Below are positions 1 through 64,000 of a stretch of 64,000 nucleotides of DNA, piece by piece. Below the pieces are notes generated by a model. It was not told the DNA's origin and searched no databases. It saw only the letters and a program-made list of their open reading frames with translations. Numbering within the stretch: position 1 is the stretch's first letter; the number at the start of each line of letters is the position of its first letter. The stretch spans positions 1 to 64,000 of the forward strand of contig CBDHDF010000006.1 in assembly GCA_965261545.1 (NCBI GenBank), given 5' to 3'. The position numbers were made by a program, and so were the translations under genes. Source of the DNA: Bdellovibrionales bacterium. Lineage in GTDB: Bacteria > Bdellovibrionota > Bdellovibrionia > Bdellovibrionales > UBA1609.

Positions 1-127
1 AACTGGGCCACAGGAAGGCTTGGAGGCTCCGCAGAGCAAATTTCAGGAGAACATGAAGATGAACATGACTCTGCTTCTGAGCACACCGAAAAGGCTGGAG
101 ATTTTGGCTCTATACCTCCTGTACGCC

Positions 128-2678
128 CAATGGCATTCGTTTAGTGAGAGATCCCATTCGGTTAAGGATTTGAACCTCTAACTCCTCGGGGGTGGGCTAA
201 CCCCAAGTTTTTTTCTTTGATCCATGTGATTATCCGTTGGCCATAGCCCCCCTAACCTCTTTACTGGGTCTCCATACTCCGATGGGTTTTCTAGAAACTC
301 GGTCGTAATGCCTATTCGGACGTAGCCTTTGTCGGCAGGTCTTCATATTTGTAATGATGCAATTGAGGGTTTTACTAAGCACTACCTTTTGTTGAAGAAA
401 AAGACCTTCAATATTTCTTGCAATTGTCAGTAAATTGTTTTTAAAGTTTGTCTGCATGGTTTATTTTTTACTATGGGATTGAGATGTATTAAGACGGTCT
501 TCCGTGTAGTTGGAAAATAATCTTGTCAGAGTGATAAGTGTGAAGTGTGCAAACAATTCTTGTTTGACTCCCCTTTCACTTTGAGAATGAAACTCTTCAA
601 TGGTCATCAGTTCTTTGGATATTTTGTACAGTTCCTCTATACTCCAGCGTCCATGATAGAGATTGGCCAGATCATCAATGGAATATTTTTTTTGATTCAT
701 TAAGGTTGTTCCTAGAACAAAAGTAGTTTGTCCAATTTTGTGTTTGATCAAACGCAAATCGTAGGCTTTGAAGTCGTCTTGTGGCTTTTTTTTATGTAGT
801 TCTTTCAGAATTTGCTTGCTAGGAATGACTTGGATCACTGAGTCTTTTTGATCATTATTAATAAATTCATCAAAAACAGTGTTGGCATTTCTCCTTATCC
901 TAAACACCGCATGCAGACTTCGCACCTTATGCTCATGAAGCATTTCGTAGGAATAATAGCCACGATCATAAACCACAACATCGTTTTCAAACAATTTTTT
1001 GAAATGAGTTTGTGCAGCCTTTCTCTCATTGTTATGGGCAAAGAGATCAAAATCCACAGGAATCTTCGACTGTAGTTGGTACAGGCAACTGACAAGACCT
1101 TGAGGGTACCATGCTTTTTCCCATGGTTGCTGATACCCATTATCTACGAGTTGACGTGGTAAATTTATTTTCGATCCATCCACTGCGAAAACCTTATGGC
1201 CCTTCCATAAGGTACTAGAATTGGATATACCGTCTTGTTTAAGAATTTCATCATGCAAAACTTTAAATATATTTTCATCTACTTTAGCCCGTGCACTACA
1301 CATAGTGGATGCCCGAACTGGTTTAGGTTGAGGGAGTTCAATGTCTAATATGCGACACTGCTCCCAAAGTTCAATCAAAGTTGTATCATAACCTTGTTTT
1401 CCTTTAGAGAAAACAAGTCGGAAGATGAAAAGTATAATCAACAATGTATTCAAGACACGCTGACGCTTTTGCCAGGTTCGGTCGTACTCATCTGCAATGA
1501 TAACCACTGTCTTGATGATGTTTTGCCAAAGATGCACAAAAGAGTCCTCTAGCATAGGCTCAGCCAAGTTCTTATGTGGCTTGATGGTGGGTTTCCCGAC
1601 GGGTTTCTTGATAGCGCATTGGGGGCCATTCAATAAGATAGACTGATAATTCTTTGTCAGAGGTTGAACATAAACACCTTTTTGAGTTTTTCCCTTTACA
1701 TTTTTGTAGGCACGACTCCCATTTGTTTTGCCCAAATAAAGCCAGTTGGCAGCACGATAGCTCGTGGCATTAAATTTGGTAAGGTCGACAAAAGTCTCCA
1801 TGAGTACAGGTTTGAAAGCATGTTTTAACTCCCAGTCTGTGGGAAGTTGGCGAGTTGCCATAGATAAAGCCATCGAAGCAAGATGGCGAACCTTTACCCA
1901 GGGAAAGATCAAAAATCGACTATTGTTCACCACTAAATTCAAGTGCTTTTTGTAAGCTCGATTTTGCCAACCGATCCATTCATCACGGCAAGGCAAAGTG
2001 GATGTGCCAGCTTCAAATAAAAGACAACCCAATCTTCGCCCACAATTATCTAAGATGAAATAGCGTAAGTGGGGACCAAAGGGACGTCTGTAATTGAGAT
2101 AATGATGCCGATCGACAACTTCATTCCATTCCTTAATGGCCTCTTGATCAGTTACGATTTGCAAAGAAAGTGGGGTCAATGAGTCTAGTTTATCGTTGAT
2201 GAGAGGCTTTTCATCTGTTCGGTGTGTCCAAGTGATTTTTTTGGAGGGGACACTCCGCTTTGACATGTCTTTTTCTGGCAGGGATAGAATGTCAAGTTCC
2301 TCTAGCGTCTCAAGCATACGAAGGCACGATTGGATGCGATGATCACTTTGGGAGTTAGCCAACCAAGATGTTCACAAACTGTATAACCCAGTTCACGGCG
2401 ACTTAAAGAAGGAAATAGCGCCACCGTCTTTTGAATGTCGGCAATTTGCTTGCGCGTCAAGCGTCTTCCAAAAAAAGTTGTTGAAGGCAATGTCTCTATG
2501 CGTGGGTCCATTTGAGTCTCTCCCCTTTGGGAATGGTTCAAATATAATATGACACAACGATGGGGTGGACTCAAGTATTTTTTTTCGGAAAAAAAAAAGA
2601 TAAAAGCCCCCTTAACTCAGTATGTTAGAGGGAGTCAGAAAAATGTGGAAAAACCTTCTGCAAAAACGAATGCCATTG
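128..2678 (-). mobile_element. IS4-family insertion sequence 'IS4-A', copy 1 (DUF4338-transposase fusion)
   Basis: Terminal inverted repeats CAATGGCATTCGTTT (128-142) and AAACGAATGCCATTG (2664-2678); near-identical to 57942-61088; encodes DDE motifs; no 10-bp target duplication in its flanks. Confidence 0.93.
230..2511 (-). pseudogene. DUF4338 (DruA/Mom-like) + IS4 DDE transposase fusion, about 760 aa when repaired
   Basis: ATG 2511 after an AAAGGGGAGA RBS. 1-bp deletion near 2346 and CAA>TAA at 461-463 relative to copy 2. Motifs HHYL, NNSRFLIFPW, ETFVD, YRAANW, then AVDGS, VYDRGY, YHGRWSIEE. Confidence 0.88.
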
Positions 2679-2837
2679 GCCCATCGGGGACTTAGTCACT
2701 GAGTCATTGTCGACACAAAGTAGTACAAACTTAAACTCCTAGACTTTGCGGGAGTTCCTGAGTGTCGTTTACTTATGACCCAATACGAATAGGCCCGAGA
2801 ACTGCGGACTCTCCAGTTACAAAGTAAATGCGACGGA

Positions 2838-3389
2838 CTATGGAATGGGATGAATATGAAGACGCTTCTGTGCTGACGGGCTTTTAACAATTTTTTCCCC
2901 TACTGTTTGACCGATATTAAGTACCAGTAAATGGGAAACTCTTAAACCCCCTACCCATAAAGAGTTTTGATTATTTCTACGGACGGGAAGCTGAACCAAA
3001 ATGAGAAAATGTCCTTGTGAACACTTAAGAGTTTGTTTCTCTTCCATGGAGCTAGAGATAAGGGAGCTATTGACATAGAGTTCCCACGTTATCATATGGT
3101 CCTGAAAACCCCCCTCATTGCAATCACCAGAGATATTGAATTGAGATTGATGGGGTTGAAGAAAAATTTCCGACGATGGAGAATAGACAATGAGACTCAG
3201 AAGGTCTTCCTTTGGTTCGCTGCACTTATTGGCATCAACATCAATGCAATGGCTGCTGGATTCAACAACAGCAGGTTCTTCTACATTTTGACAATTTAGA
3301 AACATGACCATTATAAAAGAAAGAAGTAGACTAAGCCCTCCAAGTCCAAAATAATTTCTGCGATTCTTACTTTTTGCCATAAGGTCCAT
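2838..3389 (-). CDS. Hypothetical exported/lipoprotein (FLNC-type signal)
   Basis: 183-aa ORF; basic N-terminus, hydrophobic stretch, then MFLNC; several Cys. Confidence 0.7.
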   Translation of the reverse strand: MDLMAKSKNRRNYFGLGGLSLLLSFIMVMFLNCQNVEEPAVVESSSHCIDVDANKCSEPKEDLLSLIVYSPSSEIFLQPHQSQFNISGDCNEGGFQDHMITWELYVNSSLISSSMEEKQTLKCSQGHFLILVQLPVRRNNQNSLWVGGLRVSHLLVLNIGQTVGEKIVKSPSAQKRLHIHPIP

Positions 3390-3506
3390 TCTTTCGTCGC
3401 TCTTCTCCTGTACTATAGGCTTATCGGCCTTATCGACTCATTGAGAGGAATACTTGAGAAAAATTCGACTTCCTGTTTTTTTTTCAAAATTTGCTTTATT
3501 TTTTTC

Positions 3507-3536
3507 TTGAATTGTATGGAAAGAGCAATATATCAT
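3507..3536 (+). promoter_or_regulatory. Putative sigma70 promoter
   Basis: TTGAAT (3507) - 18 nt - TATCAT (3531) with an AT-rich upstream tract; lies upstream of the structured leader and grxC. Confidence 0.35.
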
Positions 3537-3775
3537 ACGTGTGGTAACCTTCATGGGGGCGTCTTGCTTCCCCACCCAGCCCATGAATGTTGTGTATTAA
3601 AATAGGATTTATTAATAAATCCAGTATTTTAGACTAAAAACATTCATAGTAACTGCTCAGGGGGAGGGGAAGAGTTCAAGAAATAGTGCCTCTTCTTACA
3701 AGAAGAACTGTAAACCCCTTTTTGTAAACTCGTGTCTACCTGAGCAGTTACAAGCCACCCAACGAAGGAGTCAGA

Positions 3776-4039
3776 ATGTCAGCTAGAGTGAAGTTATATT
3801 CCATGCAGCATTGTCCATTTTGTGATCGAGCCAAACGCCTTTTAGATGACAAAGAAATCAACCACGAAGTGATTGACCTTACTTCTCAACCTGAAGAACT
3901 AGAGAAGCTCAGAAAACGAACGGGAATGAGAACCGTTCCTCAAATCTTTATCAATGATGAGCTTATTGGTGGATTTCAAGAGCTTTCCGCTATGGAGTCC
4001 AGCGGCGAACTTAAGAAAAAGCTTGAGGGAAAGCCATAA
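3776..4039 (+). CDS. grxC: Glutaredoxin 3-like
   Basis: CPFC active site, TVPQIFI, IGGF; AAGGAG RBS. Confidence 0.93.
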   Translation: MSARVKLYSMQHCPFCDRAKRLLDDKEINHEVIDLTSQPEELEKLRKRTGMRTVPQIFINDELIGGFQELSAMESSGELKKKLEGKP

Positions 4040-4173
4040 CAACGAGATAGAAATCTTGATTCATTCGATTCTTCTCTTGCATGACTTGAAACATACAAAG
4101 CATAAAAAAATTAATATAAAAAAATGTAAAATTAAATAAATACACTAGCGTACATAGTAAGGGGGATAAAAAC

Positions 4174-5214
4174 ATGCAAAAAATTTATTGGTATCTCATT
4201 TTAGTATCCTGTGGCTTCTTGATGTCATGTGCCGTGCCTGTGCAGCACACTGACAGGCCCAACCAAAGTCAAGGGGAGTCTAGCTCCTTCCATCGAACCA
4301 CTGAACATTCTTGCCATGGCAAAAGACCATGCCAAAAGTATAAACATGATGACTCCATTATTCAACATGAGCTGAATCTTTGGCAACAGCCCCACGCTGA
4401 TGTTGATCCACAGGGTTTAAATACAATACTTCCCCTGGACAAAAAGATTCACTTGACTTTGGCTGAAGAGTCCACACTTCATCCTCCCTTGCATGAAAGA
4501 AAATATGGTGAACACAAGTGCAAGGGTCATGGAAAGAAGCACGGTGAACACAAGTGCAAGGGTCATGGAAAGAAGCACGGTGAACACAAATGCAAGGGTC
4601 ATGGAAAGAAGCACGGTGAACACAAATGCAAGGGTCATGGAAAGAAGCACGGTGAACACAAATGCAAGGGTCATGGAAAGAAGCACGGTGAACACAAATG
4701 CAAGGGTCATGGAAAGAAGCATGGTGAACACAAGTGCAAGGGTCATGGAAAGAAGCATGGTGAACACAAGTGCAAGGGGGGTCATGGAAAGAAGCATGGT
4801 GAACACAAGTGCAAGGGACTTCGAGGACATCATGAGAACGCAAAGAAGCGCTTTGCCAGAGTTCTCGTACAAGTTCCTAAAGGAGGGCTTTACAGGGTTT
4901 CCATGAAACATCGTCATTGGGTGAACATCATTGATAAAACCTCTGGCAAACTTATACCACCTTATAAGCATTTTCTTATCAAATCAGAGGTCATTAAAAA
5001 AGTTGTTGAATACAGTTTGGCAGAGGGCACGCCCTATATGCTCGAAGTCTCTAGCCGCCATGCCTCCCCTTTGGCTCTGATGGTTTCTCAACACCAACCT
5101 GCGCCGGCGTCGCCGCCTCCTGCGCCAATGAATAAACCTTACATTACACCACCAGCCCAAGGCGACTCAACCCAAGAGCCAAAGGATGGTACTGATACAA
5201 AAGAAGAAAAATAA
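4174..5214 (+). CDS. Lipoprotein with His/Cys/Lys tandem repeat (putative metal-binding)
   Basis: Lipobox LMSC; nine GEHKCKG(HGKKH) units; globular C-terminal domain; Pro-rich tail. Confidence 0.85.
   Translation: MQKIYWYLILVSCGFLMSCAVPVQHTDRPNQSQGESSSFHRTTEHSCHGKRPCQKYKHDDSIIQHELNLWQQPHADVDPQGLNTILPLDKKIHLTLAEESTLHPPLHERKYGEHKCKGHGKKHGEHKCKGHGKKHGEHKCKGHGKKHGEHKCKGHGKKHGEHKCKGHGKKHGEHKCKGHGKKHGEHKCKGHGKKHGEHKCKGGHGKKHGEHKCKGLRGHHENAKKRFARVLVQVPKGGLYRVSMKHRHWVNIIDKTSGKLIPPYKHFLIKSEVIKKVVEYSLAEGTPYMLEVSSRHASPLALMVSQHQPAPASPPPAPMNKPYITPPAQGDSTQEPKDGTDTKEEK
4507..4818 (+). repeat. 36-bp coding tandem repeat, 9 units (last one partial)
   Basis: Unit GGTGAACACAARTGCAAGGGTCATGGAAAGAAGCAY starting at 4507, 4543 ... 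4759 (39-bp unit) and 4798. Confidence 0.97.
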
Positions 5215-5261
5215 GTAACCTTTCATGGGGGCGGGCGCAGGGCTTCTCCACACCGCAAAAG

Positions 5262-5293
5262 AAAAAAAGAGGGAGCCCATAGAAAGGCTCCCT
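5262..5293 (-). terminator. Rho-independent terminator of the TonB receptor gene
   Basis: Stem AGGGAGCC/GGCTCCCT (5270-5277/5286-5293) with an A-tract on its left (U-tract on the minus strand); between convergent genes. Confidence 0.7.
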
Positions 5294-5357
5294 TAAAATT
5301 GTGATTATTTATGGTTATAATCACTTAGTTAAAAAGTGAATGGAAGATTAAGATTAT

Positions 5358-7979
5358 CTAGAAAGTATAAATACCTTTAAGGTACCAAGAACCGCCATCA
5401 TAGGAAGCGGCACTAAGTGTGGAGTAGGGAAACCCAACAGTGTGAAAGCCCGCTGTATTTTCTCCCTTAACTTCTGTGGGATAAGTGTTCAAGAAATTAT
5501 TGGCACCAAACACAAGGCTCAGGTCATTCATCACATTATAGGTCACCTCAAAGTCAAGAAACAGTGTGGAATCAATCTCTTGGGATCTATTCTTCCCATT
5601 GTCATCACCAGCAATAGTCCCCATATCATCGTAGTGAGCCCCAATATATCGGGCTCTCAGAAGAAGGTCCCAATCTCTTGCAACACGAGTGCGAGAAGTG
5701 ACTATGAATTTATTGGTGGGGTAAGTATTCTCAATATCTTCGATGACATCATCTCTAACCACTTGTACATCATTGATCTTCCGAGTGCCTGTCACATCGA
5801 CCATATTCATATTGTAGGCCAAAGAAACGGATGTGAGAAATTTAGGAATATGAGTGGTCCAAACAAGATCCAAGCCTGTATGGCGAGTGTCTAGAGCATT
5901 GGTATAAAAGGACCAGTCATTGACCACATTTTCACTATTCTGAATCGAACCCTCAATTTCGTTGCGATAAATACGGTCCGTGACAAGGGTCTGATAAATA
6001 TCGGCACTCAATCTCATATTCTTGGAAATTCGAGAAACAGCACCAACACTGGCGTTGATAGACTTCTCCTCAGCAAGAGCTCTTCCTCCCAGTTCCAAAG
6101 CCTTCTCACTTTCGGGTGGTATATGTCGAACGTGAATTTCTTCAATGTCGTCATCACTTGTGTCCCTATCGGCAAAATCTGTCAGTGTTGCTCTCAAGTT
6201 GGCTTGCCCTGGAGTGGGGGCACGAAAACCCGTAGAGAGAGATCCTCTTAAGGCAAGGGCAGGGGACCAACTATAGTGACCTGCTAGCTTACCCGTCAAT
6301 GTGCTTCCAAAATTTGTATATTGCTCAAATCTTAGGGCATATTGCATGAAGAGGTCATCGGTCATCCCGTGCTCAAAATCTGTATAAGCGGCAAAACTTG
6401 TGCTGTCATAGGTGCCTGCATCGGCAAGCTTTGTTCCCGGCATTCCGCTCACGCCTCCACCGACGCGGGCAGGGTAACTCCCTGGGTATTGGGTATAAAT
6501 TTCTTGACGCACTTCGAGGCCATAGGTCCAAACCATATTATTAATATAATCATCAAGATTTTTAGAAAAATCGGCATTGAATCGCATTTCTTCTTGTTTG
6601 AGATCTGCTGTATCAAAGCTTCTGACAGCACGGCCTCCATCATCCAAAGGTGCATTGGGATTGAGAGAATTTTTCAGTGTGTAATCCATGGTGTTCATAC
6701 CCATAGCCACACTCAAATCGTATTTGTGACCCCACGGGCCCTCGTCCCCCTTTAAACCCGCTGTCACACTAAAGTCATTCTGGTCCCCTTCAAGAAAGGG
6801 AGTGAAGCCAAGTTGATGAACTTCTTGAAGATTGACCGGCACCGGCGAGGACGAAAGAGAGTTGGTTCCTGTAAGGGCACGATTCTCTATATTGCGATAA
6901 AAAAAAGACCAATCTCCCTTGGTGCGAGAGTAGTTACCAAAAGCGTATAAATGCCTATCTCCACGGAGCTTACAAGAAGAGTTGGCAAAAAAGCGAGTTC
7001 CAGAAAGAGCGGGCCGCCCCCAAGTTTGGGCGTATTTGTCATTGTTAAAGTGATTTCCCTGGAAGGGAAGCCCTTGATCAATCAAAGCCTGTGCATCAGG
7101 GTGCTGTTTCCCACGGGAAAGATGCTCCGCACTATTTGTATCCATGGAGAGGTTGAGAAAGCCATTGTCACAAAGCTTCGTTCCCATATTGGCACTAAGA
7201 CGCCAATTTTGCTCTCCCTCAAAGTGATTTCCATAAACCATTTCCATGGAGCCACCGCTGGAGGCATCCTTAAGAGAAAAGTTAACCACCCCTGCCATGG
7301 CATCTGAGCCATATTGGGCCGCCGCTCCATCTCGAAGAACTTCAATACCCTTAATGGCAATGATGGGTATCATACCAATATCCGCCCCATGGGCCCCCCT
7401 ATTGGCGGGAGAAGCAAAAAGGTGAAGAACTGATGAACGATGGCGACGCTTTCCGTTGAGCATCACCAAGGTCTGATCCGCAGTTCCTCCCCTCATGGTG
7501 GTGGGAACGACAAAAGCACTTCCATCAAAGGCACGCCCCGATGAAAAGGAGGGGATCAGTGCCTCAAGGCTTTGAATCATACTGCCGCCTCCCCCAACAG
7601 AAGAAATATCACTGCTATCAAAAACATCAATAGGAGTTGTGGAATTGCCTGCAGAACGAGTTCCAGAGCGAGTCCCTAGAACGAGAATCTGCTCATAACT
7701 GCTTCCTTGGTCTTCTAAATCTTGCTTCTCTAAACCTTGTTTCCTCAAATCTTGACTGTCTTCAAACCGTGCTTGGGCTTTATGGGGAACTTCACTTTCT
7801 GATGAACCTGCTGATGAACCTGAAGTACTCTCTGCTGAGTCGGGAGCCTCGGTCTTACTATTTGGATTGTCTGCGCTATGGACCGAACCTCCAAAAACAA
7901 CACCCAAGACCAGCAAAGAGACGGCAAGAAAAAACGATCTTAATGACCTTGGTGACTTTAATGATGATTGATACTTCAT
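5358..7979 (-). CDS. TonB-dependent outer-membrane receptor
   Basis: ATG 7979 after GGAGG; signal peptide; plug motifs LVMLNGKRRH and IEVLRDGAAAQYGSDAMAGVVN; C-terminal YTF. Confidence 0.95.
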   Translation of the reverse strand: MKYQSSLKSPRSLRSFFLAVSLLVLGVVFGGSVHSADNPNSKTEAPDSAESTSGSSAGSSESEVPHKAQARFEDSQDLRKQGLEKQDLEDQGSSYEQILVLGTRSGTRSAGNSTTPIDVFDSSDISSVGGGGSMIQSLEALIPSFSSGRAFDGSAFVVPTTMRGGTADQTLVMLNGKRRHRSSVLHLFASPANRGAHGADIGMIPIIAIKGIEVLRDGAAAQYGSDAMAGVVNFSLKDASSGGSMEMVYGNHFEGEQNWRLSANMGTKLCDNGFLNLSMDTNSAEHLSRGKQHPDAQALIDQGLPFQGNHFNNDKYAQTWGRPALSGTRFFANSSCKLRGDRHLYAFGNYSRTKGDWSFFYRNIENRALTGTNSLSSSPVPVNLQEVHQLGFTPFLEGDQNDFSVTAGLKGDEGPWGHKYDLSVAMGMNTMDYTLKNSLNPNAPLDDGGRAVRSFDTADLKQEEMRFNADFSKNLDDYINNMVWTYGLEVRQEIYTQYPGSYPARVGGGVSGMPGTKLADAGTYDSTSFAAYTDFEHGMTDDLFMQYALRFEQYTNFGSTLTGKLAGHYSWSPALALRGSLSTGFRAPTPGQANLRATLTDFADRDTSDDDIEEIHVRHIPPESEKALELGGRALAEEKSINASVGAVSRISKNMRLSADIYQTLVTDRIYRNEIEGSIQNSENVVNDWSFYTNALDTRHTGLDLVWTTHIPKFLTSVSLAYNMNMVDVTGTRKINDVQVVRDDVIEDIENTYPTNKFIVTSRTRVARDWDLLLRARYIGAHYDDMGTIAGDDNGKNRSQEIDSTLFLDFEVTYNVMNDLSLVFGANNFLNTYPTEVKGENTAGFHTVGFPYSTLSAASYDGGSWYLKGIYTF

Positions 7980-8130
7980 GAATATACCTCCCATGATACC
8001 CTCAGTAATTGAGGTTGGTGATGAGTTTATTGTACAAATATGGTTTAAAACACTTTTATGAAATGAGTCCTCTTTATTTGTCTCATACAGTAAGAATTCC
8101 CATAAAATCAAGAAAGTTCACTCAAGCAAA

Positions 8131-8322
8131 CTAGCGAAGGGGCTTCTTTGGAGCACCTGCTTTGGTTCCAGTATGATTTTTCCAATTCATTTCAATGCTT
8201 GATACGTAGCGTTTTTCCCAAGCTTCCCACTTGGACTTAGAAAGATTATGACGTACGCCCCCTTCTGCATCAAAGATATTAGGGTTCTTACCAAATAAGA
8301 AATTTCGTATTGTTGAAAACAA
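8131..8322 (-). CDS. Small hypothetical protein
   Basis: 63-aa ORF (TTG start) in an otherwise empty interval; protein-like composition; purine-rich RBS. Confidence 0.55.
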   Translation of the reverse strand: MFSTIRNFLFGKNPNIFDAEGGVRHNLSKSKWEAWEKRYVSSIEMNWKNHTGTKAGAPKKPLR

Positions 8323-8490
8323 AATCCCTATCCTTTGCTTATTTTAATGCTTTGCTTATCTCATTTATTTAGTTTCCTAATAGACTTATCTACTGTATAA
8401 GAGAATATGTCAAGGCGGCTCAAGCAAACAAACAAACAAACAAATTCAAGCCGGCCCATGTCATCAATTTTATTGACTCAAGAGGAATTC

Positions 8491-10323
8491 ATGCCCCCCC
8501 AGTTACCCAAGCAACCCTTCTGGTTTGCTCTTCACTTTATTAAGAATTTTAAGCGGCCTCTACTGGCCATGATGGTTTTGGAGGCCGGGCAAGCCAGCTG
8601 TCAGATTCTACTCCCCAGTGCTATCAAAGATATCATAGATACGATCGACCACATGGGCCAATCCCTTTCTCAAAATCAAGTTTTCACCCATATCAAAGAG
8701 CCCGCGTGGACTTTTGTGGGTCTGAGTGTCGGGATTCTTATTTTCAGTCGTGCCAGCGGTGCGATTTTAATCTACGCCGGCCCCGCTCTAAGGCGGCTGA
8801 CACGATACAACTTATACAGTTATTTACAGCACCACTCCCATCGATTTTTTACATCTAATTTTTCTGGAGCTCTTTCCAACAAAATCAACGAAGTCTCTGT
8901 GGGAATCAACCACGCCCTATGGACCATCATGTTTGATTTCTGGCCCGTACTTATTACATTCTCTATCTCGATGATTTTACTTGCCAAAGCCCAAACTGAA
9001 TTGGCTCTTTACTTGGGATCTTGGCTTTTTGTCTATGTGCTGGCATCCTTTCTGCTCGCCATAAGAGCACGAAAATATGCCAAAAATTTTGCGGCCGCAA
9101 GAAGCACTGTCAGTGGCAAAATTGTGGACTCCGTAACGAATATTATTAACACCCAAATGTTTTCTCGCATGAAATTTGAGAGAAATTATGTGCGCCACCA
9201 CCTGAATTTTGAGGTCAAAAAGGCGAGAGAAGCCTTCTGGTTTATGGAGAAAATGCGATGGTTTCAATTTATAGCAGCTCTCATTCTCCAATTGGGAATG
9301 ATGTACATGGCTATAAATTATTGGGTACAGGGACGAATTACTCTAGGGGAATTTGCCATGGTTACAAGCCTCTCCCTACTCATTATCAATGATGCAAGAG
9401 GTTTAAGCCGCCGATTTCTTGAGTTCTTTGAGTATTTAGGCAATATTTCCGATGGTGTTGGTACAATGATACAAGACCATGAGGTCAAAGATGAGAAAGG
9501 AGCCTCCCCTTTAAAAGTCACCAAGGGAGAAATTGAATATAAAAATGTTCACTTTAAGTATATAGATGGAGTTAAAGTTTTTCAGGGTCTCAATGTCAAA
9601 ATTTGTGGCGGAGAAAAAGTTGGTGTGGTGGGATTTTCAGGGGCGGGAAAATCCACTTTCATTAGCTTGCTCGCTCGCCTCTACGATATTCAAGAAGGCG
9701 GTATTTACATCGATGGACAGCCAATCACCAAAGTTACGAAGGACTCTCTCAGAGACCAAATTTCCATGATCCCCCAAGATCCCATGCTCTTTCACAGAAG
9801 TGTTATGGAAAACATCCGCTATGGAAAGACGTCTGCCACCAATGACGAAGTCTACCAAGCCACCCAATTAGCCTTTGCCCACGACTTTATTCAAGAATTG
9901 CCTCAAGGATACGAATCCCTTGTGGGGGAAAGGGGAGTTAAGTTATCTGGTGGGCAAAGACAACGCGTAGCCATCGCCCGGGCGATTCTCAAAGACGCCC
10001 CCATACTGGTCCTCGATGAGGCCACAGCCAGCCTAGACTCCAAAACTGAAAAGCTAATTCAGGTGGGGCTGGACAACCTCATTCAGGGAAAAACTGTGCT
10101 TGTGGGAGCCCACAGACTCTCCACCATCCACCACATGGATAGAATTCTTGTCTTTCACCAAGGAAAAATCATCGAACAAGGCAGCCATGAGAAACTCCTC
10201 ACCATGGACGGGCATTATGCCATGCTATGGGAAATGCAGGCCGGTGGTTTTTTGCCCCTCGAACCCATGGACAGTATAGAAACTGTCAAAGCCACCAGTA
10301 AAACACTCCCCTGCACCCTCTGA
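8491..10323 (+). CDS. ABC exporter, fused permease/ATPase (MsbA/MdlB-like)
   Basis: TM region, Walker A GFSGAGKST, LSGGQRQ, LVLDEAT, AHRLST; ATG 8491 after GAGGA. Confidence 0.95.
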   Translation: MPPQLPKQPFWFALHFIKNFKRPLLAMMVLEAGQASCQILLPSAIKDIIDTIDHMGQSLSQNQVFTHIKEPAWTFVGLSVGILIFSRASGAILIYAGPALRRLTRYNLYSYLQHHSHRFFTSNFSGALSNKINEVSVGINHALWTIMFDFWPVLITFSISMILLAKAQTELALYLGSWLFVYVLASFLLAIRARKYAKNFAAARSTVSGKIVDSVTNIINTQMFSRMKFERNYVRHHLNFEVKKAREAFWFMEKMRWFQFIAALILQLGMMYMAINYWVQGRITLGEFAMVTSLSLLIINDARGLSRRFLEFFEYLGNISDGVGTMIQDHEVKDEKGASPLKVTKGEIEYKNVHFKYIDGVKVFQGLNVKICGGEKVGVVGFSGAGKSTFISLLARLYDIQEGGIYIDGQPITKVTKDSLRDQISMIPQDPMLFHRSVMENIRYGKTSATNDEVYQATQLAFAHDFIQELPQGYESLVGERGVKLSGGQRQRVAIARAILKDAPILVLDEATASLDSKTEKLIQVGLDNLIQGKTVLVGAHRLSTIHHMDRILVFHQGKIIEQGSHEKLLTMDGHYAMLWEMQAGGFLPLEPMDSIETVKATSKTLPCTL

Positions 10324-10380
10324 CGGATGAAGTCGAACAATGCCTTAGCCTTAATGCCTTAATTCCTTCTCCCTTGACAC

Positions 10381-11124
10381 GTGATGCTAGTATTGTATTT
10401 TAAAGGAATGTTCACTCTCTCCTCTATGCAACCTCTTCTCCACCATCTTCTGTGGAGCATCCCTATCATAACGACCCTTTATCTTATATTTACAACATCT
10501 CTCACGGGCTTTGCAGAAGTCACGTCCAAGGGTGCCACCCAAAGCGCCACTCAACGCGCAAATAAAAACATAACTAAAGGTGTGGTCCAAGGTACGACTC
10601 AAGGTGCTGCTGAAAAGGCAACCAAAGGTAGTCTGACGACGGCCAAAGCTCCAACCACCTCACCCTTAAAGGCTCGCCGCTCTCGACAGCCCCAGAGAAA
10701 TCCAAGCTCACAAACTGTTGCAAAGGCCCTGAATAACCACCTTAAAAAACTTAAGGGTATCTGTGAGAATCACACGGATCCCCAGAAACAGCTCTCCATT
10801 TTTAGCAGCTCCCTAGATCATTTAAAACAGTGGATTCAACATCAAAAAAGTAAAGAGAGTCTCACCCTCAATGATCAATTGATTTTGAACGAAATATACA
10901 ATCGAGCCAAAGAACTGCCCTACAAACAAATCATGGGCGAACATGTTCCCACTCTAAAAAAGGCACTTGTCATCAAAAGTGAATTTGAAAGAATTTATAG
11001 GCATTCCTATAACCTTGAATCTGAAGTGTCTATTTTAAACCCCTGGGCCCAAGAGATACTGCAAACTCTCAATTGTATTGTGATTAACTCTCAAAATGCC
11101 ACAACCACTCATGAGGAAAAATAA
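10381..11124 (+). CDS. Hypothetical secreted protein
   Basis: Signal-like N-terminus, low-complexity TKG/TQG repeats, helical C-terminus; start uncertain. Confidence 0.65.
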   Translation: MMLVLYFKGMFTLSSMQPLLHHLLWSIPIITTLYLIFTTSLTGFAEVTSKGATQSATQRANKNITKGVVQGTTQGAAEKATKGSLTTAKAPTTSPLKARRSRQPQRNPSSQTVAKALNNHLKKLKGICENHTDPQKQLSIFSSSLDHLKQWIQHQKSKESLTLNDQLILNEIYNRAKELPYKQIMGEHVPTLKKALVIKSEFERIYRHSYNLESEVSILNPWAQEILQTLNCIVINSQNATTTHEEK

Positions 11125-11153
11125 GAAATAAAGAATAAGGAACAAAAATTAAA

Positions 11154-12758
11154 ATGATATCATGGATGCCTTTACTTTTCTTAGCCCTTTGGACTCTCAC
11201 CTTTTCCCCTGCCTATGGCGATTTATCACATATTCCCTTTGAAGAGTGCTCTTGGAAGAACAAAAATTACACCCATCAAATCCTGAATAACAACCCTCCC
11301 CACAGCGATGCCTTCTTGGAAGCGAAAGATTGCTCCAACTGCTCCACTCGAAGGGAGAGTCTCCAAGAACCAGCAGAAACCAAATCCTTAAAATCTTTGA
11401 GTTCCATAGTCTCTCAGGCCATACTACCACCAGATTGCTTTTTTGCCAGCTCCCTCAGAGCCACTAAGAAAGGGCCCGGCCAAAGAAAATTTTACTACTG
11501 TGACAGCCCAGAGCACAGAAACCAACTCATCATGTCCCCCATAAAGGATCCCAGTGGAAAAATTCGACATCTCTACCCAAGGCGACCCTGCCTCAATGAA
11601 GACTACACAAAAATGACCCACAAAGCCTTTCATAGCCTTGCCAACTGTTTCAACTTTAGCCCCCAAGACAAGATTTATCTTTTTGCACTTCTCAACCACG
11701 AGTCCTCCTTTATTCTCAACAATCGAAGTCGCACAGGGGCTCGCTGTTATGGACAAATCACCTCTGTCACCGTGGATGAGATTGATAAAAATATCTTTGT
11801 CAGCGGCAACACAAATCCTCCCTGGAAAAGCAAAATTTATTCAGATGTGGTTCGCCGGTGTCCAAATCTTCCCCAGCGTATTCACACCCCCTCATCCATC
11901 AAAGACCAGGGGCAGAAAAACCGTCGATTCTTCGAATTCGAAGAACACAAACAAAATCAAAGAATTATGAACTGCCGCTTGACTCACCACGCTCCAACTT
12001 GCCTTTTCTACACCATGTACAACATGAAGATGAATATGCAATACTTAGACTACATCATCCTGCACTCCGTCACGCAAAATATGCCACAAAATTTAGAGGT
12101 TCCTCAAGAATTCAGTGATCACTTTTCCCTGCCCATCCGCCTCAATGAGGTCCTTGTGGTGAAGAAAACAACCATTAAAAGTGGAAAAAAAGAGGAACAA
12201 AAATGGGTTGTTGGCAGTGATTACCAACTTTATAAGTTATTCTATGATCCAGAAACAGGTCGTAAAAAAAGGAACTATGATCTTGAGGACCTCAAAGTCG
12301 CAAAAATAAATACCTACAAAATGGAAGACGCCAATAAATGGCGTCTTCTCTATCAAGCCTACAACGGAGGAAGCTCTGTCATTAATGACAAACTCCGCAC
12401 TTTTTTAGAGCACAAGAAGCAACAGTTGGCCGTGGGGGATACCTGTAGCAACTCAAAAACAAAAGCCAAAGAAGTATGCAAGAACAAAAACCTTTCTCAA
12501 AGAAGACATGCATTGCAACAAGGGAAAAGCTTGGCCTTTCCCTCCCAAAGATTCAATCAAGAAATGATCTCTGAAGAAACAAGAAGATTCACTGGCCAGA
12601 TCAGAAGGGATATAGAGTATCTCAGTAGTAACTCGTCCTCATCTTCGTCCCAGATCTATAATCATCTCGAAAAATTGCCCAAGAAAGCATCTTCAGAAAA
12701 AGCCAACAGCTTTCTCAAATCTATAAAAAATAAGTGTATCCCCAAAGACTTCATATAG
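11154..12758 (+). CDS. Secreted Cys-rich protein with lytic transglycosylase (SLT)-like domain
   Basis: Signal peptide; NHESSF (catalytic Glu), GARCYGQIT and AYNGG motifs. Confidence 0.7.
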   Translation: MISWMPLLFLALWTLTFSPAYGDLSHIPFEECSWKNKNYTHQILNNNPPHSDAFLEAKDCSNCSTRRESLQEPAETKSLKSLSSIVSQAILPPDCFFASSLRATKKGPGQRKFYYCDSPEHRNQLIMSPIKDPSGKIRHLYPRRPCLNEDYTKMTHKAFHSLANCFNFSPQDKIYLFALLNHESSFILNNRSRTGARCYGQITSVTVDEIDKNIFVSGNTNPPWKSKIYSDVVRRCPNLPQRIHTPSSIKDQGQKNRRFFEFEEHKQNQRIMNCRLTHHAPTCLFYTMYNMKMNMQYLDYIILHSVTQNMPQNLEVPQEFSDHFSLPIRLNEVLVVKKTTIKSGKKEEQKWVVGSDYQLYKLFYDPETGRKKRNYDLEDLKVAKINTYKMEDANKWRLLYQAYNGGSSVINDKLRTFLEHKKQQLAVGDTCSNSKTKAKEVCKNKNLSQRRHALQQGKSLAFPSQRFNQEMISEETRRFTGQIRRDIEYLSSNSSSSSSQIYNHLEKLPKKASSEKANSFLKSIKNKCIPKDFI

Positions 12759-12782
12759 TCATCATTTACCCACTTGAACCAT

Positions 12783-14441
12783 TCAATTCCAGTGCTTCCA
12801 TCCTTCGAGATAGTACTGAAGTATGTGAGGGGCATCCAAAGAACTCGGTGATACCTGCTGATCTTGAGAAGCCACCCTTAGATCCTTGGAGAAGTAAAAT
12901 AGAGATTCCACTTGGTCACCATGGAGAAATCGAGTGGGCACCTGCACAGCCAACTTTTCCACATCCAAAGGTATGTGGGAGGCCATCATAAAGCCCCAGT
13001 CCCCCATGGAGGGTACATAAGCGTGGTAGGGGTGAATCACATTAAATTTTGCAGCCTTAAGAGATTCATGAATACACCAAAAAGCTTTTTTTGCAAAAAA
13101 GGGACTTGTGGACTGCGTCACAAAAACGCCCTGCCGGCTCAAACGCTTTTTCACAAGTTTAAAGAATTCCCGACTGTAAAGACGAGATAAACTGGAGTTT
13201 TTAGGATCTGGCAGATCGGCTAAAATAATATCATAGTATTGAGGTGTATTTTCTAAGTGTTTAAAAGCATCATCGTGAACAATATGAACCTTTGGGTTGT
13301 GGAGACTCCCTTCATTGAGCCGTAGGAGAAGGGGCTGCTCTTTGGCCATTTGAGTCATTTCAGGATCGAGGTCCACAATGGTCACGGACTTAACGCCAGG
13401 GTGCTTTAAGATTTCCCGAGTGAGAAGTCCATCCCCTCCTCCAAGAACCAACACAGAGGATATATGTTTTGTTAAAGAAAGGGGAATATGAGCGAGAGCC
13501 TCGTGGTAACGGTACTCATCAATGGATGAAAACTGTAAATTTCCATCGAGATACAAGCGAAAATCGGTTTTGTTTTTCGTCAATACAATTCTTTGGTAGG
13601 AAGATTGACGAGAAAGGATAACACGATCTTCATAAATGGAGGTTTCCCAAGCGTGGAGCAAGGTTTCAGAAAAAAAGAAGAGAGCCAGAAGCACAGCCAT
13701 GGTGCTCACACTCAAGGTGCGCAAACTCTGAAATCTTCTTAGTCCCAGCTTCTCCCTAAAGCACCAAAGGTTGAAGACCCCCACAACGAGATTCATCACC
13801 CCTGTGACAATGGCACTTTTAAATATACCCAAAAAGGGCAGCAAAATAAATGGAAACAGCAGTGTTGCAATAAGAGCCCCAAAATAATCGAGAGATAGAA
13901 CGTTGGATATATTGGACCTTAAGGAATAGCTGCCCTCCATAATTCGGGTGAGCAAAGGAATTTCCAGGCCAATAAGTGTCCCTATTGAAACAAGCATCAA
14001 CACCATGACAGGATAGTAAAGAGATGTATAGGTGTAAGCAGCAAACAAAAGGGGAACAGACAGCCCCCCAAGCACGCCTATAACCAACTCAATCCAAACA
14101 AACCAACGAATAAGATGGCCTTCCAAATAGCGTGACAACAGGGTGCCCACCCCCATGGCTGTCATGGAAAGCCCAATCGTGATAGAAAATTGGGTCACAC
14201 TGTCGCCCAACAAGTACGAAGAAACACTTCCGATAAGAAGCTCATAGATAATGGTGCAAAGCCCCACAATGAAAACAGTCAGCAACAACACCGTCGACTC
14301 GAAATGATTTATGTGATCCTCGCTCCTGTCGTCACCACTTAATTTATCATCTAAGTTGTTACTGCCCCCCTGGTGAGCACCGCCTTCTAAATTGTCACGA
14401 TCCTTCAAATTATCACAACCATCCAAATTATTTCCCTCCAC
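12783..14441 (-). CDS. speE: Membrane-bound polyamine aminopropyltransferase (spermidine synthase-like)
   Basis: About 7 N-terminal TM helices; LYLDGNLQFSSIDEYRYHE, LVLGGGDG, VDLD, ADLPDP; likely start GTG 14441 overlapping the upstream gene end. Confidence 0.9.
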   Translation of the reverse strand: MEGNNLDGCDNLKDRDNLEGGAHQGGSNNLDDKLSGDDRSEDHINHFESTVLLLTVFIVGLCTIIYELLIGSVSSYLLGDSVTQFSITIGLSMTAMGVGTLLSRYLEGHLIRWFVWIELVIGVLGGLSVPLLFAAYTYTSLYYPVMVLMLVSIGTLIGLEIPLLTRIMEGSYSLRSNISNVLSLDYFGALIATLLFPFILLPFLGIFKSAIVTGVMNLVVGVFNLWCFREKLGLRRFQSLRTLSVSTMAVLLALFFFSETLLHAWETSIYEDRVILSRQSSYQRIVLTKNKTDFRLYLDGNLQFSSIDEYRYHEALAHIPLSLTKHISSVLVLGGGDGLLTREILKHPGVKSVTIVDLDPEMTQMAKEQPLLLRLNEGSLHNPKVHIVHDDAFKHLENTPQYYDIILADLPDPKNSSLSRLYSREFFKLVKKRLSRQGVFVTQSTSPFFAKKAFWCIHESLKAAKFNVIHPYHAYVPSMGDWGFMMASHIPLDVEKLAVQVPTRFLHGDQVESLFYFSKDLRVASQDQQVSPSSLDAPHILQYYLEGWKHWN

Positions 14442-14748
14442 CAAGACCTCCCCCACGATGACTTGGGCCTCCCACACTGCCTGTGCGTACGCTGGGGGAA
14501 TGATATATAGAGGGCCCCCCCCAGTAAAACCAAGACGGTCCGTAGTAACCACGGTAATAACCTGGATACCCCCAACCTCTGAAACTTATAAAAAGAGCCC
14601 CAAAGTAAATCAAGCCAAGCACAAAGAGAATAAGAATCGTCACACTTCCTTTTTCATTACCAACACCAGTCCCATGGCCACCTTTATCGGCACTCAAGCG
14701 ACTCAAATCACCACGGACTTTCTTAGTAGTCATATTCATCAAAAACAT
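14428..14748 (-). CDS. Small membrane protein with Gly/Tyr-rich tail ending GGGK
   Basis: One TM helix, then RGWGYPGYY...SVRTGSVGGPSHRGGGLGGGK; overlaps both neighbours (operon coupling). Confidence 0.75.
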   Translation of the reverse strand: MFLMNMTTKKVRGDLSRLSADKGGHGTGVGNEKGSVTILILFVLGLIYFGALFISFRGWGYPGYYRGYYGPSWFYWGGPSIYHSPSVRTGSVGGPSHRGGGLGGGK

Positions 14749-15301
14749 CCCCCCAAGTTATATGGGTATGAACCCACAACCCTATAGCCACAATAATACT
14801 GATAATTCCCAATAACAAATGAGCCAGGGAACTGCCTCGCTTTGGTGAAACAGTGACACGAATACTCCCTTGAGACGAATCATTAGACTCCGTTTGAAAC
14901 CTCAAATAATAAGCTCCCTTTTGGGGAAAGGTGACCTTAAGATCATAGTGAGTTCTCTCCTCAGACCAAGCCCCATCGACATCATAGCCCGCCTCTTTCC
15001 ATAGCTCCTTACCAAAGCCAAAAAGGTAATTTTTATTTTCATCTAAAACCTCACCACCAATAAAACTCCAAGTTCCATAGGAATTCAGATTTTGCTTCAC
15101 TTGAATTTTGTAAATAGAGGTATCCTTCTCGACCTGTATAGGCCCCACCTCTCCTCCACTGGAGAGAACATTTTCCTCGATGGTGGAACCCCTATTGAGA
15201 TTCATAAAAAGTGAAGTCAAGAAACAAAGAGCCGCAAAACCCAACAAGATGTTCACAATCCTATTGTACGCTTGCTTTTTCTCTGGGTCTGAAACAGCCA
15301 C
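14723..15301 (-). CDS. Hypothetical two-TM membrane protein
   Basis: TM - beta-rich domain (YDVDGAWSE, GAYYLRF) - TM; within the operon. Confidence 0.8.
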   Translation of the reverse strand: MAVSDPEKKQAYNRIVNILLGFAALCFLTSLFMNLNRGSTIEENVLSSGGEVGPIQVEKDTSIYKIQVKQNLNSYGTWSFIGGEVLDENKNYLFGFGKELWKEAGYDVDGAWSEERTHYDLKVTFPQKGAYYLRFQTESNDSSQGSIRVTVSPKRGSSLAHLLLGIISIIVAIGLWVHTHITWGDVFDEYDY

Positions 15302-15318
15302 GGTGTCCTTTTTTTCTT

Positions 15319-16185
15319 TCAGTCAAAACCACTGATAGAGAGGTTCATGGAAAATTGAAGAATCACAGCAAAAGAAACGACCACAGTCATTTCTAAGATT
15401 CCAATGGCAAGATTTTTCTTCTTAGATATGGCATGATTTAAGTCAATGGTGGGAATGAGAATTTTATCGAAAAGAAGCCTTACCATAACAAGAAATATAA
15501 AGCTGATAACAACAGTCACTGCGAAGTGGGACAAATTGTGCTTCCAACTAATGAAGTTACCCACAGAGCCACTAAACAAAATAACTCCAAGAGCTACAAG
15601 CGTGCCTCCAAAAGCCACACCCGCTGCCACATTGTCCTTTTCAATTTCATCATGAATATGAAAGGGAGTCATAAGGTCATAGATAAAAGTGAAAGCAATA
15701 AAAACTACTTGGCTGAGAAAGAAAAATACCAAAGCCGTATGAAGACCTCCTCCCTCACCATGAATAGAGCCCGCAATCACCAACCCTGATGCCACATAGG
15801 ATCCAAACTCCACAACCCCAGCCCCTGCATTCTTATCCTCAATGATTTCTTTGACATTGCAAAACTTTCTCAAAAGAAGCTTATCATTGATAATACGGGC
15901 TACATTGAGCAGGACAATTCCAAGTAGGGCATAACAGAGAAAGCTATAAATATCTTCGAGGAGATGAGAGGAGGGTCCCGCCATAGCCCCCCATAGGATG
16001 ATAACAACGGCGATGAGATACCCTATCAAACTCATGGCCACAGCCACATTTTCCCCAGCCCCAAGCTCCTTGTCCATTTTGTAGGGAGTTAAGTAATCTT
16101 TGATATATTTCGCAGCTGCAAAGAGCACAATACATAGCCCTAGGAAAATAAGTCCTTCCCAAAAATCAGCCTTCAAATGAATCAT
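15319..16185 (-). CDS. DUF350 family inner-membrane protein (duplicated domain)
   Basis: Repeated LTPY/F...E...NVA(V/A) signatures; about 8 TM helices. Confidence 0.85.
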   Translation of the reverse strand: MIHLKADFWEGLIFLGLCIVLFAAAKYIKDYLTPYKMDKELGAGENVAVAMSLIGYLIAVVIILWGAMAGPSSHLLEDIYSFLCYALLGIVLLNVARIINDKLLLRKFCNVKEIIEDKNAGAGVVEFGSYVASGLVIAGSIHGEGGGLHTALVFFFLSQVVFIAFTFIYDLMTPFHIHDEIEKDNVAAGVAFGGTLVALGVILFSGSVGNFISWKHNLSHFAVTVVISFIFLVMVRLLFDKILIPTIDLNHAISKKKNLAIGILEMTVVVSFAVILQFSMNLSISGFD

Positions 16186-16211
16186 AAACTCTCTTCCTTA
16201 ATCGAAACCTC

Positions 16212-16853
16212 TCAATCTCCACGCAAACTATAAACAGTAACCTGGGAAGGTTTTAGGTCCTCACCATAGGTCACATCATAGGAGCCATCGGACCACTTTT
16301 CAACACCTATATACTTTCCACCACGCTCTACCTCAAAGTCCCAATAGTAAAGTTTCTCGGCCTCTTTGTCGTTGCTATGACGATAAAAAACAGCTCGATC
16401 TGAGTCTTCCAGCCAATATTTATGGCCCTCAAACTTAAAACTGCCGTCTTCGTCGTCATCAAAGCGCATAAGATCTTGCTTGGTCAAGTTCAAGTCCCGA
16501 AGCTTAAGCTCGCGCAGGCTGATCACAAGCTCTAGTTGGTCGTCTTCTTCCATGTCAATCCAAACCTTCTCAGAACCCCTATCGCACTCCAACTCATACC
16601 AATTGCACTCTCCTTGCCTGTAGGTATGCTTGGAAATGACCTTGAGATCGAAATCATCCATATTCTCACCCACACCTGTTAAATGAATAACAGCTCCCGG
16701 CCCCACATTTTCAATTCTTAATTCGTCCTGTCCATAAGGTTTAAATGGCTTTTGAGCCTCAGCCCCTTGGGCCTTCTCTTTTTTCTGGTGTCTCCAAACA
16801 TAAAAACCCATACCAGCCACTACTAAAATAAGAACAAAGGCTATCCATACCAT
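16212..16853 (-). CDS. DUF4178-like protein with N-terminal membrane anchor
   Basis: Motifs WYE...VWIDMEEDD, YYWDF, IGVEKW, YGEDL; follows pspA. Confidence 0.7.
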   Translation of the reverse strand: MVWIAFVLILVVAGMGFYVWRHQKKEKAQGAEAQKPFKPYGQDELRIENVGPGAVIHLTGVGENMDDFDLKVISKHTYRQGECNWYELECDRGSEKVWIDMEEDDQLELVISLRELKLRDLNLTKQDLMRFDDDEDGSFKFEGHKYWLEDSDRAVFYRHSNDKEAEKLYYWDFEVERGGKYIGVEKWSDGSYDVTYGEDLKPSQVTVYSLRGD

Positions 16854-16862
16854 ACAAGCTCC

Positions 16863-17576
16863 CTATTGTTTTTCAATACCCATTTTCGTTTTTAGTGCCG
16901 CCAAAGAATCCGCCGCTTGGGGGTGGACCTCTCCCTCAAGAGCCTTGTTGATCTCATTGTCCACACTGGTTTCAACCATAGCCATTTCTCCGTAGGATTC
17001 CGCAAGGGCTTCATCCTCTTGAACTTTTGTTTTCATCTTTTCTAACATGGCAAGGGTGCCGTCGGAGTCCGCTTGGGCCAACTGCTGGTTTAATTTCTTC
17101 GTCGAAGCTGCCACTTTGGCTCGAGCTCTCAAAGTGGTGAGTTCATTTTCCCACTGACCAATTTGCGACTTCAGTTTTTTCACATTGGCCTCAAGTTGAG
17201 CCACCATTTTTTCTTGGTTGACCAGGTCTTTGGAGGCTGTTGTCGCCTGGGTGAAAGCTGTATCCTTTTTAGCTAAAGCTTCACTGGCCAGGCGATCGGC
17301 TTCCTGGGCGTCAAGACCACCACTTTGTCCCTTTCCAAGAAGAAGCATGGCTTTTCTTTCGTAATCTGTGGCCACCTGCTTTTTCTCTGCTTGCTCTCTC
17401 TTGAGGCGAATGGTGAGGGCTTTGACTTGAGCCAGATTTGTCATACTACTTTCAAGATCTTTTTTAAGGTCTCGAATCCCCTGCTCCGTCATTTTAATGG
17501 GGTCTTCCCACTTATCCACCGCCGAATGAGCTTCTGATTGTGCCATTTTAAATAATCTTTGAAAAACGCGTAACAT
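16863..17576 (-). CDS. PspA/IM30 (bacterial ESCRT-III) family protein
   Basis: FQRLFK...EDPIKMTEQGIRDL, long coiled coil, LAALKTKMG C-terminus. Confidence 0.92.
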   Translation of the reverse strand: MLRVFQRLFKMAQSEAHSAVDKWEDPIKMTEQGIRDLKKDLESSMTNLAQVKALTIRLKREQAEKKQVATDYERKAMLLLGKGQSGGLDAQEADRLASEALAKKDTAFTQATTASKDLVNQEKMVAQLEANVKKLKSQIGQWENELTTLRARAKVAASTKKLNQQLAQADSDGTLAMLEKMKTKVQEDEALAESYGEMAMVETSVDNEINKALEGEVHPQAADSLAALKTKMGIEKQ

Positions 17577-17585
17577 ATGTCCCTC

Positions 17586-17984
17586 CTAAGCTCTCGCAAG
17601 CTCGACAATCTCTGTTGAATTTTCAGCCATAGCCACACTCAAGGCATTGATCGAGGCTTCTACTTCGTTGAGGTCAAGATTTTTCAATTGAAGAGTGTCG
17701 CGAAAAAGAACCTTGTTGCCGCTGTCATCGAGAGCAAAGGCGCCATGAATTAAGTTTCGGTTCATTTGCAATAAACGCCTGAGAGTATCCACCGAAGGTG
17801 GACTTGGAAGATTAAAAATAAACTGCTCCAAAATAAGGATGGGGTACTCGCAATCAAGGACCAGGTTCTTAATGCCCTGGCTTTCATTTTCAATGACCAC
17901 CAGTTCCTCACTCACATCCTCTCGAATGGGTAAAAAACCCAATTCAGCTAAATATTCCTTCACTTGATCAAAGTAGCGACTCAT
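17586..17984 (-). CDS. CesT/YbjN-like (type III chaperone fold) protein
   Basis: 132 aa, acidic; LLQMNRNLIHGAFALD...FRDTLQLKNLDLNE. Confidence 0.75.
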   Translation of the reverse strand: MSRYFDQVKEYLAELGFLPIREDVSEELVVIENESQGIKNLVLDCEYPILILEQFIFNLPSPPSVDTLRRLLQMNRNLIHGAFALDDSGNKVLFRDTLQLKNLDLNEVEASINALSVAMAENSTEIVELARA

Positions 17985-18043
17985 CCATCCTCCTCTTCTT
18001 TATATTTCATATTTCTTTATATTTCATATTTCTCTAGATTTCT

Positions 18044-18475
18044 CTAGATTTCTTTATATTTCTTTTCAAAGTAACTCATCGCCTCGTTCAACTTTTGAGC
18101 AATCTGTGCTGTGATTTCTCTTTTTGCAGGATCTCTAGCATGCAAATCGGGGTGATAGGCTTTCATAAGCCTTTTGTAAGCAACCCTTATCTCTTCCAAA
18201 GAGGCTCCCGAGCCCACTTCCAAATTGGCACGATACTCGGCCTCGTCCCTAGACATAGAATTTTCTAAATCAGAGGCAGAATCATCCCCCCCTCTTCTCC
18301 CATGATCGCTCTCCCCATGATCATCTACATCGTCTACAGGGGGCGACCCAGAATTCCCTTGACTCTCCTTTTTGCGACCACAGGCATGGTCGACTTTACG
18401 ATCAAGGACATGGTCAACCATGAGGCTTTCCACCTGACTTGAAACAACTCGGCGGAGTCTCTTAAACAAAGACAA
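18044..18475 (-). CDS. J-domain co-chaperone (C-terminal J domain)
   Basis: LEV...ASLEEIRVAYKRLMKAYHPD...LNEA; N-terminal amphipathic helix. Confidence 0.88.
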   Translation of the reverse strand: MSLFKRLRRVVSSQVESLMVDHVLDRKVDHACGRKKESQGNSGSPPVDDVDDHGESDHGRRGGDDSASDLENSMSRDEAEYRANLEVGSGASLEEIRVAYKRLMKAYHPDLHARDPAKREITAQIAQKLNEAMSYFEKKYKEI

Positions 18476-18822
18476 CTCAGATTTTACCCTTAAGGCTTTT
18501 TCCCTTAAACTTAAGATTGGATTGTTTTTTCATAGTACTCCAGAAGATATAGCTCTTTTCGGCAGTTTTTTCAGCAACTTTTTCTTGTGGACCAAGTTGC
18601 GAGATCAGGAAGAACAGTCTAATTGGAAATATTATTTCTTTAACACTTTAGAAGATCAAGGTGTGAAATGGTGCGTGATAATTTTGGGTGGGAACTCAAC
18701 TTCTGTCTAGCATATCCTTAGCATACCTGAAATCTAGTCATAACTGAGGGAATTTGAGGTACACAATGTCTCCCCCATAATATATCTGGACTCAACACCC
18801 TGTTTGGACTACCCTTTCTTCC

Positions 18823-19767
18823 ATGCCTGAAATAAAAATTATCGCCGGCAACTCCAACTTGGTCTTTGCGCAAAAGGTCGCTGAATACGCAGGCATTCCA
18901 TTGGCAAAGGCAAACATCAGCCGCTTTGCTGATGGCGAAATCCAAGTGGAGCTTCTCGAAAGCGTTCGAGGCTGTAACTGCTTTGTCATCCAAAGCACCT
19001 GCCCTCCCGTCAATGAAAACTACATGGAGCTTTTCCTCATTCTCGACTCACTAAAGAGGGCCTCTGCCAACGAAGCCACAGCTGTTCTCCCCTACTATGG
19101 CTATGCACGCCAAGACCGCAAGGCCGCGCCAAGATCCCCCATCAGCGCCAAGGCCGTCGCCCAGTTGGCCCATGTGGCCGGAGCGGATCGACTCGTCGCT
19201 GTGGACCTTCACTCTTCACAAATTCAAGGCTTTTTTGAAGGCCCTGTGGACCACCTCTTTGCCATCCCCTCCTTGGCTGATACCTGGAAAAAAAGCTATG
19301 GCTCTGGAGACGAATTTATTGTGGTTAGCCCCGACTCAGGGGGGGTCGAAAGAACCCGAGCCTTTGCCAAGCGCATCAATGCCTCCATTGCCATTATCGA
19401 CAAGCGCCGAACGGGCCCCAATGAAGCCAAGGCCCTCCACCTCGTCGGCGATGTTCGAGGCAAAACAGCCATCGTTGTGGATGACATGATCGATACCGCA
19501 GGAACTCTCACCCAAGCCGTGTCCAATCTCCTCAATAATGGTGCTAAAAGAGTCTTTGCCATGGCCACCCACCCCGTGCTTTCCGAACCTGCCATCTCTC
19601 GGCTTATTGAGAGCCCTGTAGAAAGAGTTTGCGTCACAGACACCATCCCTCTCGCTCCCGCAGCCCAAGCCAGTGAAAAATTTGAGGTTATTTCAATGGC
19701 CCCCGTGGTCGCCGAGGCTATTCAAAGAATCAATCGCCACGACTCCATCAGTGCCCTTTTTACTTAA
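18823..19767 (+). CDS. prs: Ribose-phosphate pyrophosphokinase
   Basis: FADGEI, YGYARQDRK, VSPDSGG, VDDMIDTAGT. Confidence 0.98.
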   Translation: MPEIKIIAGNSNLVFAQKVAEYAGIPLAKANISRFADGEIQVELLESVRGCNCFVIQSTCPPVNENYMELFLILDSLKRASANEATAVLPYYGYARQDRKAAPRSPISAKAVAQLAHVAGADRLVAVDLHSSQIQGFFEGPVDHLFAIPSLADTWKKSYGSGDEFIVVSPDSGGVERTRAFAKRINASIAIIDKRRTGPNEAKALHLVGDVRGKTAIVVDDMIDTAGTLTQAVSNLLNNGAKRVFAMATHPVLSEPAISRLIESPVERVCVTDTIPLAPAAQASEKFEVISMAPVVAEAIQRINRHDSISALFT

Positions 19768-20019
19768 CTTGAGCCACTGACTTAGCCGCCCCGACTCAGC
19801 TAGCTACTCCTCTAGGTACATTTCAAGTGCCACTCAGGCAAATGCCCTTCAAATGCCACTTAAACAATGCCTTTTCCCTCATGCCATTTTCCCTTGACAT
19901 CAAACCCCATCATATTTATGGCTTAAAGTGCTTAAAGTATTTAAGGAATTAGGAAAGTAGGGAATTTAGGAACGCAGGGAACTAAGAACAAAAAGAAAAA
20001 TCAAAAAAAGGAAAAAGCA

Positions 20020-20694
20020 ATGTCCACTCAAACAACCCAAACAGCCCACGAAGAAATTGAAATTAAAGCGATTCTCCGCACGCCCGGCAAGAGAGTCTCT
20101 CGCTCCATGCGTTCCCAAAAGCTTATTCCATCCGTGGTTTATGGGCCCAAAGTTGATAGTCACTATTTTGCCATCACAGAGCTTGAAGCCACTCGCTATT
20201 CCGCCCGAGCTTTTGACAATTCCATCTTTATTCTTAAATCTGAAGACACCAAACTCAATGGAATGCGTGTTCTTAAAAAAAATATCTCGATCCACCCCGT
20301 TCACCGGCAACCCACTCATTTCGACTTCTATGCCCCCGATATGACCCAAACGGTCAAGGTTGCCGTGGAAATCAACTACGAAGGCAGGTCCCGTGGAGAG
20401 AAAAATGGAGGCATTTTTCAGGCCCTACGCCGCGATGTGGAGGTCGAGTGCTTGCCCACGGATATCCCCTCCTCACTAACCGTGAACATTGAACCCATGG
20501 AACTGGGAGATGTTCTCCACGTTTCACATATCACCCCCCCCCACCAAGGAATCAAAATTCTCACGCCTCCGGAGGAACCTATGGCCTCTGTTGTAGCCGC
20601 CAAAAAAGAGGCAGAAGCCCCCCCCGCCAGCTCAACCAGTGCAAATGCTGCCCCCAGTGGCACAGCCGCCCCCAGTTCCGAAGAAAAGAAGTAA
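20020..20694 (+). CDS. rplY: 50S ribosomal protein L25/Ctc
   Basis: IPSVVYG, HFDFY, VECLPTDIP; conserved prs-rplY-pth synteny. Confidence 0.95.
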   Translation: MSTQTTQTAHEEIEIKAILRTPGKRVSRSMRSQKLIPSVVYGPKVDSHYFAITELEATRYSARAFDNSIFILKSEDTKLNGMRVLKKNISIHPVHRQPTHFDFYAPDMTQTVKVAVEINYEGRSRGEKNGGIFQALRRDVEVECLPTDIPSSLTVNIEPMELGDVLHVSHITPPHQGIKILTPPEEPMASVVAAKKEAEAPPASSTSANAAPSGTAAPSSEEKK

Positions 20695-20697
20695 GCT

Positions 20698-21333
20698 TTG
20701 TACCTTATTGTTGGACTTGGCAACCCCGGAAACAAATACTTAATGACACGTCACAATATTGGTTTCACCGTCATTGATGGCATATGCCATCACCTTTTCC
20801 ATGACAGTTCTTCTTCTAGCAGTGCCCCTAGTCATTTCCGTGGGAACCTCCATAGTGGTTCCCATAGCAATTTTAAAAAAGAGCATCAAGCTGAAACTAA
20901 ACCATTGAGAATTCACTCCGAACCCACACTCCTCGCCAAACCCCAAACGCTTATGAATCTATCTGGGAAGTCAGTGGGCGCCCTTATCCGCTACTACCAA
21001 GTGCAACTCTCCAAATTGCTCGTCATCCATGACGAAATTGATCTCCCTTTCGGCACCATGAAGTACCAAAAAAACCGAGGCCATGGAGGTCACAACGGAA
21101 TTCGCCATATTCACCAGTGCCTAGGTACCAATGAATACCACCGCCTCAAAGTGGGAGTCGGACGCCCCAGCAACGATAAGTTGGATGTCACAGACTTTGT
21201 CCTTCAAAACTTCTCAAAAGAAGAGCTAAAAGAACTCCCCATCTTTTTAAACTCTATTATTGAAAGTGTTTTGCACTTTATTGAGAAAGGTTTTGCCTCA
21301 GCCGCCAACCAATATAACCAAAGGAGCCAGTGA
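20698..21333 (+). CDS. pth: Peptidyl-tRNA hydrolase
   Basis: LIVGLGNPG, TRHNIGF, KPQTLMNLSG, HDEIDL, GGHNG. Confidence 0.97.
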   Translation: MYLIVGLGNPGNKYLMTRHNIGFTVIDGICHHLFHDSSSSSSAPSHFRGNLHSGSHSNFKKEHQAETKPLRIHSEPTLLAKPQTLMNLSGKSVGALIRYYQVQLSKLLVIHDEIDLPFGTMKYQKNRGHGGHNGIRHIHQCLGTNEYHRLKVGVGRPSNDKLDVTDFVLQNFSKEELKELPIFLNSIIESVLHFIEKGFASAANQYNQRSQ

Positions 21334-21334
21334 A

Positions 21335-22417
21335 ATGGGACTTCAATGTGGCATTGTTGGCCTCCCCAATGTGGGAAAGAGCACTCTCTTTAATGCCCTT
21401 ACTCAAGGTCAAGCCGAGTCGGCCAACTACCCTTTTTGCACCATTGACCCCAATGTGGGTATGGTGACGGTACCCGACCCACGCCTTCAAAAAATATCTG
21501 AATTTATAAATCCACAAAAACAAATTCCCACCACCATGGAATTCGTAGATATTGCGGGCCTTGTCGCAGGAGCTAGCCAAGGTGAAGGGCTGGGCAACGA
21601 ATTTCTTGCCCATATTCGTGAGACCGATGCGATTATTCATGTTGTACGATGTTTTGAGGACAACAATGTGACCCATGTGAATGGCGACGTTGACCCTCTT
21701 CGAGATATTGACATCATTCATACAGAGTTGATGTTGGCCGATCTTGAAACCACTGAGAAAAGACTGAAGAGGGTTGAGAAAATGGCCTCCACCGATAAGA
21801 GCCAACGACCAGAACTCCACCTCATGGAAAAGCTGACCCAAGCCCTTTCAGATGGAAAACCAGCCTACTCTGTCAGTGTGGAGAAAAATGAACGACTCAT
21901 TCTACAAAGCCTCCATCTTCTAACCACGAAACCCGTTCTCTACGTCTGCAATACCAGCGAAAACCTGTCCCAGGAGTGGGTGGAACTTGTCAGAGAGAGG
22001 GCTTCCAAGGAGGGGCATAAATGCCTCCCCATTTGCAGCTCCATAGAAGCAGAAATTGCGCAGCTTGAGAAGGGCGAGCAAGTGGAGTTCCTGGAGTCCA
22101 TGGGCATGAATGAGCCTGGCCTTCATCGACTTATTTCCGAGTCCTATAAACTTCTCAATCTCATCACTTACTTTACAGCTGGTGAAAAGGAAGTTCGAGC
22201 CTGGACCATACCAAAGGGAATCCAGGCCCCTCAAGCTGCGGGAGTCATTCATACAGACTTTGAAAAGGGCTTTATACGGGCAGAGACCTTTCACTGTGAA
22301 GACCTTTTTGAACTCAAAAGTGAAACCGCCGTCAGAAGTGCTGGAAAACTTCGCTCCGAAGGAAAAGGCTATATTGTTCGAGATGGTGATATCATGCTTT
22401 TTCGCTTTAATACCTAA
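21335..22417 (+). CDS. ychF: Redox-regulated ATPase YchF
   Basis: GIVGLPNVGKSTLFN, NYPFCTIDPN, HTDFEKGFIRAE; ATG 21335 after AAGGAG. Confidence 0.98.
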   Translation: MGLQCGIVGLPNVGKSTLFNALTQGQAESANYPFCTIDPNVGMVTVPDPRLQKISEFINPQKQIPTTMEFVDIAGLVAGASQGEGLGNEFLAHIRETDAIIHVVRCFEDNNVTHVNGDVDPLRDIDIIHTELMLADLETTEKRLKRVEKMASTDKSQRPELHLMEKLTQALSDGKPAYSVSVEKNERLILQSLHLLTTKPVLYVCNTSENLSQEWVELVRERASKEGHKCLPICSSIEAEIAQLEKGEQVEFLESMGMNEPGLHRLISESYKLLNLITYFTAGEKEVRAWTIPKGIQAPQAAGVIHTDFEKGFIRAETFHCEDLFELKSETAVRSAGKLRSEGKGYIVRDGDIMLFRFNT

Positions 22418-22627
22418 CCTCAGTTTCGAAGTTTTCAATACTAAAGACTAGATTCTTCAGTTTTTTCAATGTGGATATAATCCACCCACAAATGAGCGAG
22501 GCCGTGTGAGTTCTGCCGATGTCATGGAGCATCGTATTGGGTCATAAGTAAACAATACCCAAAGATGGATTTCTATATATATCTTCATCTTCTTGAGATT
22601 TTTTTCCATTCTTCCGATAATTTTTTT

Positions 22628-23944
22628 ATGCCTGATGGAAAAGTTGTGCCCATGCGTAGATCTTTCTCAAAAGGGGACCTCATTTTCCGTCAAGGAGATG
22701 AAGGTCTCTGTGCCTATATTATTGAGCAAGGGCGTGTCGAAATATTTGTGGAAGATGATGATTCAGATGGCCCTGAAACCATTATTTCTCGGCTCAGCAA
22801 GGGTGAAATCTTTGGTGAAATGGCTATTATTGATACCAGTCAACGCATTGCCTCTGCGCGAGCCCTTGAAGACTGCCGCCTCTCCCTTGTTTCACAGGAT
22901 CAATTGAGTTCACGGCTTGAGGAGGCTGATGCCGTTATAAGGCTTTTGGTCAATATACTTCTCAAAAGGCTTCGCATGGGCCTTAACAAAAAAAATGCTG
23001 GCAAAAACAGCCTTAAAGGACTTGAACAAAGCAAGCTTCATAGAAAGCAACGCCACGAGTACAAAGTCGCCATTGAAAGAATTCGATTTGAACGCGAACT
23101 CGAAGATGCTTTTCAAAACAATGAACTTTCTGTGCAATATCAACCTATTATTAGAATGCTGTCTCATCAAGTTGAGGGATTTGAGGCCCTTATTCGCTGG
23201 AAAAGCCCCACAAAAGGTACCATGCGCCCAGATATTTTTATGGGTGTCGCTGAGGAAGGAACTCTTATTATTCCCATTGGAAGATGGATTTTACAAAAGG
23301 CCATCGAAGACCTGGATAAAATCAATGCCGTAACCCACCACAAACCCTTTATGGCCATCAATGTCTCTGGAAAACAGATAGAAGAAGATCCCCAGTTTTT
23401 TGATATACTTTGTAACTGTCTCAAAAAGACCAGCTGTGAGACTAGCCAAATCAAACTTGAAATCACAGAGAGAATTCTTGTGGAGGGACAAAGGGTGACT
23501 GATTGGATCCGTCGCTGTCAAAATATGGGTGTGACAGTGGCCCTTGACGACTTTGGAACAGGCTACTCCAACTTAGGGTCTCTCACTCAACTCAAAGTGG
23601 ACAATTTCAAAATTGACAAGTCATTTGTAGATCAACTCAGCTACAAAAAAGCCAGCCTCGTCGTGGTTCGGGGACTTATAGACATTGCAAGGGGCTTAAA
23701 TATTCCCGTGGTCGCAGAAGGTATCGAAACCAAGGAGCAAGAGCAACTACTTGCAGCCATGGGCTGTACCTATGGTCAAGGTTATATCTACGCCAGACCT
23801 TTAGATTTAGATCGAGCTATTGAGTTTTGCAATAGGCAGTTATGCAATGAAAATGAAAGTCATGGAAGTGAGGATGGTGAAAGTGAAGGTACAAATGAAC
23901 ATGAAAAAGAAAACTCTAAAAAAAAAGTTATCCAAGTAGCATAG
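22628..23944 (+). CDS. cNMP-binding + EAL c-di-GMP phosphodiesterase
   Basis: FGEMA...RIASA cNMP motif; EALIRW, LEITE, DDFGTGYS, KID, VAEGIE, QGY; start uncertain. Confidence 0.93.
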   Translation: MPDGKVVPMRRSFSKGDLIFRQGDEGLCAYIIEQGRVEIFVEDDDSDGPETIISRLSKGEIFGEMAIIDTSQRIASARALEDCRLSLVSQDQLSSRLEEADAVIRLLVNILLKRLRMGLNKKNAGKNSLKGLEQSKLHRKQRHEYKVAIERIRFERELEDAFQNNELSVQYQPIIRMLSHQVEGFEALIRWKSPTKGTMRPDIFMGVAEEGTLIIPIGRWILQKAIEDLDKINAVTHHKPFMAINVSGKQIEEDPQFFDILCNCLKKTSCETSQIKLEITERILVEGQRVTDWIRRCQNMGVTVALDDFGTGYSNLGSLTQLKVDNFKIDKSFVDQLSYKKASLVVVRGLIDIARGLNIPVVAEGIETKEQEQLLAAMGCTYGQGYIYARPLDLDRAIEFCNRQLCNENESHGSEDGESEGTNEHEKENSKKKVIQVA

Positions 23945-24067
23945 CCTAATCCATCTAATCTAAACTGGAAGGCCATAGAGGGCACATTCGACCAGAACAA
24001 GGTCGACATCTCGATCTTTTTCATTTTTAGAAATCCCTAAAGCTCTCAATAGCCTCACAAACTCCAC

Positions 24068-27000
24068 CTAAAATACCGATAGCCTCTTTCTCTCCTCCAA
24101 GTAGGAGTAAGTGACAGGAACCACAAATAGCGTCACCACACTAACAAGCATACCCCCCAATGTGGGAATGGCCATGGGTTTCATCACTTCACTCCCCGCC
24201 CCTGTGGACCACATGACAGGAACTAAGGCCACCACTGTTGTCATTGTGGTCATGACAAGGGGGCGGACCCTCCTCACTCCCACCTCCAAAATACATTCCT
24301 TCAGCTGCTCCCAATTTTGAGGGTCACGCTTTCCTATGGTTTTCTGCAAGTAAGTCATCATCACCACACCATCGTCGACAACAATACCAAACAAAGCGAT
24401 AAATCCCACCCACACCGCCACGGAAGTATGAAATCCCCCTAGCCACAGTAAAATGATACCCCCTGCAAAAGCCACAGGCACCGCACTTAAAACCACAGCC
24501 GCATTTCTCAAATTTTTCAACCCCCAATAAAGTAAAAGCAGGTTGATGAGTAAGGCCATGGGAACCAATATTTGAAGGCGTTTGGACGATCGTACCTGGC
24601 TTTCGTATTGACCCGACCAAACGATAGAATACCCAGGAGGAAACTCCAAAACTTGATCCAAGTGCCTCTTGGCCTCTTTCACAAAGCCCATAAGATCCCT
24701 CCCTCGCACATTAAACAAAACGAGAGAACGAGGTATCCCATTTTCCGAATGAAGGGCCGAGGGACCTGTCACAACTCGAATCTCCGCCAATTGCTCCAGA
24801 GGAATATGATGCCCCAAAGGACTTGGAACCAAAACTTGCTTAAGATTATCCACCCGATCCCGTAACTCCTTTTTATAGCGCACCCTTATGGAATACCTCT
24901 TTCTACCATCGTAAAATTGCCCAATGGCCATCCCCCCCACAGCTGTTTGAAGAATTTGCTGAACTGTTTTCGCATGGATTCCATACCGACTCAAAGCCAC
25001 TCGATCCATATCAAACTCAATATAGGGTTTTGAATCCACTCTTTCTACATAAACCCCATGGGCCCCTTGAACCTTGGCGACCTCTCGGCCTACCTTAGAT
25101 GCCAACACCTCCAATGTTTTGATATCTTCTCCAAAAATCTTAATTCCTATTTGAGTTTTAATCCCCGTGGAAATCATGGAAACTCTATTCTCAATGGGAA
25201 ATAGCCAAGCATTCACAAGACCTGGTATTTGCATTCTTTGATCCAAATCATCCATAATATCATAAATAGAAACTCCTGAGGGCCATTCTTTTTCAGGCAC
25301 AAGTTTCACAATGGTCTCAAACATAGAAATAGGTGCTGGATCAAGAGGAGTGTCAGCACGCCCCAATTTTCCCACAGCCTCTCTGACAAGGGGATGTTTT
25401 CTTAATTCTTTGTTGGTATAGGCCAAAAGCTCTCTGGCCTTGGTCATACTTACATCTGAAGTCGTCACAGGCATATAAAGAATCTCCCCCTCATTGAGAG
25501 AGGGCATAAATTCTGACCCCATTTTCAAAAAGCCCCACAGAGCTAAGAGCAATAAAAAAAGAGGAGCCATGAGAGTCACTTTTCGATGATCCAAGGCCCA
25601 ACCAAGGGCTCTTTTATAAATTTTCGTTAGGAAGTGGCTCACTTTATTCATTTCCATAGGTTTCAGCTTCCCTCGCAAAAGGTAAACGGAGAGAGCAGGT
25701 ACGAGAACAATAGCCACCAATGCGGCTCCCAGCATAGCCAAAGTCTTCGACCAAGCAAGGGGGCTAAAAAGCTTCCCCTCACTCCCTTCAAGAGCAAAGA
25801 CAGGTAAGAAAGTTATCAGGGTTGTAGCCACAGCCGTAAAAATAGCAGGAGCCACCTCTTGTCCGGCCTTAATAATCACCTGAATTCTCTTTTGAGCAGA
25901 GGACCGAGAACCTGAAAGGTGAGAGTAAATATTCTCCGTCATAATAATACCCATATCCACCATTGATCCGATGGCAATAACAAGGCCAGATAAACTCATA
26001 ACATTGGAGTCCACTCCAAAAAATTTCATCAAAGTAAAACTGATTCCCACCCCAAGAGGAAGTGTCAAGGCCACAAGAATGGAAGAGCGAAAATGAAGAA
26101 GAAAAAGGAAAATCACCACCACAGTCACAATGATCTCTTCACTGAGAGCCCGATACACTGTCCCTATGGTTCTCTCAATCACCTCCGTGCGATCATAAAA
26201 AGGAACCAACTGAACACCCTGAGGCAAACCTTTCTTCACAACCTCCAGTCTTTCTTTGAGATTCTCCATGACTTCCTTGGGATTTTCCCCAAAGCGCATG
26301 GTCACCACACCTCCCACCGACTCCATGCCATTTTTATTCAAAGCCCCCCGGCGAAATGCGGGGCCATAACCCACATGGGCCACATCCATCACTCTTATGG
26401 GAGATTTATTTTTCACAGCAATGACAACATTTTCAATATCTTCCAGGGATCGAAAAAAGCCCTTTCCACGCACAATAAACTCTCGATCTCCCTCCTCAAT
26501 GACCTCGGCCCCCACATCCATATTGCTATTTTGAATAGAACGAACGAGATCACTAAAATGAACGTCGTAGGCAAAAAGTTTATTGGGGTCCACGTCCACC
26601 TGATATTCCTTTATAAATCCCCCGATCCCTGCCACTTCACTCACACCTTCCACGCCTTGGAGAAGGTAGCGAACATAAAAGTCTTGAAGAGATCTCAACT
26701 CAGATAAAGACTGGGGCTTCAAAGCTCCCTCTTTATTTTCTAAGGTGTACCAGAAAATCTGACCCAATCCCGTGGAATCAGGCCCCATACGAGACGTTGC
26801 TCCTGGAGGTAAGTCCCTTTGACTTGTGGAGAGTTTTTCTAAAATACGACTCCGACTCCAGTAAAAGTCAATGTCGTCTTTAAAAATGATATAAATCACT
26901 GAAAAACCAAAAGCCGAAGTGCCTCGTAAACTTTTTACCCCCGGTATACCTTGAAGCAGAGTGCTCAAAGGGTAGGTCACCTGCTCTTCAATATCTTTGG

Positions 27001-27172
27001 GGGACCGACCTGGCCACTCAGTAAAAACAATTTGTTGATTTTCTCCAATATCTGGAATGGCATCGATCCGTGCCGTTTTTAAACTAAAAATAGAGAGACA
27101 ACATAAGAAGATAAAACCAAAAACAACCATGATTCGATTTTTTATGGAAAATTCAACCAATTTTTGAATCAT
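24068..27172 (-). CDS. cusA: Heavy-metal RND permease, CusA/SilA family
   Basis: DAIPDIGENQ, GSEFMPSLNEG, RVSMISTG, RVRPLVMT, GSEVMKPMA. Confidence 0.95.
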   Translation of the reverse strand: MIQKLVEFSIKNRIMVVFGFIFLCCLSIFSLKTARIDAIPDIGENQQIVFTEWPGRSPKDIEEQVTYPLSTLLQGIPGVKSLRGTSAFGFSVIYIIFKDDIDFYWSRSRILEKLSTSQRDLPPGATSRMGPDSTGLGQIFWYTLENKEGALKPQSLSELRSLQDFYVRYLLQGVEGVSEVAGIGGFIKEYQVDVDPNKLFAYDVHFSDLVRSIQNSNMDVGAEVIEEGDREFIVRGKGFFRSLEDIENVVIAVKNKSPIRVMDVAHVGYGPAFRRGALNKNGMESVGGVVTMRFGENPKEVMENLKERLEVVKKGLPQGVQLVPFYDRTEVIERTIGTVYRALSEEIIVTVVVIFLFLLHFRSSILVALTLPLGVGISFTLMKFFGVDSNVMSLSGLVIAIGSMVDMGIIMTENIYSHLSGSRSSAQKRIQVIIKAGQEVAPAIFTAVATTLITFLPVFALEGSEGKLFSPLAWSKTLAMLGAALVAIVLVPALSVYLLRGKLKPMEMNKVSHFLTKIYKRALGWALDHRKVTLMAPLFLLLLALWGFLKMGSEFMPSLNEGEILYMPVTTSDVSMTKARELLAYTNKELRKHPLVREAVGKLGRADTPLDPAPISMFETIVKLVPEKEWPSGVSIYDIMDDLDQRMQIPGLVNAWLFPIENRVSMISTGIKTQIGIKIFGEDIKTLEVLASKVGREVAKVQGAHGVYVERVDSKPYIEFDMDRVALSRYGIHAKTVQQILQTAVGGMAIGQFYDGRKRYSIRVRYKKELRDRVDNLKQVLVPSPLGHHIPLEQLAEIRVVTGPSALHSENGIPRSLVLFNVRGRDLMGFVKEAKRHLDQVLEFPPGYSIVWSGQYESQVRSSKRLQILVPMALLINLLLLYWGLKNLRNAAVVLSAVPVAFAGGIILLWLGGFHTSVAVWVGFIALFGIVVDDGVVMMTYLQKTIGKRDPQNWEQLKECILEVGVRRVRPLVMTTMTTVVALVPVMWSTGAGSEVMKPMAIPTLGGMLVSVVTLFVVPVTYSYLEERKRLSVF

Positions 27173-27191
27173 ACAGTTTTTTTCCTTCCCA

Positions 27192-28628
27192 TCATTTCAT
27201 ATCTTCATATCCACCGAATAATTGTGCCTGAGCATCTAAAAGAAAATTGCCTTCAATCACAACTTCTTCCCCCTCTTTGAGACCTTTCTTGACTTCCACA
27301 TAGCCCTCGGACTCATAGCCTGTATCAATGACTTTGGCATGAAATTTTTTGGTACGTGATTTTTTGGTACGTGATTCTTGAGAAGACGCCCTCATCCAAA
27401 CCACTTTTCTCCTCCCCGTATCTATCACCGCAGAACGAGGAACCACCAAAGGCTCCCCCGGAATACTCACAGACAATGTAACATCAGCCACCATACCTGG
27501 CTTTAACCTACCAAGACTGTTGTCCACAGTGACCCTCACCTTAAGCGTTCTTGATTTTTCATCGATAACAGGGCTGATAAAATCAACATGCCCCTCCACC
27601 CCTTCTCCTGGCAAAGCTGTAAATTCCATCTCAACTTGCTGACCCATTTGAACCAAAGATGAATCATGCTCATAAATATCCATTTCAACCCAAACATCTT
27701 TTAAATTAGATAGCTCAAAAAAAATCTCTCCCTCTTTAAAGTACTTCCCCACCCTCGCCTGCCTCTGTTTAACAACTCCCGTCGATAGAGAGTAGATTGT
27801 AATATTCTTAGGAATTTTTTTTCTCTCATGCCATTTTTCAAATTGAGATCTCCGCACCCCCCAAAGACGAAGTCTATCCTCACTTTGCTTAACCATGTCC
27901 CTAAATTCTTTATTCTTTATATCAGATTCATAGCTTTTCTTAGCTAATAAGTACTCTTCTCCTGCTGTAATAAGGGGAGGGCTATAAAAATCGACAATGG
28001 GGTCCCCTTTTTTTACAAAACTTCCCGTGGACCTGACATAAACCTTCTCCACTCTTCCACGTACCCTGGCTGTGATATGACTTTCTTTTTCTTCAGAGGG
28101 AAAAACCAAACCCAAAAGTCTCACCTTTTTTGTCATCTTCATTCTGGGAACAGGAAAGAACTCTGGGTTAAAATGATTCAGCTGAGACTTCCTCAATTTA
28201 ACCCTAGCGATGACTTTTGAGGCTTTACCCTTGGCTGATGAGATTCGAAACTTGGCTGAGGTTCCCACCTTGCCTGAAGCCTCGGCTCCATAGGAAGTAC
28301 CAACGCTATCCATGCCATTCAAGCTATCCATGCTATCTATGCTACCAGCGTGACGATGGTCTTCCATGGGAATCTCCACCCGAACAAGATTCATGTGACA
28401 AATGGGACACTTTCCCTTCTCTTTTTCTCTCACCTGAGGGTGCATTGAACAAGTATAGTAAGTCACGCTTTGCTCTTCTTCTCCCCCATGGAAAGCAGAT
28501 ATGGATGTAGAAGATGTGAGAGAAGATTCTATAGATTTTTTGTAGCAAGAAACCACAGTCAAGCAAGCTAGCGGAGCGACAAATAAGCAAAAAAAATCTT
28601 TAAGATATCTTTTTATAACTATTCTCAT
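27192..28628 (-). CDS. cusB: RND membrane-fusion protein, CusB-like
   Basis: Heavy-metal-binding motif YTCSMHP...GKCPICHMNL; MFP motifs YSPPL and LKPGM. Confidence 0.9.
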   Translation of the reverse strand: MRIVIKRYLKDFFCLFVAPLACLTVVSCYKKSIESSLTSSTSISAFHGGEEEQSVTYYTCSMHPQVREKEKGKCPICHMNLVRVEIPMEDHRHAGSIDSMDSLNGMDSVGTSYGAEASGKVGTSAKFRISSAKGKASKVIARVKLRKSQLNHFNPEFFPVPRMKMTKKVRLLGLVFPSEEKESHITARVRGRVEKVYVRSTGSFVKKGDPIVDFYSPPLITAGEEYLLAKKSYESDIKNKEFRDMVKQSEDRLRLWGVRRSQFEKWHERKKIPKNITIYSLSTGVVKQRQARVGKYFKEGEIFFELSNLKDVWVEMDIYEHDSSLVQMGQQVEMEFTALPGEGVEGHVDFISPVIDEKSRTLKVRVTVDNSLGRLKPGMVADVTLSVSIPGEPLVVPRSAVIDTGRRKVVWMRASSQESRTKKSRTKKFHAKVIDTGYESEGYVEVKKGLKEGEEVVIEGNFLLDAQAQLFGGYEDMK

Positions 28629-29875
28629 ATCAAAAGCTCTCCAAGGATATATTTTAATTGGACTTTCTTAATATCTCTTTGAGCCTCAAGACTCACCTTC
28701 CTTAAAAGAACATCCTGTAATTTAATTTCACTCTGAATAAGTTCTACATAATCAGACTGACCTAATTCATAAGATTTCGAGATAATGGATTTTAAACTCT
28801 TAGAATATGGAATGTTTTTCTGAATCATCCAATGAATTTCGCTCTCTATCATAAGTAGATCATTTTTTAAAATAGATACATCTCTCTCCTTAGTTTTCTT
28901 GTAGGCTTCCATCTGTTGAAGAGAAGTTATTTTGTCATGAACAGCTCTTTCATAGCTCTCATATTTCTGAGGCCATAAAGAAAGGGGCCACTTTAGTTTT
29001 ATACCGACAAAATCACCATGACGATCGAGGTCTGATCTCTTCGTCAAACTCAGACCCACGGTGAAACTTGGAAGAATATTCAACTTTGCAGCCTTTTGCC
29101 GGTAGTCCTTTTCCATAGTTTTCTCCACCAGTTCAAGCCCCCTATAGTCTTTGCGATTCTTATGATCTTTTTTATCCCTATGGCCTAAAAGCTCCCATGG
29201 AATCGTTTCTTTATCTATCTTCAGAGACCGGATTCCTGTAAGATAGCTTAGCTGTACCTGCCACTGAGACAATTGGGGGGCAATATTTTGAGACAAGATT
29301 TCTATTTCAGATTTTCTTATTTGAATATCAAAAATAGTTTTCTGAGGCACTTTCCCGTTGGCATAAAGTTTTTGACTAATTTCGAGTATTTTTGATACCC
29401 ACTTAAGGTTTTCATCAATGATTTTCTTTTCGTCGAGAATTTTTCTTCTCATAATGACGGAAGTCCAAAGGAATTTCTTCAATTCCTCCAACTTGTTCCT
29501 TGCCTTATATTCCATGGCTTTAGAAGCAGCCTTAAAGGCTTGCTTGCGGTGACTGCGCTGACCCATCCAATCTATTTTTTGACCGATCCCAAACTCCAAC
29601 CCTGTCATGGGGCTTTCTCCAGCCCTCAAAGTAGTTTTTGGGAAATTTTTGGCAGAAATATGAACAAAAGGGTCCTCCCAACTGCCCCAAGCACCTGCTT
29701 GATGGCGCAAAGATTGAGATTGACTGCGAAGAGTCCCCACATTCTCATGCTTTTTTAATAAATCCATGGCCTCTTGAAAAGTCACCGCTTCCACATGGAA
29801 GCCCCATAGAAGACCCCATAGAAGAGCAAAGAGAAGCATCAAAAGCCGGTAATACAATGAAATCACGATCATCAT
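28625..29875 (-). CDS. TolC-family outer-membrane efflux protein
   Basis: Signal peptide; helical OEP repeats (LYANG, SYELG); overlaps cusB. Confidence 0.85.
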   Translation of the reverse strand: MMIVISLYYRLLMLLFALLWGLLWGFHVEAVTFQEAMDLLKKHENVGTLRSQSQSLRHQAGAWGSWEDPFVHISAKNFPKTTLRAGESPMTGLEFGIGQKIDWMGQRSHRKQAFKAASKAMEYKARNKLEELKKFLWTSVIMRRKILDEKKIIDENLKWVSKILEISQKLYANGKVPQKTIFDIQIRKSEIEILSQNIAPQLSQWQVQLSYLTGIRSLKIDKETIPWELLGHRDKKDHKNRKDYRGLELVEKTMEKDYRQKAAKLNILPSFTVGLSLTKRSDLDRHGDFVGIKLKWPLSLWPQKYESYERAVHDKITSLQQMEAYKKTKERDVSILKNDLLMIESEIHWMIQKNIPYSKSLKSIISKSYELGQSDYVELIQSEIKLQDVLLRKVSLEAQRDIKKVQLKYILGELLI

Positions 29876-30250
29876 TCATCCAAGCTTTGAAAAAGTTTTC
29901 CAACCCCACCAGCAAGCAAACAATCCCAAACTGTTACTGAGTAAAATGTAGAAAGCCACAGATAACCATTGTCCTTCATTGATAAGGCGTATAGAGTCCA
30001 TGGCATAGGTAGAAAACGTTGTAAAGGCCCCTAAGAACCCTATAGCAAGAGCCATCATGATCGGAGAAATTGAGGTTGAAAGCTGCGTTGAGGAGTGGGA
30101 AAAGACACAACCCATGGCCAGGCAGCCCAGAGTGTTGATGGTAAGTGTCCCCCAGGGAAATCCACGACTCCCACCCAAGGCTTCACCTAGCCCCCAGCGT
30201 AGCAAAGACCCAACACCCCCAAGTATAAGAATCCACCAAAAAGAAGTCAC
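29876..30250 (-). CDS. crcB: Fluoride channel Fluc/CrcB
   Basis: GGVGSLLRW, FPWGTLTIN, GFLGAFTTFSTY. Confidence 0.95.
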   Translation of the reverse strand: MTSFWWILILGGVGSLLRWGLGEALGGSRGFPWGTLTINTLGCLAMGCVFSHSSTQLSTSISPIMMALAIGFLGAFTTFSTYAMDSIRLINEGQWLSVAFYILLSNSLGLFACWWGWKTFSKLG

Positions 30251-30433
30251 ACAGTCTACCTATGAGTTTTTGCTCTCTATATTTGGAGTACATCCATCGC
30301 ATAGCCGCCACTGTCACTTACCTACACTTATCTTATGATTAAGTCTAAGTTAGATCAAGTCAAGTGCCGCCAGCCGCCAGGAAAGTACATAAATAGCAGC
30401 AGCAATAGTAATAAGCAACGCAACAAAGCGGGC

Positions 30434-33121
30434 TTAGAAAGTATAAGCCGCTTTAAGGTACCAGGCTCCGCCTTCGTAGTTAGCTGCACTTCGGCGAGGG
30501 TAAGGCATACCAGCCCCCCACATATTGGCATATTTACCATCATCTTCAATAGTGGTAGGGTAGCTGTCCAAAATATTGGTGGCACCGATGGCAAGGCTCA
30601 AGTTCTTAATGGCGTGGTAACCCACCTCAAAATCCAAATAAAAAGTGGGATCGATTTCCTTAGAAAATTCTAGCCCATCAATGGTTCCCGATTGATCGTA
30701 ATGGGCCCCAATGTAACGGCCTCGACCAAGGAAGCTCCAGTCGTCGGTCCAACGCGTATAACTTGTGATGGTCCAATTATGAGAGGGATAGTTATTTTCA
30801 ATATCCTCCACTAAGGAGTCACTGACCACTTGAACATTTGTGCCATTTTCCAGTTGAACCATACGATTTTTTGTCACTTCCACACTGTTCATATTGTAAG
30901 CAAAGCTCACTTGGGAATCTACACCCAACCAATCTCCCAGGTGACTGGAAATGGTCACATCAAAACCAGAGTGGTTTAAATCCATGGCATTGGTATAAAA
31001 GGACCTATCTTCTGTACCATCATTATCGGAATCCACATCAGCACGGTAGATTCTACCATCAACGCCAATGTTGTAATAATCCACAGTGACAGAGACATTT
31101 TCACCCATTTCATAAACCACACCCACGCTGGCGTTAAGAGCCTTTTCTTCCGTGAGAGCTTGACTTCCCAAACTTCGAACTTCTTCATGACCTGCGGGGA
31201 AGTGACCCACTTCGTATTGAACGCCATTGCGAAAGCTTGTGGTGGTGGATCTTAAATTGGCTTGCCCAGGAGTGGGAGCATGAAAACCCGTGGATACAGC
31301 TCCGCGAAATGCCAAATCTCCTGTCATGTCGTAGCGACCTGCTAACTTGCCGTTGATGGTTTCTCCGAAGTCTTCAAAATCTTCAAAGCGAAGAGCGTAA
31401 TGCAACCCAAGGGTCTCCATGAGCTTATGCTCTAGGTCGGCGTAAAGAGCGTAATTGGAGCGGCTGAAATCCCCGGCATCCGAAGCTCGCACCCCCGCCA
31501 TACCGCTGGCACCTGCTCCCTCATAGGAGTTGGGCTCCCCGGCCATTTGGCTAAAGGTTTCTTCCCGGTACTCAGCACCGTAGGCCAGGTGCAAGCTTTC
31601 TCTCCATTTACGAGTGATATCCACGTTGAAATTCATTTCTGATTGTTCAAAGGCCCCTGTATCAAAGTCTCTCTGAGCCACTCCGCCATCCAAGGGCGCA
31701 TTTTGGTTCAAGGTATTGTTGAGAAAGTAATCCAATTCGTTGGAGCCTAGACTCAAACTCACATCGTAGTGATTATCCTCCAAGAAGGCCCCCTTAAGAC
31801 CTACAGCAACACCCATATCTGTTTGGTCCCCATCCAAGTAGGGCGTAAAACCTGTTATTCGAACTCTGTCTAAATTGGTCGCCGAAGGGCTATTCCCCTC
31901 AGTGAGACTCTTGTGGCTGGGATTACGGTAGAAAAAACGAAAGCGCCCCGTGGTCATGGCCAAATTACCGAAGGTGTAGACCTCCATTCCGTTGTGCAGC
32001 TCATGCATGGCATTGAAGGCAAAACGAGTGCCTGAAGTCTCAGGCCGTCCCCAGGTTTGAACAAAAGGAGCATCATCGAAAGGCGAATCTTGCCCCACTC
32101 CCTCCGCATCGGGGGCATTGGGACGTTGATGACCGCGAGAGAGGGCCTCATTGCTATTGGTATCTACAGAGAGATTAAGAAAACTTTTTCTTCCCCAGCC
32201 TATTCCTGTGTTAGCCCCAATTTTCCAAGAGGTTTCCCCCTCAAAGTGATTGCCAAAACTAGCCTCCACAAGACTGCCTTGACGGGCATCCTTGAGGACA
32301 AAGTTCATAACACCTGCAATCGCATCTGAACCGTATTGGGCGGAGGCACCATCTCTAAGAACCTGCACCTCTTTAAGGGCAATGGAGGGAATCATAGCCA
32401 CATCCACCCCATGGGATCCGTTGTTGGCGGGGGGAGCAAAAAGTTGCACAAGGGCAGATCGGTGGCGACGACGCCCATTGACCATCACAAGGGTTTGGTC
32501 TCCAGCCATTCCACGCAGCGTTGTTGGACGCACAAAGGCACTTCCATCACCTGTGGCAGGGGTGGCCATGTATGAGGGGATCAAGGTATTGAGATTGTCT
32601 GTGATGTCTGCTGTGGAGTTCACCATGGAGAAGTTCTCCCCGGAAATAACATCCACAGGGACAGGGGAGTCAAGGGCCAAACTCATCCCATGGCGAGAGC
32701 CAATCACGGTGATCTTCTCTGCGTCTTCTTTGCTATCACGGCTTTCACTTCCATAGTTATTATCTGAGGAATCTGAGGAATCTGAAGCCATGGATTCGTT
32801 GGCCTCCACCCCTTGGGACTTTTGGCTGTTTGTATCACCAGAAAACCCTGAACCTGAATTCACACTCGAATCCGTGCTTGAGTCGGCACTTGAACTTGAA
32901 TCGATACCTTGGGCTAAAATCCATTTTTCACTCTCTTCCCTTTCTGAATCTTGGTTAGAGGCCGATTGGCCCATAGAAGCCCCACCCACAGTGGCGAGTA
33001 GAAAAGTCAAGATGACCGTGTTGCCCACTCCCTTTAAGAAACTATACCCACTTCCTATAGAAGCTACAGAAGATTTGAATTCTATGGTCTTTCTGTGAAA
33101 CGATCTCAATTTTAACATCAT
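30434..33121 (-). CDS. TonB-dependent receptor (paralog of 5358..7979)
   Basis: ATG 33121 after AAGGAG; VMVNGRRRHRS, VLRDGASAQYGSDAIAGVMN; ends YTF. Confidence 0.95.
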   Translation of the reverse strand: MMLKLRSFHRKTIEFKSSVASIGSGYSFLKGVGNTVILTFLLATVGGASMGQSASNQDSEREESEKWILAQGIDSSSSADSSTDSSVNSGSGFSGDTNSQKSQGVEANESMASDSSDSSDNNYGSESRDSKEDAEKITVIGSRHGMSLALDSPVPVDVISGENFSMVNSTADITDNLNTLIPSYMATPATGDGSAFVRPTTLRGMAGDQTLVMVNGRRRHRSALVQLFAPPANNGSHGVDVAMIPSIALKEVQVLRDGASAQYGSDAIAGVMNFVLKDARQGSLVEASFGNHFEGETSWKIGANTGIGWGRKSFLNLSVDTNSNEALSRGHQRPNAPDAEGVGQDSPFDDAPFVQTWGRPETSGTRFAFNAMHELHNGMEVYTFGNLAMTTGRFRFFYRNPSHKSLTEGNSPSATNLDRVRITGFTPYLDGDQTDMGVAVGLKGAFLEDNHYDVSLSLGSNELDYFLNNTLNQNAPLDGGVAQRDFDTGAFEQSEMNFNVDITRKWRESLHLAYGAEYREETFSQMAGEPNSYEGAGASGMAGVRASDAGDFSRSNYALYADLEHKLMETLGLHYALRFEDFEDFGETINGKLAGRYDMTGDLAFRGAVSTGFHAPTPGQANLRSTTTSFRNGVQYEVGHFPAGHEEVRSLGSQALTEEKALNASVGVVYEMGENVSVTVDYYNIGVDGRIYRADVDSDNDGTEDRSFYTNAMDLNHSGFDVTISSHLGDWLGVDSQVSFAYNMNSVEVTKNRMVQLENGTNVQVVSDSLVEDIENNYPSHNWTITSYTRWTDDWSFLGRGRYIGAHYDQSGTIDGLEFSKEIDPTFYLDFEVGYHAIKNLSLAIGATNILDSYPTTIEDDGKYANMWGAGMPYPRRSAANYEGGAWYLKAAYTF

Positions 33122-33353
33122 GATGATTCTCCTTATTATGATACTAAAGATTAGGATTAAGAATAATAAACACCCAACAATGCAATAGGGTAACGAATGG
33201 CATGGCTCTAGGCAATAGTCCAACAAAAAATAATTAATAACCCTTACTCAATAGGGCGACGCATCAATATTTATGCATGTTCCGCATGCCTATCTCAAAG
33301 CTATTTTGCGCTTCAAGACTCCTAATATTTTTGTGTTTTTTGGATTTGTGTGA

Positions 33354-34466
33354 TTAAGAATCTTGAAGTAAGTCAAACAGTCTTTTGTTAATATAATACA
33401 CTTCCTTACCAATCTTGTTCTTTTCAAGAATATTATTTTGAGCTAAGGCTTCTAAATAGCGAGATGCAGTGGGTCGAGAGACACTCATTGCTTTTTCCAG
33501 AAATTTAGCTTTGGTATAGGGGTGTGAAAAAATATTGTTAATTAAATCATGGGAATAAAATCTATGATTTTTACGGATAATACGCTTGTACTCTCGAATC
33601 AATTCATCAATGCCTTTGATTAAACTTTTTGCTTCTTGAGAAGTGGCAGAGATGGCTTCCAACATATAAACAATCCATTGTGTCCAACTCTCTTGTGTTC
33701 TAACTTCTTGAAGGTATTTATAGTAATTTTTTTTATGTCTAAGGATGTATCGACTGAGGTAAAGAATGGGGCTATCTAAGAGGTTATTTAAGATGAGATA
33801 GAGAATATTAATAATGCGACCTGTTCTTCCATTCCCATCATAAAAAGGGTGAATACTTTCAAAATAATGGTGAATTACGGACACTTTTATAAGTGGATCC
33901 ATGGAGTTCATATGAATCAATGCCTCGAACTGATTCATCAGTTCTGGAATTTTCTCAGGAGAAGGAGGGGTATAAATAACTTCACCAGTGGCCTCATTTC
34001 TTAAAATCGTTCCAGAGACCTTCCGAAAACCTGGGCGTTTAGGTTCAATAAGCTTTTGAATTTCAAGAATGGTATTAAGGGATATACCATTGTTTTCTCG
34101 AACCCTCTCCCAACCGACATTCAGGGCCTGCGAGTAATTGTGAACTTCTTTCTCGTGACCCTTTAAGTTCTCCTGAATCTGATACTTGTATAAACTGTCT
34201 TGAGTGGTGATGATGTTTTCAATGGCAGAGCTATTTTTGGCCTCTTTAAGAGTTATATTGGCAAGTAGAATTTTGTCGTTTGGAAGGGTGGGGGCCATTC
34301 CTTTGAGTTCAGCTAAATGGCGGTGGGCCTGGACCAGTGCCTTAAAGATTGGGGGACTCTCCAAAGTCTCTTGATTGGGACATTGAGTTAAACCTTCCAC
34401 TGGGCTCCTCCTTGCCCAAAAGCATGGGCTCTCAATGATTATCCTCTCGATCTCCTCAAAAATCAT
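33354..34466 (-). CDS. Fic-family AMP transferase, class II (SoFic-like, C-terminal HTH)
   Basis: Catalytic HPFYDGNGRTGR; N-terminal inhibitory SSAIEN; C-terminal VSRPTASRYL HTH. Confidence 0.93.
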   Translation of the reverse strand: MIFEEIERIIIESPCFWARRSPVEGLTQCPNQETLESPPIFKALVQAHRHLAELKGMAPTLPNDKILLANITLKEAKNSSAIENIITTQDSLYKYQIQENLKGHEKEVHNYSQALNVGWERVRENNGISLNTILEIQKLIEPKRPGFRKVSGTILRNEATGEVIYTPPSPEKIPELMNQFEALIHMNSMDPLIKVSVIHHYFESIHPFYDGNGRTGRIINILYLILNNLLDSPILYLSRYILRHKKNYYKYLQEVRTQESWTQWIVYMLEAISATSQEAKSLIKGIDELIREYKRIIRKNHRFYSHDLINNIFSHPYTKAKFLEKAMSVSRPTASRYLEALAQNNILEKNKIGKEVYYINKRLFDLLQDS

Positions 34467-34467
34467 C

Positions 34468-34583
34468 CTTTTTGAGGAGATATTAGCTCACCTCTTCAAA
34501 AAGATACTTTTTTGAGGAGATACTAGCTCACCTCTTCAAAAAGATACTTTTTTGAGGAGATACTAGCTCACCTCTTCAAAAAG
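34468..34583. repeat. Three tandem 40-bp units, each an imperfect palindrome
   Basis: TTTGAGGAGATACTAGCTCACCTCTTCAAAAAGATACTTT at 34471, 34511 and 34551 (third partial). Confidence 0.95.
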
Positions 34584-34805
34584 GAGTATTTCTGCATATT
34601 TATAAAGGTTGTTATACCCTTTTTTAGTAGACTTTAATCCAGAGATGTATTCTCAGATTTAATGCACCGCATATGCTCTCGCACATATTTCCCCTATCTC
34701 ACATACCTATCTCACATGAAAGAAATAAAAGAACATGTGTCTCCCCTTTTAAAAGTTACTTAAAAATTGCTACAATTAACAACAAGTGGGGAGAAGTTGA
34801 AGCAC

Positions 34806-35738
34806 ATGGAGAGCGCACAGAAAAAAATTGCATTGATACAAGGAGGCCTGGGGGCTGAAAAAAAAATTAGCCATATGACAGGAGCCTCTTTTGCCAAGGC
34901 TTTGTTGGAATTGAAATATCCCTTTGAAGTGGTCGAAGCCGATGGACAATTACCAGTTCGACTTGCTCAATGTGAGGCCGATGTGGCCTTGCTTGCCGTC
35001 CATGGAAAATATGCCGAAGATGGTGTGGCCCAGGCGCTTTGTGAATACTTAAAAATTCCCTATACGGGTTCAGGAGTTTTATCCTCAGCCCTTTGCATGG
35101 ACAAGGTGGTTCACAAACAACTCTTGCGTCAAAATAACCTTCCCACTCCCAATTTTAAAGTGGTGGACACACAAGAGGAAGATATCTCCACTTTAAAAGT
35201 TCCCCCCATGCCATGGCCCTTGGTGATCAAGCCCGCCCGAGAGGGTTCCAGCATAGGCATTCATATCGTTGAAGAAAACAAGGAGTTTTACAGCGGCCTT
35301 AAAGATGCCGCTCAATATGATCGCTTTCTTCTCATAGAGCAATTTATCAAAGGCACCGAGATGACCGTCCCCATATGGCTGGGGCGCAGTCTCACGCCCA
35401 TCGAAATTGCACCGAAAACAGGTTTCTTTGACTTTAAAAATAAATACACAAAGGGTTTCACAGACTACCACTTACCAGTTCGCTTGGACTCCAAAATAAT
35501 AAGTCACTGCCAAAAAATAGCCACCGAAGCTTGTAAAAAATCTTATATAAAAACCTATGCCAGAGTCGATTTTATTGTTTCTACAAAGGGAGCCCCCTAT
35601 ATTATTGAAATCAACACATTGCCTGGCTTTACACCTTTGTCACTGTTTCCCATGTCGGCCAGGCATGAGGGCATCACTTTCTTAGACTTGATAAAGGGCC
35701 TGATTGAAAATGCGAGCTTGGACTATGGTGTTACTTAA
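34806..35738 (+). CDS. ddl: D-alanine--D-alanine ligase
   Basis: HGKYAEDG, PYTGSG, KPAREGSSIG, EINTLPG. Confidence 0.96.
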   Translation: MESAQKKIALIQGGLGAEKKISHMTGASFAKALLELKYPFEVVEADGQLPVRLAQCEADVALLAVHGKYAEDGVAQALCEYLKIPYTGSGVLSSALCMDKVVHKQLLRQNNLPTPNFKVVDTQEEDISTLKVPPMPWPLVIKPAREGSSIGIHIVEENKEFYSGLKDAAQYDRFLLIEQFIKGTEMTVPIWLGRSLTPIEIAPKTGFFDFKNKYTKGFTDYHLPVRLDSKIISHCQKIATEACKKSYIKTYARVDFIVSTKGAPYIIEINTLPGFTPLSLFPMSARHEGITFLDLIKGLIENASLDYGVT

Positions 35739-36576
35739 AAGCTTGGAGGCTCGCCTCTGCCTTCTTCTAGCGTTGAGTCTTCGCTTTCTTCTGAGGCTGC
35801 GCCCTCGCTTTCTTCTGAGAGATCGTCTCTGCATCTTTCTGAAGCTGCACCCTCACTTTATTTACGGAGTGCTGACTGTCATGCTCCTAAGTGGAGGACT
35901 TGCCGCTCTGTTAAGTAGTAAGGTTAAGGTATTTCAATCTCACCACATTGAAGTGGAGATAGATTCTGGACCTTGGTCCCAGGAGTTTTTAGCAAGTTTT
36001 AAGAAAAGTGTCATGAATCAACTGGACCCCTTGCGAAGCCAGTCCATCTTTACTGTGAATTTAAATGAGTTATCAAAGAAACTAAAAAACGATCGCCGCA
36101 TTCAACACATCTCTATTCAAAGAATACTTCCCCATCGAATGAAGCTCAAAATGACCCTTCACAAACCCATCGCATTGCTTATGGGTTTACAAAATGAACT
36201 CCTCTCTGTTTCGAGAGATGCCAGTATTTTACCTCCCATGGGCGAAGCCATAGATCTACCCATCCTCAGGGGCCTCAACTTTCACAAGGAAGAAAAATTG
36301 AGGGCCCAGGCCCTAGAATTCTTAGAACAAATTCCAAAAACAGGATTTACAGGTTACAACAATATTTCAGAAATTCGCTTTGATAAGAAATCGGGCTATG
36401 TTCTCTACCTCCTTCCCCATGGAGTTCAATTGCATCTGGGACAAAGTCATTTTGCACAAAAAATAAATCGAGCTGAAAGAGTGATGAACTACCTTGAAAA
36501 TCAAAATATGAAATATCGCGTTATTGACGCTCGCTTTCCCAAAAAAATAGTTGTCAAGCTGCGTAATGAAACCTAG
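35704..36576 (+). CDS. ftsQ: Cell division protein FtsQ/DivIB
   Basis: TM + POTRA-like region, C-terminal IDARF; between ddl and ftsA; start uncertain. Confidence 0.85.
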   Translation: MKMRAWTMVLLKSLEARLCLLLALSLRFLLRLRPRFLLRDRLCIFLKLHPHFIYGVLTVMLLSGGLAALLSSKVKVFQSHHIEVEIDSGPWSQEFLASFKKSVMNQLDPLRSQSIFTVNLNELSKKLKNDRRIQHISIQRILPHRMKLKMTLHKPIALLMGLQNELLSVSRDASILPPMGEAIDLPILRGLNFHKEEKLRAQALEFLEQIPKTGFTGYNNISEIRFDKKSGYVLYLLPHGVQLHLGQSHFAQKINRAERVMNYLENQNMKYRVIDARFPKKIVVKLRNET

Positions 36577-36667
36577 GCTTGAGATATGCCTTGATATACA
36601 CTTGACTTGATGCACACTTGAACACTTGCATATGCACAATAAAGCTAAATAGGGATGTCTAAGAATC

Positions 36668-37954
36668 ATGCCGACGGGTGACCAAAACAATAGCAACAAT
36701 CGTAATATTAACATGAGTCATCGTCGTCACAATAGCGATCACAATATTGTCGCTCTCGATATTGGCGCAACAAAGGTCGTTGCGGCCATTGCAGCCCATC
36801 GCTCCAATGAATTCCCCGGTTTCGACCTCCTCGGCGTGGGACAAGCCTTCCACCGGGGAGTGAGGCAAGGAGCCATTATCGATATAGAAGCCACAAGCCA
36901 GGCCATTTCTGAAGCTTGTGAAAAGGCCGAAACCATGTCGGGCCAAGAAATTCACTCCGTTTGGCTCGGCATTGGTGGAACTGACATTTCCTCTTTTGAA
37001 TCTTCGGGAATTGTCCCTCTCCACAAGCAAGAAGTCACAGAGCATGATATCCAAAAAGTCATGGACGTGGCTCAAGCGACGGTGATCCCCAACAACCACT
37101 GTATTCTACATGCCTTGCCAAAAAGCTACAAAGTTGACCACCAAAGTGGAGTGCGCTGCCCCTTGGGAATGGCGGGAAAACGTTTGGAAGCTGCCTTCCA
37201 CCTCATTACAGTGCCTGAAACACTCATGCAAAACTTTGTTCGCTGCACACAAAGGGCAGGTCTCAAAATCTCTGGCTTTGTTTTACAGTCTTTAGCTTCA
37301 TCCCTTGCCGTCATCAACGAAGATGAAAAAGCCATGGGAGTGGCTGTGGCAGATATGGGCGGGGAGACATGTGATCTCGTCATTTATGACCAGGGAAGTC
37401 TCGTTCATGCAAGCTCCATTCCCCTTGGAGGCAAAAACTTCACCAGTGATTTAGCTCGGGGACTTCGCATCAAACAAACCCATGCCGAAGAACTCAAAAG
37501 ACATTGGGGTTGCACTCTCCCCGATGTGGAATATGAAGAAAAAGACTTATTAACCATCTTAGAAGCTCGTTCCGAAGAAGTTTTATCGCTTCTTCGGAAC
37601 GCTTTGCAAGAAGCAAGCTTTATGGATCCGTTGGGTGCCGGTATTGTCATCACGGGTGGAGGCAGTCATCTGCAGGGCTTTATCGAAATGGGAAGCTTGC
37701 TTTTTGATATGCCCATCAGACAAGGACTTCCTCCTAAGTGGGATGGATTTGTAGAGACAACAAGCGGTAGCTTCGCAACAGCTATTGGTATTCTTTGTTA
37801 CGGCCACCAAGAGCAAAGAAGAAGAAAAAAAAGAGACCAAAAAGACCAAAGAGGCCACAAAAGAGCTACTTCCATTCAAGGAGGAATTATGTTGTGGGAA
37901 AAGTGTACCACCATGGGTACAAAGGTTAATAGTTATTTTTCTAAACTTTTCTGA
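36668..37954 (+). CDS. ftsA: Cell division protein FtsA
   Basis: ALDIGATKV, PLGMAGKRLE, DMGGET, VITGGGS, FATAIG. Confidence 0.96.
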   Translation: MPTGDQNNSNNRNINMSHRRHNSDHNIVALDIGATKVVAAIAAHRSNEFPGFDLLGVGQAFHRGVRQGAIIDIEATSQAISEACEKAETMSGQEIHSVWLGIGGTDISSFESSGIVPLHKQEVTEHDIQKVMDVAQATVIPNNHCILHALPKSYKVDHQSGVRCPLGMAGKRLEAAFHLITVPETLMQNFVRCTQRAGLKISGFVLQSLASSLAVINEDEKAMGVAVADMGGETCDLVIYDQGSLVHASSIPLGGKNFTSDLARGLRIKQTHAEELKRHWGCTLPDVEYEEKDLLTILEARSEEVLSLLRNALQEASFMDPLGAGIVITGGGSHLQGFIEMGSLLFDMPIRQGLPPKWDGFVETTSGSFATAIGILCYGHQEQRRRKKRDQKDQRGHKRATSIQGGIMLWEKCTTMGTKVNSYFSKLF

Positions 37955-38126
37955 AGTAGCAACTCTTTGCTTCTTTGCTTTTTGCAAAATATTCTTGATA
38001 AGAATATTCTTGATAAGAATATTCTGATAATTAATACTGTGATAATTTTGATAAAGACTTGATAAAAAAATTGATAGAGCATTTATAACATTTATAAAAG
38101 TTATAAAAGTAAAAGAAGGAGAAACT

Positions 38127-39722
38127 ATGTTTGAACTCGACGAAAGTAGCAATATAGGGGCGAATATCAAGGTGATCGGTGTTGGAGGAGGCGGTAACAA
38201 CGCTGTCCAAACGATGATTGACAGCGGTTTGGTTGGCGTTGATTTTATTGTCGCCAATACAGATCGACAAGCCTTGGAGGCCAATCAATCGAAAACAAAA
38301 ATCAACCTTGGAAGCGAATTGACAAAGGGACTTGGAGCAGGAGCCAATCCAGAAATTGGAAAAAGAGCCTCCATAGAGTCCTACAATGATATTACAGAAA
38401 GTCTTCAAGGCTCTGATATGGTTTTTGTCACCGCAGGTATGGGGGGTGGCACAGGCACGGGAGGAGCCCCCGTGGTTGCCAAGATTGCCAAAGAACTGGG
38501 CGCTCTCACCATTGGTGTGGTCACCCGCCCCTTTACCTTTGAAGGAAAAAAGAGGAAGCGTCATGCCGATGCTGGCATCCAAGAATTAAGAGAAAATGTC
38601 GACACATTGATTGTCATCCCCAACCAAAAGTTGCTTTCAGTTTCAGGCAAACAAACAGCTTTGCTTGAAACATTTAAAAAAGCCGATGAAGTTCTCCTCC
38701 AAGCTGTAAAAGGAATTTCTGATCTCATTAATATTCGAGGTCTTATCAACCTGGATTTTGCAGATATTCGAACCGTCATGGCTGCAAAAGGAATGGCCAT
38801 CATGGGCTCTGGGGTTGCCCAAGGCAGTGGGCGTGCTGTGGAAGCAGCCAGAGGAGCCATTTCCTCACCACTTTTAGAAAATATTGCCATTGAGGGAGCC
38901 ACCGGTATTGTCATCAACGTCACAGGTGGCTCCAACCTCACTCTTTGGGAGGTCAATGAAGCCTCATCTCTTGTGACCGAAGCGGCCCATGAAGAGGCTG
39001 AAATTATTTTCGGTGCTGTGATTGATGACACTATGACGGATGAAGTGCGTGTCACCGTCATTGCCACAGGTTTTGGAGATGAAAGTCAGAAAATGGTTTC
39101 CGATCAAATTGGTCGACTCCATACCCTTGCCCATGCCCAAGTAGACTCACTCAGTGGAAGAAGAAATATGGAGAGTCAAAGAGCCCTGCAAGGTAGCGCC
39201 CTTCAAAGCGCCCTGCAAAGTGGTTCTCTTCAAGGCAACTCCCTACAAAGTTCCCTAAATATAGATAGCTCCTCCACTTTTGAAAGAGAATCCATGAACA
39301 AGGAATCCACCAGTGGAGTGAATATAAGCCAGGAGACTATGACCAGGGAAGCCATAAACGGAGAAGCCATGGGCAAAATGAGCGACAAAATGAACTCCGA
39401 AATTGAAAAAATCTATTCTCTGAGCCCCCAAGAAGAAATCACACCTGAACCAGAAGAAAAGCCTCTCCCCAGAGACATCCTTCTTGCCAAAGCAAAGGCT
39501 TTTCGTCAGCAACATGGAGAAAAGCTATCAGAACAATCCGAGGAGAAGGCCCCAGCCATGGAGCAACTTCAAATGAATGTGGACACAGAAGATGACTCTC
39601 TCACCATAGCCCGTCAAGTGGCTCAAGATGTGGCCAGATCTTCTCTCGGCACAGATTCCCTAGATATTCCAACCTATCTCCGCAAAAGACAAAGCCAGGA
39701 TCACAATAAGCCAAGAAGTTGA
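38127..39722 (+). CDS. ftsZ: Cell division protein FtsZ with long linker
   Basis: GGGTGTG, NLDFAD, C-terminal LDIPTYLRK. Confidence 0.99.
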
Positions 39723-40462
39723 CCTCTCATTTCTTCAACGCCTGTTTTGTTTCTGATATACACATAGGTCTCACAATGGACTCAAGGAGGCGTTGCTTCC
39801 TTGAACTCCTGGACCTCTGGAGCCATGAGGAAAGTCTCACCCATCTCTTTATGGTCGGTGATATTTTTGATCTTTGGATTGGCGGGCACGATATCTTTAA
39901 AAAAGAATATGCCGCTCTTATCTCAGCCCTCCTTCGACTCCAAAAAACGGGAGTGGATGTCCACTACTTTGAGGGAAATCACGACTTCCACCTTTCATCT
40001 TTTTGGCAAGATGAACTGGGAATTCAAGTTCACACAGGACCTAAAACATTTCAGCTAGGCCGCTACAAGGTGAGAGTGGAACATGGGGATGAAATGGATC
40101 CCGATGATAAAGGCTATCTCTTTTTGCGATGGTTTTTAAGAACTCCCCTCGTAAAGTCTTTGCTCTGCCACGGTCCTGGCAAAGTGATTCAGGGCCTAGG
40201 AAGCTTGGCCAGTGCTCAAAGTCAAAAGCACAGCCACCGAAAGCAACCCCATGGGGAAGCAGAAATTCGTCAGAAATTTTATACCCACACCAAAAAGGTT
40301 TCAGCCTTAGAGCCCCTAGACTTTCTTATATCAGGCCACATACATACAAGACTCGACGAAACCATTGGCAAGACTCGCTCTCTCAACCTCGGAACATGGA
40401 CTCTTCAGCCCTGTTATTTTCAACTAAGCTCCACCAAGGCTGAATTTATAAATTTATTGTAA
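39719..40462 (+). CDS. lpxH: UDP-2,3-diacylglucosamine hydrolase-like metallophosphoesterase
   Basis: SDIH, GDIFD, EGNHD, EHGD, GHIH. Confidence 0.8.
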
Positions 40463-40535
40463 CTTCTCACATTCCACTAATTTCCAAGAAAATCTTGTGG
40501 ATTTACAGCTCGCGGCAGCTTTTAGGCAATCCCTA

Positions 40536-41474
40536 CTATGACTCACGGCCGCCATTTCCACCATGGCGGCCACTACTCTCGCCATTCTCACCACGTTCAG
40601 CCAAGGGAAACTCAGCCTGAAAACGATTTAATATATCCAAATAACTTTCTTTCACCCCCCCGAGGTCATGGCGAAAGCGGTCTTTATCTAATTTCTTCCC
40701 CGTTTTGATATCCCATAGCCTGCAACTGTCGGGAGAAATTTCATCGGCCAAAACAATATCCCCCTCCCCGCTCATCTCTTCCTTGAAGCCAAACTCCAAT
40801 TTAAAGTCAATAAGTTCTATGCCCAACTTCCAAAAGAGATCCTTTAAGTGAATATTGATCTCTAAGGCACGGTCCTTTAACATTTGCAAGTGGGAAGGGT
40901 GACGCACAACCTGAAGCATTAAAGCTTGCTCATCACTGACAAATGGATCCTCAAGCCGATCATCCTTGTAATAAAATTCCACCAATGGCTTTTTCAAAGG
41001 ACTTCCTTCTTCTCGACGAAACTTCCTGGACGTGGAACCCGCAAGGCGGTTTCTTACCACCACCTCAAGAGGGATGACCCCCACTCTCTGGCAAATCATC
41101 TCACAGACTCCCACATTTTGAATCCAGTGATTGGCGATAGATTTTTCTCGAAGATAGGCAAAAATAAAAGATGTTATCTGACGGTTAATAGCCCCCTTGC
41201 CATCAAAAGAACTGGCCTTTTTGGCGTTAAAGGCCGTAAGGCTATCTTTAAAATCCACCCACACCAAGTCTTCACAGCCAACCACAGTGTAAACCCGCTT
41301 TGCCTTTCCCTCGTGGAGAAGGTCTCCTTTTTTGAAAGCTCTTTCCCTTTCTAGGGGAGGCGAACCCAAGCCGTCAACTGCTTCTGAAGCTGCAACTACA
41401 CTCGCACCTACATCTAAATCTTCATCCTCGCTATCTTCCAAATAGCGAGAGCCTCTAATGTTCTTCATGGCCAT
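40536..41474 (-). CDS. purC: SAICAR synthetase
   Basis: EGKAKRVY, IPLEVVVRN, DFKLEFG, ADEISPDSCRLWD, DKDRFR. Confidence 0.97.
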   Translation of the reverse strand: MAMKNIRGSRYLEDSEDEDLDVGASVVAASEAVDGLGSPPLERERAFKKGDLLHEGKAKRVYTVVGCEDLVWVDFKDSLTAFNAKKASSFDGKGAINRQITSFIFAYLREKSIANHWIQNVGVCEMICQRVGVIPLEVVVRNRLAGSTSRKFRREEGSPLKKPLVEFYYKDDRLEDPFVSDEQALMLQVVRHPSHLQMLKDRALEINIHLKDLFWKLGIELIDFKLEFGFKEEMSGEGDIVLADEISPDSCRLWDIKTGKKLDKDRFRHDLGGVKESYLDILNRFQAEFPLAERGENGESSGRHGGNGGRES

Positions 41475-42051
41475 TTTTTTGCTCTTCTTGTAGCTCTTCC
41501 CGTGATTCTTCTTGTAACTCTACCTGTGAATCTTTTTGCAACTCTTCTTGTAGCTCCGCTTGCGGCTCTTCTTTTTTTTCTTCTTCCTGTTCTTTCTCCC
41601 CTGCTGCCAGTTGCTTGGCCGCTTTGTGCAAGCGACTAAGGAGAAGGCTACGTAATTCTCTTCTTACAATCAGATCATTGGCCACCAAACCCAAAAAACC
41701 AAAGGGCATCTCGTACTCCACACAATCCACCACCTTAGTGCCAACACCTCTGGGGTCATCTTCAAAGGAAATCTTGTGCTCCCAGTGAGAAAAAACTCCC
41801 TCCAACTGATGATAAATCACTTGGGTCCCTGCAATGACCTCAGAGACTTCCCAGTGAATTTCCTGGCTAATTCCAAAGCGAGTCATCACCAAAGCGTAGG
41901 TCGCCCCCTTTGCAAGCTCATCCTCACCATCCACCACTTCCACATCCACCACCTCCTCAAGAAGTAAAGGAAGTTGGTTGATGTTTGCCAGCAATTCAAA
42001 AGTCTTTTCCCTAGAATAGGGAATCACATATTCACACCTTACACGAGCCAT
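41455..42051 (-). CDS. SRPBCC/START-fold (polyketide cyclase-like) protein with acidic tail
   Basis: GVFSHWEH...GTKVVDCVEYEMPFGFLG; ATG 42051 after AAGGA (an upstream ATG at 42153 is possible). Confidence 0.8.
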   Translation of the reverse strand: MARVRCEYVIPYSREKTFELLANINQLPLLLEEVVDVEVVDGEDELAKGATYALVMTRFGISQEIHWEVSEVIAGTQVIYHQLEGVFSHWEHKISFEDDPRGVGTKVVDCVEYEMPFGFLGLVANDLIVRRELRSLLLSRLHKAAKQLAAGEKEQEEEKKEEPQAELQEELQKDSQVELQEESREELQEEQKNGHEEH

Positions 42052-42143
42052 AGTTTCCTTCTCTTCTCTTTGTGGATTCAATTTTGCAAGTTCAACTTGT
42101 AAGTTCCATTGGTAAGTTCCATTGGTGAGTTCAATTTGCGAAC

Positions 42144-43655
42144 TCAATCCCACCCCCGTTCACTTTCCCCCACGAGAACTCCATCCATCTTTGACGGCTG
42201 AGAATGGTCGTAACCAATAACTTTCATGGGTACAACTTGTCCCGGTGAGCACTGTTTATTTTTTTCCCAAGTCAAACGCCAATAATCTTCACTCAAACCC
42301 TGGTTCCCTCCCTTGAAAACCATCACTTGCTTCCTCTTCCCCACTTGTTCCAAAGCCTTTTTCGTATAGCGAAGACGACTTAACTCACGCAATTTCTTCG
42401 CCCTTTCCAATATCTCATGACGATGCAAAGCCCCCCCGATGCGATTGGCATAGACACCCGGTCGCGGGCTATAGGGAAAGACATGAATACGAGTCCATGG
42501 CAGAGATTCCATACGAGTGTAGGTTTCATAAAATTGCTCTTCGGTTTCCCCCGGAAAACCAACAATCATATCCATGCCCACAAATCCATGGGGCACTCGC
42601 TTTGCAATTTCATTTAAAGCCCACCCCACTTCTTCGTGACCATATTTTCTGCCCATGGACTGCAACACATCCGTTTGCGCACTTTGTAGACTTATATGAA
42701 AATGAGGGCATATTCTAGGGTTGGTATACAAAGCCAACAACTTCTCAGAAAGCTCAATGGGCTCCAAACTTGAAAGGCGAAAACGAGGCATAGAAGTTTG
42801 ATCTAAAAGCTCCTCCACAAGATTTTCTAGATGACGCCCTTGATCGTCCCTGTAATCACCAATATGAACCCCCGTCAACACGGTTTCACGAACTCCTTGA
42901 GCGTATAGTTCTTTCACCTTTCTTACGAGTGCACCCACATTCACACTGCGACTTTTACCTCTAGCAAAGGGAATCACACAAAAAGTACAAAAACTATTGC
43001 AACCATCTTGAATTTTAAGGAAGCTGCGAGTGTGTTCTCTCTCTTGACCACCACCTTCTTCTAAATCCTTTTTTTTGAAGATATTGGATTTAAAAACCCT
43101 CTCCTTGAGTTCCCCTTGCAAATAACTTTGAAGAATTTTTTCCAACTGTCCTTTGTGAGAATTGGCAACAATGAGATCAACAAGGGGCTCATTGATAAAA
43201 AAGTCTGTATCCACTTGGGCTGAACATCCTGTGACCAAAATAATGCTATGCGGGTCTTTGGCCTTTATTTTACGTATCCACCGGAGAGATTCCTTGGTGG
43301 CTTCCGCCGTCACCGCACAGGTATTTAAAATATGGATATGGATAGCTTGCCGTGAAGCAGAAGCAATAGAAACGGCAGAGGCAGCAGAAACGGAAGAAGC
43401 CACGGCAGAGGCAGCAGTATGTTGAGTCGAACCGCCGGTTGTGGGCTTGTGAACAAATTCAACCCTGGAAAGACGACTTTGCAAAAGACCAGAGTCATAG
43501 GTGTTCACCTTGCAGCCAAAGGTGTGAATGGAATAGTTCAGCCCCTCCCCTAAGGAGATTGAATTCAAAGAATTACTGGTATCCCTGACATCGTTGGCAT
43601 CGTTGGCATCGCTAGCACCCCTGGCATCGCTAGCATCACTGGTATCACGACTCAT
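42144..43655 (-). CDS. mtaB: tRNA t6A37 methylthiotransferase
   Basis: TFGCKVN, NTCAVT, TGCSAQ, KIQDGCNSFCTFC, HVFPYS; ATGA overlap with mnmA. Confidence 0.93.
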   Translation of the reverse strand: MSRDTSDASDARGASDANDANDVRDTSNSLNSISLGEGLNYSIHTFGCKVNTYDSGLLQSRLSRVEFVHKPTTGGSTQHTAASAVASSVSAASAVSIASASRQAIHIHILNTCAVTAEATKESLRWIRKIKAKDPHSIILVTGCSAQVDTDFFINEPLVDLIVANSHKGQLEKILQSYLQGELKERVFKSNIFKKKDLEEGGGQEREHTRSFLKIQDGCNSFCTFCVIPFARGKSRSVNVGALVRKVKELYAQGVRETVLTGVHIGDYRDDQGRHLENLVEELLDQTSMPRFRLSSLEPIELSEKLLALYTNPRICPHFHISLQSAQTDVLQSMGRKYGHEEVGWALNEIAKRVPHGFVGMDMIVGFPGETEEQFYETYTRMESLPWTRIHVFPYSPRPGVYANRIGGALHRHEILERAKKLRELSRLRYTKKALEQVGKRKQVMVFKGGNQGLSEDYWRLTWEKNKQCSPGQVVPMKVIGYDHSQPSKMDGVLVGESERGWD

Positions 43656-44746
43656 TGAATCCACCCTCCACCCACCAATTGTTGGCCACGGTAGAATACA
43701 GCCGCCTGGCCGGGGGTGATGGCTCTCTGGGGCTTGTCAAAATTAATATCCATGATATTGCCATCACGCCAACCCCAATGAGTGACCACAGTCCCTGAAT
43801 GCTGAAAACGGATCTTAACCTTTAGCGTTTCCCCCTCTTGAACTTCATCGAGCCAATTTAATTCTTTCACAAACATTTTATCACTGTAGAGGTGAGGCTC
43901 CTCACCAAGCCATACCGTATGGCTTTGGACATCAATGCGACATACATAAAGGGGTTTCGAGTGGGAAATGCCCAAGCCTTTTCTCTGCCCATAGGTAAAA
44001 TGATGAACACCTCCATGGTCACCTAAAACCTTCCCCGTGGGATAAAGTTTTAATTTCCCAGGCTTTAGCTGATCTTTGGAAACCTGCTTTTCAATAAATG
44101 AAGCATAACCTTCCTTGCCAATAAAGCAAATTCCCGTAGAATCTTTCTTTCTTGCCACAGCTAAGCCCCGATCTTCTGCATAATCACGCAAGTGAGGCTT
44201 TGTCCAACCCCCCACGGGAAAGAGCAAGTGGGGAATCACCCCATGATGAAGTATAAATAAAAAATAGGTTTGGTCTTTCCAATCATCACAACTTGTAAAA
44301 ATGGAATCTCTTTTTGTCACCTCACTCTTTTGAATCCTAGCGTAGTGACCCGTGGCCAAGTAATCACAACCCAATTTCTCCATGGTTCGAAAAAGGTGAT
44401 CAAATTTTAAATAAATATTGCAATTCACACAGGGAATCGGAGTTTGTCCCTTGAGGTAAGTGCTCACAAAGTCATCGATCACCTTTTCCTTAAACTTGGC
44501 CTCACAATTCATAACATAAAATGGAATGCCAAGGTGGTCAGCCACGGCCCTTGCATCATCCACATCAAGACTGGAGCAACAGGTTCCATTTCCCTCCTGA
44601 AGGCTACAGGAGTCTTGGCTATAGTCCCATACTTGCATGGTGACTCCCACCACATCATAACCCTGCTCCACCAAAAGGGAGGCTGCCACGGAACTATCCA
44701 CCCCACCACTCATGGCCACAAGCACACGGCCCTTAGACTTTTTCAC
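43652..44746 (-). CDS. mnmA: tRNA-specific 2-thiouridylase
   Basis: AMSGGVDS, PCVNCN, ATGHY, KDQTYFL, DSTGICF, TPGQAAV. Confidence 0.98.
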   Translation of the reverse strand: MKKSKGRVLVAMSGGVDSSVAASLLVEQGYDVVGVTMQVWDYSQDSCSLQEGNGTCCSSLDVDDARAVADHLGIPFYVMNCEAKFKEKVIDDFVSTYLKGQTPIPCVNCNIYLKFDHLFRTMEKLGCDYLATGHYARIQKSEVTKRDSIFTSCDDWKDQTYFLFILHHGVIPHLLFPVGGWTKPHLRDYAEDRGLAVARKKDSTGICFIGKEGYASFIEKQVSKDQLKPGKLKLYPTGKVLGDHGGVHHFTYGQRKGLGISHSKPLYVCRIDVQSHTVWLGEEPHLYSDKMFVKELNWLDEVQEGETLKVKIRFQHSGTVVTHWGWRDGNIMDINFDKPQRAITPGQAAVFYRGQQLVGGGWIQ

Positions 44747-44837
44747 AACAGCAACCTCAGACTTTTCACGGCAACAACCTCAACCTTTCCTGTTCGCTCC
44801 ACAATAGAGTTAAGTTTAATAGTAAACTCAAACGATC

Positions 44838-46151
44838 TCAATCTTGCCACGACAACGATCTCAATCTTGCCACGACCCCAACGAGAGTTTGAACAAATTC
44901 TTTTAAATCCTCCCTTGAAGTATTCCAGCCCAAACTCAAACGCAATGAAGATTGGGCCTCTCGACGGCTCAGCCCCATGGCCTGAAGCACGAGACTGGGC
45001 TCCATGCTCCCAGAGCTACAAGCAGCCCCCGTGCTCACCGCAAAGCCAGCCATATCTAAATTCATAAGAAGAATCTCACCATCCACCCCATCTATCACAA
45101 GATTCAAAGTGTTGGGAAGACGCTTTGCCTCCCTGCCAACCACATGGACGCCAGGGAGCTTCTGAAGAAGCTCTTCCTGGAGAAAGTTTCTCAACCCTTT
45201 CATACCCTGAGCTTTATCCACAATATCATGACCTTGAGCAAGCAGGGCACCAAAGCTTGCCACTGCAAGTAGGTTCTCCGTCCCTGCCCGTCGCCTCCGT
45301 TCCTGGGGACCACCGTGAATCAAGCTTGTCAATGGAATTCCCTTTTTCACATAGAGAACCCCACAGCCTTTGAGGGAGTAAAACTTATGGGCTGAAAAGC
45401 TACAAAGGTCCACATCCAAGTGGGAGGGATGAATCAACACCTTGCCTAGAGCTTGCACACCATCACAGTGGTACAAAGCCCCCACTTCATGGGCCATTTT
45501 AGCACATTTTTTCACGGGAAAAATACTCCCCGTTTCATTGTTGGCGAACATAATGGAGACAAGGGCTGTCTCGCAAGAAAGCCGACTTTGATAAAATTCC
45601 ATGTCGAGTTCTCCTGAGCGATGCACAGGAATCACATCGACCCTCGCCCCACAGGAGGCCAGATACTCCATGGTTTTAAGAACACTGGGGTGCTCCACAG
45701 CCGAGCAAATATAATGGTTCCGAGATGTCGCTCTCATCTTGTCAAAGACACCCTTAATTGCTAGGTTATTGGCCTCGCTTCCCCCACTGGTAAAAATGAT
45801 CTCCAGGGGGTGACAAAGAAGAAAATCCGCCACTCTTTGACGAGCGTCTCGCATAAGGACCTTGGAGCCTCTCCCAGACCAGTGAACCGAACTGGGGTTT
45901 CCCCACTCCTCCAACCACTCTACAATTTGAGGTTTGAGACTCTCATCAAGGGGAGTGGTCGCATTGTGATCCAAATAAACCCGGCCTTGTTGAAAACTCC
46001 CGCGAGGCTGGAGGCCCCATGGGTCTTGAGAATGAGAGCCATCATCAAGGTGGCCCTCTTGCTGAGGATAAGATTGAATTTGAGGCTGGGGCCTAAAAGC
46101 TGTTTTTGGCAATTCCGTAGTGTTATTGTAGTTATTTCTGTTGCTGTTCAT
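44838..46151 (-). CDS. iscS: Cysteine desulfurase (IscS/NifS group I)
   Basis: YLDHNATTP, FTSGGSEAN, SAHKFY, RAGTEN, STGAACSSG. Confidence 0.92.
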   Translation of the reverse strand: MNSNRNNYNNTTELPKTAFRPQPQIQSYPQQEGHLDDGSHSQDPWGLQPRGSFQQGRVYLDHNATTPLDESLKPQIVEWLEEWGNPSSVHWSGRGSKVLMRDARQRVADFLLCHPLEIIFTSGGSEANNLAIKGVFDKMRATSRNHYICSAVEHPSVLKTMEYLASCGARVDVIPVHRSGELDMEFYQSRLSCETALVSIMFANNETGSIFPVKKCAKMAHEVGALYHCDGVQALGKVLIHPSHLDVDLCSFSAHKFYSLKGCGVLYVKKGIPLTSLIHGGPQERRRRAGTENLLAVASFGALLAQGHDIVDKAQGMKGLRNFLQEELLQKLPGVHVVGREAKRLPNTLNLVIDGVDGEILLMNLDMAGFAVSTGAACSSGSMEPSLVLQAMGLSRREAQSSLRLSLGWNTSREDLKEFVQTLVGVVARLRSLSWQD

Positions 46152-46226
46152 GGCACAAAATTAATACAAAGCACAACGAAAGTCTATAAAACCCTTAGAA
46201 GTTCTTAATATTAGAAATTCTTAGCA

Positions 46227-47060
46227 TTAAAAGTTCTTAATAAATGAAAAGCCCACTGTGTTATCCCCGAGGCCCTTTTCCGTCATGGGATTTTTACGGT
46301 TGGTAAGGTTGACCCAAAGGCTGGTATTAAACCCATCAATTTTCCTATCTAAGGATAAGAGACTGTGGGTATAACTTGTCGAGCCCATACCTTCTTCATT
46401 GCCATAGGAGGCATACCCCAAGGCCACACCAAGACAGAGATCCTCTGGGAAGTCCCAAGCTTCAGGAAAGTAAAAACTTCTCTTAACTTCGTAATAACCA
46501 TAGGCGTTATCTCCCACAACAAAATAATCTTCTTCTTGAAGAATCTTAGCCTGAAAGCCCCATATGGAAAGATAAAGAGCATACTCCAAGCTATCTTGGG
46601 AACTGAGCGGACCTGAAGCCTCGTAGTCCCACTGGGAAACTTCAAATTTCAAGCTCATATCATCATGCTTCCAGCCCAAACCCACATAAGTGCGACCGTA
46701 ACGAGCGGCCTCATCGTGAGGGTAATAAAAATAAAGAGTCCCAACATAGGCTGACCAATGCTCACCAAAAAAATAGCTGTAGCTGGCATAAAGATCTGTT
46801 TCTAAACCTTTTCCATAGCCTTCTGGAGGACCCGCCAATGCGGCGGCACCAAAGTTCAACCCATAGTCAGTGGTAAAATCTAAACCCCCTTGAACCACAG
46901 GCTCATGGTTTGTAAAACTCATTCCTCGCCATATGTAGTCCGTCTTAGCACCAAAATGTCCTGAAAATTCAGCCGAAAAGGCTTGAGAATTCCCACCTAA
47001 AAATCCACCCCAAAAAATAAGTGCGACAAAAAGAAATAGATTTAAATAAGACTTTTTCAT
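46227..47060 (-). CDS. TorF/Gcw_chp family outer-membrane beta-barrel
   Basis: Signal peptide; TDYIWRGMSFT...PVVQGGLDF, ETDLYASY; C-terminal F. Confidence 0.8.
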   Translation of the reverse strand: MKKSYLNLFLFVALIFWGGFLGGNSQAFSAEFSGHFGAKTDYIWRGMSFTNHEPVVQGGLDFTTDYGLNFGAAALAGPPEGYGKGLETDLYASYSYFFGEHWSAYVGTLYFYYPHDEAARYGRTYVGLGWKHDDMSLKFEVSQWDYEASGPLSSQDSLEYALYLSIWGFQAKILQEEDYFVVGDNAYGYYEVKRSFYFPEAWDFPEDLCLGVALGYASYGNEEGMGSTSYTHSLLSLDRKIDGFNTSLWVNLTNRKNPMTEKGLGDNTVGFSFIKNF

Positions 47061-47220
47061 AATACCTCCTACATGCGTATATTGTTGTATATTTATGATA
47101 GTCTTTGAAATAGTTACGTATTTCTTTTAAAAAAACAAGCTTGTTCTATCTTCAGTTAATGCACAGAGCCTATTCTCTCGTTATTAACTCCCTTTGTTAG
47201 CTCCCTTTATATTAAACTGC

Positions 47221-48429
47221 CTAAATGATGGACTCCACAAATTCTTTGGAGTCAAAGGTCCTGAGGTCTTCGAGACCTTCTCCCACACCAATCATTTTTA
47301 TAGGAAGCTGTAACTCACAGGCCAGGCCCACAGCGACACCTCCCTTGGCCGAACCATCAAGCTTTGTAAGAATCGCTCCCGTCAAACCCATGGCTTCATT
47401 AAATGACCTGGCTTGAGCAAGAGCATTTTGACCTGAATTTGCATCAAGGACCACAAGCACCTCATGGGGGGCTTCAGGAAGAACCTTTTGAATCACTCTT
47501 TTCATCTTTTGAAGCTCTTGGACCAAGTGCTCTTGAGTGTGCAATCTTCCCGCTGTATCGACAATGACCACATCAAAACCTTTAGATTGAGCTGAGGTAC
47601 ACGCATCAAAAGCCACAGCACTGGGATCTTTCACCCCAGAGGGACTAAAAAGCTCCACTTGAGCCCGCTCACTCCAAACCTTTAATTGAGCATCCGCAGC
47701 AGCTCGAAATGTATCCCCTGCCACAACCATAACTTTCTTCCCACCTTGCACCACTTGGTGGGCAAGCTTTCCAATAGTGGTTGTTTTACCTACACCATTC
47801 ACACCCACAACCATCCACACATGAGGAGTCCTTGCTCCACTCTGAAGACGCAGAATTTGGGAAATATTATCCAGTTCTTGGTGGTTCAAAGATTGAAAGA
47901 TTAAAGCCATTTCCTCTTGCAAGGCTTTGCGAACCTTATCAATATTCGACTTCTCTGACTTAGTAAGGCTCTTCCCCACGGACTCAACAAGTCGCTGAAC
48001 GGTCCGGGGCCCCAGGTCACTGGTATAAAGAATTTCTTCCAAGGACTCCATATCATCCTCAGAAAGTGGCTTTTCTCCATCAATGACAGTTTTAATGCGC
48101 CCCCAAAGGTGAGTGCGTGTGCAAGAAAGGGCTTCCCTTAGATCTTTTTTATGAATCTCGGGGGCAGAAGTGGGCATTTGAATAGAGGTGGAGGTGGTCG
48201 TAGGGGTGGGGGGGAGAGAGGTCGGCGTTGAAGTTGAAGTGGTTGTGGAAGCAGAAGTCGATCCTGGGGGCGGTGGAGGTGGCAAAGAGTCCGAGTCTCT
48301 ATGCCCAGGGAATTTTTGATCTACCTCGTGGGTGCGAATATAATAGCGAATAAAATAATAAAGGGTCGTGGCCAGAAAGCCAAAGATAACAACACAACCT
48401 ATGATAATAAATGTTACATTTTCGTGCAT
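47221..48429 (-). CDS. ftsY: Signal recognition particle receptor FtsY with N-terminal TM helix
   Basis: GVNGVGKTTT, DTFRAAA, DTAGR, TKLDGSAKGG. Confidence 0.98.
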   Translation of the reverse strand: MHENVTFIIIGCVVIFGFLATTLYYFIRYYIRTHEVDQKFPGHRDSDSLPPPPPPGSTSASTTTSTSTPTSLPPTPTTTSTSIQMPTSAPEIHKKDLREALSCTRTHLWGRIKTVIDGEKPLSEDDMESLEEILYTSDLGPRTVQRLVESVGKSLTKSEKSNIDKVRKALQEEMALIFQSLNHQELDNISQILRLQSGARTPHVWMVVGVNGVGKTTTIGKLAHQVVQGGKKVMVVAGDTFRAAADAQLKVWSERAQVELFSPSGVKDPSAVAFDACTSAQSKGFDVVIVDTAGRLHTQEHLVQELQKMKRVIQKVLPEAPHEVLVVLDANSGQNALAQARSFNEAMGLTGAILTKLDGSAKGGVAVGLACELQLPIKMIGVGEGLEDLRTFDSKEFVESII

Positions 48430-48562
48430 CTTTTGTACCTTCTTCTTTTTACTTTATGACCTCATAATTAGACAGTCCGCGGTTCTCAGCAAACTCTCCA
48501 GCTCATAACTTCAGACTTTCCAACTCATAACTTCACACTTTCTAACTCATAACTTCCAACAA

Positions 48563-50212
48563 CTAAATCCAATAAGATTTCAAACCCCTTTCTCGGCCCG
48601 TAGCCTTAGCTTCTTCATAACCTGCATCAATATGCCGAAACAAACCCATGGCGGGATCCGTTGTGAGAACTCGTTGCAACCTAGCCTCAGCGCCACGTGT
48701 TCCATCGGCAACGATGACTTGCCCAGCATGAAGGCTGTAACCCATACCCACTCCTCCCCCATGATGAAAGCTCACCCATGTGGCTCCATTGGCAGCATTG
48801 GCAAGAGCATTGAGTATGGGCCAATCGGCCACGGCATCAGACCCATCTTTCATTGCCTCCGTCTCACGATAGGGAGAGGCCACGGAGCCACAATCGAGGT
48901 GATCTCGTCCAATGACGATGGGGGCTTGCACCTTACCTCGGGCCACAAGATCGTTGAAAACTTGGCCTGCCTCAGCTCGTTCTCCATACTCCAACCAACA
49001 AATCCGAGAGGGAAGTCCTTGAAAAGCTATTTTTTGCTGAGCCATATCAAGCCAGTGGAGAAGATGTTTTTTATGAGGAAACAGTTCCCTCATAGCTTGA
49101 TCTGTCACTTCAATGTCTCTGGGGTCTCCAGAGAGGGCCACCCACCTAAAAGGGCCACTTCCCTTGCAGAAAAGAGGACGTATAAATTCGGGCACAAAGC
49201 CAGGAATATCAAAAGCATTTTGAACTCCCACCTCTTTCGCCATCGCTCGAATGTTATTACCATAGTCAAATGTTATGGCTCCCCTTTTTTGAAACTCCAA
49301 CATACCACAAACATGGTGAGCGATGCTCTCCTTTGATTTCTGAATATAAAGCTCTTTTTGGGAGTCTCTAAAGCGAGGGGCTTCTTTGATATCCATGCCT
49401 TCAGGGATATAGCCCATGAGGGGATCGTGGGCCGAAGTTTGGTCTGTGACAATATCTGCCTTAAAATTCCTCCTAAGGAGTTCATGAATAACTGTAGTCA
49501 TATTTCCACAAAGGGCAATGGACCTTGCCTCTTTGCAAGAACGATATTTTTCCACCCGATGCATAGCATCGTCGATGCCTTGGGCCACTTCGTCCACATA
49601 TTTTGTATCCAAACGCCTTTGAATACGGTGAGGGTCCACTTCCACAGTGAGAACCACAGCTCCCGCAAAAACACCAGCCAAGGGTTGGGCTCCCCCCATT
49701 CCCCCAAGACCCGCCGTGAGAATCACACGGCCCTTGAGATCTCCCTTAAAATACTTGCGACCTAACTCCACAAAGGTTTCATAGGTCCCCTGAATAATGC
49801 CTTGAGTGCCAATGTAAATCCACGATCCCGCTGTCATTTGGCCATACATCATAAGGCCCTTTTTATCGAGTTCATCAAAGACCTCCCAGTGAGCCCAGTG
49901 TGGCACCAGGTTGGAGTTAGCTATAAGAACTCGGGGGGCATCTGGGTGAGAGTGAATGGCACCTATGGGCTTTCCCGACTGAACAAGAAGTGTTTCATCA
50001 TTTTCAAGATCCTTGAGGGCTTGTAAAATGCGTTGAAAACAATCCCAATTACGGGCGGCTTTGCCTCTCCCTCCATACACAATGAGCTCATCGGGAACCT
50101 CAGCCACCTCAGGGCTGACATTGTGCTGAATCATGCGATAGGCGGCTTCTTGCAACCAACCTTTACAGGTTAAACGAGTTCCCGTAGGAGGGTAAATATT
50201 CTTTTTCGCCAT
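48563..50212 (-). CDS. hutU: Urocanate hydratase
   Basis: [37 protein letters not shown] 50212. Confidence 0.98.
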
Positions 50213-50357
50213 AGAACTCAAATATAAGAATTCATAAAGAAAGACAAGTCCCCAAGCCAAATTGGTGAAGGCTTCACAGCTTGGCTCTTTCGGGGACTAA
50301 TAAGACACATTTTTCTCTGATTTCGAAATGATTTAAATAATTTTACCGATTTTATCT

Positions 50358-50630
50358 TTATCGAAGTAAATTCTTGAAATCAGATCCTGGACGGAACTTA
50401 GGGTGCCAAGCCGCAGGAATTTTAATGACTTTTCCTGTGTGGGGATTGCGACCCATACGAGCTTTGCGTTTTGTTTTGGTAAAAGTGCCAAAACCAACAA
50501 GCTTCACCTCGTCTCCTTTCTTTACTGATTTACGAATGATCTCGAGAGTACTATCAAGCATTCTCTCTGTCTGAGCCTTTGTGCAATCAGTGTTCTTAGC
50601 GATCCGTTCGATAAGTTGCGCTTTATTCAT
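50358..50630 (-). CDS. hup: HU family DNA-binding protein
   Basis: MNKAQLI...VGFGTF...GRNPHTG...PKFRPG. Confidence 0.97.
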   Translation of the reverse strand: MNKAQLIERIAKNTDCTKAQTERMLDSTLEIIRKSVKKGDEVKLVGFGTFTKTKRKARMGRNPHTGKVIKIPAAWHPKFRPGSDFKNLLR

Positions 50631-50786
50631 TCCTGACCTCCCATGGTGGTTAAAATTAAGCCGTCAATGGCCTTAAACCAATTGAACCTGCTCCAGGTCT
50701 CGCAGTCAAAATAATTTTATCAATATTTAGACAATGGTCCAGGCGCGCTTTCACACAACAGTATGGCTTTCACCAAGGAGCACCCC

Positions 50787-52274
50787 CTACAAAGTGAAGC
50801 GCATGGATTTTAAGAGGAGGCCAGGGCAGCGATAGGCCCCCACGGATCGGTTGCCATAGGACCCTGTGTGAGGGAGAGTGACCACCTTTTTCGTGAGATC
50901 TTCAAGTTCAGAGCCCAGTATCCGAAATAGGGTGTCGTCCCAACGCATATGTTCCATGGGTTCTTGAAGCCGCCCCTTCTCCACCCAAAAGCATGCGTAA
51001 CGGGTCATTCCCGTCACTCTTCCCTTCGCTTGGTCACTCCAGTTGAGATAATGCAAATTGGAGATGTAAATCCCACAGTCCAGCCGTGGAAGGATATTTG
51101 AATCGGCCAAATTCCCCGGCCCCATGAGAGGGGCGCGCACTGATTCACTGGAGGAAGCACGATTTGCCATCAAACCATACTCCCTCGCTGTTCGATGGTT
51201 AATCAATGTGGACTTGAGTTGCCCTCCCTCAATGAGAGTTGTCTTATTGGGCAATATGTCTCCATCATTGGTAAAGCGTGGTGAGTCTCCCTGGGAAAAA
51301 TCATCGCTTATAGAAAGTTGCGGAGAAAGCTTGTGCTCTCCAAGTCGCAGGAGGCGCAGCGGAGAGTCCCCTTGTCGAATCCGAAGCTCACTAAAAATGC
51401 TTGAACTCCCCAAAAGCAGATTCAAGAGTTCCCCCACGGCAGCGGGAGCGAGGTAAACCCTATATTCCCCAGGCTGTACGGAGCGAGGAAAAGCGGCTAA
51501 CACCTCCATTTGCCGACGGCTTTTTTTCAACTCTTTAGTCCATTGTTCTTGATTCCAGGTGGCTCCCCCCAAAAAACCTTTGCAGGCTCGTTCATTGGGA
51601 CCGTAGAGGGAGTAATCCAAAAGAAAACTATCGGATTCAAACCAGTGAAAGGCTCCCTTTGAAGTGGCATTTCCACGCTTCAATGACCCTGATGTGTAAA
51701 GGCCCACAAGGTCAAGCTCTGTCTCAAGCAGGGCCTCAGGCACTTGGTTCATCTCTAGCAGCTTTCCCCGGTGAAGACTTTCACTGGTGTGAGTGGAGGA
51801 GGGAAGGGATGCAAAAGGATCCACAGACAAGGTGGGAGCTTCCTCTTGAAGTTTTCCCAACAATTGTGTGCCCCACTCTTGGTCCCTAAAGAGATCGTGG
51901 GTGAGTGTATGGGATTTTTGAGCCCTTCGCACTTGGCTGTAGCCCGTACTTAGATTTGTGTTTGGATTTTGGTTTGGTTTTTTTAAATTCTGGCTTTGAC
52001 TTTGGTTTGGATCCTGGCTTTTTGGGTCCACAATGAGATTCACAGTCAATAGTGTTAATGAAGCTTTGTGGTCGAGAACCCATCCACTTTGTCGAATCTT
52101 TGCTCCGTTCAAACGACAATAATGGGTGGATTCCCCTTTCAAGTCGACAATAAGATATTCGCCCTCTTTCAGTTGTGAAAAAAGATGTTGAGCGTAGGCA
52201 AAGAAATAATCTCTATCCACAACATCATCGGGCCTTGATTTTTTTTTCTTCCCATTTTCTGTTTTACATAGCAT
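50787..52274 (-). CDS. TldE/PmbA family protein
   Basis: YRVYLAPAAV, ISNLHYLNWSD, TGMTRYACFWVE; partner of the adjacent TldD. Confidence 0.88.
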   Translation of the reverse strand: MLCKTENGKKKKSRPDDVVDRDYFFAYAQHLFSQLKEGEYLIVDLKGESTHYCRLNGAKIRQSGWVLDHKASLTLLTVNLIVDPKSQDPNQSQSQNLKKPNQNPNTNLSTGYSQVRRAQKSHTLTHDLFRDQEWGTQLLGKLQEEAPTLSVDPFASLPSSTHTSESLHRGKLLEMNQVPEALLETELDLVGLYTSGSLKRGNATSKGAFHWFESDSFLLDYSLYGPNERACKGFLGGATWNQEQWTKELKKSRRQMEVLAAFPRSVQPGEYRVYLAPAAVGELLNLLLGSSSIFSELRIRQGDSPLRLLRLGEHKLSPQLSISDDFSQGDSPRFTNDGDILPNKTTLIEGGQLKSTLINHRTAREYGLMANRASSSESVRAPLMGPGNLADSNILPRLDCGIYISNLHYLNWSDQAKGRVTGMTRYACFWVEKGRLQEPMEHMRWDDTLFRILGSELEDLTKKVVTLPHTGSYGNRSVGAYRCPGLLLKSMRFTL

Positions 52275-52302
52275 TTGGTTTTTCCTCTACATCAGCACTA
52301 CT

Positions 52303-53739
52303 TTATGATTTGGCTCCCCCAAAAACTTCCACATGGGAAAACAAACAAACAGGTGAGGAGTGTCCTACCCGTATGGCTTGATTGGGTTCCCCCTTGCCAC
52401 AGTAGGGAGTTCCATAGGAGCCTTGGGTGTGAGAGTTTCCCACCATTTTAAGATTCTTCCAGAAGGGAAGGGTCACGCCCCGGTAGTTCGGATTGCGAAG
52501 GGTTTTGGTCACCTTTCCTCTTTCAATGAGCTTGCCATACTCACAACCAAACTGAAACTTGCGTCTCAAATCATCAATGGACCAAGAGCGGTTGGCCTCC
52601 ATGAGTACACCCAACTCCACAGACTTAATGATCTCTTCCATGGAGCTTTCGCCTGGCTCCAAATTGATATTGGCCATACGGTCAATGGGGGGGCGGTTCC
52701 AGAGGCAAGCCCTGGAGTTGGCCACTCCAGAAACCCCAGACCGAACTTGGCTCTCTAAACCACCCAGGCCCCGCAATAAAACACCCTCTTTGATGAGAAA
52801 CTCTTTTTGGGCTGGCTGACCGCTGTCATCAAAGCCATAGGAAGCATATTGCTGGGGCACACTGGGATCAAAGCAAATATTCATAAGGGGGGGGCCGTAA
52901 ACAAGGGAACCAAAATCGTCGAGCTTTACAAAACTTGAGCCTGCGTAATTGCGCTCATCACCCAAAATGCGATCCAGTTCTAGGGGGTGACCAATGCTTT
53001 CGTGAATTTGTAACATCATTTGGTCGGGCATAGCCACAAGGTCCATGGTGCCTGAAGGACATTCCTCAGCAGAGAGAAGTTCCACGGCCTGCTCACCAAT
53101 GGCTTCAAGTCGCCCCTCTTCCAACATGGAATCTATGCACTCCAAGCCCCCCTGCAAGCTATGAGGCAAAAAACCACCACTGGAGCGAGATTGGACTACC
53201 ACTCCCTCCATAGCTGTGGCCTTAAAGCCTGTAGAGGTAAAAGCGAAATTTTGCTCCACATCCAAACCATTGCTTCCAACAAGGCGATGCTGTGACTCCA
53301 CCATGTGAATCATGCTCACCGTACGGTGAATGCGAGGTGACACTTTCATGCGCTCGCAGGAGTTTGCAAGAAATTCGTTCAACTCCCTGGGGCTGTGTTG
53401 GCCATGGGGTTTAAGGGACATCGATTTGTAGCTGCCCTTAGAGGGGGGACGCTGCTTCCCTGTGAATCTGTAAGTCCCGTGGCGGGCAGAAACCTCTGCG
53501 ATTCTTAAAGCGGTATCTAGGGCTTCTTGAAGACCCTCTGTGGAGGGGTTTCCTGTGGCGGCATAGGCAATAAAACCATCCTTGAGAACCTCCACCATGG
53601 TGCCACGGCTCAGGCTTTCTTCATGGGTGCTGGGCCATCCGTCTCGGACAACATATTGGGTAGTTTTTTCAGAAACCTCTCTCAAGCCCACCCAATCGGC
53701 TCCGCGAAGAGAAAGAGAGTTGAAGACTTCTGGTAGCAT
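52303..53739 (-). CDS. tldD: TldD family metalloprotease
   Basis: HESIGH zinc motif, RMAN, CGKGEP. Confidence 0.92.
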   Translation of the reverse strand: MLPEVFNSLSLRGADWVGLREVSEKTTQYVVRDGWPSTHEESLSRGTMVEVLKDGFIAYAATGNPSTEGLQEALDTALRIAEVSARHGTYRFTGKQRPPSKGSYKSMSLKPHGQHSPRELNEFLANSCERMKVSPRIHRTVSMIHMVESQHRLVGSNGLDVEQNFAFTSTGFKATAMEGVVVQSRSSGGFLPHSLQGGLECIDSMLEEGRLEAIGEQAVELLSAEECPSGTMDLVAMPDQMMLQIHESIGHPLELDRILGDERNYAGSSFVKLDDFGSLVYGPPLMNICFDPSVPQQYASYGFDDSGQPAQKEFLIKEGVLLRGLGGLESQVRSGVSGVANSRACLWNRPPIDRMANINLEPGESSMEEIIKSVELGVLMEANRSWSIDDLRRKFQFGCEYGKLIERGKVTKTLRNPNYRGVTLPFWKNLKMVGNSHTQGSYGTPYCGKGEPNQAIRVGHSSPVCLFSHVEVFGGAKS

Positions 53740-53806
53740 AGCCCCCCTTACTTATAGGTATATTATGATACAGGCATACCCTACGATCCGTCGAAGTTGA
53801 AGCATT

Positions 53807-55168
53807 TTATTGAGAAAAATCAACGGCGGTGAAACCGCCGTTGATTTCATTAAAATTAGTGAGTTGCCCACGGTATATTCGAGCGATGCTCAATTGAATG
53901 GAGTCTTTATAGGCATAAAACCTTAAATCATATTTCCAGGGTAATTTTTTTCCCAGTGCCCCCCCCCCTCTATCACCACCGCCACTACTACCGCGGCCAC
54001 TCCCATTGTCGCCCCTACCCCTACCTCCGCGACCATTCCCATCACGGGGGCATGGCAAGTGAATTTGGGCAGGAGGGATCAATTCTTGGACAAGAAAATT
54101 TTCCTTGAGACTTCGTTCAAAGTTTTTCTTTGTAATATTTTTTCCGCGGTAAACAGAGCGACTTCCATAATTATTTTTTGGTTTGAAAAACAATGTTTTT
54201 CTTTTTTCCCACAGCTCTTGGGGATTCTTAAAAGAGTGGGTGTCTCGACACTCAATGAGGGTCTGCTGTAAAATCTTTTGAGCCTCTCCCTTAAATGGTT
54301 CTTGCTTAAGTTGTTCTTGAAAACTTGGGGCTACCCAGTCAATAAGTCTTTGTTTATCTGCAAATAGAATATAATCCCGCGGCTGAGGGCTGAAAATGAC
54401 CTTCCCACTCCTATAGGCCATGGAGAGGTGCCTTGAAGCTTCTTCACCTAAGTAAAAATCACAGTAACGATTGTAAATAAAACGAACAGGCTGATCTCTT
54501 CGAAGGAGTTGATAACCATCCCATTTTAACTCTCGAAAATCATAGATATCAGCATCTAAGCCCCAAGATTGAAACCACTCTTTGTACATTATAAATTCGA
54601 GATACATCTTTTGAATGGGGGGCTCCTTATCTATGATAGAGATATGCTGGCATGGGTTCACCACCGCCATTTCTTCAAAAAAAGAGTTTCGCAAAAAGGG
54701 AAGGGAGGTCTCCAAACCATGTGCCCTTCGACACAAGTCTGCCAACAAGAAGCCTGATCCATTGGTGTTAATTTCGATGAGTTTAAGCTTGTCATCGTAG
54801 AGATGAAAATCATAGGTCATCAAAACAGAGTGGTTTTGGTTTTGAATTTGGGGAGGACAAAATTTTCCTAGGGCTTTATAAAGTGCCCTATGGCAAAAAG
54901 CTTCCTGTGGCGAATCGCTAGAGATTTTCTGGGTGGAAGTGGTGGGTGTGCCCCTAGAGCAAAGCTGGCCAAGCTGTTGTTGACCTTGACCTATTTCATA
55001 AATGGTTTTAACAATGGCTTGGGCTTGCTGAAAAACGTCTTGGGGAAGGCTTAAAACAAAGGGGCTTACTAAACGAGTCAGCTTATCAAGGGGAAGATGA
55101 TGAGACGCCTCAGGAAACTCTGAGGCCATTAACTCTTGATAACGTCTATAAAAATCTTCTGAATTCAT
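53807..55168 (-). CDS. Uncharacterised ATP-grasp amidoligase (circularly permuted/GSP-synthase-like)
   Basis: YDFHL...KLIEINTN, IYNRY, FFKPKNNYGSRSVYRG, VQELIP, KYDLRFY. Confidence 0.7.
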   Translation of the reverse strand: MNSEDFYRRYQELMASEFPEASHHLPLDKLTRLVSPFVLSLPQDVFQQAQAIVKTIYEIGQGQQQLGQLCSRGTPTTSTQKISSDSPQEAFCHRALYKALGKFCPPQIQNQNHSVLMTYDFHLYDDKLKLIEINTNGSGFLLADLCRRAHGLETSLPFLRNSFFEEMAVVNPCQHISIIDKEPPIQKMYLEFIMYKEWFQSWGLDADIYDFRELKWDGYQLLRRDQPVRFIYNRYCDFYLGEEASRHLSMAYRSGKVIFSPQPRDYILFADKQRLIDWVAPSFQEQLKQEPFKGEAQKILQQTLIECRDTHSFKNPQELWEKRKTLFFKPKNNYGSRSVYRGKNITKKNFERSLKENFLVQELIPPAQIHLPCPRDGNGRGGRGRGDNGSGRGSSGGGDRGGGALGKKLPWKYDLRFYAYKDSIQLSIARIYRGQLTNFNEINGGFTAVDFSQ

Positions 55169-55219
55169 ACTCTTAAACTTATACTGGGGAGCGAAATCTC
55201 CCCCCAGTAGGAAATATTT

Positions 55220-55771
55220 TTATCCGATCCTTAAGTGCTTATCCCCAGGCTTCCAGCCCGCAGAACACAATTCACCCGATTTAAGACCTGTAAGCACTCG
55301 CAAAATCTCTCTGGAATCACGGCCTACATTTAAATTGTGAATTCCCATGTATTGCACAACTCCCTCCGGGTCGATAATGAAAGTCCCACGGGTTGCAATG
55401 CCTTCTTCTTGAAGCAAAACACCGTAATCGCGAGAAAGTTGCTTGGTCACATCACCGAGCAGTGGATAGCCCAACTCTCCTAAATCGTCTTTGATCCAAC
55501 GCTTATGGGCATGCACAGAATCAACGGAGACGCCAAGAACCTCAGCTCCCTGCTCCTTGAATTCGGGCAGCGTGTCACGAAACTGAGTAATTTCTGTGGG
55601 ACACACAAAGGTAAAATCTAAGGGATAGAAGAACATGACAACCCATCGACTTTTAAAATCAGAGAGGCTAATATCTTTGAAATCTCCTCCATCAACAACA
55701 GCTTGGCATGTGAATGAAGGTGCTGGCTTACCAATCATAGGCATTTTTATAACTCCTTTCTTTTCTGACAT
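55220..55771 (-). CDS. ahpC: 2-Cys peroxiredoxin (AhpC/Prx1)
   Basis: FYPLDFTFVCPTE, RGTFIIDP, ELCSAGWKPG. Confidence 0.95.
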   Translation of the reverse strand: MSEKKGVIKMPMIGKPAPSFTCQAVVDGGDFKDISLSDFKSRWVVMFFYPLDFTFVCPTEITQFRDTLPEFKEQGAEVLGVSVDSVHAHKRWIKDDLGELGYPLLGDVTKQLSRDYGVLLQEEGIATRGTFIIDPEGVVQYMGIHNLNVGRDSREILRVLTGLKSGELCSAGWKPGDKHLRIG

Positions 55772-55990
55772 GGTTACTCATTATATGTCTTTCAGTTCAG
55801 TTCATCAGTGATTTGGTTTTAAGACCCCTAACCACATACAATATTAGACCACGAAATAGAGCCTCCCATAGAACAGAGAAGTGGACAAGGGGCCCATGGT
55901 CATAAAAATGTCAGGACGCAATTGGGTCTGGGTCAAAATTATTGACACCAGACGCACCATTCCGAAACACATCTCTAGTGTTGCCATTAC

Positions 55991-56018
55991 AGAGATTCTT
56001 CTTAAGGAAACGGCATTG
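55991..56018 (-). mobile_element. Solitary left end of IS4-B (remnant)
   Basis: Reverse complement CAATGCCGTTTCCTTAAGAAGAATCTCT matches the ends at 61272 and 62132 at 27/28 positions. Confidence 0.85.
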
Positions 56019-56072
56019 CCCCATGAAGGTTACGAAATAAGTATAATTGTGTAGCGTAAGCTGCCTATTCCC

Positions 56073-57707
56073 TCAAAAAGCAGAGAGACCAGTAGAGCTA
56101 CGAATCAAGTTCATAACCTCCATGGGTTGAGTCGAAGAAAGGGACAATCGCCACTTGACCGCTCCATCTCCTAGCTGACCACGAAATCGAGACGGATTAC
56201 CAGCTTCAAGCTCTTGACCTGTCAATGTTTGAGCACTCCCAGCCGGCAACCTGATGTGCACCGCTTCTGCACCCGGTTGACCTAAATCATCAATTCCCGT
56301 GATTTTCACATTTATGGCACTTAAGCCAGGGTTGATCAGGCGCAATTGGCTCGAAAAAGAAGTATTACCTCCAGACTGAAAAGCATCAATGGACACACGC
56401 TGCCCCCGATGAGATTTGTAAAAGCTTTGTAGAGAAAAAACAGAGTCATCACTTTTCTTTCTATTACGAATATAGGCTAAAGCTTTGATCTTAAGTGTTG
56501 TTTCTAGTTCCAAACGCCAACTACCTTGACCCTGACTTCCCACACCTCCGGAGAGACCTTTACTAGAGTTTCCCTGCTCTAAATCCGTGGTATTAAAGTA
56601 AATAGTTCGACCGGCCGGCAAATTCAAAGAGGCAGGACCAAAACGTGTTCCTCGGTCGTCAATGGCATAAATCTTTACACTCCCAGAATGGCCTGAAAGA
56701 TTGATGATTCTTGCAACGCTTTGAACTCGAACTCCAGCCACCAAAGAACCTGAACTGGCCTGCGAAGCAAAAAAAGGAAGAGTATAAAGTGAAGTCCCTC
56801 CTCGTGTCATTTTTTTCGTTAAACCAAAGAAATTAGAGAGACCAGTAGAGCTACGAATCAAGTTCATAACCTCCATGGGTTGAGTCGAAGAAAGGGACAA
56901 TCGCCACTTGACCGCTCCATCTCCTAGCTGACCACGAAATCGAGACGGATTACCAGCTTCAAGCTCTTGACCTGTCAATGTTTGAGCACTCCCAGCCGGC
57001 AACCTGATGTGCACCGCTTCTGCACCCGGTTGACCTAAATCATCAATTCCCGTGATTTTCACATTTATGGCACTTAAGCCAGGGTTGATCAGGCGCAATT
57101 GGCTCGAAAAAGAAGTATTACCTCCAGACTGAAAAGCATCAATGGACACACGCTGCCCCCGATGAGATTTGTAAAAGCTTTGTAGAGAAAAAACAGAGTC
57201 ATCACTTTTCTTTCTATTACGAATATAGGCTAAAGCTTTGATCTTAAGTGTTGTTTCTAGTTCCAAACGCCAACTACCTTGACCCTGACTTCCCACACCT
57301 CCGGAGAGACCTTTACTAGAGTTTCCCTGCTCTAAATCCGTGGTATTAAAGTAAATAGTTCGACCGGCCGGCAAATTCAAAGAGGCAGGACCAAAACGTG
57401 TTCCTCGGTCGTCAATGGCATAAATCTTTACACTCCCAGAATGGCCTGAAAGATTGATGATTCTTGCAACGCTTTGAACTCGAACTCCAGCCACCAAAGA
57501 ACCTGAACTGGCCTGCGAAGCAAAAAAAGGGAGTGAAGTTTTCGTAGGTGTAGGTGGAGGTGGAGGTGGAGGTGGTTTACTAAAACTAGAACCTGTCGTA
57601 TCGTCAGAACTCTTGCTACAATTTTGATAAGTACCTACTAAAATACCTAGGATAAGAAAAGCAAGTAAGTTCCTCAAAATACTCTTTTTATTATACTTCA
57701 TATTCAT
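56073..57707 (-). CDS. Lipoprotein with poly-Pro linker and exact internal duplication
   Basis: YQNC signal, poly-Pro run, two identical 232-aa blocks. Confidence 0.88.
   Translation of the reverse strand: MNMKYNKKSILRNLLAFLILGILVGTYQNCSKSSDDTTGSSFSKPPPPPPPPTPTKTSLPFFASQASSGSLVAGVRVQSVARIINLSGHSGSVKIYAIDDRGTRFGPASLNLPAGRTIYFNTTDLEQGNSSKGLSGGVGSQGQGSWRLELETTLKIKALAYIRNRKKSDDSVFSLQSFYKSHRGQRVSIDAFQSGGNTSFSSQLRLINPGLSAINVKITGIDDLGQPGAEAVHIRLPAGSAQTLTGQELEAGNPSRFRGQLGDGAVKWRLSLSSTQPMEVMNLIRSSTGLSNFFGLTKKMTRGGTSLYTLPFFASQASSGSLVAGVRVQSVARIINLSGHSGSVKIYAIDDRGTRFGPASLNLPAGRTIYFNTTDLEQGNSSKGLSGGVGSQGQGSWRLELETTLKIKALAYIRNRKKSDDSVFSLQSFYKSHRGQRVSIDAFQSGGNTSFSSQLRLINPGLSAINVKITGIDDLGQPGAEAVHIRLPAGSAQTLTGQELEAGNPSRFRGQLGDGAVKWRLSLSSTQPMEVMNLIRSSTGLSAF
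56082..57530. repeat. 696-bp direct repeat (56082-56777 and 56835-57530)
   Basis: Offset 753 bp; no differences seen by eye; translations identical. Confidence 0.93.
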
Positions 57708-58043
57708 ATAATTTATATCTCCACACAAAACATTTCTTCATTCGTGTCACGAGCGGATCAAAAGATATCTCATCACAATACATATATCGTCACATAATAA
57801 TAAAAAGTTAAGCAAAAAATTGAAGATAATCCAATACGTACGAACTTAAGGTGAATTGCCTCCAAATTATTGACACCAAGAGATCTCGCTGCGCTTCTCA
57901 TCTTGACCAATCCTTAATAACAATTTACTAGGGGCTAATGGCAATGGCATTCGTTTAGTGAGAGATCCCATTCGGTTAAGGATTTGAACCTCTAACTCCT
58001 CGGGGGTGGGCTAACCCCAAGTTTTTTTCTTTGATCCATGTGA

Positions 58044-60919
58044 TTATCCGTTGGCCATAGCCCCCCTAACCTCTTTACTGGGTCTCCATACTCCGATGGG
58101 TTTTCTAGAAACTCGGTCGTAATGCCTATTCGGACGTAGCCTTTGTCGGCAGGTCTTCATATTTGTAATGATGCAATTGAGGGTTTTACTAAGCACTACC
58201 TTTTGTTGAAGAAAAAGACCTTCAATATTTCTTGCAATTGTCAGTAAATTGTTTTTAAAGTTTGTCTGCATGGTTTGTTTTTTACTATGGGATTGAGATG
58301 TATTAAGACGGTCTTCCGTGTAGTTGGAAAATAATCTTGTCAGAGTGATAAGTGTGAAGTGTGCAAACAATTCTTGTTTGACTCCCCTTTCACTTTGAGA
58401 ATGAAACTCTTCAATGGTCATCAGTTCTTTGGATATTTTGTACAGTTCCTCTATACTCCAGCGTCCATGATAGAGATTGGCCAGATCATCAATGGAATAT
58501 TTTTTTTGATCCATTAAGGTTGTTCCTAGAACAAAAGTAGTTTGTCCAATTTTATATTTGACCAAACGCAAAGCGTAGGCTTTGAAGTCGTCTTGTGGCT
58601 TTTTTTTATGTAGTTCTTTCAGAATTTGCTTGCTAGGAATGACTTGGATCACTGAGTCTTTTTGATCATTATTAATAAATTCATCAAAAACAGTGTTGGC
58701 ATTTCTCCTTATCCTAAACACCGCATGCAGACTTCGCACCTTATGCTCATGAAGCATTTCGTAGGAATAATAGCCACGATCATAAACCACAACATCGTTT
58801 TCAAACAATTTTTTGAAATGAGTTTGTGCAGCCTTTCTCTCATTGTTATGGGCAAAGAGATCAAAATCCACAGGAATCTTCGACTGTAGTTGGTACAGGC
58901 AACTGACAAGACCTTGAGGGTACCATGCTTTTTCCCATGGTTGCTGATACCCATTATCTACGAGTTGACGTGGTAAATTTATTTTCGATCCATCCACTGC
59001 GAAAACCTTATGGCCCTTCCATAAGGTACTAGAATGGATATACCGTCTTGTTTAAGAATTTCATCATGCAAAACTTTAAATATATTTTCATCTACTTTAG
59101 CCCGTGCACTACACATAGTGGATGCCCGAACTGGTTTAGGTTGAGGGAGTTCAATGTCTAATATGCGACACTGCTCCCAAAGTTCAATCAAAGTTGTATC
59201 ATAACCTTGTTTTCCTTTAGAGAAAACAAGTCGGAAGATGAAAAGTATAATCAACAATGTATTCAAGACACGTTGACGCTTTTGCCAGGTTCGGTCGTAC
59301 TCATCTGCAATGATAACCACTGTCTTGATGATGTTTTGCCAAAGATGCACAAAAGAGTCCTCTAGCATAGGCTCAGCCAAGTTCTTATGTGGCTTGATGG
59401 TGGGTTTCCCGACGGGTTTAGCGCATTGGGGGCCATTCAATAAGATAGACTGATAATTCTTTGTCAGAGGTTGAACATAAACACCTTTTTGAGTTTTTCC
59501 CTTTACATTTTTGTAGGCACGACTCCCATTTGTTTTGCCCAAATAAAGCCAGTTGGCAGCACGATAGCTCGTGGCATTAAATTTGGTAAGGTCGACAAAA
59601 GTCTCCATGAGTACAGGTTTGAAAGCATGTTTTAACTCCCAGTCTGTGGGAAGTTGGCGAGTTGCCATAGATAAAGCCATCGAAGCAAGATGGCGAACCT
59701 TTACCCAGGGAAAGATCAAAAATCGACTATTGTTCACCACTAAATTCAAGTGCTTTTTGTAAGCTCGATTTTGCCAACCGATCCATTCATCACGGCAAGG
59801 CAAAGTGGATGTGCCAGCTTCAAATAAAAGACAACCCAATCTTCGCCCACAATTATCTAGGATGAAATAGCGCAAATGGGGACCAAAGGGACGTCTGTAA
59901 TTGAGATAATGATGCCGATCGACAACTTCATTCCATTCCTTAATGGCCTCTTGATCAGTTACGATTTGCAAAGAAAGTGGGGTCAATGAGTCTAGTTTAT
60001 CGTTGATGAGAGGCTTCCTGAAATCCCTAAAAGTTGTAACTAGGTTTAATGTATTGCGTTAACTCTCTTTTCCTATGGAATTGGCTACTATCAACGGTTT
60101 GAGAGGTTTAATAGTATTAATATATTTAATATGACTCATAAAAATCTTCTTCGAAAGGTCCTTCGTTCCCATTGGATCGACAATATAAATTAGGCATAGT
60201 GGTAGCCTGCTTCTCTTCCTTGTCCCAAAAGCTTTTAACTTTATAGAGATAGGTTTTTCTTCAGTAACCCTCTCCAAAATTAGTTTCAGCTCCTATAGCC
60301 TGTTTCATGTGTTCTTGGGAAAGATATATCGCAGATTTTTCCTCTATTTGAAACAATTTTGAGAGATATTTCTTTCATTAAGATTATTATAAGAGTACAC
60401 AGTTTAAAATAGCAGTGCCAAGTTTCAAAACGAATCTCGGCAAGAACTACTGGTTTTTTCCTTATTTTTTTGCTCAAAAGTGTATGACATCGTTAATATT
60501 GTAACTATGCTTTTGAAGAGATGAAAATCTCTTAATCAAAGTGAAGGCCTTCTCAGACAATAATCAGGACTTAAGTCCTATACCTAGTTACAACTTTTAG
60601 GGATTTCAGGAGGCTTTTCATCTGTTCGGTGTGTCCAAGTGATTTTTTTGGAGGGGACACTCCGCTTTGACATGTCTTTTTCTGGCAGGGATAGAATGTC
60701 AAGTTCCTCTAGCGTCTCAAGCATACGAAGGCACGATTGGATGCGATGATCACCTTTGGGAGTTAGCCAACCAAGATGTTCACAAACTGTATAACCCAGT
60801 TCACGGCGACTTAAAGAAGGAAATAGCGCCACCGTCTTTTGAATGTCGGCAATTTGCTTGCGCGTCAAGCGTCTTCCAAAAAAAGTTGTTGAAGGCAATG
60901 TCTCTATGCGTGGGTCCAT
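58044..60919 (-). pseudogene. DUF4338-IS4 transposase fusion, disrupted
   Basis: 594-bp insertion at 60017-60610, 1-bp deletion near 59035, and 6-bp in-frame deletion near 59419 relative to copy 1. Confidence 0.9.
60017..60610. mobile_element. 594-bp non-autonomous element (MITE)
   Basis: 29-bp perfect TIR CCTGAAATCCCTAAAAGTTGTAACTAGGT; 6-bp TSD AGGCTT (60011-60016/60611-60616); the empty site is visible in IS copy 1. Confidence 0.95.
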
Positions 60920-61271
60920 TTGAGTCTCTCCCCTTTGGGAATGGTTCAAATATAATGTGACACAACGATGGGGTGGACTCAAGTATTTTTTTTCGGAAAA
61001 AGAAAAAAGATAAAAGCCCCCTTAACTCAGTATGTTAGAGGGAGTCAGAAAAATGTGGAAAAACCTTCTGCAAAAACGAATGCCATTGGGGCTAATGGGG
61101 CTGATTTGGCAAGAGGGTCCTTCCACATAAAATATTTATCGATGGTAAGAAAGCTGTTGTTGATGTGCACGCATATGTGAATGGAGCGTCTGTATCATTA
61201 TCATGACCTCCATAACCATCCACATATTTAAGAACTGGTACTTGAGAAGAGGAGCGAAAGTCCCAAGGGGT

Positions 61272-62007
61272 CAATGCCGTTTCCTTAAGAAAAATCTCTT
61301 GAAATCATTAGATAAATCGACAAGAATAAGACTTGTTTTATTTTACACCCAACCCTCAACCAAGGAGTAAGTTACATGCAATCCAATATTGATCTCGAAA
61401 GCCCCCAAATGACGAGTTCGCGTCACAGATGACCATTTTATTCTACCAAAACTTGATTCTTCCTTCAAGCCAGAGCACCTTGTCGATCCAGAAAAACAAA
61501 AAAGGAATCGAAAATTTAATCCTCAAATTTTCTTTTTTACCATTATCTATCTTATTTCCGGAACAAATTACGAAGGCTACCAAATCGCTCTTAAGACGGT
61601 ATGGACTCATTTTGGTGACCTGCTTCTCATGCCAGTCAAAAGCAGTCTCAGCAAGATACGTCAAAGTATTTCTTACCTATTTTTCAAAGATATCTTTGAA
61701 TCTCTGATTACAGACTACGAACCATTGAGAAAAACGTTTCATGGTTTTTATATCTATGCCATAGATGGCGACCAATTAGCACTTCCTCGCTCTAAAGATC
61801 TTTTAAAGGAGGGTTATTGTGGGTACCCTTGCCCAAATGAGATGGAAACTCATTTCTTACGTATGTATCTATCTCATGCTTATGACGTTTTATCGGGTGT
61901 GACAAAGAATCTTTGCTTTTCTCCCGCTCTCAACGAAATCGCCAATGCTATTCAAATGATAGGTAGTTTTGAGAGTAATAGCATAACTCTCTACGATAGG
62001 CTTTATT
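61272..62007 (+). mobile_element. IS4-B copy 1, 5' part (interrupted by ISL3)
   Basis: Starts CAATGCCGTTTCCTTAAG; near-identical to 62132-62867; identity stops after CTTTATT at 62007. Confidence 0.92.
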
Positions 62008-62131
62008 GGGTATATCCGAGTTTCTCAACAGAAAATGGGCCTAATTTCGACGTTGCAGAATTACCGCATTAAAAACCAAGAAAATAATTCAATTTCCATG
62101 ATTTATCCCCCTCATTACTTTACCCATAACA

Positions 62132-63548
62132 CAATGCCGTTTCCTTAAGAAAAATCTCTTGAAATTATTAGATAAATCGACAAGAATAAGACTTGTTTTA
62201 TTTTACACCCAACCCTCAACCAAGGAGTAAGTCACATGCAATCCAATATTGATCTCGAAAGCCCCCAAATGACGAGTTCGCGTCACAGATGACCATTTTA
62301 TTCTACCAAAACTTGATTCTTCCTTCAAGCCAGAGCACCTTGTCGATCCAGAAAAACAAAAAAGGAATCGAAAATTTAATCCTCAAATTTTCTTTTTTAC
62401 TATTATCTATCTTATTTCCGGAACAAATTACGAAGGCTACCAAATCGCTCTTAAGACGGTATGGACTCATTTTGGTGACCTGCTTCTCATGCCAGTCAAA
62501 AGCAGTCTCAGCAAGATACGTCAAAGTATTTCTTACCTATTTTTTAAAAATATCTTTGAATCTCTGATTACAGACTACGAACCATTGAGAAAAACGTTTC
62601 ATGGCTTTTATATCTATGCCATAGATGGCGACCAATTAGCACTTCCTCGCTCTAAAGATCTTTTAAAGGAGGGTTATTGTGGGTACCCTTGCCCAAATGA
62701 GATGGAAACTCATTTCTTACGTATGTATCTATCTCATGCTTATGACGTTTTATCGGGTGTGACAAAGAATCTTTGCTATTCTCCCGCTCTCAACGAAATC
62801 GCCAATGCTATTCAAATGATAGGTAGTTTTGAGAGTAATAGCATAACTCTCTACGATAGGCTTTATTTATCTACAGAGATTATTAAGGCCCATGCTCAAG
62901 CCAGTAACTTCTTTATTGCGCGTTGTAAGCGAGGCTCTACTTTTATCCCCATCGTAAATTTATTTAATGGCCCAGGTTGGTATTCACAAATGGTTATTGA
63001 GGGGGTGGTCATTCATCTCTATAAGTATAAAAACCCAAAGACTGGGGAGTTCTCTGTTTTGGCCACTAATCTTCCGCATGGCTCCTTGGACAAGAAGGAT
63101 ATGGTTGCTCTTTACTCTCGTCGTTGGGAAATAGAAACGACATTTCGTGATTTTACATCGACAATGAAAATGGAGCAGTGGCACTCAACAAGCCTTAATG
63201 GAATATTGCAAGAGCTGTATTCTTATTTTTGGCTCTTCAATTATACAAAGATTCAAATGAGCATAAATGAGGATGAAGACAGTGTGAATCAGTTGGTAAA
63301 AAATGACTACAAAAAACCTAACTTTAAACTGATTCTTGATTTCATAATGGATAGCATCCCCCTTTTTGTTGCGGGGCTCTATCAGAAATTTAGGAAGCAG
63401 ATAAAGTTGCTGATGAAGATTTCAATGGAGAAGAGGAGGCACTTCAAAAGAAGCTATGAAAGGTCTATCAAAAGGGCTGGGAGTTCTTTTAAAAGAAATA
63501 GCTTAACGCAGAGGCAGAGGGGTGTGGTGGCTTAAGGAAACGGCATTG
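62132..63548 (+). mobile_element. IS4-B copy 2, full length (1417 bp)
   Basis: TIR CAATGCCGTTTCCTTAAG / CTTAAGGAAACGGCATTG; 10-bp TSD ACCCATAACA (62122-62131/63549-63558). Confidence 0.96.
62489..63535 (+). CDS. IS4-family DDE transposase (frame is open from 62273; start unresolved)
   Basis: YAIDGD, LYDRLY, YSRRWEIETTFRDF (YREK-like). Confidence 0.9.
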   Translation: MPVKSSLSKIRQSISYLFFKNIFESLITDYEPLRKTFHGFYIYAIDGDQLALPRSKDLLKEGYCGYPCPNEMETHFLRMYLSHAYDVLSGVTKNLCYSPALNEIANAIQMIGSFESNSITLYDRLYLSTEIIKAHAQASNFFIARCKRGSTFIPIVNLFNGPGWYSQMVIEGVVIHLYKYKNPKTGEFSVLATNLPHGSLDKKDMVALYSRRWEIETTFRDFTSTMKMEQWHSTSLNGILQELYSYFWLFNYTKIQMSINEDEDSVNQLVKNDYKKPNFKLILDFIMDSIPLFVAGLYQKFRKQIKLLMKISMEKRRHFKRSYERSIKRAGSSFKRNSLTQRQRGVVA

Positions 63549-63612
63549 ACCCATAACAAAACCATGGTTTAATCTCTTAATTTACTTATTGGAAAATAAT
63601 ACAGGAGATGCC

Positions 63613-64000
63613 ATGGTCTTGAATAAGTTTATTATAAAGATGTTGAAATTATCATTCTTAAAAGTGACTTGGGTTAAATTTAAAAATCGAAATCAAGAAC
63701 TTCACTTAGGGGTTAAACCCCATAAGAATGGCTGCCGCTGTCCTCATTGTGGACGCCGCTGTAAGATACTTAGATGCTTAGAAGAAAGAGTGTGGCGAGA
63801 TATCGTCGTGTGCGGTACCCCCATTTATTTCCATTATTCTCCGAAGGAAGTTCTGTGTCCCACTCATGGTCGTATTATGGAGAGAATTCCTTGGGCCGAC
63901 CACTTCAGTCGAGTCACCTATCGTCTGGAACTAACAATTCTGACCCTGACCAAGCAGATGACCCAAAAAGCCGTTTCAGAGCTTGTCAAGATACCCACAT
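63613..64000 (+). CDS. ISL3-family transposase, N-terminal part
   Basis: Not in the ORF track. AGGAG RBS, then MVLNKF...CRCPHCG...RVWRDI...VLCPTHG...ERIPWADHFSRVT (zinc finger + ISL3 motifs); open to the window end. Confidence 0.88.
   Translation, partial: MVLNKFIIKMLKLSFLKVTWVKFKNRNQELHLGVKPHKNGCRCPHCGRRCKILRCLEERVWRDIVVCGTPIYFHYSPKEVLCPTHGRIMERIPWADHFSRVTYRLELTILTLTKQMTQKAVSELVKIPT

Follow-up and report, generated by a model that had tools for sequence, protein, structure and literature searches.

Two copies of an IS4-family insertion sequence (IS) were located in the window, the 64,000-nucleotide stretch that was analysed, which forms the start of contig 6 (CBDHDF010000006.1) in the genome of a Bdellovibrionales bacterium (GCA_965261545.1; 4.32 Mb, 41.6 % GC). 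The coordinates of both copies and of their features are collected in Table 1. Copy 1 is bounded by perfect 15-bp terminal inverted repeats and carries a pseudogene that differs from the other copies by two lesions. One base pair is missing near 2345, so that an ORF at 2302..2574 is split from another at 461..2362, and TAA stands in place of CAA at 461–463. Copy 2 was found when the window was searched with the element by BLAST; it is 99.2 % identical with a break at 60017–60609, and its upper coordinate was placed at 61088, not 61089. This copy has three lesions: 1 bp is lost near 59035, 6 bp are lost in frame near 59419, and a MITE has been inserted. The genome contains seven full-length copies of this MITE, along with about 30 relatives that are shorter. 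A composite transposon formed from both window copies was ruled out, since copy 2 has a target duplication of its own and copy 1 has none.

Table 1. Positions of the element copies, protein domains and lesions in the window (residue numbers are those of the intact 760-aa product)
Feature	Position	Strand	Remarks
IS copy 1, pseudogene of 2,554-bp IS4-family element	128..2678	-	2,551 bp; without target-site duplication
Left (5') terminal inverted repeat	2664..2678	-	CAATGGCATTCGTTT in element sense
Right (3') terminal inverted repeat	128..142	-	perfect 15-bp match to left
Subterminal second inner end motif	153..167	-	21 bp inside right tip
Disrupted 760-codon transposase gene	230..2511	-	ATG 2511-2509; intact-form stop 232-230
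1-bp deletion site	2344..2346	-	shifts the frame near codon 55; base present in copy 2 and intact copies
Premature TAA, codon 684	461..463	-	CAA in other copies
HTH-like N-terminal three-helix domain	2288..2511	-	residues 1-75; model secondary structure and motif conserved across partners
Mom-like GNAT domain (PF14236)	1628..2179	-	residues 112-295; R199 codon 1916-1918, S213 codon 1874-1876
IS4 transposase core	233..1552	-	residues 321-760; D445 1178-1180, D516 965-967, E626 635-637; YREK = Y619 R622 E626 K633
IS copy 2	57942..61088	-	3,147 bp including MITE; 10-bp target duplication CCATTAGCCC (element sense)
MITE inside copy 2	60017..60609		593 bp; about 30-bp inverted repeats; 6-7-bp duplication (GAGGCTT)

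A search of the genome with the DNA of the element returned 41 matches. Both ends were present in 18 copies, mostly 2,554 bp in length and 99–100 % identical to one another; 12 of these 18 had a 10-bp target duplication, and no duplication was seen at the other six, window copy 1 among them. The target sites were C-runs or G-runs and were GC-rich relative to the genome. In a protein search of the genome, the ORF was free of stops in 17 of 18 full-length copies of the gene outside the window, and its product is a 760-aa protein (P0001). The initial annotation had arrived at a single ORF of about 760 aa by combining the two window copies; the length was correct, and the combining proved unnecessary, as the search for intact fusions that had been proposed alongside it yielded 17 intact copies elsewhere in the same genome. 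The motifs quoted there (HHYL, NNSRFLIFPW..HLAS, ETFVD and YRAANWLYLGKT) were all found in the protein. Programmed frameshifting was ruled out, since the intact copies are single ORFs. Given the near-identical full-length copies, the intact ORFs and the 10-bp duplications, the element is real and has recently been active. The element protein had no match at E≤1e-20 in 40 related genomes (24 of the same family and 16 of the same order); together with the 99–100 % identity between copies, this suggests that the element arrived recently and then multiplied in a burst.

In the intact protein, an HTH-like domain is followed by a GNAT domain of the Pfam family PF14236 (DruA/DUF4338) and then by an IS4 DDE/YREK transposase that is complete. 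The first two domains are referred to below as the module. In the transposase part, PF01609 (DDE_Tnp_1) matched the 633-aa ORF at E 1.8e-21, with 77 bits against a Pfam cut-off of 23, and the NCBIfam IS4 model NF033592 scored 155.5 bits on the C-terminal part, where 115 is the cut-off. Conservation was assessed in an alignment of 113 fused relatives with 51–63 % identity to P0001, in which the DDE residues D516 and E626 are invariant and D445 is conserved in at least 90 %, and in which all four residues of the IS4 signature Y-(2)-R-(3)-E-(6)-K (Y619, R622, E626 and K633) are likewise invariant. With the DDE/YREK residues, the NF033592 match, terminal repeats and a target duplication, the element is a member of the IS4 family, which has IS50/Tn5 and IS10 as its classic members and whose transposases act as dimers. 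A conserved internal start that would give a transposase without the module was ruled out, as the consensus of the 113 fused proteins has no conserved Met near residues 300–330.

The nearest IS4 relative found was an unnamed IS of 1,427 bp on plasmids of Robbsia andropogonis (NZ_CP139168.1), the transposase of which is 40 % identical to residues 319–747 and has no module. Common to this IS, the IS4 family and the window element are the DDE and YREK residues, an NF033592 score above cut-off, repeats starting CAATGGCATTCG, a 10-bp duplication and GC-rich targets. The ends of the Robbsia IS match those of the element (CAATGGCATTCGGTTAAG), and its 10-bp duplication lies in a G-rich site. The window element differs in carrying about 320 extra N-terminal residues (the HTH-like and Mom-like GNAT domains) and in being 1.1 kb longer; its right end, unlike its left, also bears the end motif a second time, in phase with the first. 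The module is accessory, as is evident from a sister IS that lacks it and yet uses the same ends. A function as the end-recognition domain was ruled out by these shared ends and by the retention of the HTH motif beside different ends. Likewise, a function in target selection was not supported, the module-less IS also having a 10-bp duplication in a G-rich site in the single case available.

The tip of the repeats, CAATGGCAT(TC), is conserved in seven of the related loci (L032, L033 from the second base, L034, L035, L040, L054 and L092). At the right end, a second copy of the inner end motif was found in all nine module-bearing IS4-type elements examined, with at most two mismatches in 10; the motif copies lie 21–22 bp apart, approximately two helical turns, and one element has three of them. 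No second motif copy was found at the left end of these nine elements, and the Robbsia IS has one terminal copy per end. A tRNA-like element at the right end was ruled out, as GGTTCAAATCC lacks conservation among relatives and no tRNA was detected by ARAGORN.

The initial annotation had assigned the extra domain to DUF4338 and compared it with the Mom protein of phage Mu, and both proposals are supported by the profile and structure comparisons it had suggested. PF14236 matched the 633-aa ORF at E 8.4e-36 (124 bits, Pfam cut-off 27) and the N-terminal 310 residues at 127 bits against the same cut-off. An AlphaFold2 model of residues 1–310, computed from a 41-sequence alignment (pLDDT 92.1), has helices at 20–32, 38–49 and 57–72, followed by a linker and then by an alpha/beta domain from about 112 to 295 that has the GNAT fold in this predicted structure. 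Mu Mom (8BV8) was the top structural match of the GNAT domain with two aligners, one of which, Foldseek, ranked 8bv8_B first against the PDB (E 5.7e-6). A phage Mom was second in a structure search of BFVD (E 2.2e-8). Sequence searches of the PDB with module, HTH and full-length profiles gave nothing useful. The Pfam Mom family PF25680 scored 12.5 bits on P0001 (E 0.12), below its cut-off of 27.1, and at E≤1 it matched 32 of the 41 sequences in the module alignment, the best at 7.9e-7. For profile–profile comparison with hhalign, a Mom profile was built from the Mom protein of the Mu record (854 relatives, 39 aligned); the module matched this profile with E 1e-4 and a probability of 57.8 over 113 columns, and Mom alone with E 0.012 and a probability of 3.6.

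Mom moves glycine from Gly-tRNA(Gly) onto the N6 position of adenine in dsDNA, and its residues R111, S124 and R151 are described as essential and H58, Y59, D149 and Y159 as important (PMC13219725, whose numbering is that of the 231-aa record plus 10). Six of these seven active-site residues are paired with module residues by hhalign: H137/Y138 with H58/Y59, R199 with R111, S213 with S124, D243 with D149 and Y252 with Y159. The seventh, R151, aligns to T245, and the conserved R/K of the family lies one residue further on. Among the 113 fused proteins, H137, R199, S213, D243 and Y252 are invariant and Y138 is conserved in at least 90 %. The arginine R111 of Mom is described as conserved among Mom homologues, not across GNATs, and as lying at the substrate cleft (PMC7261163). 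Past Y252 about 41 residues of the domain remain, compared with 82 past the equivalent tyrosine in Mom, and in the model these form short strands with no helical insertion. The module is thus without the HTH-like insertion of Mom (approximately residues 175–209), which is reported as essential for momylation (PMC13219725). The HTH-like domain that the module does have is a separate one at the N-terminus. The likeness to Mu Mom therefore comprises the GNAT fold, the six active-site counterparts and a YxAxN[FW] motif, set against an identity of about 11–14 %, a PF25680 score below cut-off, the lack of an exact R151 counterpart and a different genetic setting, the module being fused or coupled to a transposase and Mom being a late phage gene. 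The module is Mom-like in fold and active site, yet outside Pfam's Mom family.

The pattern of conservation in the active site bears on whether the module could be a non-catalytic scaffold for dimerisation, synapsis or DNA binding by the transposase. The dimeric state of IS4 transposases and the extra phased right-end motif copy in module-bearing elements would suit such a role. So would the tight dimer formed by Mom, which needs W48 for dimerisation (PMC13219725). A scaffold would have no need, however, of the counterparts of H58, R111, S124, D149 and Y159 that stay invariant in 113 diverged proteins (with that of Y59 in at least 90 %), and the same ends are used by the module-less sister IS; a scaffold is accordingly the reading to which we give very little credence.

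The designation of the N-terminal domain as HTH-like is based on the three helices of the model and two weak Cdc6_C matches; a search of the ESM Atlas with residues 1–85 gave no usable match. Its motif, LSRxELAxTICExLxW..P.G..K...C, is strongly conserved across transposase partners and is retained beside transposases whose element ends are unrelated. This suggests that what the domain binds is probably not the element-specific ends but a ligand shared by every host and partner, for example tRNA or generic DNA.

A GNAT fold by itself does not fix the substrate, and the authors of the Mom study state that the substrates of Mom itself were not predictable from structure (PMC13219725). The module might be an enzyme with an acceptor other than DNA, either acylating or aminoacylating a protein (the transposase or a host factor) or acting on or sensing charged tRNA and thereby coupling transposition to the translational or nutritional state. 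Such a reading draws on the observation that the substrates modified by GNATs are mostly proteins and small molecules and that FemX, L/F-transferase and TacT use or modify aminoacyl-tRNA, as set out in PMC13219725; the HTH-like domain, conserved whatever the ends of the partner, fits a universal ligand such as tRNA, and the DNA-contacting insertion of Mom is missing from the module. The closest fold and the Mom-specific arginine at the substrate cleft (R199, equivalent to R111) nevertheless point to a Mom-like acceptor, and the other contexts described for the family, Druantia DruA and a fusion to DndF (PMC10853773), are those of DNA conflict. We consider a non-DNA acceptor rather unlikely, while giving it appreciable weight.

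The relationship to type I Druantia was found to consist of shared membership in the Pfam family PF14236/DUF4338. P0001 had no match to the PADLOC DruA1 model at E≤0.01, stand-alone relatives of the module gave weak matches only (E 1e-7 and 2e-6), and the PF14236 match on the 633-aa ORF is incomplete, ending at profile position 220 of 297. No druB–E partners were found in the genome, in which all 23 PF14236 matches lie inside copies of the IS4 element. The gene of the element is not a Druantia gene. To our knowledge, no PF14236 protein has an established donor, acceptor or modified base. DUF4338 has been called a GNAT domain in the description of its fusion to DndF (PMC10853773). A literature search, which did not extend to ISfinder names, found no paper tying DruA/DUF4338 to Mom or to transposons.

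The distribution of the module was found to be broad. Of 5,365 candidate proteins searched with the 633-aa ORF, 1,491 matched at E≤1e-3. Both Pfam domains were present in all 120 of the matches listed, most of which are 740–770 aa long. The fused architecture is already visible in database annotations, one such protein being named 'Druantia protein DruA/Transposase DDE domain'. The N-terminal 310 residues retrieved 1,661 shorter proteins, many of approximately 300 aa. No full-length fusion was found among the PLSDB plasmids. A motif scan of one genome per species gave 80 loci, with about 5,700 stored stretches estimated to carry the motif; 73 of the 80 were examined, and the other seven were left out as copies of L048 or L078. 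A fused ORF of 741–845 aa was present at 13 of the 73 loci, and most of the others had a stand-alone ORF of about 285–330 aa. Homologous elements do not always encode two separate ORFs; the initial annotation had named a consistent two-ORF layout as one that would count against its reading.

For 30 stand-alone loci, the large abutting ORF was chosen from a total of 391 neighbour ORFs and then scanned for family membership. It was a transposase in 19 of the 30, the partners belonging to IS66 (seven), DDE_Tnp_1_assoc (four), ISKra4 (four), IS1634 (two), IS701 (one) and another DDE_Tnp_1 (one); the ISKra4, IS1634, IS701 and IS66 partners scored above the NCBIfam curated cut-offs. The neighbour at L065 was a second DruA-like ORF, and the remaining 10 neighbours were ordinary genes or had no family assignment. 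L048 is among these 10, and it sits in a six-copy unit of 2,804 bp. Module and transposase together make up entire repeated units of 2.35–2.85 kb, present in up to six identical copies per genome, and the ORFs of the two-gene elements mostly abut or overlap. The module is fused or tightly coupled with at least five transposase families, and its partners have been switched. The view that a fused catalytic passenger is atypical for a simple IS was mistaken, the fusion being common.

A maximum-likelihood tree was calculated for 40 modules, L039 and L078 being left out because of stops in match regions. The 13 IS4-fused modules form one group (support 94/89, recovered in 96 % of bootstrap trees), and at least three changes on well-supported branches are needed to account for the IS66-partnered modules. 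Such a topology is consistent with a single ancient fusion in the IS4 lineage and with partners having been switched repeatedly elsewhere. Mean column conservation among the 113 fused proteins was 0.74 in the HTH-like domain and likewise in the GNAT domain, compared with 0.72–0.75 in the transposase. The module is not decaying and is as conserved as the transposase.

Movement among unrelated transposase families also raises the prospect that the module is cargo, that is, a Mom-type modifier of genome-wide or carrier-wide DNA for restriction protection or defence, which would aid the IS or its host in horizontal transfer and have no part in transposition itself. Frequent switching fits a self-contained cargo gene, the name of the family derives from a defence system, and Mom is described as shielding Mu DNA from restriction (PMC13219725). 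The module of the IS4 lineage has nevertheless stayed fused across phyla with conservation equal to that of the transposase, and the two-gene elements hold only these two genes, in abutting or overlapping ORFs. Transposases are typically scarce and cis-acting, properties that suit global modification poorly. There are also no DruB–E-type partners, and the PF14236 matches of the genome are confined to the IS copies (23 of 23). A cargo function is, in our estimation, improbable.

The reading that we prefer, tentatively and with somewhat less than even confidence, is that the module is a predicted active transferase that would place an acyl or aminoacyl group onto DNA beside the transposase and in this way tune transposition. 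The Mom-like GNAT domain would move the group onto DNA held at the transposition site, and the donor would be either a charged tRNA, as for Mom, or acyl-CoA. The target would be local (the element ends, the donor DNA or the target DNA) and not the whole genome, since the enzyme to which the module is joined, covalently or through translational coupling, is cis-acting and of low abundance; it is from this gene architecture alone that we infer a local regulatory role. The mark would then gate the transposase; re-binding or re-excision, for instance, could be prevented until the mark is lost on replication.

Host Dam methylation controls the transposition of IS10 and IS50, and these systems offer a functional analogy in which a base mark at the ends or promoter gates the transposase and is tied to replication. 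In the Dam systems an enzyme of the host writes the mark, whereas the element described here would carry its own writer, with a different chemistry. Taken further, DDE transposons of at least five families may carry a Mom-type writer that uses charged tRNA to leave an aminoacyl-derived DNA mark at the transposition site, which would constitute a self-encoded epigenetic switch for transposition and the reservoir that phage Mom and Druantia DruA came from; we put this broader proposal forward as a possibility about which we are doubtful.

Simple insertion sequences are thought to encode just what is needed for transposition. The element in the window is an IS4 member with a widespread, uncharacterised, accessory enzyme-like module. 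The occurrence of such a module in thousands of elements from unrelated families, under the same selection as the transposase, points to an unrecognised step in transposition or its control. If a Mom-type mark is indeed written, this would be the first DNA modifier borne by a transposase, and a testable biochemical activity would become available for PF14236/DruA that would also inform type I Druantia. In that case, tRNA-dependent DNA modification would extend beyond one phage enzyme.

The predicted module of the element, an HTH-like segment followed by a Mom-like GNAT domain (PF14236, DruA/DUF4338), forms the N-terminal part of its IS4 transposase, and the ends of module-bearing IS4-type elements were compared using the window element and loci L032–L035, L037, L040, L054 and L092. 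A second copy of the inner end motif was found 21–22 bp inward at the right end of all nine, with a third copy in L092. No second copy was found at the left end of these nine elements or in the Robbsia IS, a 1,427-bp module-less sister from Robbsia andropogonis plasmids. Near the right tip of the window element there is also a tRNA T-loop-like stretch, GGTTCAAATCC, which was not conserved among the relatives and received no tRNA call from ARAGORN.

Coordinates of features in the window and at locus L065
Feature	Location	Strand	Length	Remark
Second inner-end-motif copy	153–167
T-loop-like stretch	166–176	minus-strand sense		45 nt from right tip
Two-half ORF	56073–57728	−	551 aa
MITE	60017–60609		593 bp	in IS copy 2; inverted repeats ~30 bp
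Tandem DruA-family ORFs	L065:223–2735

In the element's own genome, the 10-bp target duplications at 12 insertion sites lie between a C-run and a G-run, and several form short hairpins, in a genome with a GC content of 41.6 %. Similar G/C-rich targets were found for relatives in other phyla and for the module-less IS. The disrupted IS copy 1 lacks a target duplication; its outer flank (window 1–127, the contig start) matches that of an intact copy on contig 7, with at least 45 bp identical, and the motif CCCCGATGGGC in its other flank recurs beside three other copies. The missing duplication combined with flanks common to other copies suggests either that copies have recombined with one another or that the assembly was joined at a repeat.

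The MITE within IS copy 2 has inverted repeats beginning CCTGAAATCCCTAAAAGTTGTAAC. Seven full-length copies and approximately 30 shorter relatives, sharing its last 158 bp, were found in the genome, and this family is therefore a second active mobile family. The window also encodes a protein of two nearly identical halves of ~250 aa each; the N-terminus ahead of them resembles that of a lipoprotein and contains a run of prolines.

At L065, where the module is a stand-alone ORF, the adjoining 451-aa ORF of the tandem pair also belongs to PF14236 (E 1.5e-36). BFVD matches to the GNAT model of the module included several phage proteins of 400–700 aa (E 1e-6 to 1e-4), annotated as homing endonucleases or endonuclease-like. 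These predicted structural matches suggest that other mobile-DNA nucleases may also carry a joined Mom-like GNAT domain.
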